A stretch of DNA of 64,000 nucleotides from Zancudomyces culisetae HAW-14-8 (Eukaryota; Fungi; Kickxellomycota): positions 372,001-436,000 of the forward strand of contig JBNJNM010000014.1 of the NCBI GenBank assembly GCA_052426225.1, written 5' to 3'. Under the pieces are notes generated by a model. The model was given only the letters and a program-made list of their open reading frames with translations. It was not told the origin of the DNA and did no database searches. This document shows, one piece after another, positions 1-64,000 of this stretch. The stretch's first letter is position 1. Every line of letters begins with the position of its first letter. Position numbers and translations under genes: made by a program.

Positions 1-2245
1 AGCTCACAGTTCTTGTGTTCAACTGCATGTATAAATCCACATTCGTTAGCATTAAAGGAATCACCCTTGCTAAGCAACAGCTTTGCAATTTCCAAATTAT
101 TGTTTTTACATGCTATCTTGATACAGTCAGATATATCTTTGAAATGAATCCCAGTAAGAAAAATGTATTCCAAGTGCGCAATATCATTGAATTCACATGC
201 TATTGCAGTCATCTTGTCACAATGTTCTTCAAAATTTCTACCATTTTTAATAAATGGCTGCAAATTACAGATTTTTTGGGTACATGTTGTAGTACCACAC
301 TTGTACCGTCGTGTTTTGCTTCAAGCCCATGGTTTACGAGTATTTTTAGTACATTCTGCCTCAAAACATCTATTTCTTCTATTGTTTGTTGATAATACTC
401 GTCGTTCACATTATTAGACTGATTTCCTTTATTGATAATTGCTAATATTCTAACTTTCTGATCCGTTTCTGCTTGAGCAATAGCAGGTGGATTGTTTATA
501 ATCGAAACTAAAAGTTCTCTCAATATGACCAAATAGCTATAATGTTTTTTATATTCCTTATTGTAGAATAACAGTTTCAACTCAATATCAATTTTCTCAA
601 GCATATCATTAATCTCGCCATTGGAAAGTAGGTCAACTATTGTCTTGTAACTTAGACGCTTTTTTTCAAAAGTAAAAAACTCGCAATGGTCACATAGGAA
701 TGTTAGTATCTGTTTGAAATTGCTAATATCTGCCTTATCGTCCGGTGATATAGTTATTTGTTTTCCTGGAAACAATCGATTCAAGATCTGGTAGCCTTTG
801 TCTCTCACAACTTCAGTTAAACAACAATTCTCATTTTCCTCCAATGTAGCACCCATTTCAAATAACCTTTCTACCGGTTTTAGCTCAAGGTTACTACATG
901 CAATTTGTAGAGCATAGTTTTCTGGTTCAATAACGTTCACACCAGCATTCACTAGCTTTATCAACAGAGCTATATCATCTGAATAGTATACTCTTGATAA
1001 CAGGGTGCTTATTTTGTCTTTAGAATACTCCAACTTCAAATATACGTTAGTGAGAAGATCAATATCGTGAGTTATTGCAATCACCTCAAACACCAGTTCC
1101 TTATTGGTCTCAAATAACTTGTGGCTGATCAAAGCTCTTGTTAATCCTGGCCGATTTTCTATAATCGAAACGTAAATAGAAAAGAGATACACCTAGTTCA
1201 AACCCAAGTCAATGTTTTTTGTCAGTACATTAAACTTTTGGAGTTTCATTTTCATAAAATCGTTGGTACCAAGTTCGGTGGCTATGTATTCAAAATCAAA
1301 TTTATATTCAATGTCTATCATGTACAACATAATGTCAAGTCGGTTGAGTGAAATGGAATTGTAGATTTTGTGCACCAGATAATATCCCATAATGAGATTG
1401 TCAGACAACCTTAAACCTTCTAGTTGATTTTTGACCTCTTTATCTTTTTCCTCGATATGTGAGGTATCAATAGGTTAGTTATAGAGCTTTAGAATTTGCT
1501 TGATTTCATCTAATTCTTCGGCTTTTGAGTTATAAACATATTCAAAAAAGTAAACCATCTCGATGAAACCATCACTTTTGTTAAAACATCGTTTGAAAGT
1601 TTTCACATTGTCAGAAAAAATCCAAGTTATGAATTGTTCGTAATTCGATCGGAAATATGTATGGAAAGCAGGAACTACCAAGTAATCCTTTATCTCGATA
1701 ACTGTACTTTGAAAGTACTTGTCATCCACATCGTACTGGTTGATTTTTGGCACGACGTGGTATCCCTTAATCAGGGTTGTATTCCTAAATATAATATTTT
1801 TGATATTCTTATCGTATACTAAATAAAAAGAGGTAAGTTTTTCTAAAGTTTGATCCCATTTCTGTGATAGTGCCAATTCGAATAACTCTGAGTACAGAGT
1901 TCCGTCAAAATATGATAGTAGGCGTATAGATATTTGTTCGTGCTTCGCAATCGATGGGTGGTTTTTGAGAAAAGTTAAATAATTTTCAAAAGAATATACT
2001 GGTTCGAGACTGGCATGGCACTCTGAAGCTTCGTGTGTACACGGGTACTGATCACTTTCTCCACACTTCTTTGTGTTCTCGCTTTTGTATTGCTCTAAAG
2101 CCTTTTTTACTGCAGAAGCCAGCACTTTTGCGGATCTCGATGCGTTGAAAAAGTTTTTAGTTAAGTCGTAAAATTCAACCTCTCTAACATAGCAGAGTAT
2201 TCTGATCGCGATTTACTCGGTGATTTGGTTAAATTTGGCTCCCAT
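1..2245 (-). pseudogene. Disrupted ankyrin-repeat protein gene (runs off the window's left end)
   Basis: ATG at 2245 (MGAKFNQITE*IAIRILCYV...). ORFs 1475..2125, 1193..1408 and 209..1192 are all in one frame, separated by single stops (TAA 2213-2215, TAA 1475-1477, TAG 1193-1195). A 1-nt frameshift, probably in the A6 run at 272-277, restores ...KMTAIACEFNDIAHLEYIFLTG...IKIACKNNNLEIAKLLLSKG. This and ENYALQIACSNLELKPVERLFEMGA are ankyrin-like repeats. Confidence 0.75.
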
Positions 2246-3686
2246 TTCACCTTTTAGGTGCCGTTCCTAGCTTTGGTTTATTCACTTCTTCAATAAAAAG
2301 TTTTTTACTACTACTAACCATTTTGTAATTTTTCACTTCAAATTATATCAGATCTTGGGGTTTTGCTTTGATCTCAATTGTTGAGAATTTAGCTAAGTAC
2401 CATTGGATGACTCATGGGTTCATTTTTCTTGGATTATTAGAAGTTGGAATAATATTGAATGGCAGTAATTAACCAGAATGTTTTTAGGTGCAGCCACAAG
2501 AAAATACACTTGATACTATCACAGTAAAGTGGGCTATAAGATTTTATTTATTTCATGCTTGGTCTACTCATAGGTAAAAATAGTATTTTTCCTACGAATA
2601 CACACTTTTACTATATTTCAAGAAGACTAGTAAGGCTGTGAATGTAGGGTATTGAACCAGAGCAGTTTCTGCTGTTTTAGCCATTTTGCTTTTTAATTAA
2701 TGTGCGCAAAAAAAGAAAATCAGGCGGGTAATGGAAGTAATCTAATATTCATTTTGTAGTGTTGTAGAGAATCTAATAATGAATACTCTCAGACACATAA
2801 AGTTCACTCCATACTGACACACTGGTGTATACATCCTCATGTCAATTCCAAATACCTCTGTGATGCCATTCAAGGTGGGGGGGGGATCAAATCACAACCC
2901 TTTTCTTTTCAATTTCCTCTTAGGTAAGAGCCCTCTCAATCACTTCAATTTGATTGGTATCCAAGAACCATTTCCTCAAAAAAATTATCCAAATGAGTAG
3001 AACACCTTTAGAGAACTCCGCAGTTGCACCAAAACTACCCTTTCTTCGTATGCTTTTTCGGAAGGTGGCTAAAATAAGCTTTCTATTGACCTTGGATGCA
3101 TCTACGATGTGTCTAGTCTGTTTTAATGTGGAGCAAAGTGATGTGAGAAATCCATTGTTTTGAAAGAGGGTAAACAAACCCAGCAAATTGATAGAGCGAT
3201 TTTTGCGGTAGAAATAAGCGTTTTTGGATTTCCTATTTTTTTTACATAGTTTTGGGCTTCGTTTTTTTATTAAGGTTATAATTGTCCGATTTTGCTTGCT
3301 TTTCATTTAAGTTTGAAGTTGAAATGAATACAGGCAGTAAACAAAAATAGAAAGATAAAAAACACGCAAATATGATTGGTAGTCAGCAGCCATATGAATT
3401 AAAAAACAAGTTCACATTCGCAAGAAATGGGTTGTTTATCCTGCAGAGCCTACATACTCAGCAAATCATTTGCAAGGAATGCTCACAACTATTTCACAGT
3501 GGTAAAAAAAAACCAGTAGCAATATATAGCAGAGACTCGCTTACAAAAACGCATCTAAATTAACAACTTTTTTCAGAGTATATAATCTTAATAAAAGCGC
3601 CGCTTGACAGACACAGGACTATGGTGTATTTTTATATATCACCACTCTTTACAGCAAGATAACTTACACAAAGAATACTTGAAACT

Positions 3687-5735
3687 ATGGCTTCGGAACG
3701 AAGAGTTGAAGAGAGAGCAACTGAGCCAAGGAGTACACACTTTAAATTATATGAATATTCATTGAGGGTTTTCTTTTTTGTTGGCATTGTAACCGTAAGC
3801 ATAATAACCTCTGCAGTGCTGTATTGGATATTTTATGAGCTGTACATGCCAGCGCATGAGATAAGAATACCCGTATATCTACAATATCCAAACGAAAATC
3901 TCAGCTCGGGCACAAAAGGCGGAACAGGTCGAAGAAATGCAGGAGCAAATGCCATCGTTGATCTCTCAATGGGGAGCAAGTCAATACTGTCCAATAATGT
4001 AGAATATACTTTTAACTTGGATCTCAATATCCCGAGTTCCCAGCACAACATGGAGATAGGAAATTTTATGGTTAGTATTGCGTTGTGTGATGAGAAAGAC
4101 ACACCGGTTTTATATTCCTCAAGACCTGCACTAGCCACGTACAAAACAAATCTGGCTACCTGGGCTAATAGTATGATGAGAATGCCACTGCTTTTATTTG
4201 GACTGGCGAAGGAAAATGAAGTGCTGAGTGTATCGATGTTTGAGAGGGTTAAAAATAGCCAAAATAAAATAGTTAAGGGGATGATTGAGATAGGAAACAG
4301 TAATCTAAATGTTTATAATACAGAACTGGTGATACATGCGAATTTCGGTGGAATAAGGTATTTCATGTACTATTGGAGGGTACCAACAGCAACTTTTTTT
4401 ATAGTGCTATCATTGCTGCTTCAAGTTGGTTTTGCACTTTTCAGCTGGTCACTTCTCGAAAAGTATATTCACAACAATGCGCAAGTGGTTGATAGCGTAA
4501 CACAAAATATGGCCGTTTTTAGAAGCAAGAGAGGAAGTAGTCACAGTAGTATGGGTAGTATTTCTAATGGTTACGGGGGCAACAGCGGAAATGAAATCCA
4601 TTCAAGAAGGTCTACAGATACCAGCAGAGATAGCAGTATTACTGGAGCGAACATAAAAAATGACAGCAGGGGAGTTGTTGGATATTTAAGGGATAATGCA
4701 TCAAGCAACATCCATGCATTAAATTTGCGAATTAGCGGGTTGATGAGCAATATTAGAGGATTCAACCCCGTTCGATCCGCTTCACCAGATACAGAGTCTA
4801 CAAAAAGGGGGGATCTTTTTCTTAAGGGGCGTAGTGGTGGACGCAGAAGTTCGGAAGATATTGATGATCTTTTATTATCGTCTAATTCTTCAGATGCGTA
4901 TACTTCAGATTGTATGCATGGCAAAGGTGACTCGTACAAGTTTATTCGGAGCAGTTCTGCCACTAGTGATGGAGCTAGCAAGGGCTTTTTAAATAGGACC
5001 GAAAAGCATGAAGGAAAAGCAGAAACAGCAAAAACTGTGTATTCCAAGTTTAAAACCCCAACGAAACAATCAATTGCGAGAAAAGCTAAATCTACAATGA
5101 AACAACCTGAAAAATTTGATTTGAGAGGTGGTGGATCAATTCCACAGTTTGATCCCAGTGGGCACATAAAGTCATCAAGTTCAGAAAGCATGTCTTCAAA
5201 GAGTGGCAACAATCATGCAGTAGATACTTTATCTGAGGCGTCTGGGTATTGCTTTGTCGAAGAAAATGATCAGGCTCATCCAGAGACGAAGGATCAGCAA
5301 GTGAAAAATCCAGCACAGACGCAAACTCAAACCCACACACAACCACAAGATTATCCACAGTCACAGCCACAATCACAATCACAATCACAATCACAGGCAA
5401 AGGCAAAGGCAAAGGCGAATACCAAGACATCTTCAAAACAGGGACCTGGCAGCACTTTAGGCAATTTAAAAAGCACTGAAGCATTTAAAGAGCTCGTTGG
5501 CAGTTTGCCCAACCTGAATGTAGGTTTGAGCGAAATCTCAGTTCCTAAATCGCAATCAAATACGCATACCTCGCCTACAAAAGTTGTGGCGTCCCCGTCG
5601 ACAAATTCCAACGATAGCAACAAGAAAAGTAGTCTTACCAGCAGTACTCTGGAGAAGAAGCCGCCAGTTATAGATGATGGTGATAAAGACATTGATACTG
5701 AAGAGTTTGGTGTTGTTCCTGAAGCATCTAGCTAG
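3687..5735 (+). CDS. BSCL2: Seipin (lipid-droplet biogenesis protein) with a long low-complexity C-terminal tail
   Basis: Two TM segments flank a lumenal domain with seipin motifs (YMP...PVYLQY, NMEIGNFMV, SSRPAL, HANFGGIRYFMYYW). Single 682-aa ORF with an S/Q-rich tail. Confidence 0.9.
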   Translation: MASERRVEERATEPRSTHFKLYEYSLRVFFFVGIVTVSIITSAVLYWIFYELYMPAHEIRIPVYLQYPNENLSSGTKGGTGRRNAGANAIVDLSMGSKSILSNNVEYTFNLDLNIPSSQHNMEIGNFMVSIALCDEKDTPVLYSSRPALATYKTNLATWANSMMRMPLLLFGLAKENEVLSVSMFERVKNSQNKIVKGMIEIGNSNLNVYNTELVIHANFGGIRYFMYYWRVPTATFFIVLSLLLQVGFALFSWSLLEKYIHNNAQVVDSVTQNMAVFRSKRGSSHSSMGSISNGYGGNSGNEIHSRRSTDTSRDSSITGANIKNDSRGVVGYLRDNASSNIHALNLRISGLMSNIRGFNPVRSASPDTESTKRGDLFLKGRSGGRRSSEDIDDLLLSSNSSDAYTSDCMHGKGDSYKFIRSSSATSDGASKGFLNRTEKHEGKAETAKTVYSKFKTPTKQSIARKAKSTMKQPEKFDLRGGGSIPQFDPSGHIKSSSSESMSSKSGNNHAVDTLSEASGYCFVEENDQAHPETKDQQVKNPAQTQTQTHTQPQDYPQSQPQSQSQSQSQAKAKAKANTKTSSKQGPGSTLGNLKSTEAFKELVGSLPNLNVGLSEISVPKSQSNTHTSPTKVVASPSTNSNDSNKKSSLTSSTLEKKPPVIDDGDKDIDTEEFGVVPEASS

Positions 5736-6087
5736 TTAGAACAACGATTAAAGATGATACTATCCTTGATAGTGCTACCTGTATCAATATCAATATCAGT
5801 ATGATTTTTTATTAGCTATTTTCTCTTTTTTTTTGCTTTGTAGTTTAGATTTTGTAACCGTTTTCCTTTTATGTGGGATTTTTTAGCACATCCTTATATC
5901 TTTTTTGCTGTCTTTGAACACAAATTAAAATTTCGATTAAAACCAGTGCTAAAACGGTAAAACTGTAAAACGGTTACCATTTAATTAAATACTTTGACAA
6001 CTGCTATTACATCTTCAGAATTGAAACACCAAAATACTCAATCAATATACATTCGAAAGCATAAAGCGAACCAACTGTATATTAAAG

Positions 6088-6620
6088 ATGTCTGAAGCTT
6101 TAACAATGTACGTGGTGGTCAGAAGAGACCTAATAAAAGTGAGTATTGGATTAACTACAAATTCAAAGTGATTTAACGCATTTGCTAGTAAATATTTAAC
6201 AAATCTGTTTATCTTTGTAGGTGTTGAAATGGCCATTGGGAAGGTACCTATTTATTTAGAATCGCTATATATGATTACTATACCACCACCGATTCATTCC
6301 TCTGTAACAAATAAAACTTGTAAATAAAAAATAGTGTAATTTCGCAGGCCTGTCACGCAGTTAGCGAATGTATTTGGAAAAACCGCGAACATGAGTCTGT
6401 TGTGCAGTACATGAACGATTCCAAAAATATGCACAAAGTTACCCTCAAGGTCGACAGCGAAAATGAGTTGCGCGAGTTGAGTGAACAGTTGAACACAGAA
6501 AATATTCTACACAGTCTGTGGAGAGAACAACCTGAAGATATACTTACCTGCTTGGCAACTGTTCCTATCTATAAGAAAAACGTTGAACACATCTTTAAAA
6601 AATATTCGTTATTAAGATAA
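6088..6620 (+). CDS. PTRHD1: Peptidyl-tRNA hydrolase domain protein PTRHD1 (Pth2 family), 3 exons
   Basis: Exons 6088-6138, 6221-6243, 6335-6620 with GT-AG introns give MYVVVRRDLIKVLKWPLGSVISQACHA...MHKVTL...LWREQPEDILTCLAT. Confidence 0.9.
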
Positions 6621-6924
6621 AACGCTACAACTTGTCCTGCTTTCCAGCTAGTCATATGTATAGCCCTTTTTTCTTCCCGATAAATGCTACTACGCATATG
6701 CCAATACATAAAAGTAAAAGCGAGCACGGTATCATTTGAACTAGAGTAGTAGAGACTAAAATATATATAAAGCTAAACAAGAAAAGATCAAAATAGTCTC
6801 AAAATGCATCTAGCTTGCTTTGGATTTTATGATACCAGAAAAGCGAGTACAACAAATCATAAGTGGTTGTAAAACGAGTATTTCTGTAGTAGCGTATATA
6901 TATAGTCTCTTTTATTGGAGTTTC

Positions 6925-9900
6925 TTACAAAATAAAGTAGCTAGGAAAGTACGAGTTGAACAAAACTTTGACGCGAAATACTAGGGTTTTGTAATCATCA
7001 ACCGAAACCTTGTGAGGCAAAAGTGATTTGTTCGATAGAATCTCATTGGCTGAGTCGAACATGGTTTTGAAAAGCGATCTGAGCGTGTTGCTGGTTTGGA
7101 GATTGGTAGGTACAGTTGTAGTTGTCATTATGGGTGTGGATCCTGGCGTGGGTGTTGATATTGATACTAATGCTGGTGCTGATGCTGATACTGGCGCTGA
7201 TTGAAGATAATGTGAATTTGAAATGTTTTTAAATAGTGATTCTAATAGTAAAAAATCTAAAGTGTTGTTGCTTTTACCACCACCAGATGTAGCACGACTA
7301 CAATTGAGATTTAAAAGCAAATCTACTGGAAAATCTACATCACCAACCCCCTGGTTGTATCTAACATTATTCCCAAGGGAGCTTGAATTTGCGAGGTAAA
7401 GTTGAATTTCTGTTATAAACTTGTATACATAGTGTTGCAGGTTCAGGTCTAATAGCATCACAAACCACCAATGCACAATTTCAGATTTCAATCTGGCGAA
7501 ATCTTCAAAATCAAGATATTGAATTGCATTTGACATGAACATTGAAATCGTCAATCTCCTCAAGTACTTATCGATGATTATGGAAAACGAATTCTTGCCA
7601 TAATCTAAAAAGTAACTGTCCCAGTTGTAATTGAACGCAACATTATTAGCTATAGTTGTGTTAGTATTATCGGGATTAGTGTTGTTGTCATTGTGGTTAT
7701 TGCTGGCAATATACCTGCTCATTTTGCTATGACCCACAAGTATTTGTAACAGCAATGTCAGAGCCTTTACTCGCTTATTCAAGAGTACCAAGTTGTAGGA
7801 ATAAGCCTTTCCATAGTTGGTCGAGATTTTGGAGTTCATTCCTATGATGGAAGATCTCAAGTCTGCTACCCAATATGTTTGCAACACCTCGATTATCTTT
7901 GAGAAAACAACGCTGTACTCTTGATGATTATTATTACCATGCAATTCAGCAGAAATATCGTTTCCAGAGTATTTAGAAGCATTATTGCTACATGAATCAA
8001 AGTTTGGTAAGGTTCTATCACCAAACTCGTGTCGTGGGTTCACAGGATTTGCATTTGTAAGCGCACCAGTGACATATTGATGCTCCTGCTTTTGGATTTT
8101 ACAGATAATAGTCAAAATATCTTCGAGAAGTTCCAGTGCCAGCCGCTGTGGATTGAAGGTAAAGATTTCTGAGCCGAGGGAGATGCTTTTAAACAAACTT
8201 GCATTGAGAAGGAGGTATACCAAGCCTAAAAATCCGGTAGGAGGGAGTATACTACCAGTGTTAATATTGGCATTGCTAGCGTGATCCAAGGAGGTCGTCA
8301 AGAGCCTTGTTGCAGACTTGAGGAGTCTGTCAATACAAATTTGCAATGTGAAGCTCTTACAGCTAGATGCTAGGTAGAGCTGCGTGTACTTTTGCAAGTA
8401 GTTATTCCACTGATATATGCATAGCCGTTGGCAGTCATAATAATAATACCCGTCGGTTCTTTTCTTGTTATTTGGTGTGTTCTTATGCGATAGGTCTCTC
8501 CGTTTAGTACCAGGGTTGAGCTTTTCAAGGTCAAAGTTTATGAGCCTAACCGTAATTATTTTTGCGGTGGTGAGCCAGTTTTCCATCAAAAGATCTGATG
8601 CAAAGCTGTTTGTCATGGCGGAATCAGAGGTGTTATTGGTGCCAACCGAGTTTAACAAATCATCAACAATGTTGAATTTCTGCTGGATAAGACGCAGCGG
8701 GTTTATAATGTCTTTGTTTGTAGTTTTTAGAATCACATCGAACAGCATCAAAGAGTACAGGACAGACGTTTTTTTACCACTCTCGACTTCAACGGCATTA
8801 GGATGGGTGTTCGCAGCAGCAATATTATTCTTGTTGTTGTGACTAGATGTATTGCTAAATGTTTTTGTGGGCAAAATTTTACTAACCAAAACTCTCCATT
8901 CTTTTAAAAATGTTGGGTTTAGGCAAGCCGACCAAAGGTTGAATGTATCATATAATATCCTCAAATACACCATTGTCATCCTGTTTTTGAAAAAATATTC
9001 TGAACATTCACAAGTTTCAGGAAATTCAGAGTACGTAAAATCTGCTGGGCCTTGTAGCTCCGTTTTTCCATGCTCTTCAAAGTACAGCACATGCAATTTG
9101 TACACTAGCCTTGTAGTTAATGCCAGCGAAAACCCACTTTCTTGGCATACGCATTTCCCACCGCCAATAATACTCTTTGTGTGTTTTGTACCCAAATTTG
9201 ATGTTGTAAGCTTATGTAAAACGCTTAGCCCGCTTTTTCTACTTACTACATCGCATTTATCCACAAGAAAGCCTTCTAAAAAGCACTGGAAACTACTATT
9301 GACATTATTAATGTTGGTTTGGTTTGGTGATAAACCAAGGTAGTAGGGAAATGTACTGGATGATGAGATGCCTTTCTTGGAAAATTGGGTTAATGGTAAC
9401 ATCATTTTGATGAAAAAATTCCACAAATTCTTTCTTGATATTGTTGGGTGCTTTTCAAGCGCAGTCCAGATATTTTCGCACCCAGAGATTTTACTTTTAT
9501 AGAACGTCGATATAGCTGGATCAATTGAGCTGTTTGAATAGCATAAAGCATCATAGTTGGTTAAATTTATTAGAGCCACCAAAAGCTCGATGTTCCAGCC
9601 TTCAGAGTTCTCGCCTTTGCTCCATCTATCATCTCCACCAATTATAATTGACAGGCTGTCCCCTGTATTTAGATACTTCCATTTTCTTGTTATTTTATTA
9701 ACATCCAAGTTATCAACTACCAACTCAACAAGTGAGCTCAGGCATAGTGAAAGCATACCGTTCAATTTTTGCTCAAATAAAGCCACTTTGTCCGATGTTG
9801 TATTAAGATTGCTGGATCCAAAGGCAATTGTAGCGGGCTTTGGGCCCACAATAGAATGCAGCTCTCTTCTGGCGACGTGATTCTCGCCAACTCCAAAATC

Positions 9901-12900
9901 GTCCTGGTTGATACTTAGCTGCACTTTTGCTAGTACGCACTTCATTACAAGGACAACCACAAATATGTTTAAAAAAAAGAACGACTTTTTCTCAGCAGGA
10001 ATCTCAACAGAGAGAGTCGACATGTGTGTTTTAATAAGCGCAGATAGTTCATCCATTTTGCTGGCCATGAGCTTCAGATTCTCTGAACTTTTCTCCGTCG
10101 AAAGTACGTTCGAGTATGAAGCAATTTTATCGAATATCAACATCGTTTGGCCAAACTCACCGTCAAATGGAGAATATAAAAGGCTGTTCAACCAAGTTAT
10201 AATATCCCTTTCATTTACCAGTGTTGATGAAATTTCAGTATCAGTGTTTGTATTAATCTCGCGTTCATTTTTGAATAGTAGACTTTCTAGCCTGTTTAGA
10301 ATAGTTGAAACCATTCCTTTCCCTACAAACGAACTTTTGTCAAAGTATATACCGCTTGGTAGTTGATATATATCGCTTATACCTAAGTGTTCTTTTTTAT
10401 CTACAGCTTTTGCAAAACCATTATCCTCGTTTGAACTTACATTTGCACATATATTTACATTTTCATTTTCATTTTCATATCTATTTTGAGTATTCTTTCT
10501 GTTTTTGCTTTTGTTATTTTTTCTTTCTGGAAACAAAGATCTGATATATTCCGCCTTATTCTTGTCAACTACACGCGCCGCAGGTTTTGGCCTTCCTTGT
10601 AGTTTGCTTTTCATATAGCTGGGTAAAATAGATTTTGGAGTTTCATTATTGGTTGTTGGATTGCTATTATCATAGTATGTTTTTAGCGTTCTCTGTCTAT
10701 TTTTTCTACTTTTGAACGTAATGACACCAGGATTATCACCTGCAGTGCCCCCTCCAACCATATTGCTGTATTTTCTCCCCTCAACCCCAAACAACTGATA
10801 GCCAAATGGCTCCTTTTCCATCCCACCATCTACCCGGATGCCATCACTCCTCTTGTTCACATCCACTTCCTTGCGTCTACCCCGCACAGTTTTCCTAAAC
10901 CTGTTTACGTTTATTACGCCACGTTGCTTTTTTGAGTTGAATTTTATCCTCCCTTCTGGTGCGCGGATTTTGGCCTTTGTCTTGCGCTTTGATGTGGTAT
11001 TTCCATTATATTTGGGCGGCGAACCTCGATCGTCGTATTCGTAATCCACCATATCACTGCTACTTTCCCCAAAACCACTACGTATGCTTGCTACATCGCT
11101 GTTGCTTTCACCTCTTGGGAAACAAACCCGTCTAACATCTAATATTCCAGTTCTCCACACCTCGATTATCTTTATCGCTACAGAGTCGTTTGTTACCTTT
11201 TTATACGGACTATCATATTCCACTTTACCCACCGCCCCATTTATATTATCATTTTTGTTATCAGGAAGTTTATGCCGCAATTCTCTCGCAGCAACTCTCA
11301 AAAATAATGGTGCCTTTTTCCCACTGGGATATTGCCATTTATACACATCCATAAAAGTTATTTGGCCCATATACCTTGATTGCACATTTTCCATATCCTT
11401 TCCTGATGATATGCTCATGTAGTTCTCTATTATTGATAGTTATGTTAATGTCTAATTCACTTAAACCTACCCCCCCCCATTTTCCAACTTTTCTGGAAAA
11501 ATTCAAATACACTTTACACACATAAATCTCATCAAATCTTACCTCTTTTCGAGTGTCTGGAACCTCTTTTTCTCCCAATCCCTGTTTTAGGTCGATTTGC
11601 CTTCCTAAAAGTTGTTTTCGGTTTTATAGTAGCCTTTCTACTGCCGTAGTCGCTAGAAGAACTGACATTCGAATTGCTTCTATAAACTCTTCGCAAAAAT
11701 GAGGCCGGTAGTACCCCTCTTATGGATTTTTTGTTTAATAATGGCTTTTTATTTTTTCGTTTTTCTAGCCTCGATACTGGAGAATCCGATTGTTCGATGC
11801 TACTTTTTTTACTGCTAGCATCCGTAAGTATTACCCTTGGTCTTTTTTTCCCCTGGGTACCAAGATTTTGTCTCGCAAAGTTGTAGTGGTAGCCTTTTAC
11901 AAAGCCTATAGAGCCACTGTCATCACTATCATCAACGTTTATGTTATGTTTGACTGTATTTGCAGATTTTTCTTTGATACCTTTGTTGATACCACTATTA
12001 TATTCTTCATTTTTTTGTTCACTTAGAAAACTATTTTGACTACGCAATATTCTACTGATTTCACTTATACCGTTCAAGTCACTTAAACTACTATCCATAT
12101 CAAAATCTATATCCATATCTAGACCATCCCTATCCTTTATTGCTACATTTTTTTTATGTGTACCATAAGTTTTAGATCCCTCTTGACTTCTTAGTTGATT
12201 TATCCATGTTTTAACTCTTTTTTTTCCAATTGCTGCCTTTCTTCTCTTTTTAAATGTTCTTTTAACCGCTCTGGGTCTATGCTCCTTTCCGCGTTGACTA
12301 ATCCTAGAATTGGTTCTAGAGGTCGGCTTATCAATTTTCTCGTTTAACAACTCAGCACTCTTTATTACATCGCTTTCTGCGCTTTCTTCGGCATCACCAT
12401 TGTAGTATTCGCCACTGGAACCCTCCCCTCCCTCACCTGCTGCTTTATTAATAATTATATGCTTTTTTTTGTTTTTTCCAGGTTCGTATAGCACACTCAA
12501 ATCAATTTTATTGTATTTACCATATGGAACTTGCCCTGGTTTCGTCCATGTAAACTTTGTGTAGGGATGTAAAGACAGCTCTGTTCGCTTTCGAAATGAA
12601 TATCTTCCGTGTTGGTTGTTCTCTTCCATTTCTTGCTGCTTCGAGTTTTTGGATATTTCAACACTTACAAGCGAACCGAATTTAGTCGGCCCTAGTGAAT
12701 GTTGGCTTTTCCGTTTTAGTATGTCTATACTTACCAGTTTCAGCCCCATTTGAATACTCAGACTCGCGTTCGAGTCGTATGTAATTGGTATACCATTATC
12801 GTTCTTTATAAAACCATTATAATCCCCAAACCCGCCTGTTATGTTTCTGGTATTGCCACTATTATTTTCGTGTCGTGATAACACACTCCTGAGTTTCTTT

Positions 12901-13205
12901 TCCGCAGCTTTTATTTTTTCATCCATAATACTCTCGCCTGAGCTAAACCTATCGCCTTCAGTATCTAAAGTAAATGCCGTTATCCCTTTTCTTATTAAAT
13001 CCATAGGGCTTTCTTGCATCGCTTTCCCAAAGACTCGTACATCATGCTGGATATCCGCGGCATATGGATCCTTTTCTAGGCTATTTTTTGGGCTTTCTTC
13101 ACGCCCAAACGTTCCAAGTTCTTTTGCTTCAACTGCTTCGGTATTATCCTCTAGGGCTTTGCTATTCACTGAGCTTTTTACAGAAATGGCAATTCCAGGC
13201 GCCAT
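6925..13205 (-). CDS. MMS22/Mus7-like replication-fork repair protein, 2 exons, about 2054 aa
   Basis: ORFs 11532..13205 and 6925..11418 join in frame across a phase-1 intron 11427-11542 (GTAAGA...CATTAAC...ATAG). Motifs RYSFRKRTELSLHPY and IRGVLPASFLR resemble fungal Mus7/Mms22 N-terminal motifs, followed by a long helical C-terminal region. Confidence 0.6.
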
Positions 13206-14600
13206 TGTGTATGTTTTACTTTTACTTTATATAATATATATACAATACCTCCCGTGTACTCAAAGAGTTGTTTGTGTATATCGTGTAGTCTTGTCACTAT
13301 TAAATGGCGCAAATTCACATTTGCTCAACCGTCTGATATTTTGGTTTTCTGAGACTAAGTGGATTGTTTCGTTAGTTTACATTAATTGTTGTGTAGAGCT
13401 TGGTACTATCTGTGGTACTTATACTTTTTATTATGTGGGTATCTTAAGGTTTGCGACTAGAATATAATGGCCCACTACCATTATATTTTTCCTTGAACCT
13501 TTCCAAGACAGGTGCAGAGAATCCACAATTTCTATCTATAATGTCTCAGTGCCTACCCCCGAAGCCTATTCTTCCAAATCCTAGTTTGTCAAGTTACGAT
13601 TTATCGTTCTGTTTTTTGCTGATTGTCTGCTATTTCCTTTTTTTCTCCCAACCAACAGCTATTAAACTCTAATTGTAAATACAACCAACGAATAGTTTAT
13701 CAGTAAATGTTTATATTTTTAATTTCCTCAAAATTCGTACATTAACACCAAAACTCTTACTCAATATTCCTCTGAAAAACCTGGGGACAAAGTCATATAT
13801 CTTGATGAGTATTACTCAAGCCGTTATACGCTTTTCAGCAACCATGCATGTATTGAAATGTCTAGATCTTGCTTGTACATTTATTTATATACGTAAAACT
13901 CCAACCCTAGTCAAAAAGTTCATCCACCTTTCTACAGAAGAATCGGATGGTGAAAAAAAAATTTTTTTTAGCAAAAACTGGGTAAATGTGTGCGATATGT
14001 ATACAAAGACTGATGAAAAATAAAAGGAATTGTTTTCTCCGCCAAATTGGCCACTAAAGCGTTGCTCTTTTTTTTTGTATACCCAGGTAGCGAACCACTC
14101 GGAAAAAAAATACTAGTTATGAGCAGAAATAAGACAAATAGCACACCAGCTCCAAAAGGAATTACAAATACAGACACACCTGATTCTATGTATCCTTCCC
14201 ACCATGAAATTGTTTCATGGTTTTACTTGATACACTAGGGTTTTTTTTTAAAAAAGTTGTGGTTTTTGTGAAATTTCGCATTTTTTTATTTATTGTAGCA
14301 ATAGCTTATATAAGTATAAAAAAAGCTTGGATCTAATAGTTGGCGAACATTTCTGACTTAATAATTATTATTATTAAAGAGCGAGTAACCAGGAATTATA
14401 CAACAAACAGAAAACTACAGCAGCATTGAATTTTAGGAGCTGTTTTTCAAGCTAATATAAAATATACACATATATCGTGCCATCAAGCTGGCATTACAAC
14501 TGTTCACACACAACAAAATATTTTACATAGGGCAGAGTCGCAGTAAATGGCAAAAAAAAATAACCAGTAAGCTTTAACCTCATTTCCACTGGTTACCATA

Positions 14601-15411
14601 TTACTGCAGCAGATGCTTCGCGTACTCTTCAGCAAGAACCCCTAAGAATATTTGAAAATTATCCTTTCAGTATTGTAATGAAAATGCATATGAATAAATA
14701 CTTCTTAGTAAAAAAGAAAGGAGAAAAGAAAACTCGTTGGTTGTCACGTACCCAAAGCCATAGCAGTCGGAGTATCAAAGTTAAACTTCAAATCCTTTTC
14801 CTCGTGATTGTTATAATACTCTGTGATTGAATCAAAGATAGACCTTACAAGTTTCTGGTGTTAAAATATGTAAATGGACGTTCGTTAGAAATATATAATA
14901 TGTCAACTTGATGTAAAAGCGTGACCATAGTTTCAACAAAAAAATATTTATTCGTATATGTGCTTACATCATCAGGTAGAATATCTTTTGAGGGCGCAGA
15001 TATGTTACAAGTGACACTTTCTAGCTCCTTTTCAAAGAACACCTTTTCTAAATTATCGTGAACAAACTTTTTTGTACGCCGAGGATTTGTATCCTTTTGT
15101 CTATCAACAAATTGTTCCATAGAATTGATGTAGTCTCTCTCACCAAAGAATCTTGGAGTACACATATTTCTCTTTAGGTTATACTTCATCATGTTTCGCA
15201 CGTTTCTGCTGAGAGCTTGTTTCGCATATTTGTGCATTTTCACTGCCGAGGAGGTTGAAAGGTTTTTATTTATACTAGCTTTGGATTTCTTTACACATTT
15301 CCTATTAGACTTTTTGCAATTTTCGCAGCCTTGGTCATCGAGATTGCACTGCAACTCTAGTATCGTGCACTGAATGCACTTTGATGCTGAAATGTTTTCT
15401 CCATTTTTCAT
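14601..15411 (-). CDS. Zn(II)2Cys6-like N-terminus fused to a UAF Rrn10-like C-terminal domain, 3 exons, about 195 aa
   Basis: Cys spacing C-x2-C-x6-C-x6-C-x2-C-x6-C (CIQCTILELQCNLDDQGCENCKKSNRKC). Exons 15411-14968, 14854-14752, 14641-14601 give ...LPDDKLVRSIFDSITEYY...FDTPTAMALGVLAEEYAKHLLQ*, matching the recalled Rrn10 pattern LP.SDLL.AI..Y..YY...D.(T/S)AL.ALG.L.EE. Confidence 0.65.
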
Positions 15412-15627
15412 GGTGATTGTGTATTTTCAAAAGCAACTTGCTCAATATTTCTTGTTTTTTTTCTAGCTCAACCTATCTGAATAGACTTTTTTATCGACAA
15501 ATTTAAAAGTTGAATTGAATTAAGCTTAGTATCAAAATCTAAGAGTTTTCGAATTTATTTAGTTCATTAAGATTATTATAACAAGAACAGGATCAAATTG
15601 GTAATAATTGTGTAATTTGGGTGAGAA

Positions 15628-15640
15628 TGAAAATTTTTCA
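15628..15640. promoter_or_regulatory. RRPE-like element (TGAAAATTTTTCA) in the divergent Rrn10-like/ELP4 promoter
   Basis: Near-palindromic match to the RRPE consensus TGAAAAWTTT in the 360-bp region between two divergent genes. The AT-rich background weakens the call. Confidence 0.35.
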
Positions 15641-15771
15641 GTCTTTTTTCTTTCTTTTGCTAATTGCGCTATTTTTTGTTTTTTGATGTATAACCTGGTT
15701 TTGTTTGTAATACAAGAATACTCGCTACAGTTACCAATACTAAAATATAAGAATTGACCATAAAATTAAAA

Positions 15772-17236
15772 ATGAGTTTTCGAAAGGCAAAGGGAAACGA
15801 AGATAACAAGCCCATACCAGGCACAAGATACCAGACACAAAGTCAGCTAAACATAACCTCAACAGGATGTCTGTCATTTGACGAAGTTATGGGCGGAGGA
15901 ATCCCAGTAGGTGCAATGATACTAGTAGAGGAAGATCGACTTACCGATTACAGCAAAACTCTTCAATCCTTATTTGAATCTCAGGGAGTCAGCCATGGGC
16001 AGGAATTGTTGGTGATCAAACCGGGATTAAATAGCAAAATCGAGCTATCGCTACCGGAATCTGTTTCCGAAGAAAAGAAAAAGAGAGTTGAAAAACCAAA
16101 ACCGGAAAATAACCAACCAAGAAAGGATTATAGCGATCGGCGAGCCACAGGCGATTCAATGAAAATCGCATGGAGGTATAATAGTTTACAAAAAATCCGA
16201 GGACCGGGTCTCTTAGCAGAATTGAAAGGTATGTCTTAGTTTTAGTAGGGATTTTCACTGTGGATACTTGGATCCTGAGCTTTAATATATGATGATTTAA
16301 ACATAACATACACAATCGTACATATAATATATAGAGGATCCCGATAATAAATATTGCAACAGCTTTGATATCACAAAAACCATTGGGAAAGATGGATTAG
16401 ACGCAGCAAAGATCGATACCATTGATGTCTTTAAACTATCGATAGAGGCGGAGAAAGACGGTCAGAGTGTGTATGGTGCTATCTATGGGAAAATTGCATC
16501 TTTTATAGAAAGGCAGCAAGAACAAAACGCAATTGTAAGAATATCGATTCACTCGATAGGATCCCTGTTCTGGGGCCAAGACAACGGCGATAAAGAGTTG
16601 TTGGTATTTCTGCACTCCCTACGCGGTCTACTACGAAAGAGCAACAGGGCAGTGTGTATGTTGAGTCTTCCGGTCAGCCTGTACAAAGACACTGGTTCAG
16701 AACAGCGCCAAACAATAGTTCGACGAATTGAACATCAATGCGATGCGGTTGTTGAGCTTGAATCCTTTGAAGGTATTTTTTTTAAAACTATTTAGTTTAT
16801 TTTTGTTCATAAACACATGCGAAGCTTGTTTACACCTTTACTTATGTAAATAGGGGCAGAGTGTGGCGAGTTGGCGATCCTGAAAACTCAAAAAACACGA
16901 AATGTCATCAGCAACCAAAGCAATGAGTACCATGGATTCTTCCATATCCACAAAAACTTTAGTCTGAATTCCATGTTTCCAATCGCCGATAAGACATCGC
17001 TTTTGAAGTCTGAAGGAAGCGGCGGATCCGAAAACAACCTAGCATTCAAGCTGAAGAAAAAGAAATTTTCTATCGAAACCTACCACTTGCCCATAGAAGG
17101 TGGAACAAGCGAAAGAAGAGTTCCTGATAGCGCCAGTAGTGGCTCCAATTCTTCGGCTACAGGTGTTCCTAATAGACTTACAACAAAACTCTCTCAACGA
17201 CAATCCAACTTATCACAGAGTGTTACTGATTTCTAG
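15772..17236 (+). CDS. ELP4: Elongator complex subunit 4, 3 exons
   Basis: Exons 15772-16228, 16335-16772, 16854-17236. Motifs STGCLSFDEVMGGGIPVG, MKIAWRY, YCNSFDITK, FLHSLRGLLR, CDAVVELESF, LAFKLKKKKFSIETYHLP. Confidence 0.92.
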
Positions 17237-17339
17237 CTTACCATTTAATTATTCTTTGGTATGATTTTCTGTAAACTTTAACCAAAACAAAACAGATATT
17301 TACACAAACAAAAACAGTCTAAATAAATGTATAAACTTC

Positions 17340-18428
17340 CTAGTAGGGTTTAAATCGTCTCTTGGCCTTAAGCTGTTCGATTTTGGCTTTATCGTCCTCA
17401 AATTTCTTTCTGAGATCGTTGATTTCCTGCTTTTTGTTTTCTCTTTGCTGCCAGCGGTAAAATGTAGCATGTTCCATTTTCTTTTTCTTGGCTGCAAGTT
17501 TTTCAGAAAGAGCTTTATTCCCTGTCACTGTCATTGAAGAGCCTGTCACCATTGAAATATCAGCGTTTGCACCACCCATAGAATCAAACGCACCCTTTCT
17601 ATTCTTGTTGGAATACGAAACTGTAACAAAGCCGTCCTCATCTGGAACGTTTCTTTGAGCACTGATTGCCTTTTCTCTCTCGTATTCAGCAGCCTCGAAC
17701 TTTTGCATAAATAGATCGACCTCCTTTTGTACAGTATCTAATTCTGGTCTTATTTTCTGGTATTCGAACTTGTATCTTTGGATTCCTCGATACTCCTCCA
17801 CATCTTTACCATCTTCTGCCCTCCAGACAACTGGGATCCTTTTTTCATCCATGACAGAACACAGCACCTTTTCTATATCCTCTGTTTTTGCTAGTACAAC
17901 ATGGGCTGTACTTCCTGATTCTATTCGCTGGATTCCCTTACTATCCACACCACCTTCGGTTTTGTTTTTTCCAGCATCTCTCTTTCCTCGTCGTCTTTTC
18001 CCAGACGCGTTGGCTGCCTCCTTTTCCTTGGCTTTAAGATTTTCTAGTATTTTCCATTTTTCTCCCTCGTTATTTATACCATCGACTCCGATTATGCCAT
18101 TGAAAAACACTTCTACAACCTTTACTCCAGCTAATTTTCTAAATACCATCTCTACATCCTTTTTAGTACTATACACTGGTAAATTATACACAAACAGGGT
18201 TCTGTTCTCTGGGAAATTCATTTCTCCAGCCATATTTCCGTTACTGTGCTGTTTGACATATATGTAGCTCCTTATTTCGGGATTCTTGGTGTTTTGTAGA
18301 ATCGGGATTATTGTGTACCCGTTAACACTAAGCTCTCTTTTAGCTGTCTTTTCATTTCCCTTTTCCTTTGCCGAAATCTTTTTGTTTTTCGCTTCCTCTG
18401 GGATGGTTTTTTTATTTATCTTGGCCAT
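17340..18428 (-). CDS. RRP7: Ribosomal RNA-processing protein 7
   Basis: RRM-like RTLFVYNLP, PDEDGFVTV, and C-terminal FYRWQQRE...LRKKFEDDK...RRFKPY. Confidence 0.95.
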   Translation of the reverse strand: MAKINKKTIPEEAKNKKISAKEKGNEKTAKRELSVNGYTIIPILQNTKNPEIRSYIYVKQHSNGNMAGEMNFPENRTLFVYNLPVYSTKKDVEMVFRKLAGVKVVEVFFNGIIGVDGINNEGEKWKILENLKAKEKEAANASGKRRRGKRDAGKNKTEGGVDSKGIQRIESGSTAHVVLAKTEDIEKVLCSVMDEKRIPVVWRAEDGKDVEEYRGIQRYKFEYQKIRPELDTVQKEVDLFMQKFEAAEYEREKAISAQRNVPDEDGFVTVSYSNKNRKGAFDSMGGANADISMVTGSSMTVTGNKALSEKLAAKKKKMEHATFYRWQQRENKKQEINDLRKKFEDDKAKIEQLKAKRRFKPY

Positions 18429-18996
18429 TTTCTAAATTGCTCATGAACTTTTCATTCACTTTTGAAATGTCTATTACTATTAACTAACTATTATATACAA
18501 TTAACATGGAAAAAAAAAATTTTTTTTTCTTTAAATATTAAATGGGAAATACTAGAAACTGATTTGCAGAGAAATCGATCTATATTTTTTTTTCTGCACT
18601 TTGCTAGTGCTGAAGCTGAAAGAAAAAATTTTCTAACTACTAGCGCAAATATATTAAACAGTAGTCAGGATTTGCAAGTTACACAACCAACCTTGATGGA
18701 CCGTGAGTACAAGATGTAGTCAGCACTGTACACAATCTTGGATACCTCTAACTAACCAACAATCTTTTCTCTCTTATTCTCCCTTACCTGCCTTGGTGGG
18801 GTTTTAACCATTTTTAATCCTCCAATTCTTACTATTTGGCAGTAAAATAAATACTACAAGACTAAAACTAAAACTAAAGTTAAATATAAACAATAATTAC
18901 AACCCATTCTGGATAACACTTCGAATATAATTTTTTGCGTTTAAAACCACCACTACATCCCTCAACCTTCTAAAGAATATTTAACGCCCTTTATTT

Positions 18997-21034
18997 TTAT
19001 GACCGTTTCTTTTTCTTTTTGAAAAAAAAGGCATTAAGCCTTGCAGACCTTTTGTTGCAGTTTGGCTGTGAGCTGCAACAGTGTTTGCTCATGTTAATAA
19101 AATCCTTGGGAATTATCCAGTGATTAAGATCACTCGAAGTAATTGCATATTCATGCATAAGTCTTATCTCATCGGGGTACTGCTCATTGTGAAGGCAAAC
19201 GGATGCTTTTACAACCACCAGCTTGTCCAGATATCCGAGCAGATAGCTTGTAAATTGGTAGTAGGCTGAGTATTTTTTGAGTATTTCCAAGAGATAATCG
19301 TATGAGGATCTGATTTTTTTGTAATTAGGATGGTCAGTTAGGTTTCTGACATTTATTAGCACCACAAGTCCAAAGAAAGCCCAAACGGTAAGGTGTGGTC
19401 CTCTGTAGTATTCTGGAATTTTCACTATATCTTTTTCAAATATTTCTGCAATTTTTATGGCAGACTCGATGCATACGTTCTTTGAGTTTCGCACACGGGC
19501 ACCTGAAATACCCCTCGACTTTGGCTTAACAATATTCAGTTGATGTAGAAAAATATTCAGTGCGTTGTGGTAGAGGTACAGTAGCAACAACTCGACTGGT
19601 TTTGCTTCCCTCTGGCCTTCCTCTACATCACCATTATTGCTAGCATTGATTAGGCTGTTATCGTATACATCTGGAAGTTCATAAGACTCGATCTCGACCT
19701 TCAACCTCTTCATGAAAACTACGTATGAATCAAACTCCACTGGATCGTACACAAACCTTTTCAAAGTAAAAGTACTGCCTGTCAGTGATTTTTTAAGACA
19801 AATCTTGTTCACATACTCAAGCAGCACACCTATAAACTTTAACATCTTAAATAGTGTAGAGTATATCCCGGGTTCAATCATATTGCTAATTTGGCCAACT
19901 TGAGGTGGGGTTGTAGTCGCTATAAAGCTGTTCAGACGTTTAACTCTTTCGCTGCAGCTTTTTGCGTTACCTCCATATCTCCAAAAGAAGTCGTTTGTGG
20001 GATATTTTATTTGAATATCTGAATTGCTAATATATGAGATTCTACCTGATACCATTGTGTGAATTCTTACTGAAAACACTGCAACCCAAACAACTCGTCT
20101 TATAAACTCTTTTCCCTCTTCTGACAGTATTTTTGTTGGTGTTACAAATTGATTGTCCAGAAAATTATATTTTGCTCTTTTAATTCCGCTATATAAATGG
20201 TTGTATTTAGTTGGTTGTTAGAAAAGAGTAGAAAGTATATTGTAAAGTAGAGCCAAAAATTAACCAACTTACTTTATCGCAGTTTCTAAACAAATTATGG
20301 ATATTAATGTAAGTAATAAGTATAGTATACTATCCAACACGGTTAAAATCAACATCAACATCAACATCAACATCAAAACCAAGCATAGTGATTAGTGTAA
20401 CATCAATCTCACCTAAATTATCGTTGGCGGCTCCAATTGCCCCTTTTCTCCATTGGTACGCAGTCATTATGAGACATGACCAAATATAGTACGGGTCTGT
20501 AGAAAAAATACTTTTCCTAAGCAGTTTGTTTGCTTTCGCTGCATAGATCTCTCTTTCACAAACACGGTTGCCTTTAAATTTTTCTTCTTTGCCCCCACTT
20601 GCTAAAATAGAGTATAAAAATACATCTGGCAGCCTTTTCTCCAAGAAGCTGTTTAAAATCGCTGTTATCCTCAATGGAATCATCATTACTGGTATTTTGT
20701 ACATCAGCTCGAATAGAGTGTCTTCAAACTCCATCAGTTTTATATGCTCATTTGGATCGTTGGTGTTTGGCAGTTTATCTATGTAGTTTTCCCAACTGCA
20801 TAGTTCATAGTTAGTGCCAGTTTTCTCACTACTAGATATTTCCTTTTGCTTCAAGATATCTTTCAATAAAGCCGTTTTTCTGCCTTTCCGTATCAAGAGA
20901 TCAACCCCAACTAAATACTCCTCAATATTTGTTATTTTTTTGTTGATTGCGTTTATGGTATTCGTTCTTGTGTTGTTTCCGTTTGGATCAAGTCTGCTGC
21001 CACAGTTTTTAGGTTTATCGTTTTCTAACTCCAT
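18997..21034 (-). CDS. Fungal-specific transcription factor (middle homology region / Fungal_trans-like); 5' end uncertain
   Basis: Exons 21034-20413, 20285-20273 (13-nt microexon), 20188-18997 splice in frame. Motifs FLYSILASG, EGKEFIRRVVW (E.RRR.FW-like), YLYHNALNIFLH, CIESAIKI. No intact Zn2Cys6 exon found upstream. Confidence 0.7.
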
Positions 21035-22088
21035 CTTTATTTTCAGAAATCTTATTTGTAACTATGGGTGATATCTTTGGTCAAGTAAGCTTCATATCTA
21101 CGAATCCCTGTGTTATAAGGATTTAAATGGTATTAAACTGTGTTAACCGTTTGGTTATTTATGGTGTTGAGAACAAACAAGGAAGTATTTAAATAAAACA
21201 AAAGCACATACATACACACACACACGCAGGCACTTGCAAATGCTCTACCTGACATAAAATAAACACGCCAGTCAAATGCCATGAGTTAAGTACTATCAAT
21301 CCCAACGCGCCTTTATATCCGACTTTTCTCTTGTTTTATGCAGGTTCAAAGTGCTTTAAATCACTCATCAAACGACGTTTTTAAAATCAGCAGCATCAAT
21401 ACCAATAAAAGTGGCCCAAGTAGGCAACATTGTGATTCAGGGATGACATCCATTTTCTTCTCTTTCGTACTTTTGAATCTCGTCTTCACTGTTCCTTCTT
21501 CAGTTTTAGTGTATTTCCTTTTTTGGAAAAGCTGAATTATGTAAAATACCCTGCTGTTCTGACCAAAATGGAATGGAAGTCTTTCCATTTTATCCAAGAT
21601 AATGAGACCCAACAGTTCTATTTGGCTTTGAATTTTGTAAAGTTGCATTTCCTAAACATTCGTCTTCACTTTTCCAATAAACGTGTAATCAAGAGGTGCA
21701 ACTATAAAATATAAAGCAGTGAAGATTATCAAAACCATAATACTATATCACATCCACCACACGTTTTTTTTGTTGGGGGGGGGGGGAGGGAAGAAGAAAA
21801 AGGAAAGTGAAAAGGAAAAGGTGAAATGAAAGATGCAACTAACCAACATGGTTTTGTGGAAACATTCCTTTTTCGAGACAAACAAAAGCGGGGTTTTTCA
21901 TGGTTATTAGGGAAAAACGCTTTATTAAATGCGTAATATCAAGTTTAAGCCAGCCAATGTAACTACATGGCAGGTTAAGATCAAACTGAAATACCAGCTA
22001 GTACTCAACAAGAAAAAATCAAAAGAAAAAATCGTTGAAACTAAAACTAAACTGGGTGGAAAACTGAATGAAAAAAAAGAGAAAAAGC

Positions 22089-23240
22089 TTATAAGTTTCC
22101 TCTTTTTTCTTGTTCTCTTTCAATCGACTCAAAGAGTGATTTGAAATTTCCCGCACCAAAACCATTGTGGTTCTTTCTCTGAATAAACTCAATAAAGAGA
22201 GTTGGTCTATCTTGCAACGGCTTGGTAAAGATCTGGAGCAAGTATCCGTTCTCGTCATAATCAACCAAAATGTTGAGCTTTTCAAGCACACTAATATCCT
22301 CAGTGACTTTGATTTTCATTCTGTCGGCACTCTCCGCCAGGCGCTCCCGCAGGTTTTCGTAGTATGACTTTGGAGTTGGTAGGAAGTCACAGCCCCTATC
22401 CACCAGGTTTGTGACAGTTGTAATTACATCATCCACGTTAAGAGCAATGTGTTGGATCCCAGGGCCTCCATAGTACTCGACAAATTCTTCGATCTGACTC
22501 TTTCTTAATCCATTTGCAGGCTCATTAATGGGCATCTTTATATGCTCAGCCTCATCCGCCATTACAGTCGATCTCAAACTGCTGTATTGGGTGTGGATAT
22601 CTTTGTCGTCTACAGACCAAAATCTGTGAAATCCAAGAACATTCTCGTATTTCTCACATACCTCAAGCATCTTGCTATCGGGTTGGTTGGATACGCAATG
22701 GTCAATATAGTTGACGCTTACTTTTGGAAGGAACTCGCTCATTTTGTTTGGTATACTACGAGTGTACCCAGGGAGAAATGGGCCAGAGTAATTCTTCCTC
22801 TCTATGAAACTGTGGTGAGTTCCATCGTAAAGGCTGATAGTAGCTATAACGACGCTTCCATGCTTGTCCTCAAGAGTGTGAGGCTCCTTAACAGAGGTAG
22901 CACCCCGTGCTATTGCTGTCTCATAGCAAAGCTTTGCGTTGTCCACGGTAAAGCTGATATCTCTGACACCATCACCATGTCTTTCCAAAAACTCTCCAAA
23001 CTCCTTGTTTCCGGGTTTCAGTGCTGACATGAAGCAAAAGACGGCATTATTATTACACACTACGTGTGATACAATATCGCGTGAGCCATTTTCCAAGCCT
23101 CTGTAGGCTAGGGGTTCAAACCCAAGTGTTGAACAGTAGAAATGTGCAGCTTGTTTCGCGTTGCCCACCCACAATGTCACGTGGTCAAACGCTTCGTATT
23201 TTATAAAGTTTAGTCCACTGGCTTGTTCATCTAGTCTCAT
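22089..23240 (-). CDS. HPD: 4-hydroxyphenylpyruvate dioxygenase
   Basis: FDHVTLWVGNAKQAA, IDHCV, GPGIQHIAL, YLLQIFTKP, FIEFIQR...GFGAGNFKSLFESIE. The Fe-binding His/His/Glu residues are present. First ATG at 23240, intronless. Confidence 0.97.
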   Translation of the reverse strand: MRLDEQASGLNFIKYEAFDHVTLWVGNAKQAAHFYCSTLGFEPLAYRGLENGSRDIVSHVVCNNNAVFCFMSALKPGNKEFGEFLERHGDGVRDISFTVDNAKLCYETAIARGATSVKEPHTLEDKHGSVVIATISLYDGTHHSFIERKNYSGPFLPGYTRSIPNKMSEFLPKVSVNYIDHCVSNQPDSKMLEVCEKYENVLGFHRFWSVDDKDIHTQYSSLRSTVMADEAEHIKMPINEPANGLRKSQIEEFVEYYGGPGIQHIALNVDDVITTVTNLVDRGCDFLPTPKSYYENLRERLAESADRMKIKVTEDISVLEKLNILVDYDENGYLLQIFTKPLQDRPTLFIEFIQRKNHNGFGAGNFKSLFESIEREQEKRGNL

Positions 23241-25577
23241 TACCACAGGTTTTTCCCTCTTTTTTTTTCCTTTCTGCTTGGGATTTCGAGTAGAATTTTA
23301 TTTATTTTTCTGTTCAAAAGTATTACACCTTTAATAATCAAATCTATTCAAAGTTTAAAAATACCAAAAAAAAAAAGCTGGTTCTTAAACTAATAGAAAA
23401 TACCTAATTCAAAGTGATTCAATGCAAGGAAACAAGAACTTGGTCAACTTTTGGTATGTATTTATACTTTATTGCTAAAGCGCATAAACAACAAACTTGC
23501 TCTTCTTCTTCCACTTTCACATAATTTTATGCGCTTTGTAAAAACCAAGGGAGAGTGAGAAGGGTCGAGAAGAGAATAGTAAAGACAGCTAAAGATAGGG
23601 CGGAACTACAAGATGTTTACAGTGTTTGCGAAATACTATTTGCTCCAGCCCATGTGATAACGTGAGAAAATGCCAAAAAGCTGTTGTCTAAATTTATTTA
23701 TTTTCGTTTTGTTTCATTTTTACTTCTGGACTTCAAACATATAATTCGCTTTAAGAATAATATCGAAAAATATGATGAGAGGGGGGAAGAGAGGAGAGAG
23801 GGTGGGAAAGATAAAAAGGGTGGGAAAGATGCATTTCGGAAATAGCTAATTAATTAGGGGATCTGGGGGCAATCTAGACCAATTGGGTTCCAGTGGAATA
23901 AGAGCGTTACATTAATTGTATGTTGGTTTCAATCAACGCTTCATTAATATTGGATCACCATGTTCCAATTACAAAATTAACCATGTCCTTGTGACCATGT
24001 CCCTCCACTTGATATACAAGAACACATTTTGCTTTTATATTGAACGCATTGGATATTCTTTGTCTTATAAATAAATGCCTAGTTATGTAGATACTTTTTA
24101 GTTAGTTACATTATTTTGGGAGGCTGGAATGTTCTCTAAATGGACTAGGTTGGTCCTTCATTATCAATTCTCATTAGTTTGTTAAAATTATGATTGATTG
24201 ATTAAAATGGCCCTCGCGCCTCCTTTTCAGTTGACTAAATAAAAGTACAGAGATTTAAGAACTGTATAACCACTGTGTTGATACAAGATGACGAAACTGC
24301 AACAAAAGTAAAACAATGCAAAAGAAAAACGATGATGTAATACACACTTTTTTAATGGAAGATACACTACCCAACAGCTACTAAAAGATAAAATGGAAAA
24401 GCAGGAACGAAATATGGTTGACTCCAATAGATGATGTATTATATTTTGTTTTACATTTCCCCAAACTCTTGTAAAGGTTATGTAAAAACGAAAAACAAAA
24501 AAATAAAAATAAAAATAACACAAATACCTTTTCCGGCTTGGTTAGTTCTCATTTACACCACACTCATATCTGTTGATTATCCATCAACCTCGATATTTTT
24601 CACCTTCATTCTGGTGAAACGTATTTATTCAAAGTCTTAAAACCAATGTTTATTGAAGAAAGGGAGAGTTTTTTAGTTTTATTTTATTTTGATACAACGC
24701 TGAGTACAGTTTACGTTTACTTTAATGCTTATTCATCCGTATATTCCATTACATATGCTCATAATCCTGTTAATTCTGGATTTCATTCACCATTTATTTA
24801 CCATGTATTTACCATATTTTTTTTAATTAATTTCAATCTTCCCACCCCCTTACTCTTTTTCCTTTTTTTACCCACCCCTCCCCCCTCCTCCCAATACTCC
24901 TGAACATTATTTCAATTTAACCCCTATTGAATAATATTGGATTAAGTTTTTAGCGGATTTTACAAAAAAAACCGAATTAACGATTACCAAAAAAAAAAAC
25001 ATTTAAAAAAAATTTTAACAATACGTTCCCACACTTGTAAATGTAAAAATGTGTCACGAATCTACTTTGATAGGGTAAAGAAATGTCAATACACTACAGA
25101 TTTTCAATACACATAATGCCCGGAAATATCGGTGTTGATGATAAGTTAGATAATGACCCATTGTTTCAAACAAAAATCCTCAATCCTCCCTCCTCTCCCA
25201 CACAAAATAGATGACAAGAGGTGTCACACGACCTGGAGCGTGCGCAGAAAAAAACGCGGAAAAAATTTATTTTGGCTATTTTTTTGAGAGATAGAAGAAT
25301 AGGGGGTATTAACTTTTCCACGTAAAAAAGGTGGTCAGGAACTAGTCATGTGATGGTGAGAAAGTCACTTTGTATTTCATTTTTGTTGGTCCAGGTTTTA
25401 TGAATGGGGGGGAGGGGCACAATTGCTATCGTGACTATTATAGGATGGTATGAAAGTTGATACGCTAGTTGAAAAAGGGATTGTGTGTTTAAAAAGCAGA
25501 GGAAGGAGGGAAGGAAGGTCAGTTTTAAAAAATATTTAAGCAAATAATAACAGGAGGAAAAGAAAAAAATAAGAATA

Positions 25578-25681
25578 GAGATGAGAGGAAGAGAGTTGAG
25601 AGATGAGAGGAAGAGAGTTGAGAGATGAGAGGAAGAGAGTTGAGAGATGAGAGGAAGAGAGTTGAGAGATGAGAGATGAGA
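25578..25681. repeat. 22-bp minisatellite (GAGATGAGAGGAAGAGAGTTGA) x4 plus partial copies
   Basis: Four exact tandem copies at 25578-25665, followed by GAGATGA partials. Lies about 150 bp downstream of the chorismate mutase stop. Confidence 0.9.
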
Positions 25682-25826
25682 GAAGGGAAGAGATGATGAA
25701 GAGAAGAAAAAAAACATGCAAAGTACAAAGTACTAATAATTGTTTATTCCTATATATCCACAATAGAACAACATAAAAAATAAAGTAAAAACAGTAATAA
25801 TAATAGCATCCCTTTTACGTCATTAA

Positions 25827-27443
25827 TTAATCTAGTCTTTGGAGAAGATATTCAACTTCGACTTTCTTGGTAAGTGGGATAATGTAGTCACGGTATAGTT
25901 GTACAACAGTGTCAGAACTAACGCGTAATCCACTGGAAGTATTCGACAAAGGATCTTGGGTCTGGGTCTGAGTCTGGGTGGAGACGCTCAAATCCTGTCC
26001 AAAGATTTCACACTTGGTTCTTACACGGTCTAAAAGTTTTTTTTCAACATTGGAATCGGTAAGAAGTTCCATTATGGCGTCCCGATCTTTGTTTTTGATG
26101 AGCTCAATGTATTTCTCTTGGTATTTTGGATCAGTGAATTTCGATTCCGCAACAAACTTTCCTAAAAACAAAATAAAATAATATGGCAAAACAGTTCTCA
26201 AACATGAATCCCAAATACAAAAAAAAAAGATTTGTAAGGGATCAATAGGTTGTCTCAAATTGATAGAAAACATGGTATTGTAGATGTTGAACCCATAGAA
26301 GAGATCGTAATTCAATATAAAGTAAAAGAGGGAGAGGGAGAATCAGAATGAGAATGAGAAAGAGTGTGAGAATATAAAAATATATATTTACCATAATGAA
26401 TTCTTCTTGACAAGGCTTGCAAACACTCGATATCTCTTGTAGCTGAACTTCCATAATTCGAGTCATCACCAGGCTTTGAAATACGAGGTACAACAAAGTC
26501 AAGGTATATAGCTTTGATTTCGTCATTCACGTTGATAAGTTTACCCTGTTCGTGTAGGTGGGATGGATAGTCTAGCGGTTCTAGGACAGGTGTGGTGGAT
26601 GTTTTGGTAAATGGATACTCGTCAGGGCTATTATTTAGAATAAAAAATGAAAAATTTGCTACCGAGATAACCGGGGGGGTGGAGAGGAATAGTGTTTAAT
26701 TTATATACATATACATATACATATAATGGTAATGGTTTATTTAAAAGTTGTAATTTGTAGCGTATAATATATTGAATATGTGATGGGTTTTTCTTTATAA
26801 ATAGGTTTAGTAATTGGAACCTGTCATTTTCCCCTACTAACCAAAAATGTGTGTGTGAGTGTTTTTAGTATTACCTTTGATATCTTCTTACTTTGGCTGT
26901 GAATATACAAATAATACATAACGAGCGGAGATGAGTAAGGTAAATTAGATTTCTTTTAATATAAACATGACAGAAAGGTTAGAAAATATGTAAATATATA
27001 TATATATATGTAGATTGGACAGTGCTTACCATGAACGTTTTCGACTTCTAACAAGAACCATTCCAAAAAGGAACCCTGGAATCCATCGGCAAACTTGATA
27101 ATATTGGGTTTATAAATGCTGGAGTTTTGTGCGAATTGTGATCTTTCAATCAAGCCTTAAAAGTATGGTTGTGAAATTTGATTAGTACAAAAGTATGATA
27201 TGATTGGAAAGAACTATAAGAGTGAAAAAGAAAAAAAAGAGGGGGGAGGGGGAATGGGAATGGGTAGAAGTAAAAGTAAAAGTTAAAGCGAAATAAAAAA
27301 TGAAAGAGAGAGAGAGAGAACGTGACCGACTGGGGGGAGGGGGGAGGGGGGGACTTACTGAAAATTATAGTATCTTCTAGGCGGATTAAGGTATCCCTAA
27401 GCGTTGCTAAAGAGATAGGGCCGGATATTAATAAGTTTGCCAT
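25827..27443 (-). CDS. ARO7: Chorismate mutase (eukaryotic Aro7 type), 5 exons including a 22-nt microexon
   Basis: LRDTLIRLEDTIIF / LIERSQF / microexon 26875-26896 (AKVRRYQ) / SPDEYPF...NYGSSATRDIECLQALSRRIHYG / KFVAESKF...IIPLTKKVEVEYLLQRLD. Confidence 0.95.
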
Positions 27444-28443
27444 CTTGGAATTACAATTGAATATTATTAAATCTGTATAAAAAAGAGAGAGAGAGAGAGA
27501 AATGGGGTCAAGGGTAAAGTATTTTATTCTAAAATAGAGTTTTTGTTTGTTATGCTTAGTTTAAAAGTATAACCAAAAAAAAAAGCTCAGAATACTTTTT
27601 AAAAGGGAAGTGTGTGGGTATGTGTATGTGTATGTATGTATGTACATATGTGTGTGGGATAGGTGGATAATAAAAATTAAAAAAAAGTAAAAAAAACGAA
27701 TCAAACTGGATGGGATTATTGATGTGATTTAAAATGTAAATCACAAGCAAATGTAAATGAAATGCGTGGAAAAATGTAAGGGTGAGAAGATAGATAAAGT
27801 TGAATAAAAGGAGGAAGCAAAGAACGGGAGAAAGTGAAGGGGTGTGAGGAAGGTGGGTGGGTGGGGGGAGGGGATGGAAAAAAAAAAGAACCAGGATTTT
27901 GTTTCAGGATTTTATTTTCTTGGGGATTTATAAATTTGTCGTCAATTTAATCGAAAAGTATGCTTAGATCAAGTGTGTCTGTGATTCATGTATAAACAGA
28001 TAGAAAAAAAAAAGCCAGGTATAAGCAAAAAGAAGGGAGAAAAAGAAAGAAGAGCAAACAAAAGGAGAGTTGGGTAATAAAGGTATAACAACCAAAAAAC
28101 CAAGCTTAGTGTCATGTTGAAACTACAACTTTTTTTTTATCGTGGGTTTATAAATCAAATAGTTATAAATTCTAGATACAAATGGTAATAAATTAAGAAA
28201 GATAATGTGGATGAAATCAAGAAAGAAAGAGGTTAATGGTGACTAAGAACCGTATTTTTTTATATATATAAAATTTAGCTCATATTCTCTTTGTATTTTC
28301 TATTTTCTCCTTTCTTTTTGCGAGTTAAGGTTATAATAGTCAAGTTACATCAAGTTATCACTTTCCCTGCTTCTCTAGAGTTTGGCAGATTGGTGTGGGA
28401 AAGAGAAAGATGAAGAGAAAGAGATGTACTTTCTTATAGCTGA

Positions 28444-28612
28444 CTAGGAAGAAGAGGTGAAAGATTGCCACGATTTATAGTCGGCAAACAGTCTAGAATA
28501 CAAGAATTTTGACTGTTCCTATGAATTTAGTATATGTGAAAATGTGTAAAGAAAGTGAAGGTAGTAGGAGGGGGTGGGGAGTGTGGGAGAGAGTGTTAAA
28601 AGACAAGTTTAG

Positions 28613-28643
<31 letters not shown>

Positions 28644-28996
28644 TACATGGTCAAGAGATTTGAATTTTTCGAAATCGGTTCGAATCCATGTTCGGTAATG
28701 AGCTTTGGTCTCGATATCCGATAATTCTATAGTATAACAGAATAGTGGTAAGAATAATGGTTTATTTTGATTTTGATGGTGGTGATGGTGGTCAATAGGA
28801 TAAAATATCTTTGACTTACTATTTACACAGCGAATGTAGTCACGGTATAAATGCAAGATTCTTGCCCTCAAGACAAACTATTTTTTTTAGGAGGGAAAGA
28901 CAAAGTTGGAGGTTAGTTGTCAAGAACAACGAATGTGGTAGGATGTGATGGTATGCGACTTACATGCTTTAGTGACAAGTTTGGGTTCTTAATCAT
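28444..28996 (-). CDS. LYR-motif protein (LYRM2-like), 4 short exons
   Basis: The spliced product MIKNPNLSLKH|FVLRARILHLYRDYIRCVN|KLSDIETKAHYRTWIRTDFEKFKSLDH|EQSKFLYSRLFADY... has the LYR motif and the downstream conserved F. All introns are GT-AG. Confidence 0.8.
28606..28640. repeat. (AGTTT)n microsatellite, about 7 copies, in the last intron of the LYR gene
   Basis: Direct reading of the sequence. Confidence 0.85.
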
Positions 28997-29166
28997 TCTG
29001 TAAAAAAAAAAATGATGTTATGCTTGAGTTTGCATTATTATTTATTATTTATTATTTAGAAATTAAAGAAAACGAAAGAGAAAAAAAAGAAAAAGATCAA
29101 AAAATTAAAATAAATTAAAAAAAAGGAATGGGAGGAGAAAAATAAAAGAGGAGGATAGTTTTCAGA

Positions 29167-30864
29167 TTACATTCGTTCTAGAGGTCTAAGACCCAATAGT
29201 CTCAAGGTGTTTCCAAGAGTGTATCTAGCACAAACATAGAGCAACAATCTAGCAGCGGCAACATCAGGAGCCTGGTTAACAACCCAGAGAGAATCCCAAG
29301 CGGCACTAACAGCGTGGGAAAGCTTGAGAGCGTATTGGACAAAGTTGCAAGGCTCAAGAGTAGACATGGAGGAAGAAACAAGATCGGGGTATTTGGCAAT
29401 GAGATCGATTATGGTAAAGGCTTCAGGCTCAGAGAGAAGAGAGTAGTCGATTTCGGAGGTAAGAGGAACGGAGTCGGCGACTTTTCGTTCAACAGAACAG
29501 AGTCTGGCATGAGCATATTGCAAGTAAGGACCAGTATCACCCTCAAAGGACAGCATACGAGACCAATCAAAAGTATAGTCCTTGATTCTGCGGGCATAGA
29601 GATCTTGGATAACGATGGCAGAGACAGCGACAGATTCAGCAACGTATTGAGGATCGTCGATTTGCTCGTACTTGGACTGGTTCTGTTTCATCAAATCGTG
29701 AACAGCTTCGGTGGTTTGGTCGAGAATGTCACTCAAAAAGACAACAGTGCCCTTTCTGGTACTCATACCCTTGACCAGACCATAGTTGACGTGTTCCATT
29801 TTGCCAGCATATTCGAATCCCATCAGATCAACAATCTTGAACAGCTGTTTGAGGTATTGGTCCTGCTGCGATGACACAATGTAGAATGACTTGTCAAAGT
29901 GGTACGTTTGGTATCGTTCATACGAAGCTCCCAGATCTCTGGTTAGGTACAATGTGGTTCCATCCTTCTTTCGGACTACTGCCACTCCCAACTTGAACTT
30001 CTCCAAGTCAACAATCTTTGCACCATTGGAATCCTTGAGCAGTTCCTTTTCCTCCATTCGCTTTTGCACAACTTCAATGCCTTCCTTGACTGTTGATTCT
30101 CCTGAGTATACATCAAAGTGGATGTTTAGCTTGTCGTATGTCTGCTTGTACTTTTCTATTGACAGAGTACGGAATCGGCTCCACAGTGCCAATGCCTCTT
30201 CGTCTCCCTCTTCCATCTTTCGGAAGTATTCGCGCGCTTGGTCGTGAATTGTTGGGTCTTCTGTTGCGTCATTGTTGATTTTTACATACACATCAAACAA
30301 GTGTTGGATTGGATCGCGTTCCAAATCGCTCTCGTTTCCATATTTGGTATATCCAACTGCCAACAATCCGTACTGCTTGCCCCAATCTCCCAAATAGTTG
30401 ATTGTTGTTGTGTCCCATCCATTGGCCTTGTGCAGATTTGCTACAAAGTTTCCAATAATTGTACTTCTCAAGTGTCCTGCATGGAAAGGTTTGGCAATAT
30501 TTGGACTGCTGAATTCTACCAACACTTTTTTGCCTGCACTGTTTTGGTTTTCTCCATACTTTTCTCGTTTTTGGAATACCTCTCTCAATACCGCCTGCTT
30601 AAGCTTTTCTTTATTGATACTAAAGTTCAAAAATGGTCCAATTGCCTGTGATCCGGTTATCAGCTCACCAGTCTTGACCTTTTCTGCATATTCCTTGGCC
30701 AATTGTACTGGGTTGCCCTTTATTCTCAATCTTGGTATTGCTACTGCCAAATCTCCGTGGTCTGCTACTTTTGGTGCTTCTATTGCCCCCAAAATCACTT
30801 GCTTGTCAACTCCTGATAATTCCGACAATTGAGTCGCTACCGCATCTTTGTATTCTTTAAACAT
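29167..30864 (-). CDS. Arginyl-tRNA synthetase (class I); an ATG-less in-frame N-terminal extension continues to about 31137
   Basis: EFSSPNIAKPFHAGHLRSTIIG (HIGH equivalent), NYLGDWGKQ, DGTTLYLTRDL, GMSTRKG (KMSKS equivalent), GPYLQYAHARLCS, C-terminal LERM. First ATG at 30864. Confidence 0.97.
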   Translation of the reverse strand: MFKEYKDAVATQLSELSGVDKQVILGAIEAPKVADHGDLAVAIPRLRIKGNPVQLAKEYAEKVKTGELITGSQAIGPFLNFSINKEKLKQAVLREVFQKREKYGENQNSAGKKVLVEFSSPNIAKPFHAGHLRSTIIGNFVANLHKANGWDTTTINYLGDWGKQYGLLAVGYTKYGNESDLERDPIQHLFDVYVKINNDATEDPTIHDQAREYFRKMEEGDEEALALWSRFRTLSIEKYKQTYDKLNIHFDVYSGESTVKEGIEVVQKRMEEKELLKDSNGAKIVDLEKFKLGVAVVRKKDGTTLYLTRDLGASYERYQTYHFDKSFYIVSSQQDQYLKQLFKIVDLMGFEYAGKMEHVNYGLVKGMSTRKGTVVFLSDILDQTTEAVHDLMKQNQSKYEQIDDPQYVAESVAVSAIVIQDLYARRIKDYTFDWSRMLSFEGDTGPYLQYAHARLCSVERKVADSVPLTSEIDYSLLSEPEAFTIIDLIAKYPDLVSSSMSTLEPCNFVQYALKLSHAVSAAWDSLWVVNQAPDVAAARLLLYVCARYTLGNTLRLLGLRPLERM

Positions 30865-31668
30865 CTTTGATTCTTGGTATTCTCTTTTACCTTCTCTAAT
30901 TGCTGTGCTTAGCCTGCTATATCTTCTTGTACTGATACTACTGTATGCCGCTTGCTGGATATGGGTATAGTAGCTTATTACTATTCCTACGCCTTTGAAT
31001 CGTCTCGTTTGGTTTTTTATAGGATCTTTTAGCCCTGCTAGCACTCGTATTCCGCTAAGTAAAGTTGCCAGTTTATCTAATTTTTTTTTAACAAATAGTT
31101 TATAACCTGTTATGGTTGGAAAGGTTTTTTTGTTTATTTATTTATTTATTTTTACTATGTTGTACTTTGCTATTAAGATCTACATTAACCTTTTTTTTTT
31201 CGAATTGCCAGATTGTTATTTAAAAAAAATTAAATTATTATAGGATTGGATTATTGGCAACCTATCATTTAAAACAAAAGCCGTAATTTAAGTGTCTAAC
31301 TATATTGTAATAATCAGCAATCACTCAACCACACCTCCCAAAAATAATAATAATAATAATAATAATAATAAGCATAACCATAATCAGAAAAAAAAATTTT
31401 TTTTAGCTTGTTTTTCTTTGCAAGGTTGCCTGGAATCTCGGCAATTGCCCTTAAAATTAAAAACCATTCTCCCCAAAAAATTAATAGAAAAAAATTTTTT
31501 TTCTTTCCATTCTCCTATCCAACTTCAACGTAAGCAGCTTGTTGAGGCTAAAAATAATGGAACAATGGGCAATCAAAAATGTGGTAAATCGTGTCAAAAA
31601 TTCAAAATTTATTAGAAAAATATCTTTGGCTGGTAAATAGAATAGGCACTTAAAAAATAAAAGGAAAA

Positions 31669-33108
31669 CTATTGGTCTTGATCCATTTGTTGGCCATACT
31701 CATCTTCCTGCATGGCATTTTCGTCATAGTTTCCGGCACTAAAGTCGTCCTCAGCAGTGGCTTCCTGGTATTGCTGGTATTCTGAGATGAGATCGTTCAT
31801 GTTTGATTCAGCTTCAGTGAATTCCATTTCGTCCATACCTTCATCAGTGTACCAATGCAAAAAGGCCTTGCGTCTGAACATAAGAGAGAATTGTTCGTTG
31901 ACACGCTGGAAGAGTTCTTGGATGGCAGTGCTGTTTCCTACAAAAGTAGCAGCCATAGACATACCGACAGGAGGAATGTCACAAACGGCAGTCTTGACGT
32001 TGTTAGGAATCCATTCAACAAACATTGAAGCGTTCTTGTTTTGAACCTGCAGCATTTGGTGTTCAACCTCGTTGGTTGAGACTCTGCCACGGAACATGGC
32101 AGCAACGGCAAGGTATCTTCCGTGGCGAGGGTCAGAGGCAGCCATCATGTTTCGTGAGTCAAACAATTGCTGGGTAAGCTCTGGAACTGTAATGTTTCTG
32201 AAAGATGCGTTCTTGGTATCACCCAATGGTGCAAATCCAACCATAAAGAAGTGCAGACGTGGGAATGGAACCAGGTTGACTGCTGTCTTGCGCAAATCTG
32301 AGTTGAGTTGTCCTGGGAAACGCAATGATGTCGTGACTCCTGACATAACCATTGATACCAATGCGTTGAGATCATCGTATCCTGGGTCCTTCAACTTCAG
32401 TGTTTTGAAGCAGATATCATATAGCGCCTCGTTGTCAATACAGAAGGTCATGTCTGAGTTTTCAACCAACTGGTGTACTGACAGTGTTGCGTTGTATGGC
32501 TCTACAACTGTGTCTGAAACCTATTTATTCATTTTTTTTTCGTCAATCCTGTCTCACATATTATTAATTCCTTCTTGTTTTCTTACCTTTGGTGATGGAA
32601 CAACTGAAAATGTGCTCATCATACGGTCTGGGTATTCCTCTCTGATTCTTGAGATCAAAAGTGTTCCCATTCCTGCTCCTGTTCCTCCTCCCAATGAATG
32701 TGTAATCTGGAATCCTTGCAGCGAGTCTGAGTTTTCTGCCTCCTTGCGCACAACGTCCAACACCTGGTCTACAAGCTCTGCTCCTTCGGTATAGTGTCCC
32801 TTTGCCCAGTTATTTCCTGCTCCGTTCTGTCCGAAAACAAAGTTGTCTGGTCTAAATAGTTGTCCAAAAGGTCCTGATCGCACTGCCTCCATAACTCCTG
32901 GTTCCAGATCAACCAACACTGCGCGTGGAACATATTTGCCCTGTGCTGCTTCGTTATAATACACATCTATTCTGTCCAGCTGCAAGTCATTGCCTCCTGC
33001 ATACACTCCGTTGTTTTGGATTCCGTGTTCTGCCGATATTGTTTCCCAGAACTTGACTCCGATCTGGTTACCGCACTGTCCGGTTTGCAAATGAATAATT
33101 TCTCTCAT
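31669..33108 (-). CDS. TUB2: Beta-tubulin, one intron (32521-32586)
   Basis: MREI N-terminus, GGGTGAG signature, VVEPYNATL, acidic C-terminal tail. Confidence 0.98.
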
Positions 33109-35582
33109 CTTTATCTTTCTATTTACAATTATTTACTTTAGTGTTATTCAATTTTGCCTTCATCTTTTGTTACAATCCTGTTTTCGAGATGTGTAATGTA
33201 TATTTCTCTCTTCACCAAGCTTCATCTCAGTTCATTTTTCTTTCAACAAAAAAAAAGAATATCCCTACTCCCTTCTCCTACCCACAATCTCTTCAAAAAA
33301 ATTAAAATGCAAGAAAAGATTCTAATCTTCTCTTTTCCCCTCTTCTCCTCTCATCTTTAACCAGAACCCTAACTTGAATATTGAACCTCTTACCTTTGTT
33401 GATTTTGCTTTTGGTAAACTATTAAATCCTTTTTATTCAGCAAAGTACAAAATGCTTGTTTTTCTTTTCTGAAAAAAAAAACTCTATTACCACTCAAGAA
33501 CTATTATTAAAAGCGATAATGAGACAATTTTTTTTTATATTACTCCTTCATTAAAGGCCAGTTTTTTTTTCTCTACAATTTTTTTTGTTTATTTTTTTTT
33601 AGCTTGAACTAAAAGCCGTTTGTAATTTTGGCTTAAAGAATCTCCCATCCTCTCTCTATCCCCCCACCCCACTCCACCCACTTTCAACCCTTTTTTTAGC
33701 TTGCTTTTTATTTATTATAGAGTTTATGATGAATGTACATTTACAATTTTATGTGTGCCTATTATTTTTGTTTTTGTTTTGGTTTTTGCTTTTGTTTTGG
33801 TTTTGGTTTATGCTCTGGTTTTTTGTTTGTTTCTAAATTCAACCATTTTTATCTCAATTTCTTGAATAATAAAACCCCAATTGTACATGCAATACTATCT
33901 TCTTTTTTTTTTCTCTCTGAAAGGCTCATCAAAAACTCGACAACACATTATGCTTTTTTTTTTCGTCAGTTTTTGTTTTCTTTTTTTTTCATGAACGAAT
34001 AACAAAACCAAAAGTAATGTCGAATTTCCTATTTATTTGCTGGCGGAAATTTCTTGTGCAGTATTGATTTGTTTACGTTTTAGTAATCTCTCTTTTATAC
34101 ATGGAAATTATTTCATTATTAGCCCAATAAAAAGATTATGTTTCATTTCCTCACCTCAACATCATCTAATTAATTGACTAGTTTTTTTGCTTTTTTTTGG
34201 TATGCTTTTCGGAATACTGGCTTTTTTCTTGAATTTTATTAATTTTCATTTTCACTTTTATTTTAATTTTTTTAAGAAACAGCCGAGTTCGCTTGCCCAC
34301 TAAGGCACTTGAAGCTTTTAAAATAAAAGATATAGGAAATTAAGAATATTCCATATAAAAAAATTTTTTTTTAGTTGGTCGGCTTGTCCTTAATCTATTC
34401 TTTTAATATAATCACCGCCGTTTTTAATTTGCCAGTCAAAAAAAAACCCTACTTTACATATCGGTATGCTTTTCCGCATGCTTACTCCACCTATTCCTCC
34501 CATCCACCCTCACAGAGTAGCGTTCAGGTTTACAAATACTTTACCATTCCAAATCAATTCTCCTCCTCCTCCTCCGCTTCCCCAAACTCTTCAGAATTGC
34601 TTCAGTAAAATCTAACCTTTTGTTAGCGCTCAATACGCCATTTTAGGGCCAATTTATCCCGCCCGCATAATTTGAAGACAAAGCCAATAGACTACCTCTT
34701 AGACTTGCTGTATAAACCCAGCTCAATTATTAAATGGAAAGTGTGTTCTTGGATATACTTTCCAGTTTGCCCCTTTAAGAAATATCAAGAATAACTCGGT
34801 TGTAACCAAAACGAACAAAACTGTATTCAATTGAGCCAATGTATATGGCTTTTTAGTACTAATGGCAACATTACATATTTTTTATTCCTATTAACACCCG
34901 AGTACATATATGTAATACACCCGTTCTCCACTGTTTTTATTCCGTAAAGAGGCTCAAATAGTACAAAAGAATACAAAAAAAGCTGGGTGGTTAAATTCTA
35001 ATTTATTCTCAACAACAGAAATTATTAACCCTGCTGATTATTTCAATTTGATATTTATTTCTTTTAACATCCACAGTGTTTAACACTTATGTGGTATACA
35101 TTAGATGTCAGTAACAAAGGCGTGCTGAGTTTACCCGCTTTTTCTTGACACAAGTTTATACTAAATCGCATTCATCCAAGCATTAATGTAGACTGGTCGT
35201 TAATCATATCTGACTCTTGATTTCAACGTACAGATGCAAATTAGTAAAATATTGATATTATTTGCGTTTGATACAAAACTCCTTTATATAGATCAATGAT
35301 GGTAATATCATATGAATACTATTGACTAAATTTCACCAGCATCATCATCAATATCATCAGTATCATCAAGATATGTACTCTACTCATCATACTTTAACCA
35401 TACATTTTACGAGTTACAAAAAAGAAATGACTGGATCAAAAAAAATAAAAATACATAGTATAATTTCCAAGTTTATCTATATCCTGAATAATATTAGCAA
35501 ACAAAAGAAAAACAAATTAATCTAATATTTCAGCTCTTTTATATCACAACAAACGAGATAGTATACTTAAAAAAAAAAAAAA

Positions 35583-36590
35583 ATGTTGGCAAAAAGCAGG
35601 TTGGTTTTAAAAAACTGCACCGGAATCCCACGCATTCATCTAAAACACAGAAACATCCCTAAAAAAGCACAAATAGCAGCAATAGCAGAATCAACAAGTT
35701 TCAACTTCTCGACTCAAATCTCCAATAAAAACAAAGGCACAACCGCCGTATCTGACAATGACGGTAATAAATGGGAATTGGTTTTTACGTTACCATTAGC
35801 CAAGAACATCAAGGGCTTTACGATATTTAGTAGCACCATAACACTGGGAACCATAACTGTGCTTCCATACGTATTGCACATGAATTCTTCGGGCTTTGCT
35901 GATAGTGTCCTCACTGGAATAGCTAGTGATGCTGGTGGAAGTTCTATGTTACTGGCAGGATTTTTAGGAATAATTGGTTCTTTTATTCCAATAACTTTTG
36001 TCAGGTTGTGGTGTAAAGATTTGGTTTTGAAGGTATACATGAAAATCAATGATAATAATGGCAATACTAATAGCAACAAGCTTCTTCAATACAAACGATT
36101 AAACGATAGGGAGCTAAACAAGATATTATCAACCAGCGAGGGTGCCGACAATATGGAGTTATTGATTTACACATACAGAATGTTCAATACTCCAAAAAAA
36201 CATATTGTTAAAGTAAACGAAATTTATCCAGCCAGATATTTTGATTTTAAACAAAAAAGTCATGCCACCAAAGCTGAAGGTAACAGTGCAAATACCAGTA
36301 CCAGTACCAGTACCAGTACTAGCAAGAGCAGCTACAACCAAAAACAATCACAACCAACTCAAACGAGAACAAAACAGGGAGAGACAGTCAGGTGGGTGTT
36401 TCCAACTATTGTCAATAGTAAGGGCAAAGGAAAAGGAAAAGACGAACAAGTCAGTCTCAAGATGGACAGCGGATTTCTCTTTAGACAGTTTATCAATAGT
36501 AACAGCCTTCTTAAAGCAATAAATCGGAGGGTTGAAATGAAGGAGATGGGAGGCAAGAGTGTTGATAAAATTATGGATTTCAAATATTAG
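35583..36590 (+). CDS. Mitochondrial inner-membrane protein, TMEM70/TMEM186/TMEM223-like
   Basis: Basic presequence-like N-terminus and two TM helices in the pattern LVFTLPLAKNIKGFTIFS-TM-TM-KDLVLKVY...IYTY, resembling the TMEM70 family layout. Confidence 0.55.
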   Translation: MLAKSRLVLKNCTGIPRIHLKHRNIPKKAQIAAIAESTSFNFSTQISNKNKGTTAVSDNDGNKWELVFTLPLAKNIKGFTIFSSTITLGTITVLPYVLHMNSSGFADSVLTGIASDAGGSSMLLAGFLGIIGSFIPITFVRLWCKDLVLKVYMKINDNNGNTNSNKLLQYKRLNDRELNKILSTSEGADNMELLIYTYRMFNTPKKHIVKVNEIYPARYFDFKQKSHATKAEGNSANTSTSTSTSTSKSSYNQKQSQPTQTRTKQGETVRWVFPTIVNSKGKGKGKDEQVSLKMDSGFLFRQFINSNSLLKAINRRVEMKEMGGKSVDKIMDFKY

Positions 36591-36706
36591 CATGTTTAAT
36601 GTAATAGATTTTAGAGATAAGAACACATTAAAAAAAAATAAAAGCGATTATAAATATAACAAAAACCCTAGAAAAAAACTTTAAACCCAATGAAAAGGTG
36701 CAGCCG

Positions 36707-38761
36707 TCAAGAGTAAAGTTTAGTAAGAGCGGCAAGGGGGCTTGTGACTGAGGCATGGTACTCGTTGATTTGTGTGTCAGTAGATGACGCGGATGATAGA
36801 GAAGAAGTTGGTGAGGGTGTACAATCTGTAATAGGATCATCTTTTTTTGTTTGTTCACTTGTGGGTTTTATTGGAGAGCCATCTTTGGGTACTGATGAGC
36901 AGCTATTTGTATTATCTGCTGAGTTATCAGCCAGGGCCTTGGTTGGATGTTCAGTTGTATGCTGAACTGGAGAATCTACTGAAATTTTTTGTACTGCGGG
37001 CTTGGCGTTTACTGGTTTCCCCTTGTCAAAGGAGGTGGATTTGGTCAATCTTCGTGTTGTAGAGACGATAGAAACGGTATTCACTCGTTGCTGAGACGCT
37101 TTTGTCGCTCTTAGATAGCTTGGGATGTTGGTGTTTGGAGAAGGTTCTCTAATTCTATTAGGTCTGGTTGGTTCCAATGCATCTGTTCTGGCTCGTTTGA
37201 CTGGTGGTTGTGCTATTGCAGCAGCAGGTGTTGATAGGGACAAGGGTCGCTTTGATGGAAATGGGCGCGTACTCGTATTATGCATTTGTACTTGTGACCG
37301 TGGTTGCACTTGTACTTGTGGCTGTGCTTGTACTTGTGGCTGTGCTCGCAATTGTACTTGTGGCTGCAGTGGTCTGCCTATCGTCGAAATTGCTCTTTTT
37401 GCTCTAGGTACTGCCACAGCTATTGGTCTTGACATACTAGTACTGTTCTTTTGTGCATACGACTTTGGCACATCTCGTGCAATTGTTGATCCATGCAATG
37501 TCTGCCGACTTCTTACCTCCGACTGTTGCATCCCAATGCCTCCATTGCCTGTCAACCTTGCTATACTTTCTCTGTTGTTTCTAGCCCCCGCAAACGAGCC
37601 AATTGCCTTATTGGCTATTGTCGTCCTCCTTATCGCTGCGGGGTTCCTCACAAAAAAATGCTGCTTGTTTTCTTCTTGAAGTGCTAATGTCTTTGTCGCT
37701 TGGTTGAGCTCCTGTACTGCTTGCTCTACACCTCCATTCTGTATCCCTCCAGCCACTCCATTGTTCTTTTGTACCATCATCCCTTCATTCTCCACAGTAT
37801 GCACTGCTCTCTTCGCCCCAAGCTGCCTTACCTCATCATCTTTACCTCCCTCTCCGTATTCCTGTACGTCGCCTAACCCCACCATATCTGCAGTCTTCTG
37901 GGCATCAAATATTTTTTTCAGTGGAATCCTTTGCTTCATTATTTCTGCCTTAATCACTCCTAGCCTTCCTGCCGTGCTTCTCCTGTTTCCACTTCTTGTC
38001 AAGCTATCGTCTATCTTTAGATATTTTTTCCCTATACTGTCAAGCTTTCCCACCAACCTATACTTGTTGTCTGGGTATTTTGATATATACTCATTGTATA
38101 TTTGTTTCATTGTTGTTCTAACATCTACATCAGCATCCACCACTCCCTTTTTTATCGCATCCTCAACTGCCTCTGAATACAGTTCATTAAACATGTTTTT
38201 TTCTTTCTCAAGCTCTGCTTTGTCAAGACCCTCTGATGCCTCTACTGACCCAACGCTTTGTAATGTTACCAACAAGATCTTGGTAACATTCTTTCGCATC
38301 AGCTTGCTTACATCCGTTGTACCCACTTCTGCTATAGTTGGAACCATATGGAATGCTCGTGTGTGCTTTATCATGTTACCTGCGCACCGGACTCCTCGAT
38401 TCGAAAACACCTTATTTGTTCGTCCACAGATCTTCAGTATATCTGGCATAAACAACTCTACTAGTTCTTTAAACCCTGCTTTACACTCCCTAGCCACCAC
38501 TTCCAACATTTCTACTGTACTTCCACTAAGCCTTGTTCTTTCTGTTTGAATAGATCGCCCGATTGGTCGTGATATTGCTTTCAGTTTTGTCATAAGCTCC
38601 CCATATTTGTATCCGCCTGCTTCCACCAGCTGCGAAAGATTATTTATACCTGTTTCTATACTATCCCATGTATCCTCCTTTTCGTCTCGATCAATCACCT
38701 CCACCAGCGATTTCATTTTGATTAAAAAATCCGCCTCGTTTTCACACTTTGTGAAATCCAT
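36707..38761 (-). CDS. CLASP/Stu1-like microtubule-associated protein (CLASP_N TOG-like domain plus basic S/P/R-rich tail)
   Basis: EKEDTW, SIQTERTRLSG and LKICGRTNKVF are typical of CLASP_N. The disordered basic tail includes PSYLRATKAS. Confidence 0.75.
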   Translation of the reverse strand: MDFTKCENEADFLIKMKSLVEVIDRDEKEDTWDSIETGINNLSQLVEAGGYKYGELMTKLKAISRPIGRSIQTERTRLSGSTVEMLEVVARECKAGFKELVELFMPDILKICGRTNKVFSNRGVRCAGNMIKHTRAFHMVPTIAEVGTTDVSKLMRKNVTKILLVTLQSVGSVEASEGLDKAELEKEKNMFNELYSEAVEDAIKKGVVDADVDVRTTMKQIYNEYISKYPDNKYRLVGKLDSIGKKYLKIDDSLTRSGNRRSTAGRLGVIKAEIMKQRIPLKKIFDAQKTADMVGLGDVQEYGEGGKDDEVRQLGAKRAVHTVENEGMMVQKNNGVAGGIQNGGVEQAVQELNQATKTLALQEENKQHFFVRNPAAIRRTTIANKAIGSFAGARNNRESIARLTGNGGIGMQQSEVRSRQTLHGSTIARDVPKSYAQKNSTSMSRPIAVAVPRAKRAISTIGRPLQPQVQLRAQPQVQAQPQVQVQPRSQVQMHNTSTRPFPSKRPLSLSTPAAAIAQPPVKRARTDALEPTRPNRIREPSPNTNIPSYLRATKASQQRVNTVSIVSTTRRLTKSTSFDKGKPVNAKPAVQKISVDSPVQHTTEHPTKALADNSADNTNSCSSVPKDGSPIKPTSEQTKKDDPITDCTPSPTSSLSSASSTDTQINEYHASVTSPLAALTKLYS

Positions 38762-39940
38762 TGTGTTTTCCTATTTCCCTCTATCTGTATTATTTATGTG
38801 TGTTTATTACTTTCTACAACACTTTAGTTTCTGTTTATAGTTATTCCCGTACTTATTTGCCTATCTTTGCTTTTTAAATAGTATATTCGCCAAACTATAA
38901 TGTTTTGTTCTCGTTTACACTTCTCACTTTATTAGAAATATACAACATTGATTAATATCTCAAGTTTATCACCTGTATTAAACAACTATCTACCAAAATT
39001 CATGAATTGCCCCTTGACTTTCTCAAAAAGAATAAGTATGTTAAGGTTGAAATTTTATGTAGTAACTCCTTTTACTGTATTTTTTGTTTTGTCTAGTTAA
39101 AACATTACTGAACCTTCGTTCAAAGTATAATGCTTTTTTTTTTATTGTAAACAACTTGCCAAACTTTTTATTATCTTTATTCCGCATTTGTTTTATTTCA
39201 AGTTTAGTTGTACTAGAATTATCCAACAAAAGGCTAATTGGTAAAGTAAATTGAATGCAATGTTACTAAATCAAACACTTTTGTATCTCTATTTACCTAA
39301 ATATTGGTATTATTTCATCTCATATCTACGTATAAAAATGCGACTATAACCAATGTTGCAAGAAAATAAAATATATAAACAATGCTAATCCAAACATCGT
39401 TAGCTATGGTAAATTTGGTTGGTTTGTATTATTTACCTCTTATAATCTTTGGTGTAAAAGCTAATTATTCCAAGAATTTATGGCAGAACTAGAATTTTTT
39501 TCCACATCTTTGCTTCTAAATCTAAGGATTACTAATTCTCCATTTCATAAAAAGCTTAGTTTAAAAAAAAAAAAGTTTATGATTATTGCTAGAATATATT
39601 TTCCTCCAACATTGTTCTTTCTGCTTGTATTTTAATTGTTTTGTTCACCCTTACTTGCACACATTTTACTGCACATCTATTCGCCATATATATTTACAAA
39701 AAATAACTTTCTGTACAAAAAATTAGCTCAATTTTTTTAGCGCAGCAATCCATTTAATCTTTTTTTTCTCTTTAGAAAAAAAAAGTGAAATTTAGAAAAT
39801 CAGTTGTATAAACAATGCGTATATATTCAAATAATGCTAACCAACTTTCTCTCAATATAAATAGCCTATTTGGTGGTCAAGCAAAAGAAAAACCTATTGA
39901 AAAAATCTGCTGAAAAAAGCTAGCCAAAAACAATTGATAA

Positions 39941-41347
<1,407 letters not shown>

Positions 41348-42256
41348 GGCGTATTAAATGTTTATATGTTTGTTTGGATCTTGTAATTGATTTAAATGAG
41401 GATGTTTAGCTAGTGGTTTATTTCTATTTATGATTTCCTTTCTGCAATCTTATCTCATGAAAATATTTTTTTGAGCTAACCTGAAACTATTATAAACGTT
41501 AGTCATATTCTGGGCAAAATCAGAGCTATTTAACAGAAAACCAAGGCTGCTTTAAAAGTAGCTTATCCCAGCGTTTGTCAACTATCAGAATCGCAAATTT
41601 TCATTTTATGATGATTCAAGTAGCAAAATACAGATTTATGATGTTAATGAATAACATAATTTGTTGCACAGGAGATTTTTACATAAATTTTAACGCTCTA
41701 CCAATAGCTTTTGATGTAATGACTAAATTAAAATTAAAGAAATTCAATAATGGTCAATACAGCAAGAATGTGGTGCTGATACTGATTTTGTGCTGAACTA
41801 GCTTTCCTTTAATTCGTGTACTGGAAAAACATTGGCCAAATGAGACTGGAGAACAGAAATTGAATTCCACAAAGAAATGCACTTAATGAGCAATTACAAA
41901 CAAAATTGAGTGCAGCAGTTTCCTTGGTAATTTATAAAGTAAACATCAAAATTAAAGGTGACATTAGAAAATCAAATACCACTTTAATTTTGCTAGCTTA
42001 AAACCAAAACATTGTAATGCCAAATTTAGCAAACTAAACTGTTTCACTAACTGGCTGGGCTTCATGGAAAGCAGTAGTAAACTAGTCACTATCCACCATC
42101 TACAAATATCTATATTTTATTTCTCAGCTCGCAGTACTGAAACCACTAATCATTTATGAAAAATAATACGAGTTTTTAACATAAATAGTAAACCAAAAAA
42201 AGCCCACCAATAAAAAACCGACGATGGCAACCATCTCATCAAAAACAATGCAAAAG

Positions 42257-42329
42257 TGGAGAACCGGGGTATCGATCCCCGTACCTCTCGCATGCTAAGC
42301 GAGCGCTCTACCATTTGAGCTAGTCCCCC
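42257..42329 (-). tRNA. tRNA-Ala (anticodon AGC), copy 1
   Basis: 73-nt cloverleaf GGGGGACTAGCTCAAATGGTAGAGCGCTCGCTT-AGC-ATGCGAGAGGTACGGGGATCGATACCCCGGTTCTCCA with the G3:U70 Ala identity pair, followed by T-runs. Confidence 0.97.
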
Positions 42330-42333
42330 AATG

Positions 42334-42416
42334 TGATTAGAGTGGGATTCGAACCCACGCCTCCGGAGAGACCGCGGCCTTAACGCGGCGCCTTAGACCA
42401 ACTCGGCCATCTAACC
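42334..42416 (-). tRNA. tRNA-Leu (anticodon AAG), copy 1
   Basis: 83-nt type II cloverleaf; anticodon arm CCGCG-TTAAGGC-CGCGG, long variable arm, GTTCGAATC T-loop. Confidence 0.96.
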
Positions 42417-42589
42417 ATATTTTTTGTAAGCTGAGTTGTAAAGAGATAAACCTAGATCAGATGTTGAGCATCTTTTGTTTTTTAATATATTTGTTAGTTT
42501 TAAGATATTTCTGAAAGTTGATAACTATAGGGACTCTGGTATATTTATATTTTGCGAATCAGATTTAATATTATTAATTATCACTGCAT

Positions 42590-42931
42590 TCACATTGATA
42601 GAATCAAAATTAAAAACAAAATTAGTGTTATCAAACTAACTCGTGACTTGGCTGAGCCACTCGTATTCAAACTAATCTCAAATTTACCTGTCCCTTCACA
42701 ATCTTGCATAGTTTCAAGTGTAAATCCTGTACCTAGATAGAAATTCAAGCAAGTCATCCCCACTCTAGTTATCTCAGCAACATCCGATTTCTGGCTACTC
42801 TTGCAGTTATATACTGTCCTATTGTTTTCATATAGATGGATACTGGCACTGTGGTTGTGAGTGTATAGAAAATTACCAACATTATTTCCTGGAAAACACT
42901 GTTGTAGTTTAACGACCTTTTTAGTAGACAT
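42590..42931 (-). CDS. Small Cys-containing ORF with a C-terminal hydrophobic (GPI-signal-like) tail; possibly a terminal exon or gene remnant
   Basis: MSTKKVV...SGSAKSRVSLITLILFLILILSM* has small residues followed by a hydrophobic C-terminus. No signal-peptide exon was confidently found. Confidence 0.35.
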   Translation of the reverse strand: MSTKKVVKLQQCFPGNNVGNFLYTHNHSASIHLYENNRTVYNCKSSQKSDVAEITRVGMTCLNFYLGTGFTLETMQDCEGTGKFEISLNTSGSAKSRVSLITLILFLILILSM

Positions 42932-44184
42932 TTTAAGCCAAATTAATTCTGAAATATATAGATAGTTATTTTTTGCAGATTTTGGTAATGAGAAAGAAAA
43001 ACCAGATAAATATAACCCACTACAGCAATATCTTGTCTTTTTTATATAAAAAGATAAAGTGTATACTAAAGGTATTTGTAAATCAAATAGAATCGCTTTT
43101 ATCTTCCTAGCTGGGAGTGTCAAGTGTGGTGTACTTTACTTCGGTCAATGAGTACCTATGTTGTTTTTTATTTTATTTTACCTTTAATATATCCGTGACA
43201 ACGATACTTTTTTAACACATTTATATATATTTATTTTTTTTAATTCAATATTGTTCAAAGGGACAAAGCTAATATTTCTTTCTAAAACTATATAAACCCA
43301 AACCATTCACTTATTTTTTCAATTGATTTAGGTATATAGATGTAAATGTAATTAAAATATTTATAAACAATGCTAAAAAACCAATAACAATCATATTCTT
43401 GAAAGCCAAATGAGAGAAAACTTGAAACAGGATAATTTTATAGTTTTTATAATTAATACGACATTTTGGCAATCTGTTTGGTAGATCCACAACCCTAGCC
43501 CCAAATTTCAGTCTTTTTTCAGATTTGTCATGCGTTTTTTTATACCTCATTCAATCTAGATATGCGTCTACACTATTTGATGAGTAATATCTAGTTATAT
43601 TATTGCCATTGTACTTTTTTGTAAAAAAAAATACTTAACTAATAAAGTATAAACCTCGAGATGCCATACCTATTGCATTATGTATAATTTATGAGCTAAA
43701 ATGCTATTTTTGTTTACAATTAACTAACTGAATTTTCACAAAGGATCTTAATTAAATCCGAGTATATTCAGCTAAATCTCAAGTTGTTGATTATTATCTA
43801 TTGCTCTACTAACAGGTTTATACCTGAACATTTTTTAAATCTTTTCTTTATTTAACTTTTTTATTACTGAAACTTGACTAATAATATACTAATAATATCT
43901 TAAGAATGCTCCTTCTTCCATTTCCTTTCGGTCCTAAAGTAACCTATATATGAAATAACAGCAGTCAAAACCTGTAGGAAAACCTGTTCCTTTCGGAAAG
44001 TAAAAACCTAGGACTTTATCTTGTGACTAATAATAATTAACTGGAATTATAAAAATAGAACTGATAACAACTTCCCCAGTTCGCCACGATCTTATTTTAA
44101 TCCAAATACATTCAACTAGATCTGATATTGTTGATCATAAATCTTCAACAATGGCTAATACAGGTTCAACCATTTTGTATCTAT

Positions 44185-45759
44185 TTAAAATTGTATCCCA
44201 CTAATCCATTTATTTACCATATCCAACGTGTTTTCAGGTTGTGAATACGGTGCCATATGTTCTGCCTCGTATATCTTTATATACGTCAAGCCTCCATAAC
44301 TCTTCACCATACCACTCGAGTCATAATTATTGAACTCAGTTATGGGTATCTTTTTAGACATCCATTTTCTCTCCTCAGCAGAATTATATTCCGCCCTTCC
44401 ACTCCACTCAAGTTTTTTCAGTACGGCCTCAATTCCCATCCAATTACAAATCCAATCAGCATCTCCCGCATAGTTCAACACTTTTATCCCGTTATCGAGA
44501 AGGTATGCAAGATTATGGCTCTGTGATCTCATGTAATCCCCACTCAAGACAAACTTGATGTGAATTTTATCGTTGCATACTTCAAATTTAGATATCTCGG
44601 CCCCTAATGAATCCTGAATCTCTTTTTTATTAAGGTATTCAATACCCTTGTATCCATGTAGATAAAGCTTTGTGGGTACGTCGCGATTAGATCTGACGTC
44701 ATGTATGTTTCGATAATCGGCGTAAACATCAATTGCTTTATTGCATGGATAGTACGCAATTGCGCAAGTCAATCTTTCTGCCTCAGGGCCACATGAAGGA
44801 TAATCATAATTAGTCAGTAATTCTGGGCTTTGGCATTTAGCCAATTGTTCAGTACATTCACTAGTCATTTCATCGATCAGTCTGCATTTATCGTCTGAAA
44901 GGGCTTTGGGGTATGTTGAATCACAAGCCATTTTTCCAAAATATTTGACCTGTTCCAAGGGATCAATATACCCGTTTCCTATTCCTATACTTTTTAAGTT
45001 AATCTTGAATCCATTGTTTTTGTTGCTTTCCTGGTTTTCTTGAAATATTTTTTTGCCAATCTCTGGAATATAGTGTCCGGCATAGCTTTCACCAAATAAA
45101 TGTACTTCACTGTTATCATATTGTGTAAAATTCTCCAAAAACATCTTCAAAAATGCATAAGCATCATCCGCAATAGCTGAACTATTATATCCGCTTGGAT
45201 TACCATAAGAAAAACCTGTTCCCAAAGGCTGGTCCAAATACAACATGTGTGCATTTTTGTTCCACGAATAATCGTTTGTAACTGTCCCATCACCGTTGGG
45301 ATTAACTCGACATGGTCCATTTTCCATAAATAAGCCAGTTAATGAGCTACAACCAGGACCTCCGTTTAACCATAGTATGAGTGGCGCATTTTTATTGCCA
45401 GTTTGTGACTCGAAAAACCAGAAAAAAAAGTTTTTATCTTTGGCTGTGCTGATGTATCCAGAAAACGATTCCTCGCCGTGGGTATTGCATAGGTTTGGTT
45501 TTTTAATCCTAACGAGTGGCTGCTGTGGCTCTTGTGGCTCCTCGGCTTTTTTACTGAAAGAATTGATAAAATCCTTGTTTTTTTTTTCAATATCCCCAGA
45601 ATTCAGATTTCTGGTTGTGGTTGTGGGATCAAGGTCCATTACAACCATTTCATTATCACTTTTTTCACCGGTGGCGCTGGATGTTTTGGTGAGTGCACAC
45701 AACACCATACATAGGAGTAGGTTCCTGCGGAGGTTATTAAATTTAATGTTAACTAACAT
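44185..45759 (-). CDS. Secreted serine carboxypeptidase, family S10 (carboxypeptidase Y-like)
   Basis: Signal-peptide-like N-terminus; FFWFFES, WLNGGPGCSS, LDQPLGTGFS, GESYAGHY (Ser), GDADWIC (Asp), EHMAP (His). Confidence 0.95.
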   Translation of the reverse strand: MLVNIKFNNLRRNLLLCMVLCALTKTSSATGEKSDNEMVVMDLDPTTTTRNLNSGDIEKKNKDFINSFSKKAEEPQEPQQPLVRIKKPNLCNTHGEESFSGYISTAKDKNFFFWFFESQTGNKNAPLILWLNGGPGCSSLTGLFMENGPCRVNPNGDGTVTNDYSWNKNAHMLYLDQPLGTGFSYGNPSGYNSSAIADDAYAFLKMFLENFTQYDNSEVHLFGESYAGHYIPEIGKKIFQENQESNKNNGFKINLKSIGIGNGYIDPLEQVKYFGKMACDSTYPKALSDDKCRLIDEMTSECTEQLAKCQSPELLTNYDYPSCGPEAERLTCAIAYYPCNKAIDVYADYRNIHDVRSNRDVPTKLYLHGYKGIEYLNKKEIQDSLGAEISKFEVCNDKIHIKFVLSGDYMRSQSHNLAYLLDNGIKVLNYAGDADWICNWMGIEAVLKKLEWSGRAEYNSAEERKWMSKKIPITEFNNYDSSGMVKSYGGLTYIKIYEAEHMAPYSQPENTLDMVNKWISGIQF

Positions 45760-47212
45760 TTTTTTTAAAAAAAAAATGAAAAGTTTTGTTTATACTTGGA
45801 CGTTCTGGATGATTTAACGGTGCTGTGATATCGTCTTTTATGTTTGTGGAACTGAGATGATTAGTGAGAGGTCACTAGAATTTAGATGCTATTTATACAT
45901 TTTCTTTTTCTTTGTTAGCTCTACTGTTAACAAAGAAAGTAAGCCTATTGATTTAATATGCTGAAGGAGATGGATATTATTACACTTCAAAAGTGATGTA
46001 TATGATGGATACTGCGCATAAAATAAATATTCAGGTCTTAAATTGTCAATATTGCCGAAACCTTACATATAATGCATATGTGTTTGTCCTATCGTGCCTT
46101 AATGTTCTAAACAATAGGATGGTATCGTTTTTCTTTTTTTTGATTCTGCTTTTTCCGCGTTTTACTAAATAACACAGTATAAGGCTTGTTTCTTGCCAAA
46201 CATCTGCACAAAGAAGAGTGAAAAACAAATAGCTTATTCTTGTTGGGTGAGAGAGTGTAAAAATTTGTATTTATCAATCATATGTCCCTTTGTGTTATAT
46301 ATATACACATTAGATACACATCTATGAATTGATAATGATATTTAGTAGTTGAACTTTTGTAATACTGTGCCTTGCTTTAATATTCTTTTCCTTAAAGTGA
46401 CCGTTTTAGTATGTCATCATTTTGAATTTCGTATTGTTCATAATTATAATTGTGGAAATCATCTTTTCAAGTAAATACAAACTTTTTAATATCTTTTGGA
46501 GTACTCAATACTATTTTGAACTACCCAGAAAGTCAATATAGCTCTAAACATACACCATTATTTATACTTTTTTTTATTTTACCGACACAGGATGATTCAG
46601 TATTTACGAATTATCCACTTTCGACCTTCTTGGTACAATTTTTGTTGGGGAAACACCAGGAAGGAAAACGATCCGAAAATATTTTTGTATAGTTTCTTTT
46701 CATTTTACTTTGATTTTATAACCATTACTTTGCGCTTCCAGCATATATTTTGTTCCACCTCACCGAATGCCTAGCTGATAGTTATCCAGTGGGACATTCA
46801 ATATATATGTACATACTGATTGGAAAAAAGTATAAAATGTAAAAACTTGGGCAGAACTATACACCCATTGATCGTCCAACTAATGGTGCTTGCCTCCGGT
46901 TCATCACGCCTACCCCTTTTCATGGGTCTTTCGGAGTTGTGCATTTTGCACATTCTACTATCAATTTTCAGACTTCAACTGAAAGATCGGTTTTGTAAAA
47001 TTAAAATAATTTTTTTTTTGATTTCCTTTGGAGGTAATGTTTAGTAAAAAAAAAGGATTTATCAAACAAAAAACATTGTTAATTTCAAAGTTTTGTTTCA
47101 CACTAAAACCAAACTCGAGTTCATTAAACAGAAAAGTTGAAAAAGTGTTTAAATACCAAAGTTGAATGTTATAAGGCTCAAAATTTCGACAAACATCAAT
47201 CTAAAAGCTAAA

Positions 47213-48282
47213 ATGTTCATTTTAACGAAAATCAAGGATAGTATAGAAATCAAACCCAAAAATCTCGGCAAACCAAGGCTAGATGCTGTAACGGTCGAAA
47301 TAAACAAACTATATGCAAATAAGGTACTTAATTCACTGTAAATATCTGTTGGTGCTTTGAATGAAATTGAAATTTATATGTTTTTTTATTTGTTCATAAT
47401 TATCTTTATATTTAAACCATGTTGATAACAATATATTATTATAAATCATTTCAACTTGCAATCTTTTTGCTTTAGGTACTACATGATATAGGATTATGTG
47501 TTCGAGTATTTGACATTCTGGAAATTAAAAACGGGTTCGTGCAACACAGTGAGGGTGGTCTCTGGGTCACAGGTAATTTATAAAATTCAAAGATTGGATA
47601 ACTTGTTGCATTTTAAGATTACTAATTCATTTTTCCTTATACAATAGCCACATTTAGACTCATAGTTTTTCGACCCTTTGCTGGTGAAATTATCGAGGGA
47701 AAAATTAGTAGCTGCAACCCGTCCGGAATTAAAAGTAAGAAGGTTATGACTTTGTACGCGATGAGTACTATCTTGGAATACTAATGGTACTAACGATTAC
47801 ATTGCTAAAATAATCAACTAGTTTCCTTGCAGTTTTTTGAAGATGTTTGGATTCCTAAAGAGCTATTGCGAGAGGGCACTGATTTGTAAATACACAAAAC
47901 ATTATTATCACTAATATGTTTATCAGTTTTGTAATATTTTAGATAAATCCATTACTCCAAAGCTTTGTTATTTTGACGATACATTAAAAATAGTGATACC
48001 ACAGAGGGCGTATTTGTGTGGAGGTACGAGGGGCAGGAATTCTTTTTGGATTTAGACGAACAGGTAAAGCTACGCGTTGTTGAGGGGAATTTCACGGATT
48101 CGAACCCACCTCGACCAAACCCGAATGGTAAAAATGCTGGTATTGGTGCCGGAGCAGGAGTTCCAGGGTCTATAATGAACAACGGCTCGTCAAACGATTC
48201 CAACTCGGCTAATCATGTTCCACCGTTTTTACTTATTTGTTCTATGAATGAGGACGGTTTGGGCCCCATTACCTGGTGGTAA
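47213..48282 (+). CDS. RPC25: RNA polymerase III subunit C25 (RPC8/POLR3H), 5 exons
   Basis: The spliced product is MFILTKIKDSIEIKP...INKLYANK|VLHDIGLCV...|FRLIVFRPFAGEIIEGKI|SLQFFEDVWIP|...SMNEDGLGPITWW*. Confidence 0.93.
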
Positions 48283-48628
48283 GCTGGGTCATTTTTGGAT
48301 TTAGAGTTGACGTTTTCCTTTTTTGTTTGCGTAGTGTATAGTAATTATTTATATTTTCAAGTTGATATTTTTCTACAGATCAAATGTAAATACGATTTAA
48401 ATATGGTATATAACAACACCATTGCGGTAATCTAAGTGTAGCGTAAGCCATTACTATATCAAAATAACAATGTGTGTATTCTTGGAGTTTTTACATATCA
48501 GCCATAGCCAACGCCCTCACACCATACAAAACTCGAAAGTCAAATTTTGCAAACTAGATCAAAGTATAAAAAAGCCTACCAATAAAAAACCGACAATGGC
48601 AACCATCTCATCAAAAACAATGCAAAAG

Positions 48629-48701
48629 TGGAGAACCGGGGTATCGATCCCCGTACCTCTCGCATGCTAAGCGAGCGCTCTACCATTTGAGCTAGTCCCC
48701 C
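48629..48701 (-). tRNA. tRNA-Ala (anticodon AGC), copy 2
   Basis: Identical to 42257-42329. Confidence 0.97.
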
Positions 48702-48705
48702 AATG

Positions 48706-48788
48706 TGATTAGAGTGGGATTCGAACCCACGCCTCCGGAGAGACCGCGGCCTTAACGCGGCGCCTTAGACCAACTCGGCCATCTAACC
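48706..48788 (-). tRNA. tRNA-Leu (anticodon AAG), copy 2
   Basis: Identical to 42334-42416. Confidence 0.96.
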
Positions 48789-49302
48789 ATGCTTTTTGTA
48801 AGCTGAGTTGTAAACACATAAATCTAGATCAAATGTTGAGCATTTTTATGGTTTTTTTATTAAGATTTTTTTTATAATCGATTATGAAAATAGCTTTAAC
48901 CGGATCTACGGCACATATTTAGCCTGCTATTTCAATACTGTTACACATACTATCGCTCATTCTTGATCAAATTTCAAGTTCACACCCCCTTTTTATTATC
49001 TTCAAATTATTGGGTACTACTCGACTTTTTCTTTGAATAAAAGCAAATATATTCAAAGTATTCAGCATCGTTTTCTTTTGGTTAGATGAGTTTATTAAAT
49101 AGATATCACATAGTACTCCAAAAAATAGTTCTGCAAAATAGCAACCAACCAATTCCCGTATTCATCATCAACCCTCCTTTTTGTAGCCAAAACTAGAATT
49201 ACTTGTTTATTATCAATACCATGGTTCTAAAATCCGAAAAGTCGATATTTAAATTAAAGTTACCAGTCTAAAACTATAACGTTTCAGACTAAATAAATAA
49301 GA

Positions 49303-51922
49303 TTAGACTATATCTAGGTTCTCCGGAGGAAGTTTGTCCACAGTTCTGGAGGATACCGCAAAAGGCAGGGGAATGTCTAACGTCGCTCTGAAGCGACCAC
49401 AATTGTTGACCTGCTCGTTTTCTAGGCGGAAAAAGCACCATTGATACCGTCTGAGTGCCTCGACAAAAGCCAATATATGTCGTAAATAAATACTTTTAGG
49501 GAATACGTAATACGGTAAAAGCCATATCGAAAACCTCAACAAAGGGTTGGAAATGAGTGCAATATAATAAGGAATCAATGATCGATATTTTAGCTCTCTC
49601 CGCAAAAATAAATGCGGCGAGTCTGATTCAAAAAAACCCCAGTCCATGTACAAATCCCAATAAATAGAGTAACAGGTGGATATAACGTGCGCAGAGAGTA
49701 GTACCGCGGGTGGAACAGTATCAAAATAGCGTAACCAGATTGTGGCATAGTTGGCAAAGTACTTTAAAGCGTTTGCAATGTGCGGGAAGGCCTCTGAGGA
49801 ATCGCGATAACGGCGTATGCATTGAATAAAACGTATAAGATGCGGAAGTGACATTAGCAAATACGAACCGACATTATGAGTAGACAAGCATTTGTCTCCG
49901 ACATTGGTCCAATTCAGCGAAGATCCACATCCTATGAGATAAAATATATTCATAGAGTAACTTAAGCTACACATTATATCGGCCAGAAAAAAGTCTCTAA
50001 ACTCCACTGTATAAAATCCAGGCAGCAGTATTCGTTTCTAAATTAAAATAATATTTGATTCATAAAATGGGTTAGTGTTAACATCGTATCCTTGAGCCCT
50101 ATACTTGATGGTTTTGTTATACCCTCATAAAATTATTTTGATTTTTTTTTAGCAAAATTTTGTACTAGTATATTGGAACACTTACAAGTGATATCAGCAA
50201 CCATCTCCGCGAAGACCAGTATAACAGATTTAACGGAAGGAATAAAAATGTCAATAGAAGGACAAGTAGCGATAAAACCATAATGTTGGGATTTGGAAGA
50301 TATGGCGAAATCAATAGGTTTGTGTAAACTACGCCCAACACGAAAAGTAGAAGCGAGGAACATATCTTGAAAAATTGCCAAGGTGAAAGATTATCGCGTG
50401 GATCAAAAATAAAGATAAACTTGTAGTTGATTCGCGCCCTAAACCAGGCAAGCATGTTTACGGATGTGAGTACAAAGTAAAACAGTACCAAGAATAAGCA
50501 GTAATAAATCTGTAGTACAATTGTCAGGTTTTCTGGAATTTTCTCACTCAAACACATGTAGAGTATTTGGGCTAGCAGAGGTATTGATAGCCCAACATTA
50601 AACCCACTTTTAAATATGCTTTCTCGATGTACACTGTACACATTCAGTGGCATACGAAGTTCTGTTTTTGCTTGTTGAAGCGATCCGTTAGAAAAATTAA
50701 TTCTATACAGGTTTTCGACGCCCCGAAGCATCTCCTCCAGTTTGGGCGACTTTTCAAAGTAATTAGAATTTAAAATATTCAAGTAGTAGTCTGCCCCGTT
50801 ATTCCAGTTTGTCGTTTTTCTGTATTTTTTCATTATTTTCACTATTCCCGTATGGTTCAATATCCTATAGTTTTTAAGCATCTCCATCCCCCTGTGTACC
50901 TCCAACGTTGCCTTTTTCAACTTTTGAAATGCACGTGTTACACTCACGTCGGTTTTTTGCTTGGCTTCTTCATTGTTTTCCTTTTCGCTGACCTTCAACG
51001 CTTCCTCTATCATGCTTTTAATTGTCCATAATACCTTCTTTCCTTTTGAAAACTCCAAACTTTTTTTCTTCTCAGAGCCTAGTGCTTTACTGAAGGCATT
51101 TTCTTGAATTTTATGCCTGAGGATTTCCAGCTGGTTACATATCGCCACAAATCTGGTGTAAAACAATTCTTCCTTCTCGCGATAAAACGAGTTGATTTTT
51201 TGCAATTCCTCGTTGACTAACCTAAAGAACTCCTGTTCCCCAAGGCTTCTCATATCTAGTGCATTGTAAAACATCTCCTCGCTAGCATACATTTTATAAA
51301 CATGCTCCGGACTATATCTAGTAGAGTTTTTCTTTATCACTACCACCGCTTCGTCCCTTTTTCCGGAGGTTGCATTTTTTTCGCTCATAGAATTTATTCT
51401 CCGCCTTACACCGTCTTTTGCTGGCTCGAGTTCGCCTACAACAGCGCTAGATACACCTGACGTGCTGGTGTTACCCATTTGGTTCTCCTTGGCAAGGTTT
51501 TCACGGCTATGAATTCTTCTCCCCCCAAACGATCTCTCTAAATCTCTTGGAAGAGAAGCTGAAACATTGCTCTCCTCCCGATGTAACCATGCTTCATACT
51601 CGTTGCTGCCCTTTACATCCGGAACTTCCGACAAGAACCCGTGTCCATGTATATGTTGAGTGCTTTGATAGGTCTTTGATGGCTTCGCTGTGTTCATAAG
51701 GTAATTCCCTCTGGTTCCTTGAATACTACTGTTCTCCCCTCCCACTCTATGTGATCCATACTCCAATTCTAAGCCTATGGGTAAAATGGGGACACTCTCC
51801 CCCGTGAGATCTTTTTTGGTGGCAGTTATTCTCTTTAAGCATTTCTTTAGTAGTTTGTAATTCAAATACTTTGTATGCCACTCGGGGACTGCCTCTGATT
51901 CGATATATTTTCCAAACTTCAT
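49303..51922 (-). CDS. SYG1: SPX-EXS protein (Syg1/XPR1/PHO1 phosphate-exporter family), intron 50038-50185
   Basis: MKFGKY...PEW...YLNYKLLKK (SPX), LKNYRILNHTGIVKIMKKY, EFRDFFLAD, RFIQCIRRY, WDLYMDWG, EALRRYQWCFFRLENE (EXS). Confidence 0.95.
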
Positions 51923-54138
51923 TCTGTTTTTGCTTTGACTGTTGTCTTTTCACCTTTGTTAAGTACAGGAAATAATTTTGTGTCACAACTAGTGATAGTA
52001 TCAAGCAACACTATCACCCAGACCTCCTATTGTTACGTTGTTCTATTACCCGACTGATATTGTCTCGTTCAGTCGTTTCTAGGCATGATTTTATTTCTGA
52101 ATTAACGGTTGAAACAAACCTGTTAATATCCCTTTTTATACTTTTATTAGAACATGGTTAGCGACCCTCCAAAACCTGTGATGAGTTTTTCTGACCTTTC
52201 TCCCTCTTTGCTATTCCTCTCAAAATTACCGACTGTAACCCAGTTTTACGTAATACTGCCAGATTTTTGTATTTTTTTTTACAAATGACCTTCACAATAT
52301 TTTTTTTTGCGAAAAAATTTTATTTGCTTGACACAGATTGGCTCAGAATAATGAAATCCACAGGGTTAATAGTAAATCATATTAAATGGTATTGCCTAAT
52401 ATATTTTGAGATATTTAATTTCATTTTTTTTGGGGGGGGGGAGGGGAAAGGGCTGGAGGGGATTGAAGAGGCTGGGTAGTTTCTGGAATATTCATGACTT
52501 TGAATAATAACATCTCCCACTAGTATTGACCTTGCATAGGAGTTGTAATTAGATATTGGTCTTGATTCGAGAAATAACTGTACAGCGCTTATGTACTTTC
52601 TCTAAAATGCCAAAATCTTAGGGCCGGATGGACGCTTTGTGTTGTTAAATACATACCACAAAAGTGCCTCTTCTCAGTAATAATGTTATAGCGGTTTTTT
52701 GTGCACTAAAAAGCGCATATTGTGTGCAAACTTTCCTAGGTGAACCGCCAGAACTTATACCTATCCAGATCTCTATACTCGTGATCAAAAGTTAGATTGA
52801 TCATTTATATAGCTTATTTATTTTAAAGACCCAGTCAAAATTTGAACCTCAACAAAACGCTACTACTCTAAAGCATATGGGGAGGGAGGAGTAGCAAATA
52901 AAAGAGCATGTATCCTATTGTATTGATATTTCAGTTGAATTTTAATTGATTTAAGCGTTTCTGCTTTCCTCCAAGAGTGCAAATACTGTATTAGTACCAT
53001 CTGTCAATATTGTAACTGTTTAAAAGAAGAAAAGTTTAGTACTACTCCAGTGATATTGATGGTCGACAATCTAACAAAAACAATAAGAGTAATTATCTGT
53101 TTGTATGACGAGGTGAGTTGTTGGAATTTGGAATCACTAAAACTATGCTCATCACATCCCGTGATTTAACGATTTTTACGCTAGGTTAAATAATCGATAA
53201 AGCAGAAATAGAGTCCATCAAATCGCGAAGGAAATCATCTATTCTCTTTAGTGTATTTAGGCTCTTGATATAGTATGGTTATGTGTATTGATCTCTTATC
53301 AGCCTCGTTTTTCCTTGTTATATAAAAATAGAAGATAGCTATACAACTGCCGAGTAGTAAATAGCACAGCTGGGTTTTATTCTTTTGAACTAGTTCCGAA
53401 CATTTTGATTCATTGATAAACAAGACATTCATTTCATATTTTTGCATATTTTTCTGCAAAATGAATATATATTTCGACTTTAGTCTAGTTTATTGTTAAA
53501 ATGCAAGAAAGAAAAAAAAAACTTAATAACTTTGATTAGCTCGGATGTTTTTTGACACAGCAATCTCAAAGCTATAATGTAATAACACAAGAGCATAACA
53601 AAACTTCTGAATCATCCAAATAAACTCTTATTGTATTTTACTCTGGTACCTGTATTTTATCCATACAAGATTATATCATATTATCCTAATAGCCATATAT
53701 TGCCGGGTTACGGCTACACTTTCTTAGAAGCATTCAGAAATTTACATCATGATTTCTTGATTTGAATCAAATAACAATCAGTTTTATTGTAAGATACTGA
53801 TAAACATGCTTTGACAACTAATCTTCAATACCTTGACAGGTAATAGACCGATACTTTCAATTGTACTTCAGTTTTAAAACTACTGAATAAACTGTTACTT
53901 ATATTGTCTTTTATACATTAATTCTAAGAGCTATATTCGGCAAAGTGCAGCATAAGTTCTCTCAAAAATGCATTTTCACAATAAAAATGTTATATATAAA
54001 TACCAAGTTTGGTTTACCGATGCTTTCTCCATCTAAACTTCCTTTTATATTGCTATATACGCCCGGTTAGCTAAATTGGAATTTTTGTAAGAAGATATCA
54101 GCATTTGAAACCAAGCAACTACACCACAAAAAAAAAGG

Positions 54139-54531
54139 ATGCGCCTAATGAACCTTTCACTACTCAGCCTAACATCTCAGTTGTTGGTCACGGCTCATTG
54201 TGATAGACACACTCGCTCTCGCTTTAATCATGACGAATGGGAAAACCTTGGCAAAATATGCAATCCAAAGGTGAATCGCAACTGGAGTTGGGATGTCGCC
54301 CCAGATTATCTCTTTGTAAACTCGTTGCCTTGTAAGCCAAAATCGTTTGATGGTCAGAGGTTTGAGTACATGTATGTCTGTTTTAGAAGGTTTAGAAGAA
54401 AATGGCACAAGGATGAGAAATTCCGCGCGCATTGGGATAACTCCAAACACTTCCGTAGAAGACTGTTCAATGAAAGTCTTCAGCATTACTCATTTTACTT
54501 TTACAATCAAAATGATGTTGACCATCACTAG
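54139..54531 (+). CDS. Small secreted protein with an aromatic 10-residue repeat domain (paralog of 58908..59441)
   Basis: Signal-peptide-like N-terminus, A-rich ATG context, TATA-like TATATATAAATA near 53991. Ungapped similarity to the 58908 ORF (18/61 identities). Confidence 0.75.
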   Translation: MRLMNLSLLSLTSQLLVTAHCDRHTRSRFNHDEWENLGKICNPKVNRNWSWDVAPDYLFVNSLPCKPKSFDGQRFEYMYVCFRRFRRKWHKDEKFRAHWDNSKHFRRRLFNESLQHYSFYFYNQNDVDHH

Positions 54532-55049
54532 GCTCAGTTTTGTATCCGCTTTGGCTTATAAAGCGAAAATTACTGTAGTGAAGTTTTAGTGTTTAATCAG
54601 AGAGAAAGATAACGTGAAACGACAATTTACTTGTTTTATAAAATAAACATGTTCATGTCATGACCTAGTAACTTTTTTTTGAAGTTTTTAGGCAAGTTGA
54701 TCCCAGTCATTTTCATATAACCAAAGTAAATAATAAATATATGAATCATTATATATCAGTTTTTAAGGTGTTTTATATATAGATGGGCTCCAGTTTCTGT
54801 TAGCCTTCAGTATATCTGCTTTCATTTGGAAATTTGCATCATATTTTCTCGTTTTTTAAATCCTAGGCAAAAGTTTCAAAGATATAAATTATTTAAACTG
54901 AACCAACAAATTTTACTTAAATTAAAGCGGAATGATCAGTTGATTGCCTAAAATGGCTGAAAATATCAATTTACTCTTTGCACGTCATAGTATTATCAAG
55001 AATATATTATAATTCAATATTTGCATGTTGGTAAACTAACACACAAAAT

Positions 55050-57161
55050 ATGTTACTAAATCCGTGGCTGCGACAAAGGTCGGTCTATATAAACCCCATA
55101 CTAGGTCAACCTTTAAGGCGTATTTCAGATTTTACAAACTCGCGTTTTTCTAATCTCTTACCAGAAACATGGGTCATTTCGACAAAAAATACGGAATCAA
55201 TGCTGGCTGGCAAAAGTCTTGCCGAAAAAATAGGCCTCCCTACCGTAAATAAGATCATATCCCCTTCAAATTGTAAGAAAGTAGATACAAGAATATTTTT
55301 TTAAAGAGAAGGGGTAGTATATAAAAATTCTCCCCTCCCCATTCTTCGCAGTGGCTAATTCTTTTTGAATTGGAATTTCTTATAGTGAATAGATATCTTC
55401 CCTTTGCTCTTGGAAATTTGACTTCCAAAATATTTAACTCGACTGGGATAGGTGAGTAAACATTTTCCGCATAGCATTAATACTACTACGCACCAATATT
55501 GTTCTAATACCAATCACAAATTTCAAATTAGATTCAAAAGTTTCCAATTTTCCACGCTTTATCGTTGCTTCTGAAAACTTGGTAATCCCAGCCTGTCTTT
55601 TACTTAAAAAAATAAGCAAAAACCAATCCTTTTTGGGTAAGCCCGGTATATTTACTGTTCCCTTTTATGTGAACTGAGCTAATTTTGCAGTTTTTGCCTA
55701 CATTCAAACACACCAACCACCTTTGATGTAAATATATAGTTTTCAATGGAAAGCCAGAATGCTCGTTGAATAAATTCGACGCTGTGAGTTTAAGCTGGAT
55801 AGAAAAAATGGAATTAAGTAAGAATTGCACCGAACAGGCTTTTATGCGTTTGTCTTTCTATATCTTAATATCCTTAATTTATTTTATAGGAAAACTCGGT
55901 CCGTTTATGGCGGCAAGAAAAAACGTCTTTTCATCAGAGGTGAAGCTTTATTTATACTCTTTCATCGAGTGCTTGCTAACATTATATATATTTCGAATCT
56001 AACCGTACCAATAGCTGCCTATCTCTGCCTATTCCCCCGATGTCAAAGGTAAATCAAGAGAGGCTAGCAATAGTACTGGTATTCCAACTTCCCAGGCCGG
56101 AAAACATATGGCTGTATTCATCGACTCGTGCTGGCACCCAAGCGTTTATAAAATGAGTGTTGACGATGCAGAAAAGCTTGGAAAGGATCTAGAGGTAGGC
56201 GCTATACATCTAAAATAATATTACGTAACAATTTTTTTTAAGCGTCCATAGTAGAAGCATTTTGTTACACTGTTAAATGCTTTATCACATATTGATTTAG
56301 AAACTGGCAGGAGATTATGGTTTTAGTTTATCAGTCAGGTTTTCCAAGAACACGCCTTTACATGTATGATTTCCACACTATTTCTCAGATTTTCAATATA
56401 TGCCATCATGTGTACCATTTTTTATTGATAAAAGCTAGCAACTATTCATTTAATCAACTATTATATCCCGTGAAATAGCTAAAGAAAGTGGTAATGGGTT
56501 CCCTAACCAGGTAATTTGTTATTATATTTAAAGTAAATTAACACTTTTAACCACTAACTATTCGGTTCTTCATAGAATCAAAGCACAAAACAAGGGTTGC
56601 TCTATCGATTATTGGGACGAGGAACACCCAAATGAAGTGACTGATCCTTATGAGACATACCTATTTCGTGCCGATCACGTTCTTATAACCGCTGATGCTT
56701 TGAATACTCTATCTAACTCTCTATATCTAGGGTAAGTATTTCATTTTATTGAATATTTTTTTTGGGGGGAGGGGGGGGGAGGGTGAAGTTGGAGTTGGAG
56801 TTGGAGCTGGAGTTGGATTTTACAGATTAACCGTCTTTAACCTCCACACCAATGTTGGTATTGTATAATTCCGAAACGTATTAAAATAACCATTAGGAAA
56901 CCCACGTATATAATTAACCAAGAGTCTACATCCAAACTACTAAGAACATTATACGCCAATCTCAACGAAAAAAACTTTGTAAGAAGGTTTTATCTGGGTG
57001 GAAGTTTTGATTACATGCTGGACGGAAGTTTTGAGCTTAAAGCCGATATTTTGTCAACCACAAGCGAAGACAAGCCTTTTTCGTACTACTTAGATGCTAA
57101 TACTAATAGTGCACTTAAATTTTCCCAGTTTATTGCAAAGAAGTACAAGTCTTTTGCATAA
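55050..57161 (+). CDS. ELM1-like (Mito_fiss_Elm1 family) protein, 10 exons, about 405 aa
   Basis: Exons 55050-55272, 55386-55451, 55532-55636, 55740-55817, 55890-55939, 56015-56194, 56301-56363, 56479-56510, 56576-56731, 56897-57161 are all GT-AG and phase-compatible (1218 nt). Motifs WVIST...SLAEKIGLP, PRFIVAS...ACLLLKKIS, P...KFDAV, FSKNTP and WDEEHP...DPYETYLFRADHVLITAD...LGKPTYI parallel ELM1 motifs (SRRTP; NPY...ADA.VVTADS.SM.SEA..TGKPVYV). Confidence 0.8.
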
Positions 57162-58907
57162 ATCCCTTTATTTGAAAATTACATAGGATATTTCTATTAC
57201 TTTTGTTTTTTGGCAATTGTACGCCTAAAATACATGTACATAAACTACAAATAATGGGTACTCGGTTCTATTTTAATTTTGTTATCAGCCCAAGGCGAAT
57301 AAAAATACTATTAATAAGTCGATTCCGACGTAGCAACCCCGGTCATGTACTATTGTACAGGCTTTTTTATACAAGCACTTTTGTGCAGCCACATTAAACA
57401 TGTATGTGAATTTCTCTGTTGCTTGTTCTTTTTGTCTTTTTATAAAAACATGAACCCCCTATTCATTGTATCCAAATATATCATAGTAATTACGGCAACA
57501 CAATAAGTAATTCACCTTGTCAACTCTTTTTGGGGCGAGATATACAGAATACAGCATTACCCAAAACTTTATCTGATTATACAAAGGAAAAATGGTACAA
57601 AGTTGAATATATCGGCGCTGGCTGGTTCTTGCTACTGGTTTGCTTTGTGGGTTAATGATTGTTTTTTTAGTAGATACAGCATGTAGAGTGAGTGTAGTAT
57701 TCAGATGAGTTGATGGTGAATAATGGTCTTGGGAAAAAAAAACACCCCGCAATCTGGCTGTGGGGGGGTGTTATTGTACACATCTTTTTCTTTTTTCTTT
57801 TTTCTTTTTGCCTTTTGTTATGTTTTGACCAATAAAAGTCGCGTATTTGAATAATATGTAAAATAAATAAAGTACCAAAAATTGTTGAAAACTACCAGAA
57901 ATTATTGGTATTTCAGCGATTAACGAAAAAATCGGCGTATTATTTCTGGGGTATAATGAGATTTGTAAGCCGATCTCAATTATTAAACAAATACAATCAC
58001 AATTGTTATTACCATAATTAAGACACAAAATGTCCAAACACCTAATAACAATGCTAATATATTTGAGTGTTAAAGAGCTTGAAACTTGAGCAAAAGCGTA
58101 AACTTGCAACAGGACGCGCCCCCTTTTCCCCGTATAGATAGGTATTCGCAGCTGTACTATAAAACAAATAATGGCATTTTAAACAATATTGATATACACC
58201 CAAAATTATGTAGTGGTCATATAGCTATGAACCCCAATTATGCCATCAAAAAAGATCAACGTAATTACATATTGCCTATTGTTTGCAGAAGCCAAATTAA
58301 AATAATTTTCTTATACTCGGCCAAATTCGTTTTCAAAAAGGATGGGAAAAAAAGTATAATAAAACCATCATGGTAATGCATTCTATTATAGTAGATAACG
58401 CAAAATGGGATAATGTGCGCAAACGCTTGTTTTATTATTGATGGTTAAGAAGGTTAGGCAAAATATTGTTATAAATTTACGACTATAAGGAGTTCAAATT
58501 GAATTTTAAGGCATTTTGGTTGGGATAAAGGGAGGTGAGGTTGTTCCACATTGTTTGACTATTATTGTTTGATCTGATTGTCATTGAATTTTAACAAAGC
58601 TACTGAAGGCCGTGTAATTAAAATACTAGTAGATTTGTATAGAGGTTTGCACATTTTATCTTACGAAGCAACTCATTAACGGTGCAAATTACAATTAAAG
58701 TTCATATAGCTGTAGAGACCTTTAATAATATAAAAAAATATGGCAGGTGAAGGCAAAACACAAAAAGATATAAATAGACAAGTTTTATGACTTGAATAAC
58801 TAAAAATTAAGCATCAACATCTTAATAACAACATACATACACAAGCTTTTATCAAGTGTAAACTTTTGCAACATCTTCAATACGCAATTAAAATCAAATC
58901 ATTCAAA

Positions 58908-59441
58908 ATGAAAGTCTCAACACTATCACTTTTAACTCTCTTGAGCGTTGCATATGGCCAGGAGGAACGCAATGGGGAGAATGGTGAGGAAGGCGCTGTA
59001 ATGAATAAGAGAGCATGGGGAGGTAGCAGCAACAACAACAACAACAACAACTGGAGCCATAACAGACCAGGTAGTAGCAATAACAACAACAACAACAACA
59101 ACTGGAGCCATAACAGACCAGGTAATAACCATAACAACAACAACTGGAACAACAGACCAAATGGAGGTGGTTCAAGTTGGAATTGGGGATCTAGAAAAAT
59201 CAGAAACAAGTTCTACAGATATGGAAGATACTGGCAAATGAGCTCAAGACCTGATAACTACTTCATTTCCAGATTGAGATACAGACCATCAAATTACTAT
59301 GGCCAATACTTCCAGTACCTCTACACATATAACTCAAGCTTTAGAAAGAACTGGGACTACAGTCAATACTTCCGTAACCAATGGAATAGCAACCAAAACT
59401 TCTGTTATAACTGGATTGTAACTATTAACTTTAGCATGTAG
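58908..59441 (+). CDS. Secreted Asn-rich repeat protein with a Kex2-like site and a C-terminal aromatic 10-residue repeat domain
   Basis: Signal peptide MKVSTLSLLTLLSVAYG, acidic pro-segment, KR site, three G(S/N)..Nn W..NRP repeats, then the FRxxW domain. TATAAATA at 58769-58776. Confidence 0.85.
   Translation: MKVSTLSLLTLLSVAYGQEERNGENGEEGAVMNKRAWGGSSNNNNNNNWSHNRPGSSNNNNNNNNWSHNRPGNNHNNNNWNNRPNGGGSSWNWGSRKIRNKFYRYGRYWQMSSRPDNYFISRLRYRPSNYYGQYFQYLYTYNSSFRKNWDYSQYFRNQWNSNQNFCYNWIVTINFSM
59022..59159 (+). repeat. Intragenic tandem repeat with (AAC)n tracts, 3 units
   Basis: GGTAGYAGC(AAY)nTGGAGCCATAACAGACCA x2 plus a diverged third unit. Confidence 0.85.
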
Positions 59442-59846
59442 TTTTCTGCATTTTATGATTAGTATTTCTTTTTTGTCATGCAAAAAAAAGTTAAAAAAAA
59501 TAAAGTTTTGGATACCAAGGTGATCGGCCCATGCCTATGAATTATGAAAAATTTAAAAAGTTATAGTTGGATAAGAGCGAATGTTTAAGCACCTGAAGCA
59601 TTCTTGGTATATCAATTCATCCCTGTTACTGTCATATCCATCTAATTTCGTTAGTGGTTTAACTTTCCAAACTTAATTTTCACCACCACTGATTTTTGTT
59701 TAATTCAAAAAAAAATTATGCAATAAAATGACCACATATTTACAGTACTCGTTTTTTTTACCTTTTAAAAACTTGCGAAACAACGAGAAAATATATATAT
59801 ATAGGTAAATATATATATAGGGCCAAGTGAGCAGGGCATTCTAAAA

Positions 59847-61073
59847 ATGGATGAAAGAACTAGCTCGTTGGTTCTTAGAAAGTGTATAGCAATCATACTA
59901 AGCGAGATTGGTATAAATGCAATTGAGATTGAGGCTTTGAATTTTCTATGCATACTTGCCAGAGCGTGTAAGTTACTGCGTACTAGGTTTTTTTAGAGCC
60001 AACTATTTTATGGATATGCTACAAGAGTAGTGTGATTTGTTTTTTTTTATATAATTAGATATAGAGAGGGTATTTCACGATTCGCAATGTTTTGCTGAAG
60101 CGGGCGGAAGGTCTCGACCAAATCTGAACGACATACACAGCGGCATTATAAGATATGGAAAACTGAAAATCGATAAAAAAAATAGCAGATTCAAGGTGGA
60201 AATAGATGGTGAGTTTTCAGTTTGATTCGCAGACCAAAATCGCGTGTTTTTTTTATCCCAACATTTGTAAAAATGGACATATGAGAGAAGGGAAGGAGGA
60301 GAGAACCGATCTGCATAGCGTATTCTTATTTTGTCTTTATTAGAGATCAGGAAACTAGTGTAATACTGATACTAACGATTAAATGATGTTTTTTTTTGCA
60401 ACAAATACAGTGAAGGATTATCTGGACAAGAATTTCAGCACCAATCCGGATGTGGCACTTCGATCTATCATCACAGATAGCGAGGCAAATGGGAGGCATC
60501 GAGAGCTTTTGTGGGGCAAAAAAAGCAAACCGGCTCATGTTCCATCATATTTTCCTAGCTTTCCATCTGCACATACTTATAAATACACCGCGAACGCGGC
60601 TTTCGAGTTAAACTATGAGGACGAAAACGACAAATTTAAACAAAACGACCTTGATGCAGAAAACAAGAAGACTTTGGAAGAGAATATTATCGAGATAGCA
60701 TCGCAGCTTCTTTCGGTTAAAAGAAAGCGAATACTTGAGGAGAAGGATCACGATCAGGACGACGTGATGGTAGCAGAAAATGTAACAGAAGCTGTAAACG
60801 ACAAAAAACACGACATAAATGAATCCAGCGTACCTCCTGCTAAGAGTAAGCCTAAACACTGTTTTTTTATTTTATTTTTTGGTATCATTGTCTTGATTGA
60901 ATGTTTGTAAAAAAAAAATAGGGGCAAAATTGGAAACAAGAATCAACGACATTCTACCCAAAGAGCTACTAAGCACAGCGAATAAAGATCTTAGTATCAA
61001 GGCGATTGACACGTTGCAACGTTTGGAGCTTATGTTTATTCCAGCTAACTATCGGGCATCGTTGAAAGATTAG
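59847..61073 (+). CDS. TAF8: TFIID subunit TAF8 (histone-fold Bromo_TP plus TAF8_C), 4 exons
   Basis: Exons 59847-59967, 60059-60208, 60411-60845, 60922-61073. Motifs LRKCIAIILSEIG...FAEAGGRSRPNLNDI and HVPSYFPSFPSAHTYKYT. Confidence 0.85.
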
Positions 61074-61251
61074 TATTTATTAGAAAGTGCACATGTAACT
61101 GTATAAAACGAGTGAATCTGTACATTAGTTTAAATGTAGTTTTCGTTACTACCGATGCCAATATCAATACCAACATCAATACCAATACCAATACCAATAC
61201 TACTGGTATTATTTTTGTGGACACTACCGGTTTTATAGCACTATTAAGTCT

Positions 61252-62669
61252 TTATTTTTTGAAATACTTGTAACTTGGTGAGTTTTTTTGAAAGTTCTCG
61301 ATCTCGCTTTCCAGCTTTTTAACAAGTGTATGATCTTTTTCGAGATCCTCGTTCAATCTGTTTCTTTCTGTAATGAGCCTCTGCTCCCATTTACGAAATC
61401 TTTCCTCCTCCACCTTGACTTTTTTGGTGAATTCTTCCCTTAATCTTTCTTCATCCTCTCGGAATTTTTTGTTTTCCACTGTTTTCTGTTTTGGTTCGCC
61501 GATTTTTCTGGTTTTCAACTGCAGAGTTCTATACACATCGTAGTGAACTTCTTGGGTTGTGTTAATCAAGTCCAGCATATGTCCACCAATAAGCAAGCTG
61601 CGGAGTTTTTTGAAGTCGCTATGTTTATCACTTTCAACTTCTACAATACCCCATGGATACACACGTCCCTTTACTACTCGACCATCTCCGGCTATTACAT
61701 CCTGAGTCCCTCCAACTATTGCAAATGGGTACGCTGCAACTATATCCTTACTGGCCATTGCTGTCATTTCATCTTCACTTTCAATCTGAGGCGTATAGAT
61801 TCTTATATTGTGTACGGATATTGCGTCCATCACTTTTTTTTTGAATTCAAGTAGTGCAGACGGTCCCAAAGTATCTGCCTTGGAAATCACCGGTATGAGG
61901 TTCGAAACTCGACCTACTGCCTTCATAGCCTCAACATCCAATGCTTTCAACCCATGACCATTGGGTCTAATAAAATAAAGCGATACATGCACTCTCAAAT
62001 CCACCATACCACTACGAACCGGCTGCATTTCCTGCATCAAGTATTGCTCATATTGTCCCTCGATGAAATCAACTACTGGAACCCAGCAGTTTCTGTTGTC
62101 AACAAAGTCTCCAAACCCTGGCGTATCAACAACATTGAGCTTAACTTTGAAACCTTTTTCTTCCAAATCTATGCAAGTAATTTGCGGGTAGTATATTAGC
62201 TCTGATACTTTTTTTAAGGTCATTTGCTCTTTTATTATAATAGGATTGTAAGGACGAATTATATACACACTCTACCTGCTTTTCTTATGTTTATGTTTAC
62301 AGTTTTATCCAATTGCTTTTGGCGACAGAGCTGCTCATCCATTGGCGACTTGATCTCGGTTGTAAATAGGGTGTTGATAAATGTCGTCTTTCCTGTGCCT
62401 GACTCACCTATTGCGTTTAAGTTTTTATAACAAATCTATAAATATATCGGCAGGGATAAACTCCCATTGATGGGTAAAGAGTTACAGCCTGATGTAAAAA
62501 CATGAGACAGTATATTCACAAAATATAACGTACCGAAGACCAAGACAGTTAAACACACTCCCTTTTTGGTCACCAACTTTTTTAGCTGGTTTGGGAGTGT
62601 ATCGATACCTAGCAGCGACCCTCCGCTGGTCTCTTTTAACGAGGATGCAGCAGTAGCTTCGAATAACAT
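61252..62669 (-). CDS. CDC12: Septin, Cdc12/AspC-like, 3 exons
   Basis: Introns 62408-62533 and 62169-62275. Motifs GIDTLPNQ, GESGTGKTTFINTLF (P-loop), DTPGFGD, YLMQEMQP.R, SKAD, GRVYPWG, and a C-terminal coiled coil. Confidence 0.9.
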
Positions 62670-64000
62670 TTTTTTCTCCTAACTTTTTTTTTTGTTTAAG
62701 GCAGAAAATAGTGCCAAACCTGGTAATAAACAGTAAGCTTTCCTTTGTGAAAAGTGTGAAATATTTAAACCACAGTGAAAGAAAAAAGAAGTTCAACTTT
62801 AAAGTCGTTGTATCTCTAAAACTGGACGCATTCGGATATATAAATTAGTTTAGAAACCCAGATGTTGGCCTTTCTCGAAATTTTCTTGAACTGTTCCTAT
62901 TATCTAAAAATACAACAAATCACTTTTTGCTATTCACGTATGCTTTGTATGTTCCTCTGATCCGGTATTTAACGAATAGATCCTCCTCCTCCTCCCCCCC
63001 CCCCACTCCACACATACAGACAGACAATCCTGTTAACTCTAAATACTCACAAATATTAATATCTTTTCTCCAGATTTGTGTATGCTATTGTTTTTTTTTT
63101 TTTGGTATTTACTTTATAAATCTCTGCCAGCATAAAATCTTAACCCCAAAAATATTTTTTCTTGCTACTTGATGGTTTATTTAACTTTTTGCACTGTGCT
63201 AACCATTGTGTCTAGTTTATGCTACAAAAAAAACGTATATGCCTAGTAATATTTTGATTATATGTCTCGATAGCATATAGCCAACAGGTTTAAAACAAAG
63301 GACTGGGTGACGTGAATTGTAAATCAGTTACTCGGTTCAAGTCTAGCAATTCTGAAGTACCTGCCCTTGGTCACTACACTCACCTTGTTTTCTGTATTAT
63401 TATGTCCGAATAATAGGCTAAGTCAGGTTTTTAGTTCAGATAGCATTTTCCCGTGTATATCTTTTTTTAAAAAAATGAATAAGGCAGGTGTTCTTGAAAA
63501 TAAAGTGCTATCTATTAGCATGTATCAACATATTCAACGCATCATTATTCGGGAATGTACATAAACAAATTCTAGAGTAAGGTATATGCCATTACCACTA
63601 TAATTAAATCGAGTCTTCCACATTCTTCCTTTTGCTCTTTCAATCTCGCTTTTTTTTTGTTGTCAACAAAAGTGCACATTTATTTTTGCAAATTTTTTTG
63701 CTGTTTAGAATAATACCTGATGATAGTGCATACTACCACGTTAATCATTATCTTCCTTCCTTCCCCATGGAAATTCTTTTCTAATGATGATGTTTATTTG
63801 ACTAAAAAATACTCCAAAATAGACAAACTCAAACATTAGTGTCAAAACACAAAAATTGAACCAAGCAGTCAAACTATAAAAAAAATGGGAGCCCATCCGT
63901 ATTTATCATATGATAATCCGACAAAGGATCCTTTCTGCTAAAATTATGAATATTTATAGGAAAATTCAAAGCATGTGAACCGAATGCATTGGTGGGGCCA

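Follow-up and report, generated by a model that had tools for sequence, protein, structure and literature searches.

A Harpellales protein family with a conserved aromatic domain, represented by two genes of Zancudomyces culisetae

The stretch of DNA analyzed here (the window) spans 64,000 nucleotides of Zancudomyces culisetae HAW-14-8 (contig JBNJNM010000014.1, positions 372,001 to 436,000 of the forward strand) and contains two genes whose products, P0001 and P0002, share a conserved domain (Table 1). P0001 is atypical in that it has no Lys-Arg site and no tail, and the third of its F-R-x-x-W units is without Trp. It differs by a single residue from OMH80659.1 (AX774_g5894) of Z. culisetae, and its N-terminus is similar to those of the Z. 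culisetae paralogues P0143 and P0172. P0002 is absent from the public protein collection, and a word-based search with its residues 97-177 yielded no candidate. The initial annotation had assigned signal peptides to both ORFs; when scored with a hydropathy heuristic (best eight-residue stretch) rather than SignalP, this assignment stood for P0002, whereas the weak N-terminus of P0001 fails the heuristic. By the same kind of prediction, P0002 is a small secreted protein (signal peptide, fewer than 300 aa) and P0001 a borderline case. The TATA boxes that had been noted upstream exist as words, at -148, -146, and -144 for P0001 and at -179 and -139 for P0002, but were rejected as evidence because such words also lie within 250 bases of 6 of the 13 remaining ORF starts.

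Table 1. Positions within the window of the two genes and their parts
Feature	Position	Strand	Detail
ORF P0001, 130 aa, atypical family member	54139-54531	+	Frame intact
Signal-peptide-like N-terminus of P0001, residues 1-19	54139-54195	+	Hydropathy 1.51; putative cleavage site placed by eye
P0001 conserved domain, residues 45-113	54271-54477	+	88.9 bits, 23-row profile
TATA-like word 5' of P0001	53991-54002	+	Weak evidence
ORF P0002, 177 aa, layout typical of family	58908-59441	+	Frame intact
P0002 predicted signal peptide, residues 1-17	58908-58958	+	Hydropathy 2.46, N-terminal Lys; putative cleavage site placed by eye
P0002 acidic propeptide, residues 18-35, ending in Lys-Arg (predicted Kex2 site)	58959-59012	+	Net charge -3
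P0002 low-complexity tail, Asn/Gly/Ser/Trp-rich	59013-59210	+	
51-base direct repeat, 3 copies, inside P0002 tail	59023-59172	+	
P0002 conserved domain, residues 102-174	59211-59429	+	91.1 bits; AlphaFold2 pLDDT 90.6, pTM 0.79
P0002 periodic part: F-Q-Y-L-Y plus F-R-x-x-W units on four predicted helices, 8-9 residues each	59307-59417	+	
Two TATA-like words 5' of P0002	58729-58776	+	Weak evidence

The gapless 61-residue alignment proposed for P0001 and P0002 contains exactly 18 identities in the pattern described, and it survives shuffling, with a Smith-Waterman score of 118, whereas 5,000 shuffles of the whole proteins reached at most 70 and 5,000 shuffles of the domains at most 59. On these grounds the homology of the two proteins is real; BLASTP relates them at an E value of 2e-10. 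The proposed aromatic spacing was recovered for Phe at positions 27, 37, 47, and 57 and for aromatics at 31, 41, and 51; position 61 is Trp in P0002 and Leu in P0001. The contrast in charge between them had been overstated, since each domain carries a positive net charge (+8 and +7). A recent tandem duplication as the origin of the pair is not supported: the domains are 28% identical in sequence, 90 of 183 bases are identical, and a separate gene lies in between.

A profile search, which had been suggested as a means of estimating family size, extended the family far beyond two copies, to 41 database relatives. The profile used for this exhaustive search consisted of two rows only; 33 of its 36 matches are true members, and 8 further members came from other searches. 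The other matches, P0156, P0161, and P0165, are spurious repeats that score at most 3 bits with a deeper profile. P0131, a near-duplicate of P0001, was excluded from the counts, and P0160, P0162, P0163, and P0164, which contain partial domains, were excluded from the tree. All 30 of the 41 relatives that were named are from Harpellales, representing seven species, and all are annotated as 'hypothetical'; the searched collection also contains proteins of Kickxellales, Dimargaritales, and Mucorales, and the relatives named there are from Harpellales only. The family, which has no name yet, comprises approximately 40 proteins and has to date been traced to Harpellales alone. At least four of its genes are found in Z. 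culisetae. The family tree includes species-specific duplications and places P0001 on a long branch (1.64 changes per column). Pattern scans with family alignment A5, which are insensitive in that they require an 8-9 residue motif, gave 276 metagenome, 23 prokaryote-genome, and 67 viral-contig candidates, none of them a relative.

The earlier impression that the domain has no recognized name was borne out. P0001 and P0002 match no Pfam family at E values up to 1, and none of 23 domain rows matched NCBIfam or PHROGs. When 36 mostly full-length members were scanned against Pfam, matches to GRP (three, best E 2e-4) and New_glue (two, best E 2e-4) and weaker ones were returned, whose position in the protein was not located and which are absent from the domain-only first row. 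The conserved domain is covered by no Pfam family. The openly accessible literature covered, concerning Harpellales, the holdfast, secreted families, the 'FRxxW' motif, and the family accessions, contained no description of the family. In the accessible supplements of one article, six family gene tags gave one match, which was unrelated (PMC5954228).

The typical layout of a family member, as predicted from sequence, consists, in this order, of a signal peptide, an acidic propeptide, a Lys-Arg site, a tail rich in Gly, Asn, Arg, Ser, Tyr, and His, and the cationic aromatic domain, which spans 70 residues and is rich in Arg. The secretion heuristic was passed by 32 of 41 Met-starting members compared with 1 of 120 control proteins. 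Lys-Arg occurs ahead of the domain in 26 of 36 members (shuffle mean 9.6, maximum 17), a count that omits six members without a signal-like start. The propeptide is net negative in 19 of these 26 and the mature part positive in 23, with the full set of signal, acidic propeptide, Lys-Arg, and cationic product present in 18. Over all 42 proteins, the mature pI is at least 9 in 36 and the mature product is neutral or acidic in 6. Gly, Asn, Arg, Ser, Tyr, and His together account for 68% of the flanks of members shorter than 270 aa, as counted in family members alone, and in P0148, P0150, P0152, P0155, P0159, P0166, and P0174 the domain caps low-complexity stalks of 300-970 aa. No catalytic-type residue is conserved above 63%. 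A conserved Cys pattern was not found among the 42 proteins (highest column frequency 0.29), nor was a C-terminal GPI signal, sought heuristically as a 12-residue stretch with hydropathy above 1.5 (0 of 42). The domain has invariant Phe, Trp, and Pro residues, and its Arg positions are invariant across the seven species; P0001 keeps the core Pro, Phe, Trp, and Arg.

Self-similarity of the family profile at a lag of 10 residues reached 0.71, whereas 2,000 shuffles of the columns gave no more than 0.49. The period is confined to the C-terminal 40 residues of the domain and does not occur in its N-terminal half. Three F-R/K-x-x-W units are present in 22 of the 42 proteins, two in 17, one in 1, and none in 2, and every protein has one copy of the domain. 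AlphaFold2 predicts the P0002 domain to be compact, with a hairpin, a short helix, a Pro linker, and four helices spaced 10 residues apart. The P0001 model has helices at residues 57-62, 74-81, 83-91, 93-101, and 103-127 and a core pLDDT of 94-98, with the N-terminal hairpin replaced by a helix. These models suggest that the Phe and Trp residues of four 10-residue helices make up the core of the domain. The aromatic-ladder repeat scaffold envisaged in the initial annotation is not supported, given the restricted period, the maximum of three units, the single domain, and the compact helical prediction. Foldseek gave no matches in the PDB at E values up to 0.001 and none in a viral library, VIA-align against 48,161 chains gave a best Z of 3.5 for both the P0002 domain (rmsd 2.8, 55 aligned) and P0001 (rmsd 4.2, 80 aligned), and the ESM Atlas gave no usable feature match and, as structures, only subthreshold ones with TM of at most 0.37, RcnB and SLH among them; fold searches without a clear match, such as these, show neither a new fold nor a difference from known folds. 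A designed beta-propeller found by PDB sequence search (E 5e-5) was rejected as the sum of eight repeats, each below 2 bits. A homodimer prediction scored 0.00, with the alignment not used and the partner fold uncertain, and speaks neither for nor against dimerization.

The layout recalls that of the CPR cuticular proteins, which carry the R&R consensus. In both, a signal peptide accompanies a single aromatic domain of ~65-70 aa whose Gly/His-rich flanks vary, and the genes form multigene families with tandem copies. The R&R domain has been modelled as a beta-sheet. The motifs are unlike, however, the Harpellales domain is predicted to be mostly helical, and pfam00379 (CPR, R&R consensus) matched none of 36 members, in none of which did any Pfam family match the domain; the resemblance is analogy, not membership. 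Cys-rich effectors, defensins, and hydrophobins differ from the family, which has no conserved Cys pattern, as do GPI-anchored adhesins of the Flo11, Als, and Mad1 type, given the absence of the anchoring signal, and open-ended solenoid or beta-ladder repeat proteins, given the few units and single domain. Lineage-specific small secreted protein orthogroups of zygomycetes are similar in that most members are under 300 aa, with a signal peptide and no Pfam domain, in related taxa of one ecology (PMC9391592); they constitute a broad class rather than a family, and what sets the Harpellales family apart is its defined domain, the helical period of 10 residues, and the propeptide layout. Neither Harpellales nor Smittium is mentioned in the accessible text of that article (PMC9391592). 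KEX2-processed repeat proteins likewise have a signal peptide and Lys-Arg sites (PMC9769878), of which P0148, P0150, and P0152 have several. In contrast to such proteins, in which several repeated cores are each bordered by a Kex2 site, Lys-Arg ahead of the domain is absent from P0001 and occurs once in P0002 and in most members, the 17-residue repeats of P0002 are not split by Lys-Arg, and the folded domain would stay in the product. The mussel foot proteins Mfp-3 and Mfp-5 are also small and secreted and are rich in aromatic and basic residues, a makeup that favors cation-pi cohesion and wet adhesion (PMC12721214, PMC7518861). The resemblance is confined to composition. They are disordered and Dopa-bearing, whereas the Harpellales domain is conserved and predicted to be folded, and only the tails of the family proteins are of low complexity. 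The published candidate Harpellales adhesin, the fasciclin protein FISCoG.g2, is predicted to be extracellular and was proposed to function in gut attachment, but has 562 aa and two FAS1 domains and occurs also in insect pathogens (PMC5954228). FAS1 matched none of the 36 family members scanned.

The best reading of the family, which we hold with somewhat less than even confidence, is that its members are secreted and belong to the matrix of either the spore wall or the holdfast glue. The acidic propeptide would hold the cationic protein in solution until release, and the predicted Kex2 cleavage at Lys-Arg would free the mature protein. Through its invariant Arg and Trp, the domain may anchor to the fungal wall or gut lining by binding a polysaccharide or polyanion there, while the Gly/Asn/Arg/Tyr/His tails would supply cohesion by cation-pi contacts in the manner of mussel foot proteins, and the material may set on the pH shift of gut passage. 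The position of the domain at the end of long stalks fits an anchoring module. In response to potassium and pH, Harpellales spores take no more than 90 s to secrete a holdfast substance (PMC13062954). The adhesins customary in fungi are scarce or absent in Harpellales, and a novel way of attaching has been expected (PMC5954228). In a mussel protein, Tyr paired with basic residues is enough for wet adhesion (PMC7518861). As counterpoints to a matrix role, restriction to Harpellales is compatible with any gut-adapted function, a few mature products are neutral or acidic, and P0001 has no tail, Lys-Arg site, or clear signal peptide. It is rather unlikely that the family is the long-sought trichomycete holdfast glue in full, stored in the spore behind its acidic propeptide, released on the potassium/pH cue, set in seconds by Arg-Trp/Tyr cation-pi cohesion, and anchored to the chitinous gut lining by a new mini-helical fold.

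Many antimicrobial precursors share a signal peptide, an acidic propeptide, Lys-Arg, and a cationic Arg/Trp-rich product. That the family comprises secreted antibacterials shaping the gut microbiota, in which the propeptide would mask a product able to bind to and disrupt bacterial envelopes, is nonetheless unlikely. The complete layout in 18 of 26 members, the prevalence of high mature pI, and species-specific duplications like those of arms-race families are consistent with it, as is the lower bacterial diversity of adult male mosquitoes after larval exposure to Z. culisetae (PMC7393158), but the domain is terminal on long stalks in several members, not all products are cationic, no Cys is conserved, and the invariant Phe, Trp, and Pro favor a fixed fold over a free amphipathic helix. 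We consider it improbable that the members are host-directed effectors, in which the domain would either bind a host ligand such as an immune lectin, mucin, or receptor or shield chitin of the wall, and individual paralogues would be adapted to particular hosts. Fungal effectors are usually drawn from small secreted proteins that are expanded and confined to a lineage (PMC9391592), and the variable surface over an invariant core and long branches such as that of P0001 agree with this role; against it, the large low-complexity Gly/Asn/Arg tails and stalks would be typical of matrix proteins, the Arg positions are invariant rather than diversified, and Harpellales are lumen commensals (PMC9866270). 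Quite improbable is a real family in which the P0001 paralogue is decaying or has been put to another use, perhaps without being secreted: its weak signal peptide, missing Lys-Arg site, lost Trp, long branch, and lack of a predicted hairpin point that way, but its frame is open, with one difference from OMH80659.1, and the core residues are retained in a confidently predicted core. An open-ended 10-residue aromatic ladder stacking into fibrils is highly improbable, since, despite the lag-10 self-similarity and an Asn-rich P0002 tail that could aggregate, the units are few, the N-terminal half lacks the period, and both models are compact and helical.

Harpellales inhabit the larval gut of mosquitoes, blackflies, and midges, where attachment occurs within 90 s by means of a secreted substance (PMC13062954). 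The family provides a short list of concrete attachment candidates, including at least four genes in culturable Z. culisetae, and thereby opens the attachment question to proteomics and binding assays. Independently of its function, the family brings a domain that has no name, a structure predicted with confidence, and helices that recur every 10 residues. An antibacterial role would help to account for the effect of the fungus on the mosquito microbiota, and an adhesive role would offer a new template for wet glues. Should the full glue reading prove true, the family would represent a wet adhesive of fungi, convergent with that of mussels and built on a domain of its own.

The two small-protein genes of the window, P0001 and P0002, encode members of an unnamed protein family with its own domain of about 70 residues. 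Their 61-residue gapless alignment, with 18 identities in the pattern described by the initial annotation, withstood shuffling, as its score of 118 exceeded every shuffle (maxima of 70 in 5,000 whole-protein and 59 in 5,000 domain shuffles). No third full copy of the domain was found within the 64-kb window. The P0001 and P0002 domains are 28% identical, P0002 shares 46-49% identity with its six closest relatives and P0001 shares 44% with its closest, P0132; the two genes are old paralogues. OMH80659.1 (Zancudomyces culisetae) differs from P0001 by one residue. P0002 is absent from a collection of 15 billion proteins and found no close match in the profile search, and its gene was therefore likely overlooked by annotation. 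The TATA boxes reported upstream of both genes exist as TATA-like words, but such words are common, one lying within 250 bases of 6 of the window's 13 other ORF starts.

Features of the window associated with the two family genes and their surroundings
Feature	Position	Strand	Description
P0001 ORF	54139-54531	+	130 aa, intact, no intron as read
P0002 ORF	58908-59441	+	177 aa, intact, no intron as read
Spliced gene between P0001 and P0002	about 55050-57161	+	one exon weakly matches Mito_fiss_Elm1 (E 0.0085, under curated cut-off)
Arginyl-tRNA synthetase	29167-30864		23 kb from family genes (54139-59441)
tRNA-Leu(AAG) + tRNA-Ala(AGC) pair, two copies	42256-42416 and 48628-48788	-	3-base gap inside each
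Stop-to-stop stretch	about 48918-48980	+	21 residues
Imperfect inverted match	53748-53782 / 59688-59720		35 bases, brackets two-gene block

The proposal that these genes represent an unrecognised family was borne out, and the family extended beyond two copies, by a two-row profile, which gave 36 hits among 1.84 billion representatives (E up to 0.001). Of these, 33 are members, and a deeper, 23-row profile used in a word-based search, together with look-ups of clusters, added 8, for a total of 41 database proteins; the other three hits, scoring ≤3 bits with the 23-row profile, were dropped as spurious repeats. Among the 41, all 30 that were named are Harpellales proteins, each 'hypothetical' at NCBI, from Z. 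culisetae, F. boomerangus, S. angustum, S. culicis, S. simulii, S. megazygosporum and S. mucronatum. None of these 30 is from Kickxellales or other zygomycetes, though proteins of those groups sit in the searched collection; a profile of two rows could miss more distant members. At least four members occur in Z. culisetae. Repeated recent duplication is shown by members with consecutive tags on the same contig (AX774_g6593/g6594, AYI70_g700/g701) and by well-supported clades of one species each in a 38-row family tree, the backbone of which lacks resolution. In P0136 (Smittium megazygosporum BB560_002733) a GPCR-like membrane protein precedes the domain, which keeps a remnant of its propeptide and Lys-Arg site; P0136 is likely two adjoining genes fused by annotation, which would explain its UniRef name.

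The two genes have housekeeping neighbours, among them genes for an SPX-EXS protein, a TAF8-like protein and a septin, with no sign of a biosynthetic cluster among the genes of the window; the spliced gene between P0001 and P0002 escapes a listing of ATG-started ORFs. The arginyl-tRNA synthetase is closest to those of Furculomyces and Smittium (64-67%), which, together with the near-identity of P0001 to OMH80659.1, places the window in a Harpellales fungus of insect guts. In Furculomyces boomerangus the synthetase gene and P0132 bear consecutive tags (BB559_005156 and BB559_005157), both present on four contigs, the longest of 74,600 bases, and these gene tags suggest linkage conserved across genera. 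The tRNA pair is possibly a dicistronic unit duplicated 6.4 kb apart. The 21-residue stretch, which lacks a start codon and full domain, scores 13.5 bits with the family profile (13.7 reached by 0 of 30 shuffled windows, best 13.0) and is either chance or a relic. The AT-rich inverted match (30.1 bits, reached by 4 of 150 random window pairs) is likely chance.

Family members are predicted to be secreted and cleaved by Kex2. A signal-peptide heuristic was passed by 32 of 41 Met-starting members versus 1 of 120 synthetase controls, and Lys-Arg precedes the domain in 26 of the 36 members with a signal-like start (in shuffles, 9.6 on average and never more than 17). Upstream of Lys-Arg the sequence is net acidic in 19 of these 26, and downstream of it the charge is net basic in 23; predicted mature pI is ≥9 in 36/42, and a GPI-like tail occurs in 0/42. 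Flanks of members below 270 aa contain Gly 22.5%, Asn 12.3%, Arg 11.5%, Ser 9.1%, Tyr 7.5% and His 5.4%, the values being for the family alone, and in seven members the domain terminates a low-complexity chain of 300-970 aa. P0148 and P0150 (Smittium mucronatum) are long precursors with duplicated acidic segments between Lys-Arg sites upstream of the domain, resembling KEX2-processed repeat proteins fused to it. Many antimicrobial proteins have this precursor layout too, and a reported effect of Z. culisetae on mosquito microbiota (PMC7393158) is a further point in favor of an antimicrobial role for the family, which is rated rather unlikely. That the proteins are instead effectors directed at the host is quite unlikely. 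The signal peptides initially assigned to both ORFs are clear in P0002 and borderline in P0001 by a hydropathy heuristic, and the chance that P0001 is a decaying copy is slim.

The domain falls outside all Pfam, NCBIfam and PHROG families, in agreement with the initial failure to recognise a named one. Across 42 proteins one Pro and two Phe (42/42 each), two Trp (41/41 and 40/40) and one Arg (40/40) are invariant, and a second Arg is conserved in 38/40. Because His, Cys, Asp, Glu, Ser and Lys are conserved at 63% or less in every column, the domain is unlikely to be an enzyme. The claimed 10-residue repeat holds for the C-terminal half, where similarity at lag 10 is 0.71 and 2,000 column shuffles never exceeded 0.49 at any lag, but is absent from the N-terminal half. 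AlphaFold2, given a 36-row alignment, models the P0002 domain as a hairpin and a short helix, followed after a Pro linker by four 8-9-residue helices at 10-residue spacing (pLDDT 90.6, pTM 0.79; five models agree at 89-91); the P0001 model matches it in the helical core (pLDDT 94-98) but has a helix where P0002 has the hairpin. The repeat is best read, from these models, as symmetry within a small, closed domain of helices. The aromatic-ladder scaffold first envisaged finds no support in this predicted fold or in the repeat, which does not expand: no protein has more than three F-R/K-x-x-W units or more than one domain. A fibril-forming ladder is highly improbable.

The favored reading, with a little under an even chance of being correct, is that the proteins are secreted and form part of the matrix of the spore wall or holdfast. 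The Arg/Trp domain would anchor such a protein, its tails would give cohesion, and pH would set the transition of the material. According to published work, Harpellales spores extrude, release a holdfast material and become attached within 90 s, a process that potassium and a pH shift can induce (PMC13062954); known adhesins are few or absent in the order and a new strategy was expected (PMC5954228); aromatic-basic pairs drive wet adhesion of mussel proteins, with Dopa not needed (PMC7518861; PMC12721214); and minimal Trp/Arg peptides self-coacervate (PMC11323023). Insect CPR cuticle proteins (PMC2259329) parallel the family's layout without a sequence match.

The family belongs to a known class, the lineage-specific small secreted proteins of fungi. 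No description of it was found in the literature on Harpellales and Kickxellomycotina, secreted families and analogues, covering papers free of subscription and a minority of supplements, nor in the available text of the Harpellales/Kickxellomycotina genome papers (PMC5954228, PMC12611240, PMC13373617, PMC9391592, PMC9866270). That it is the trichomycete holdfast glue itself is a minority possibility; with this function as a candidate, the family supplies a testable list of candidates for that glue.
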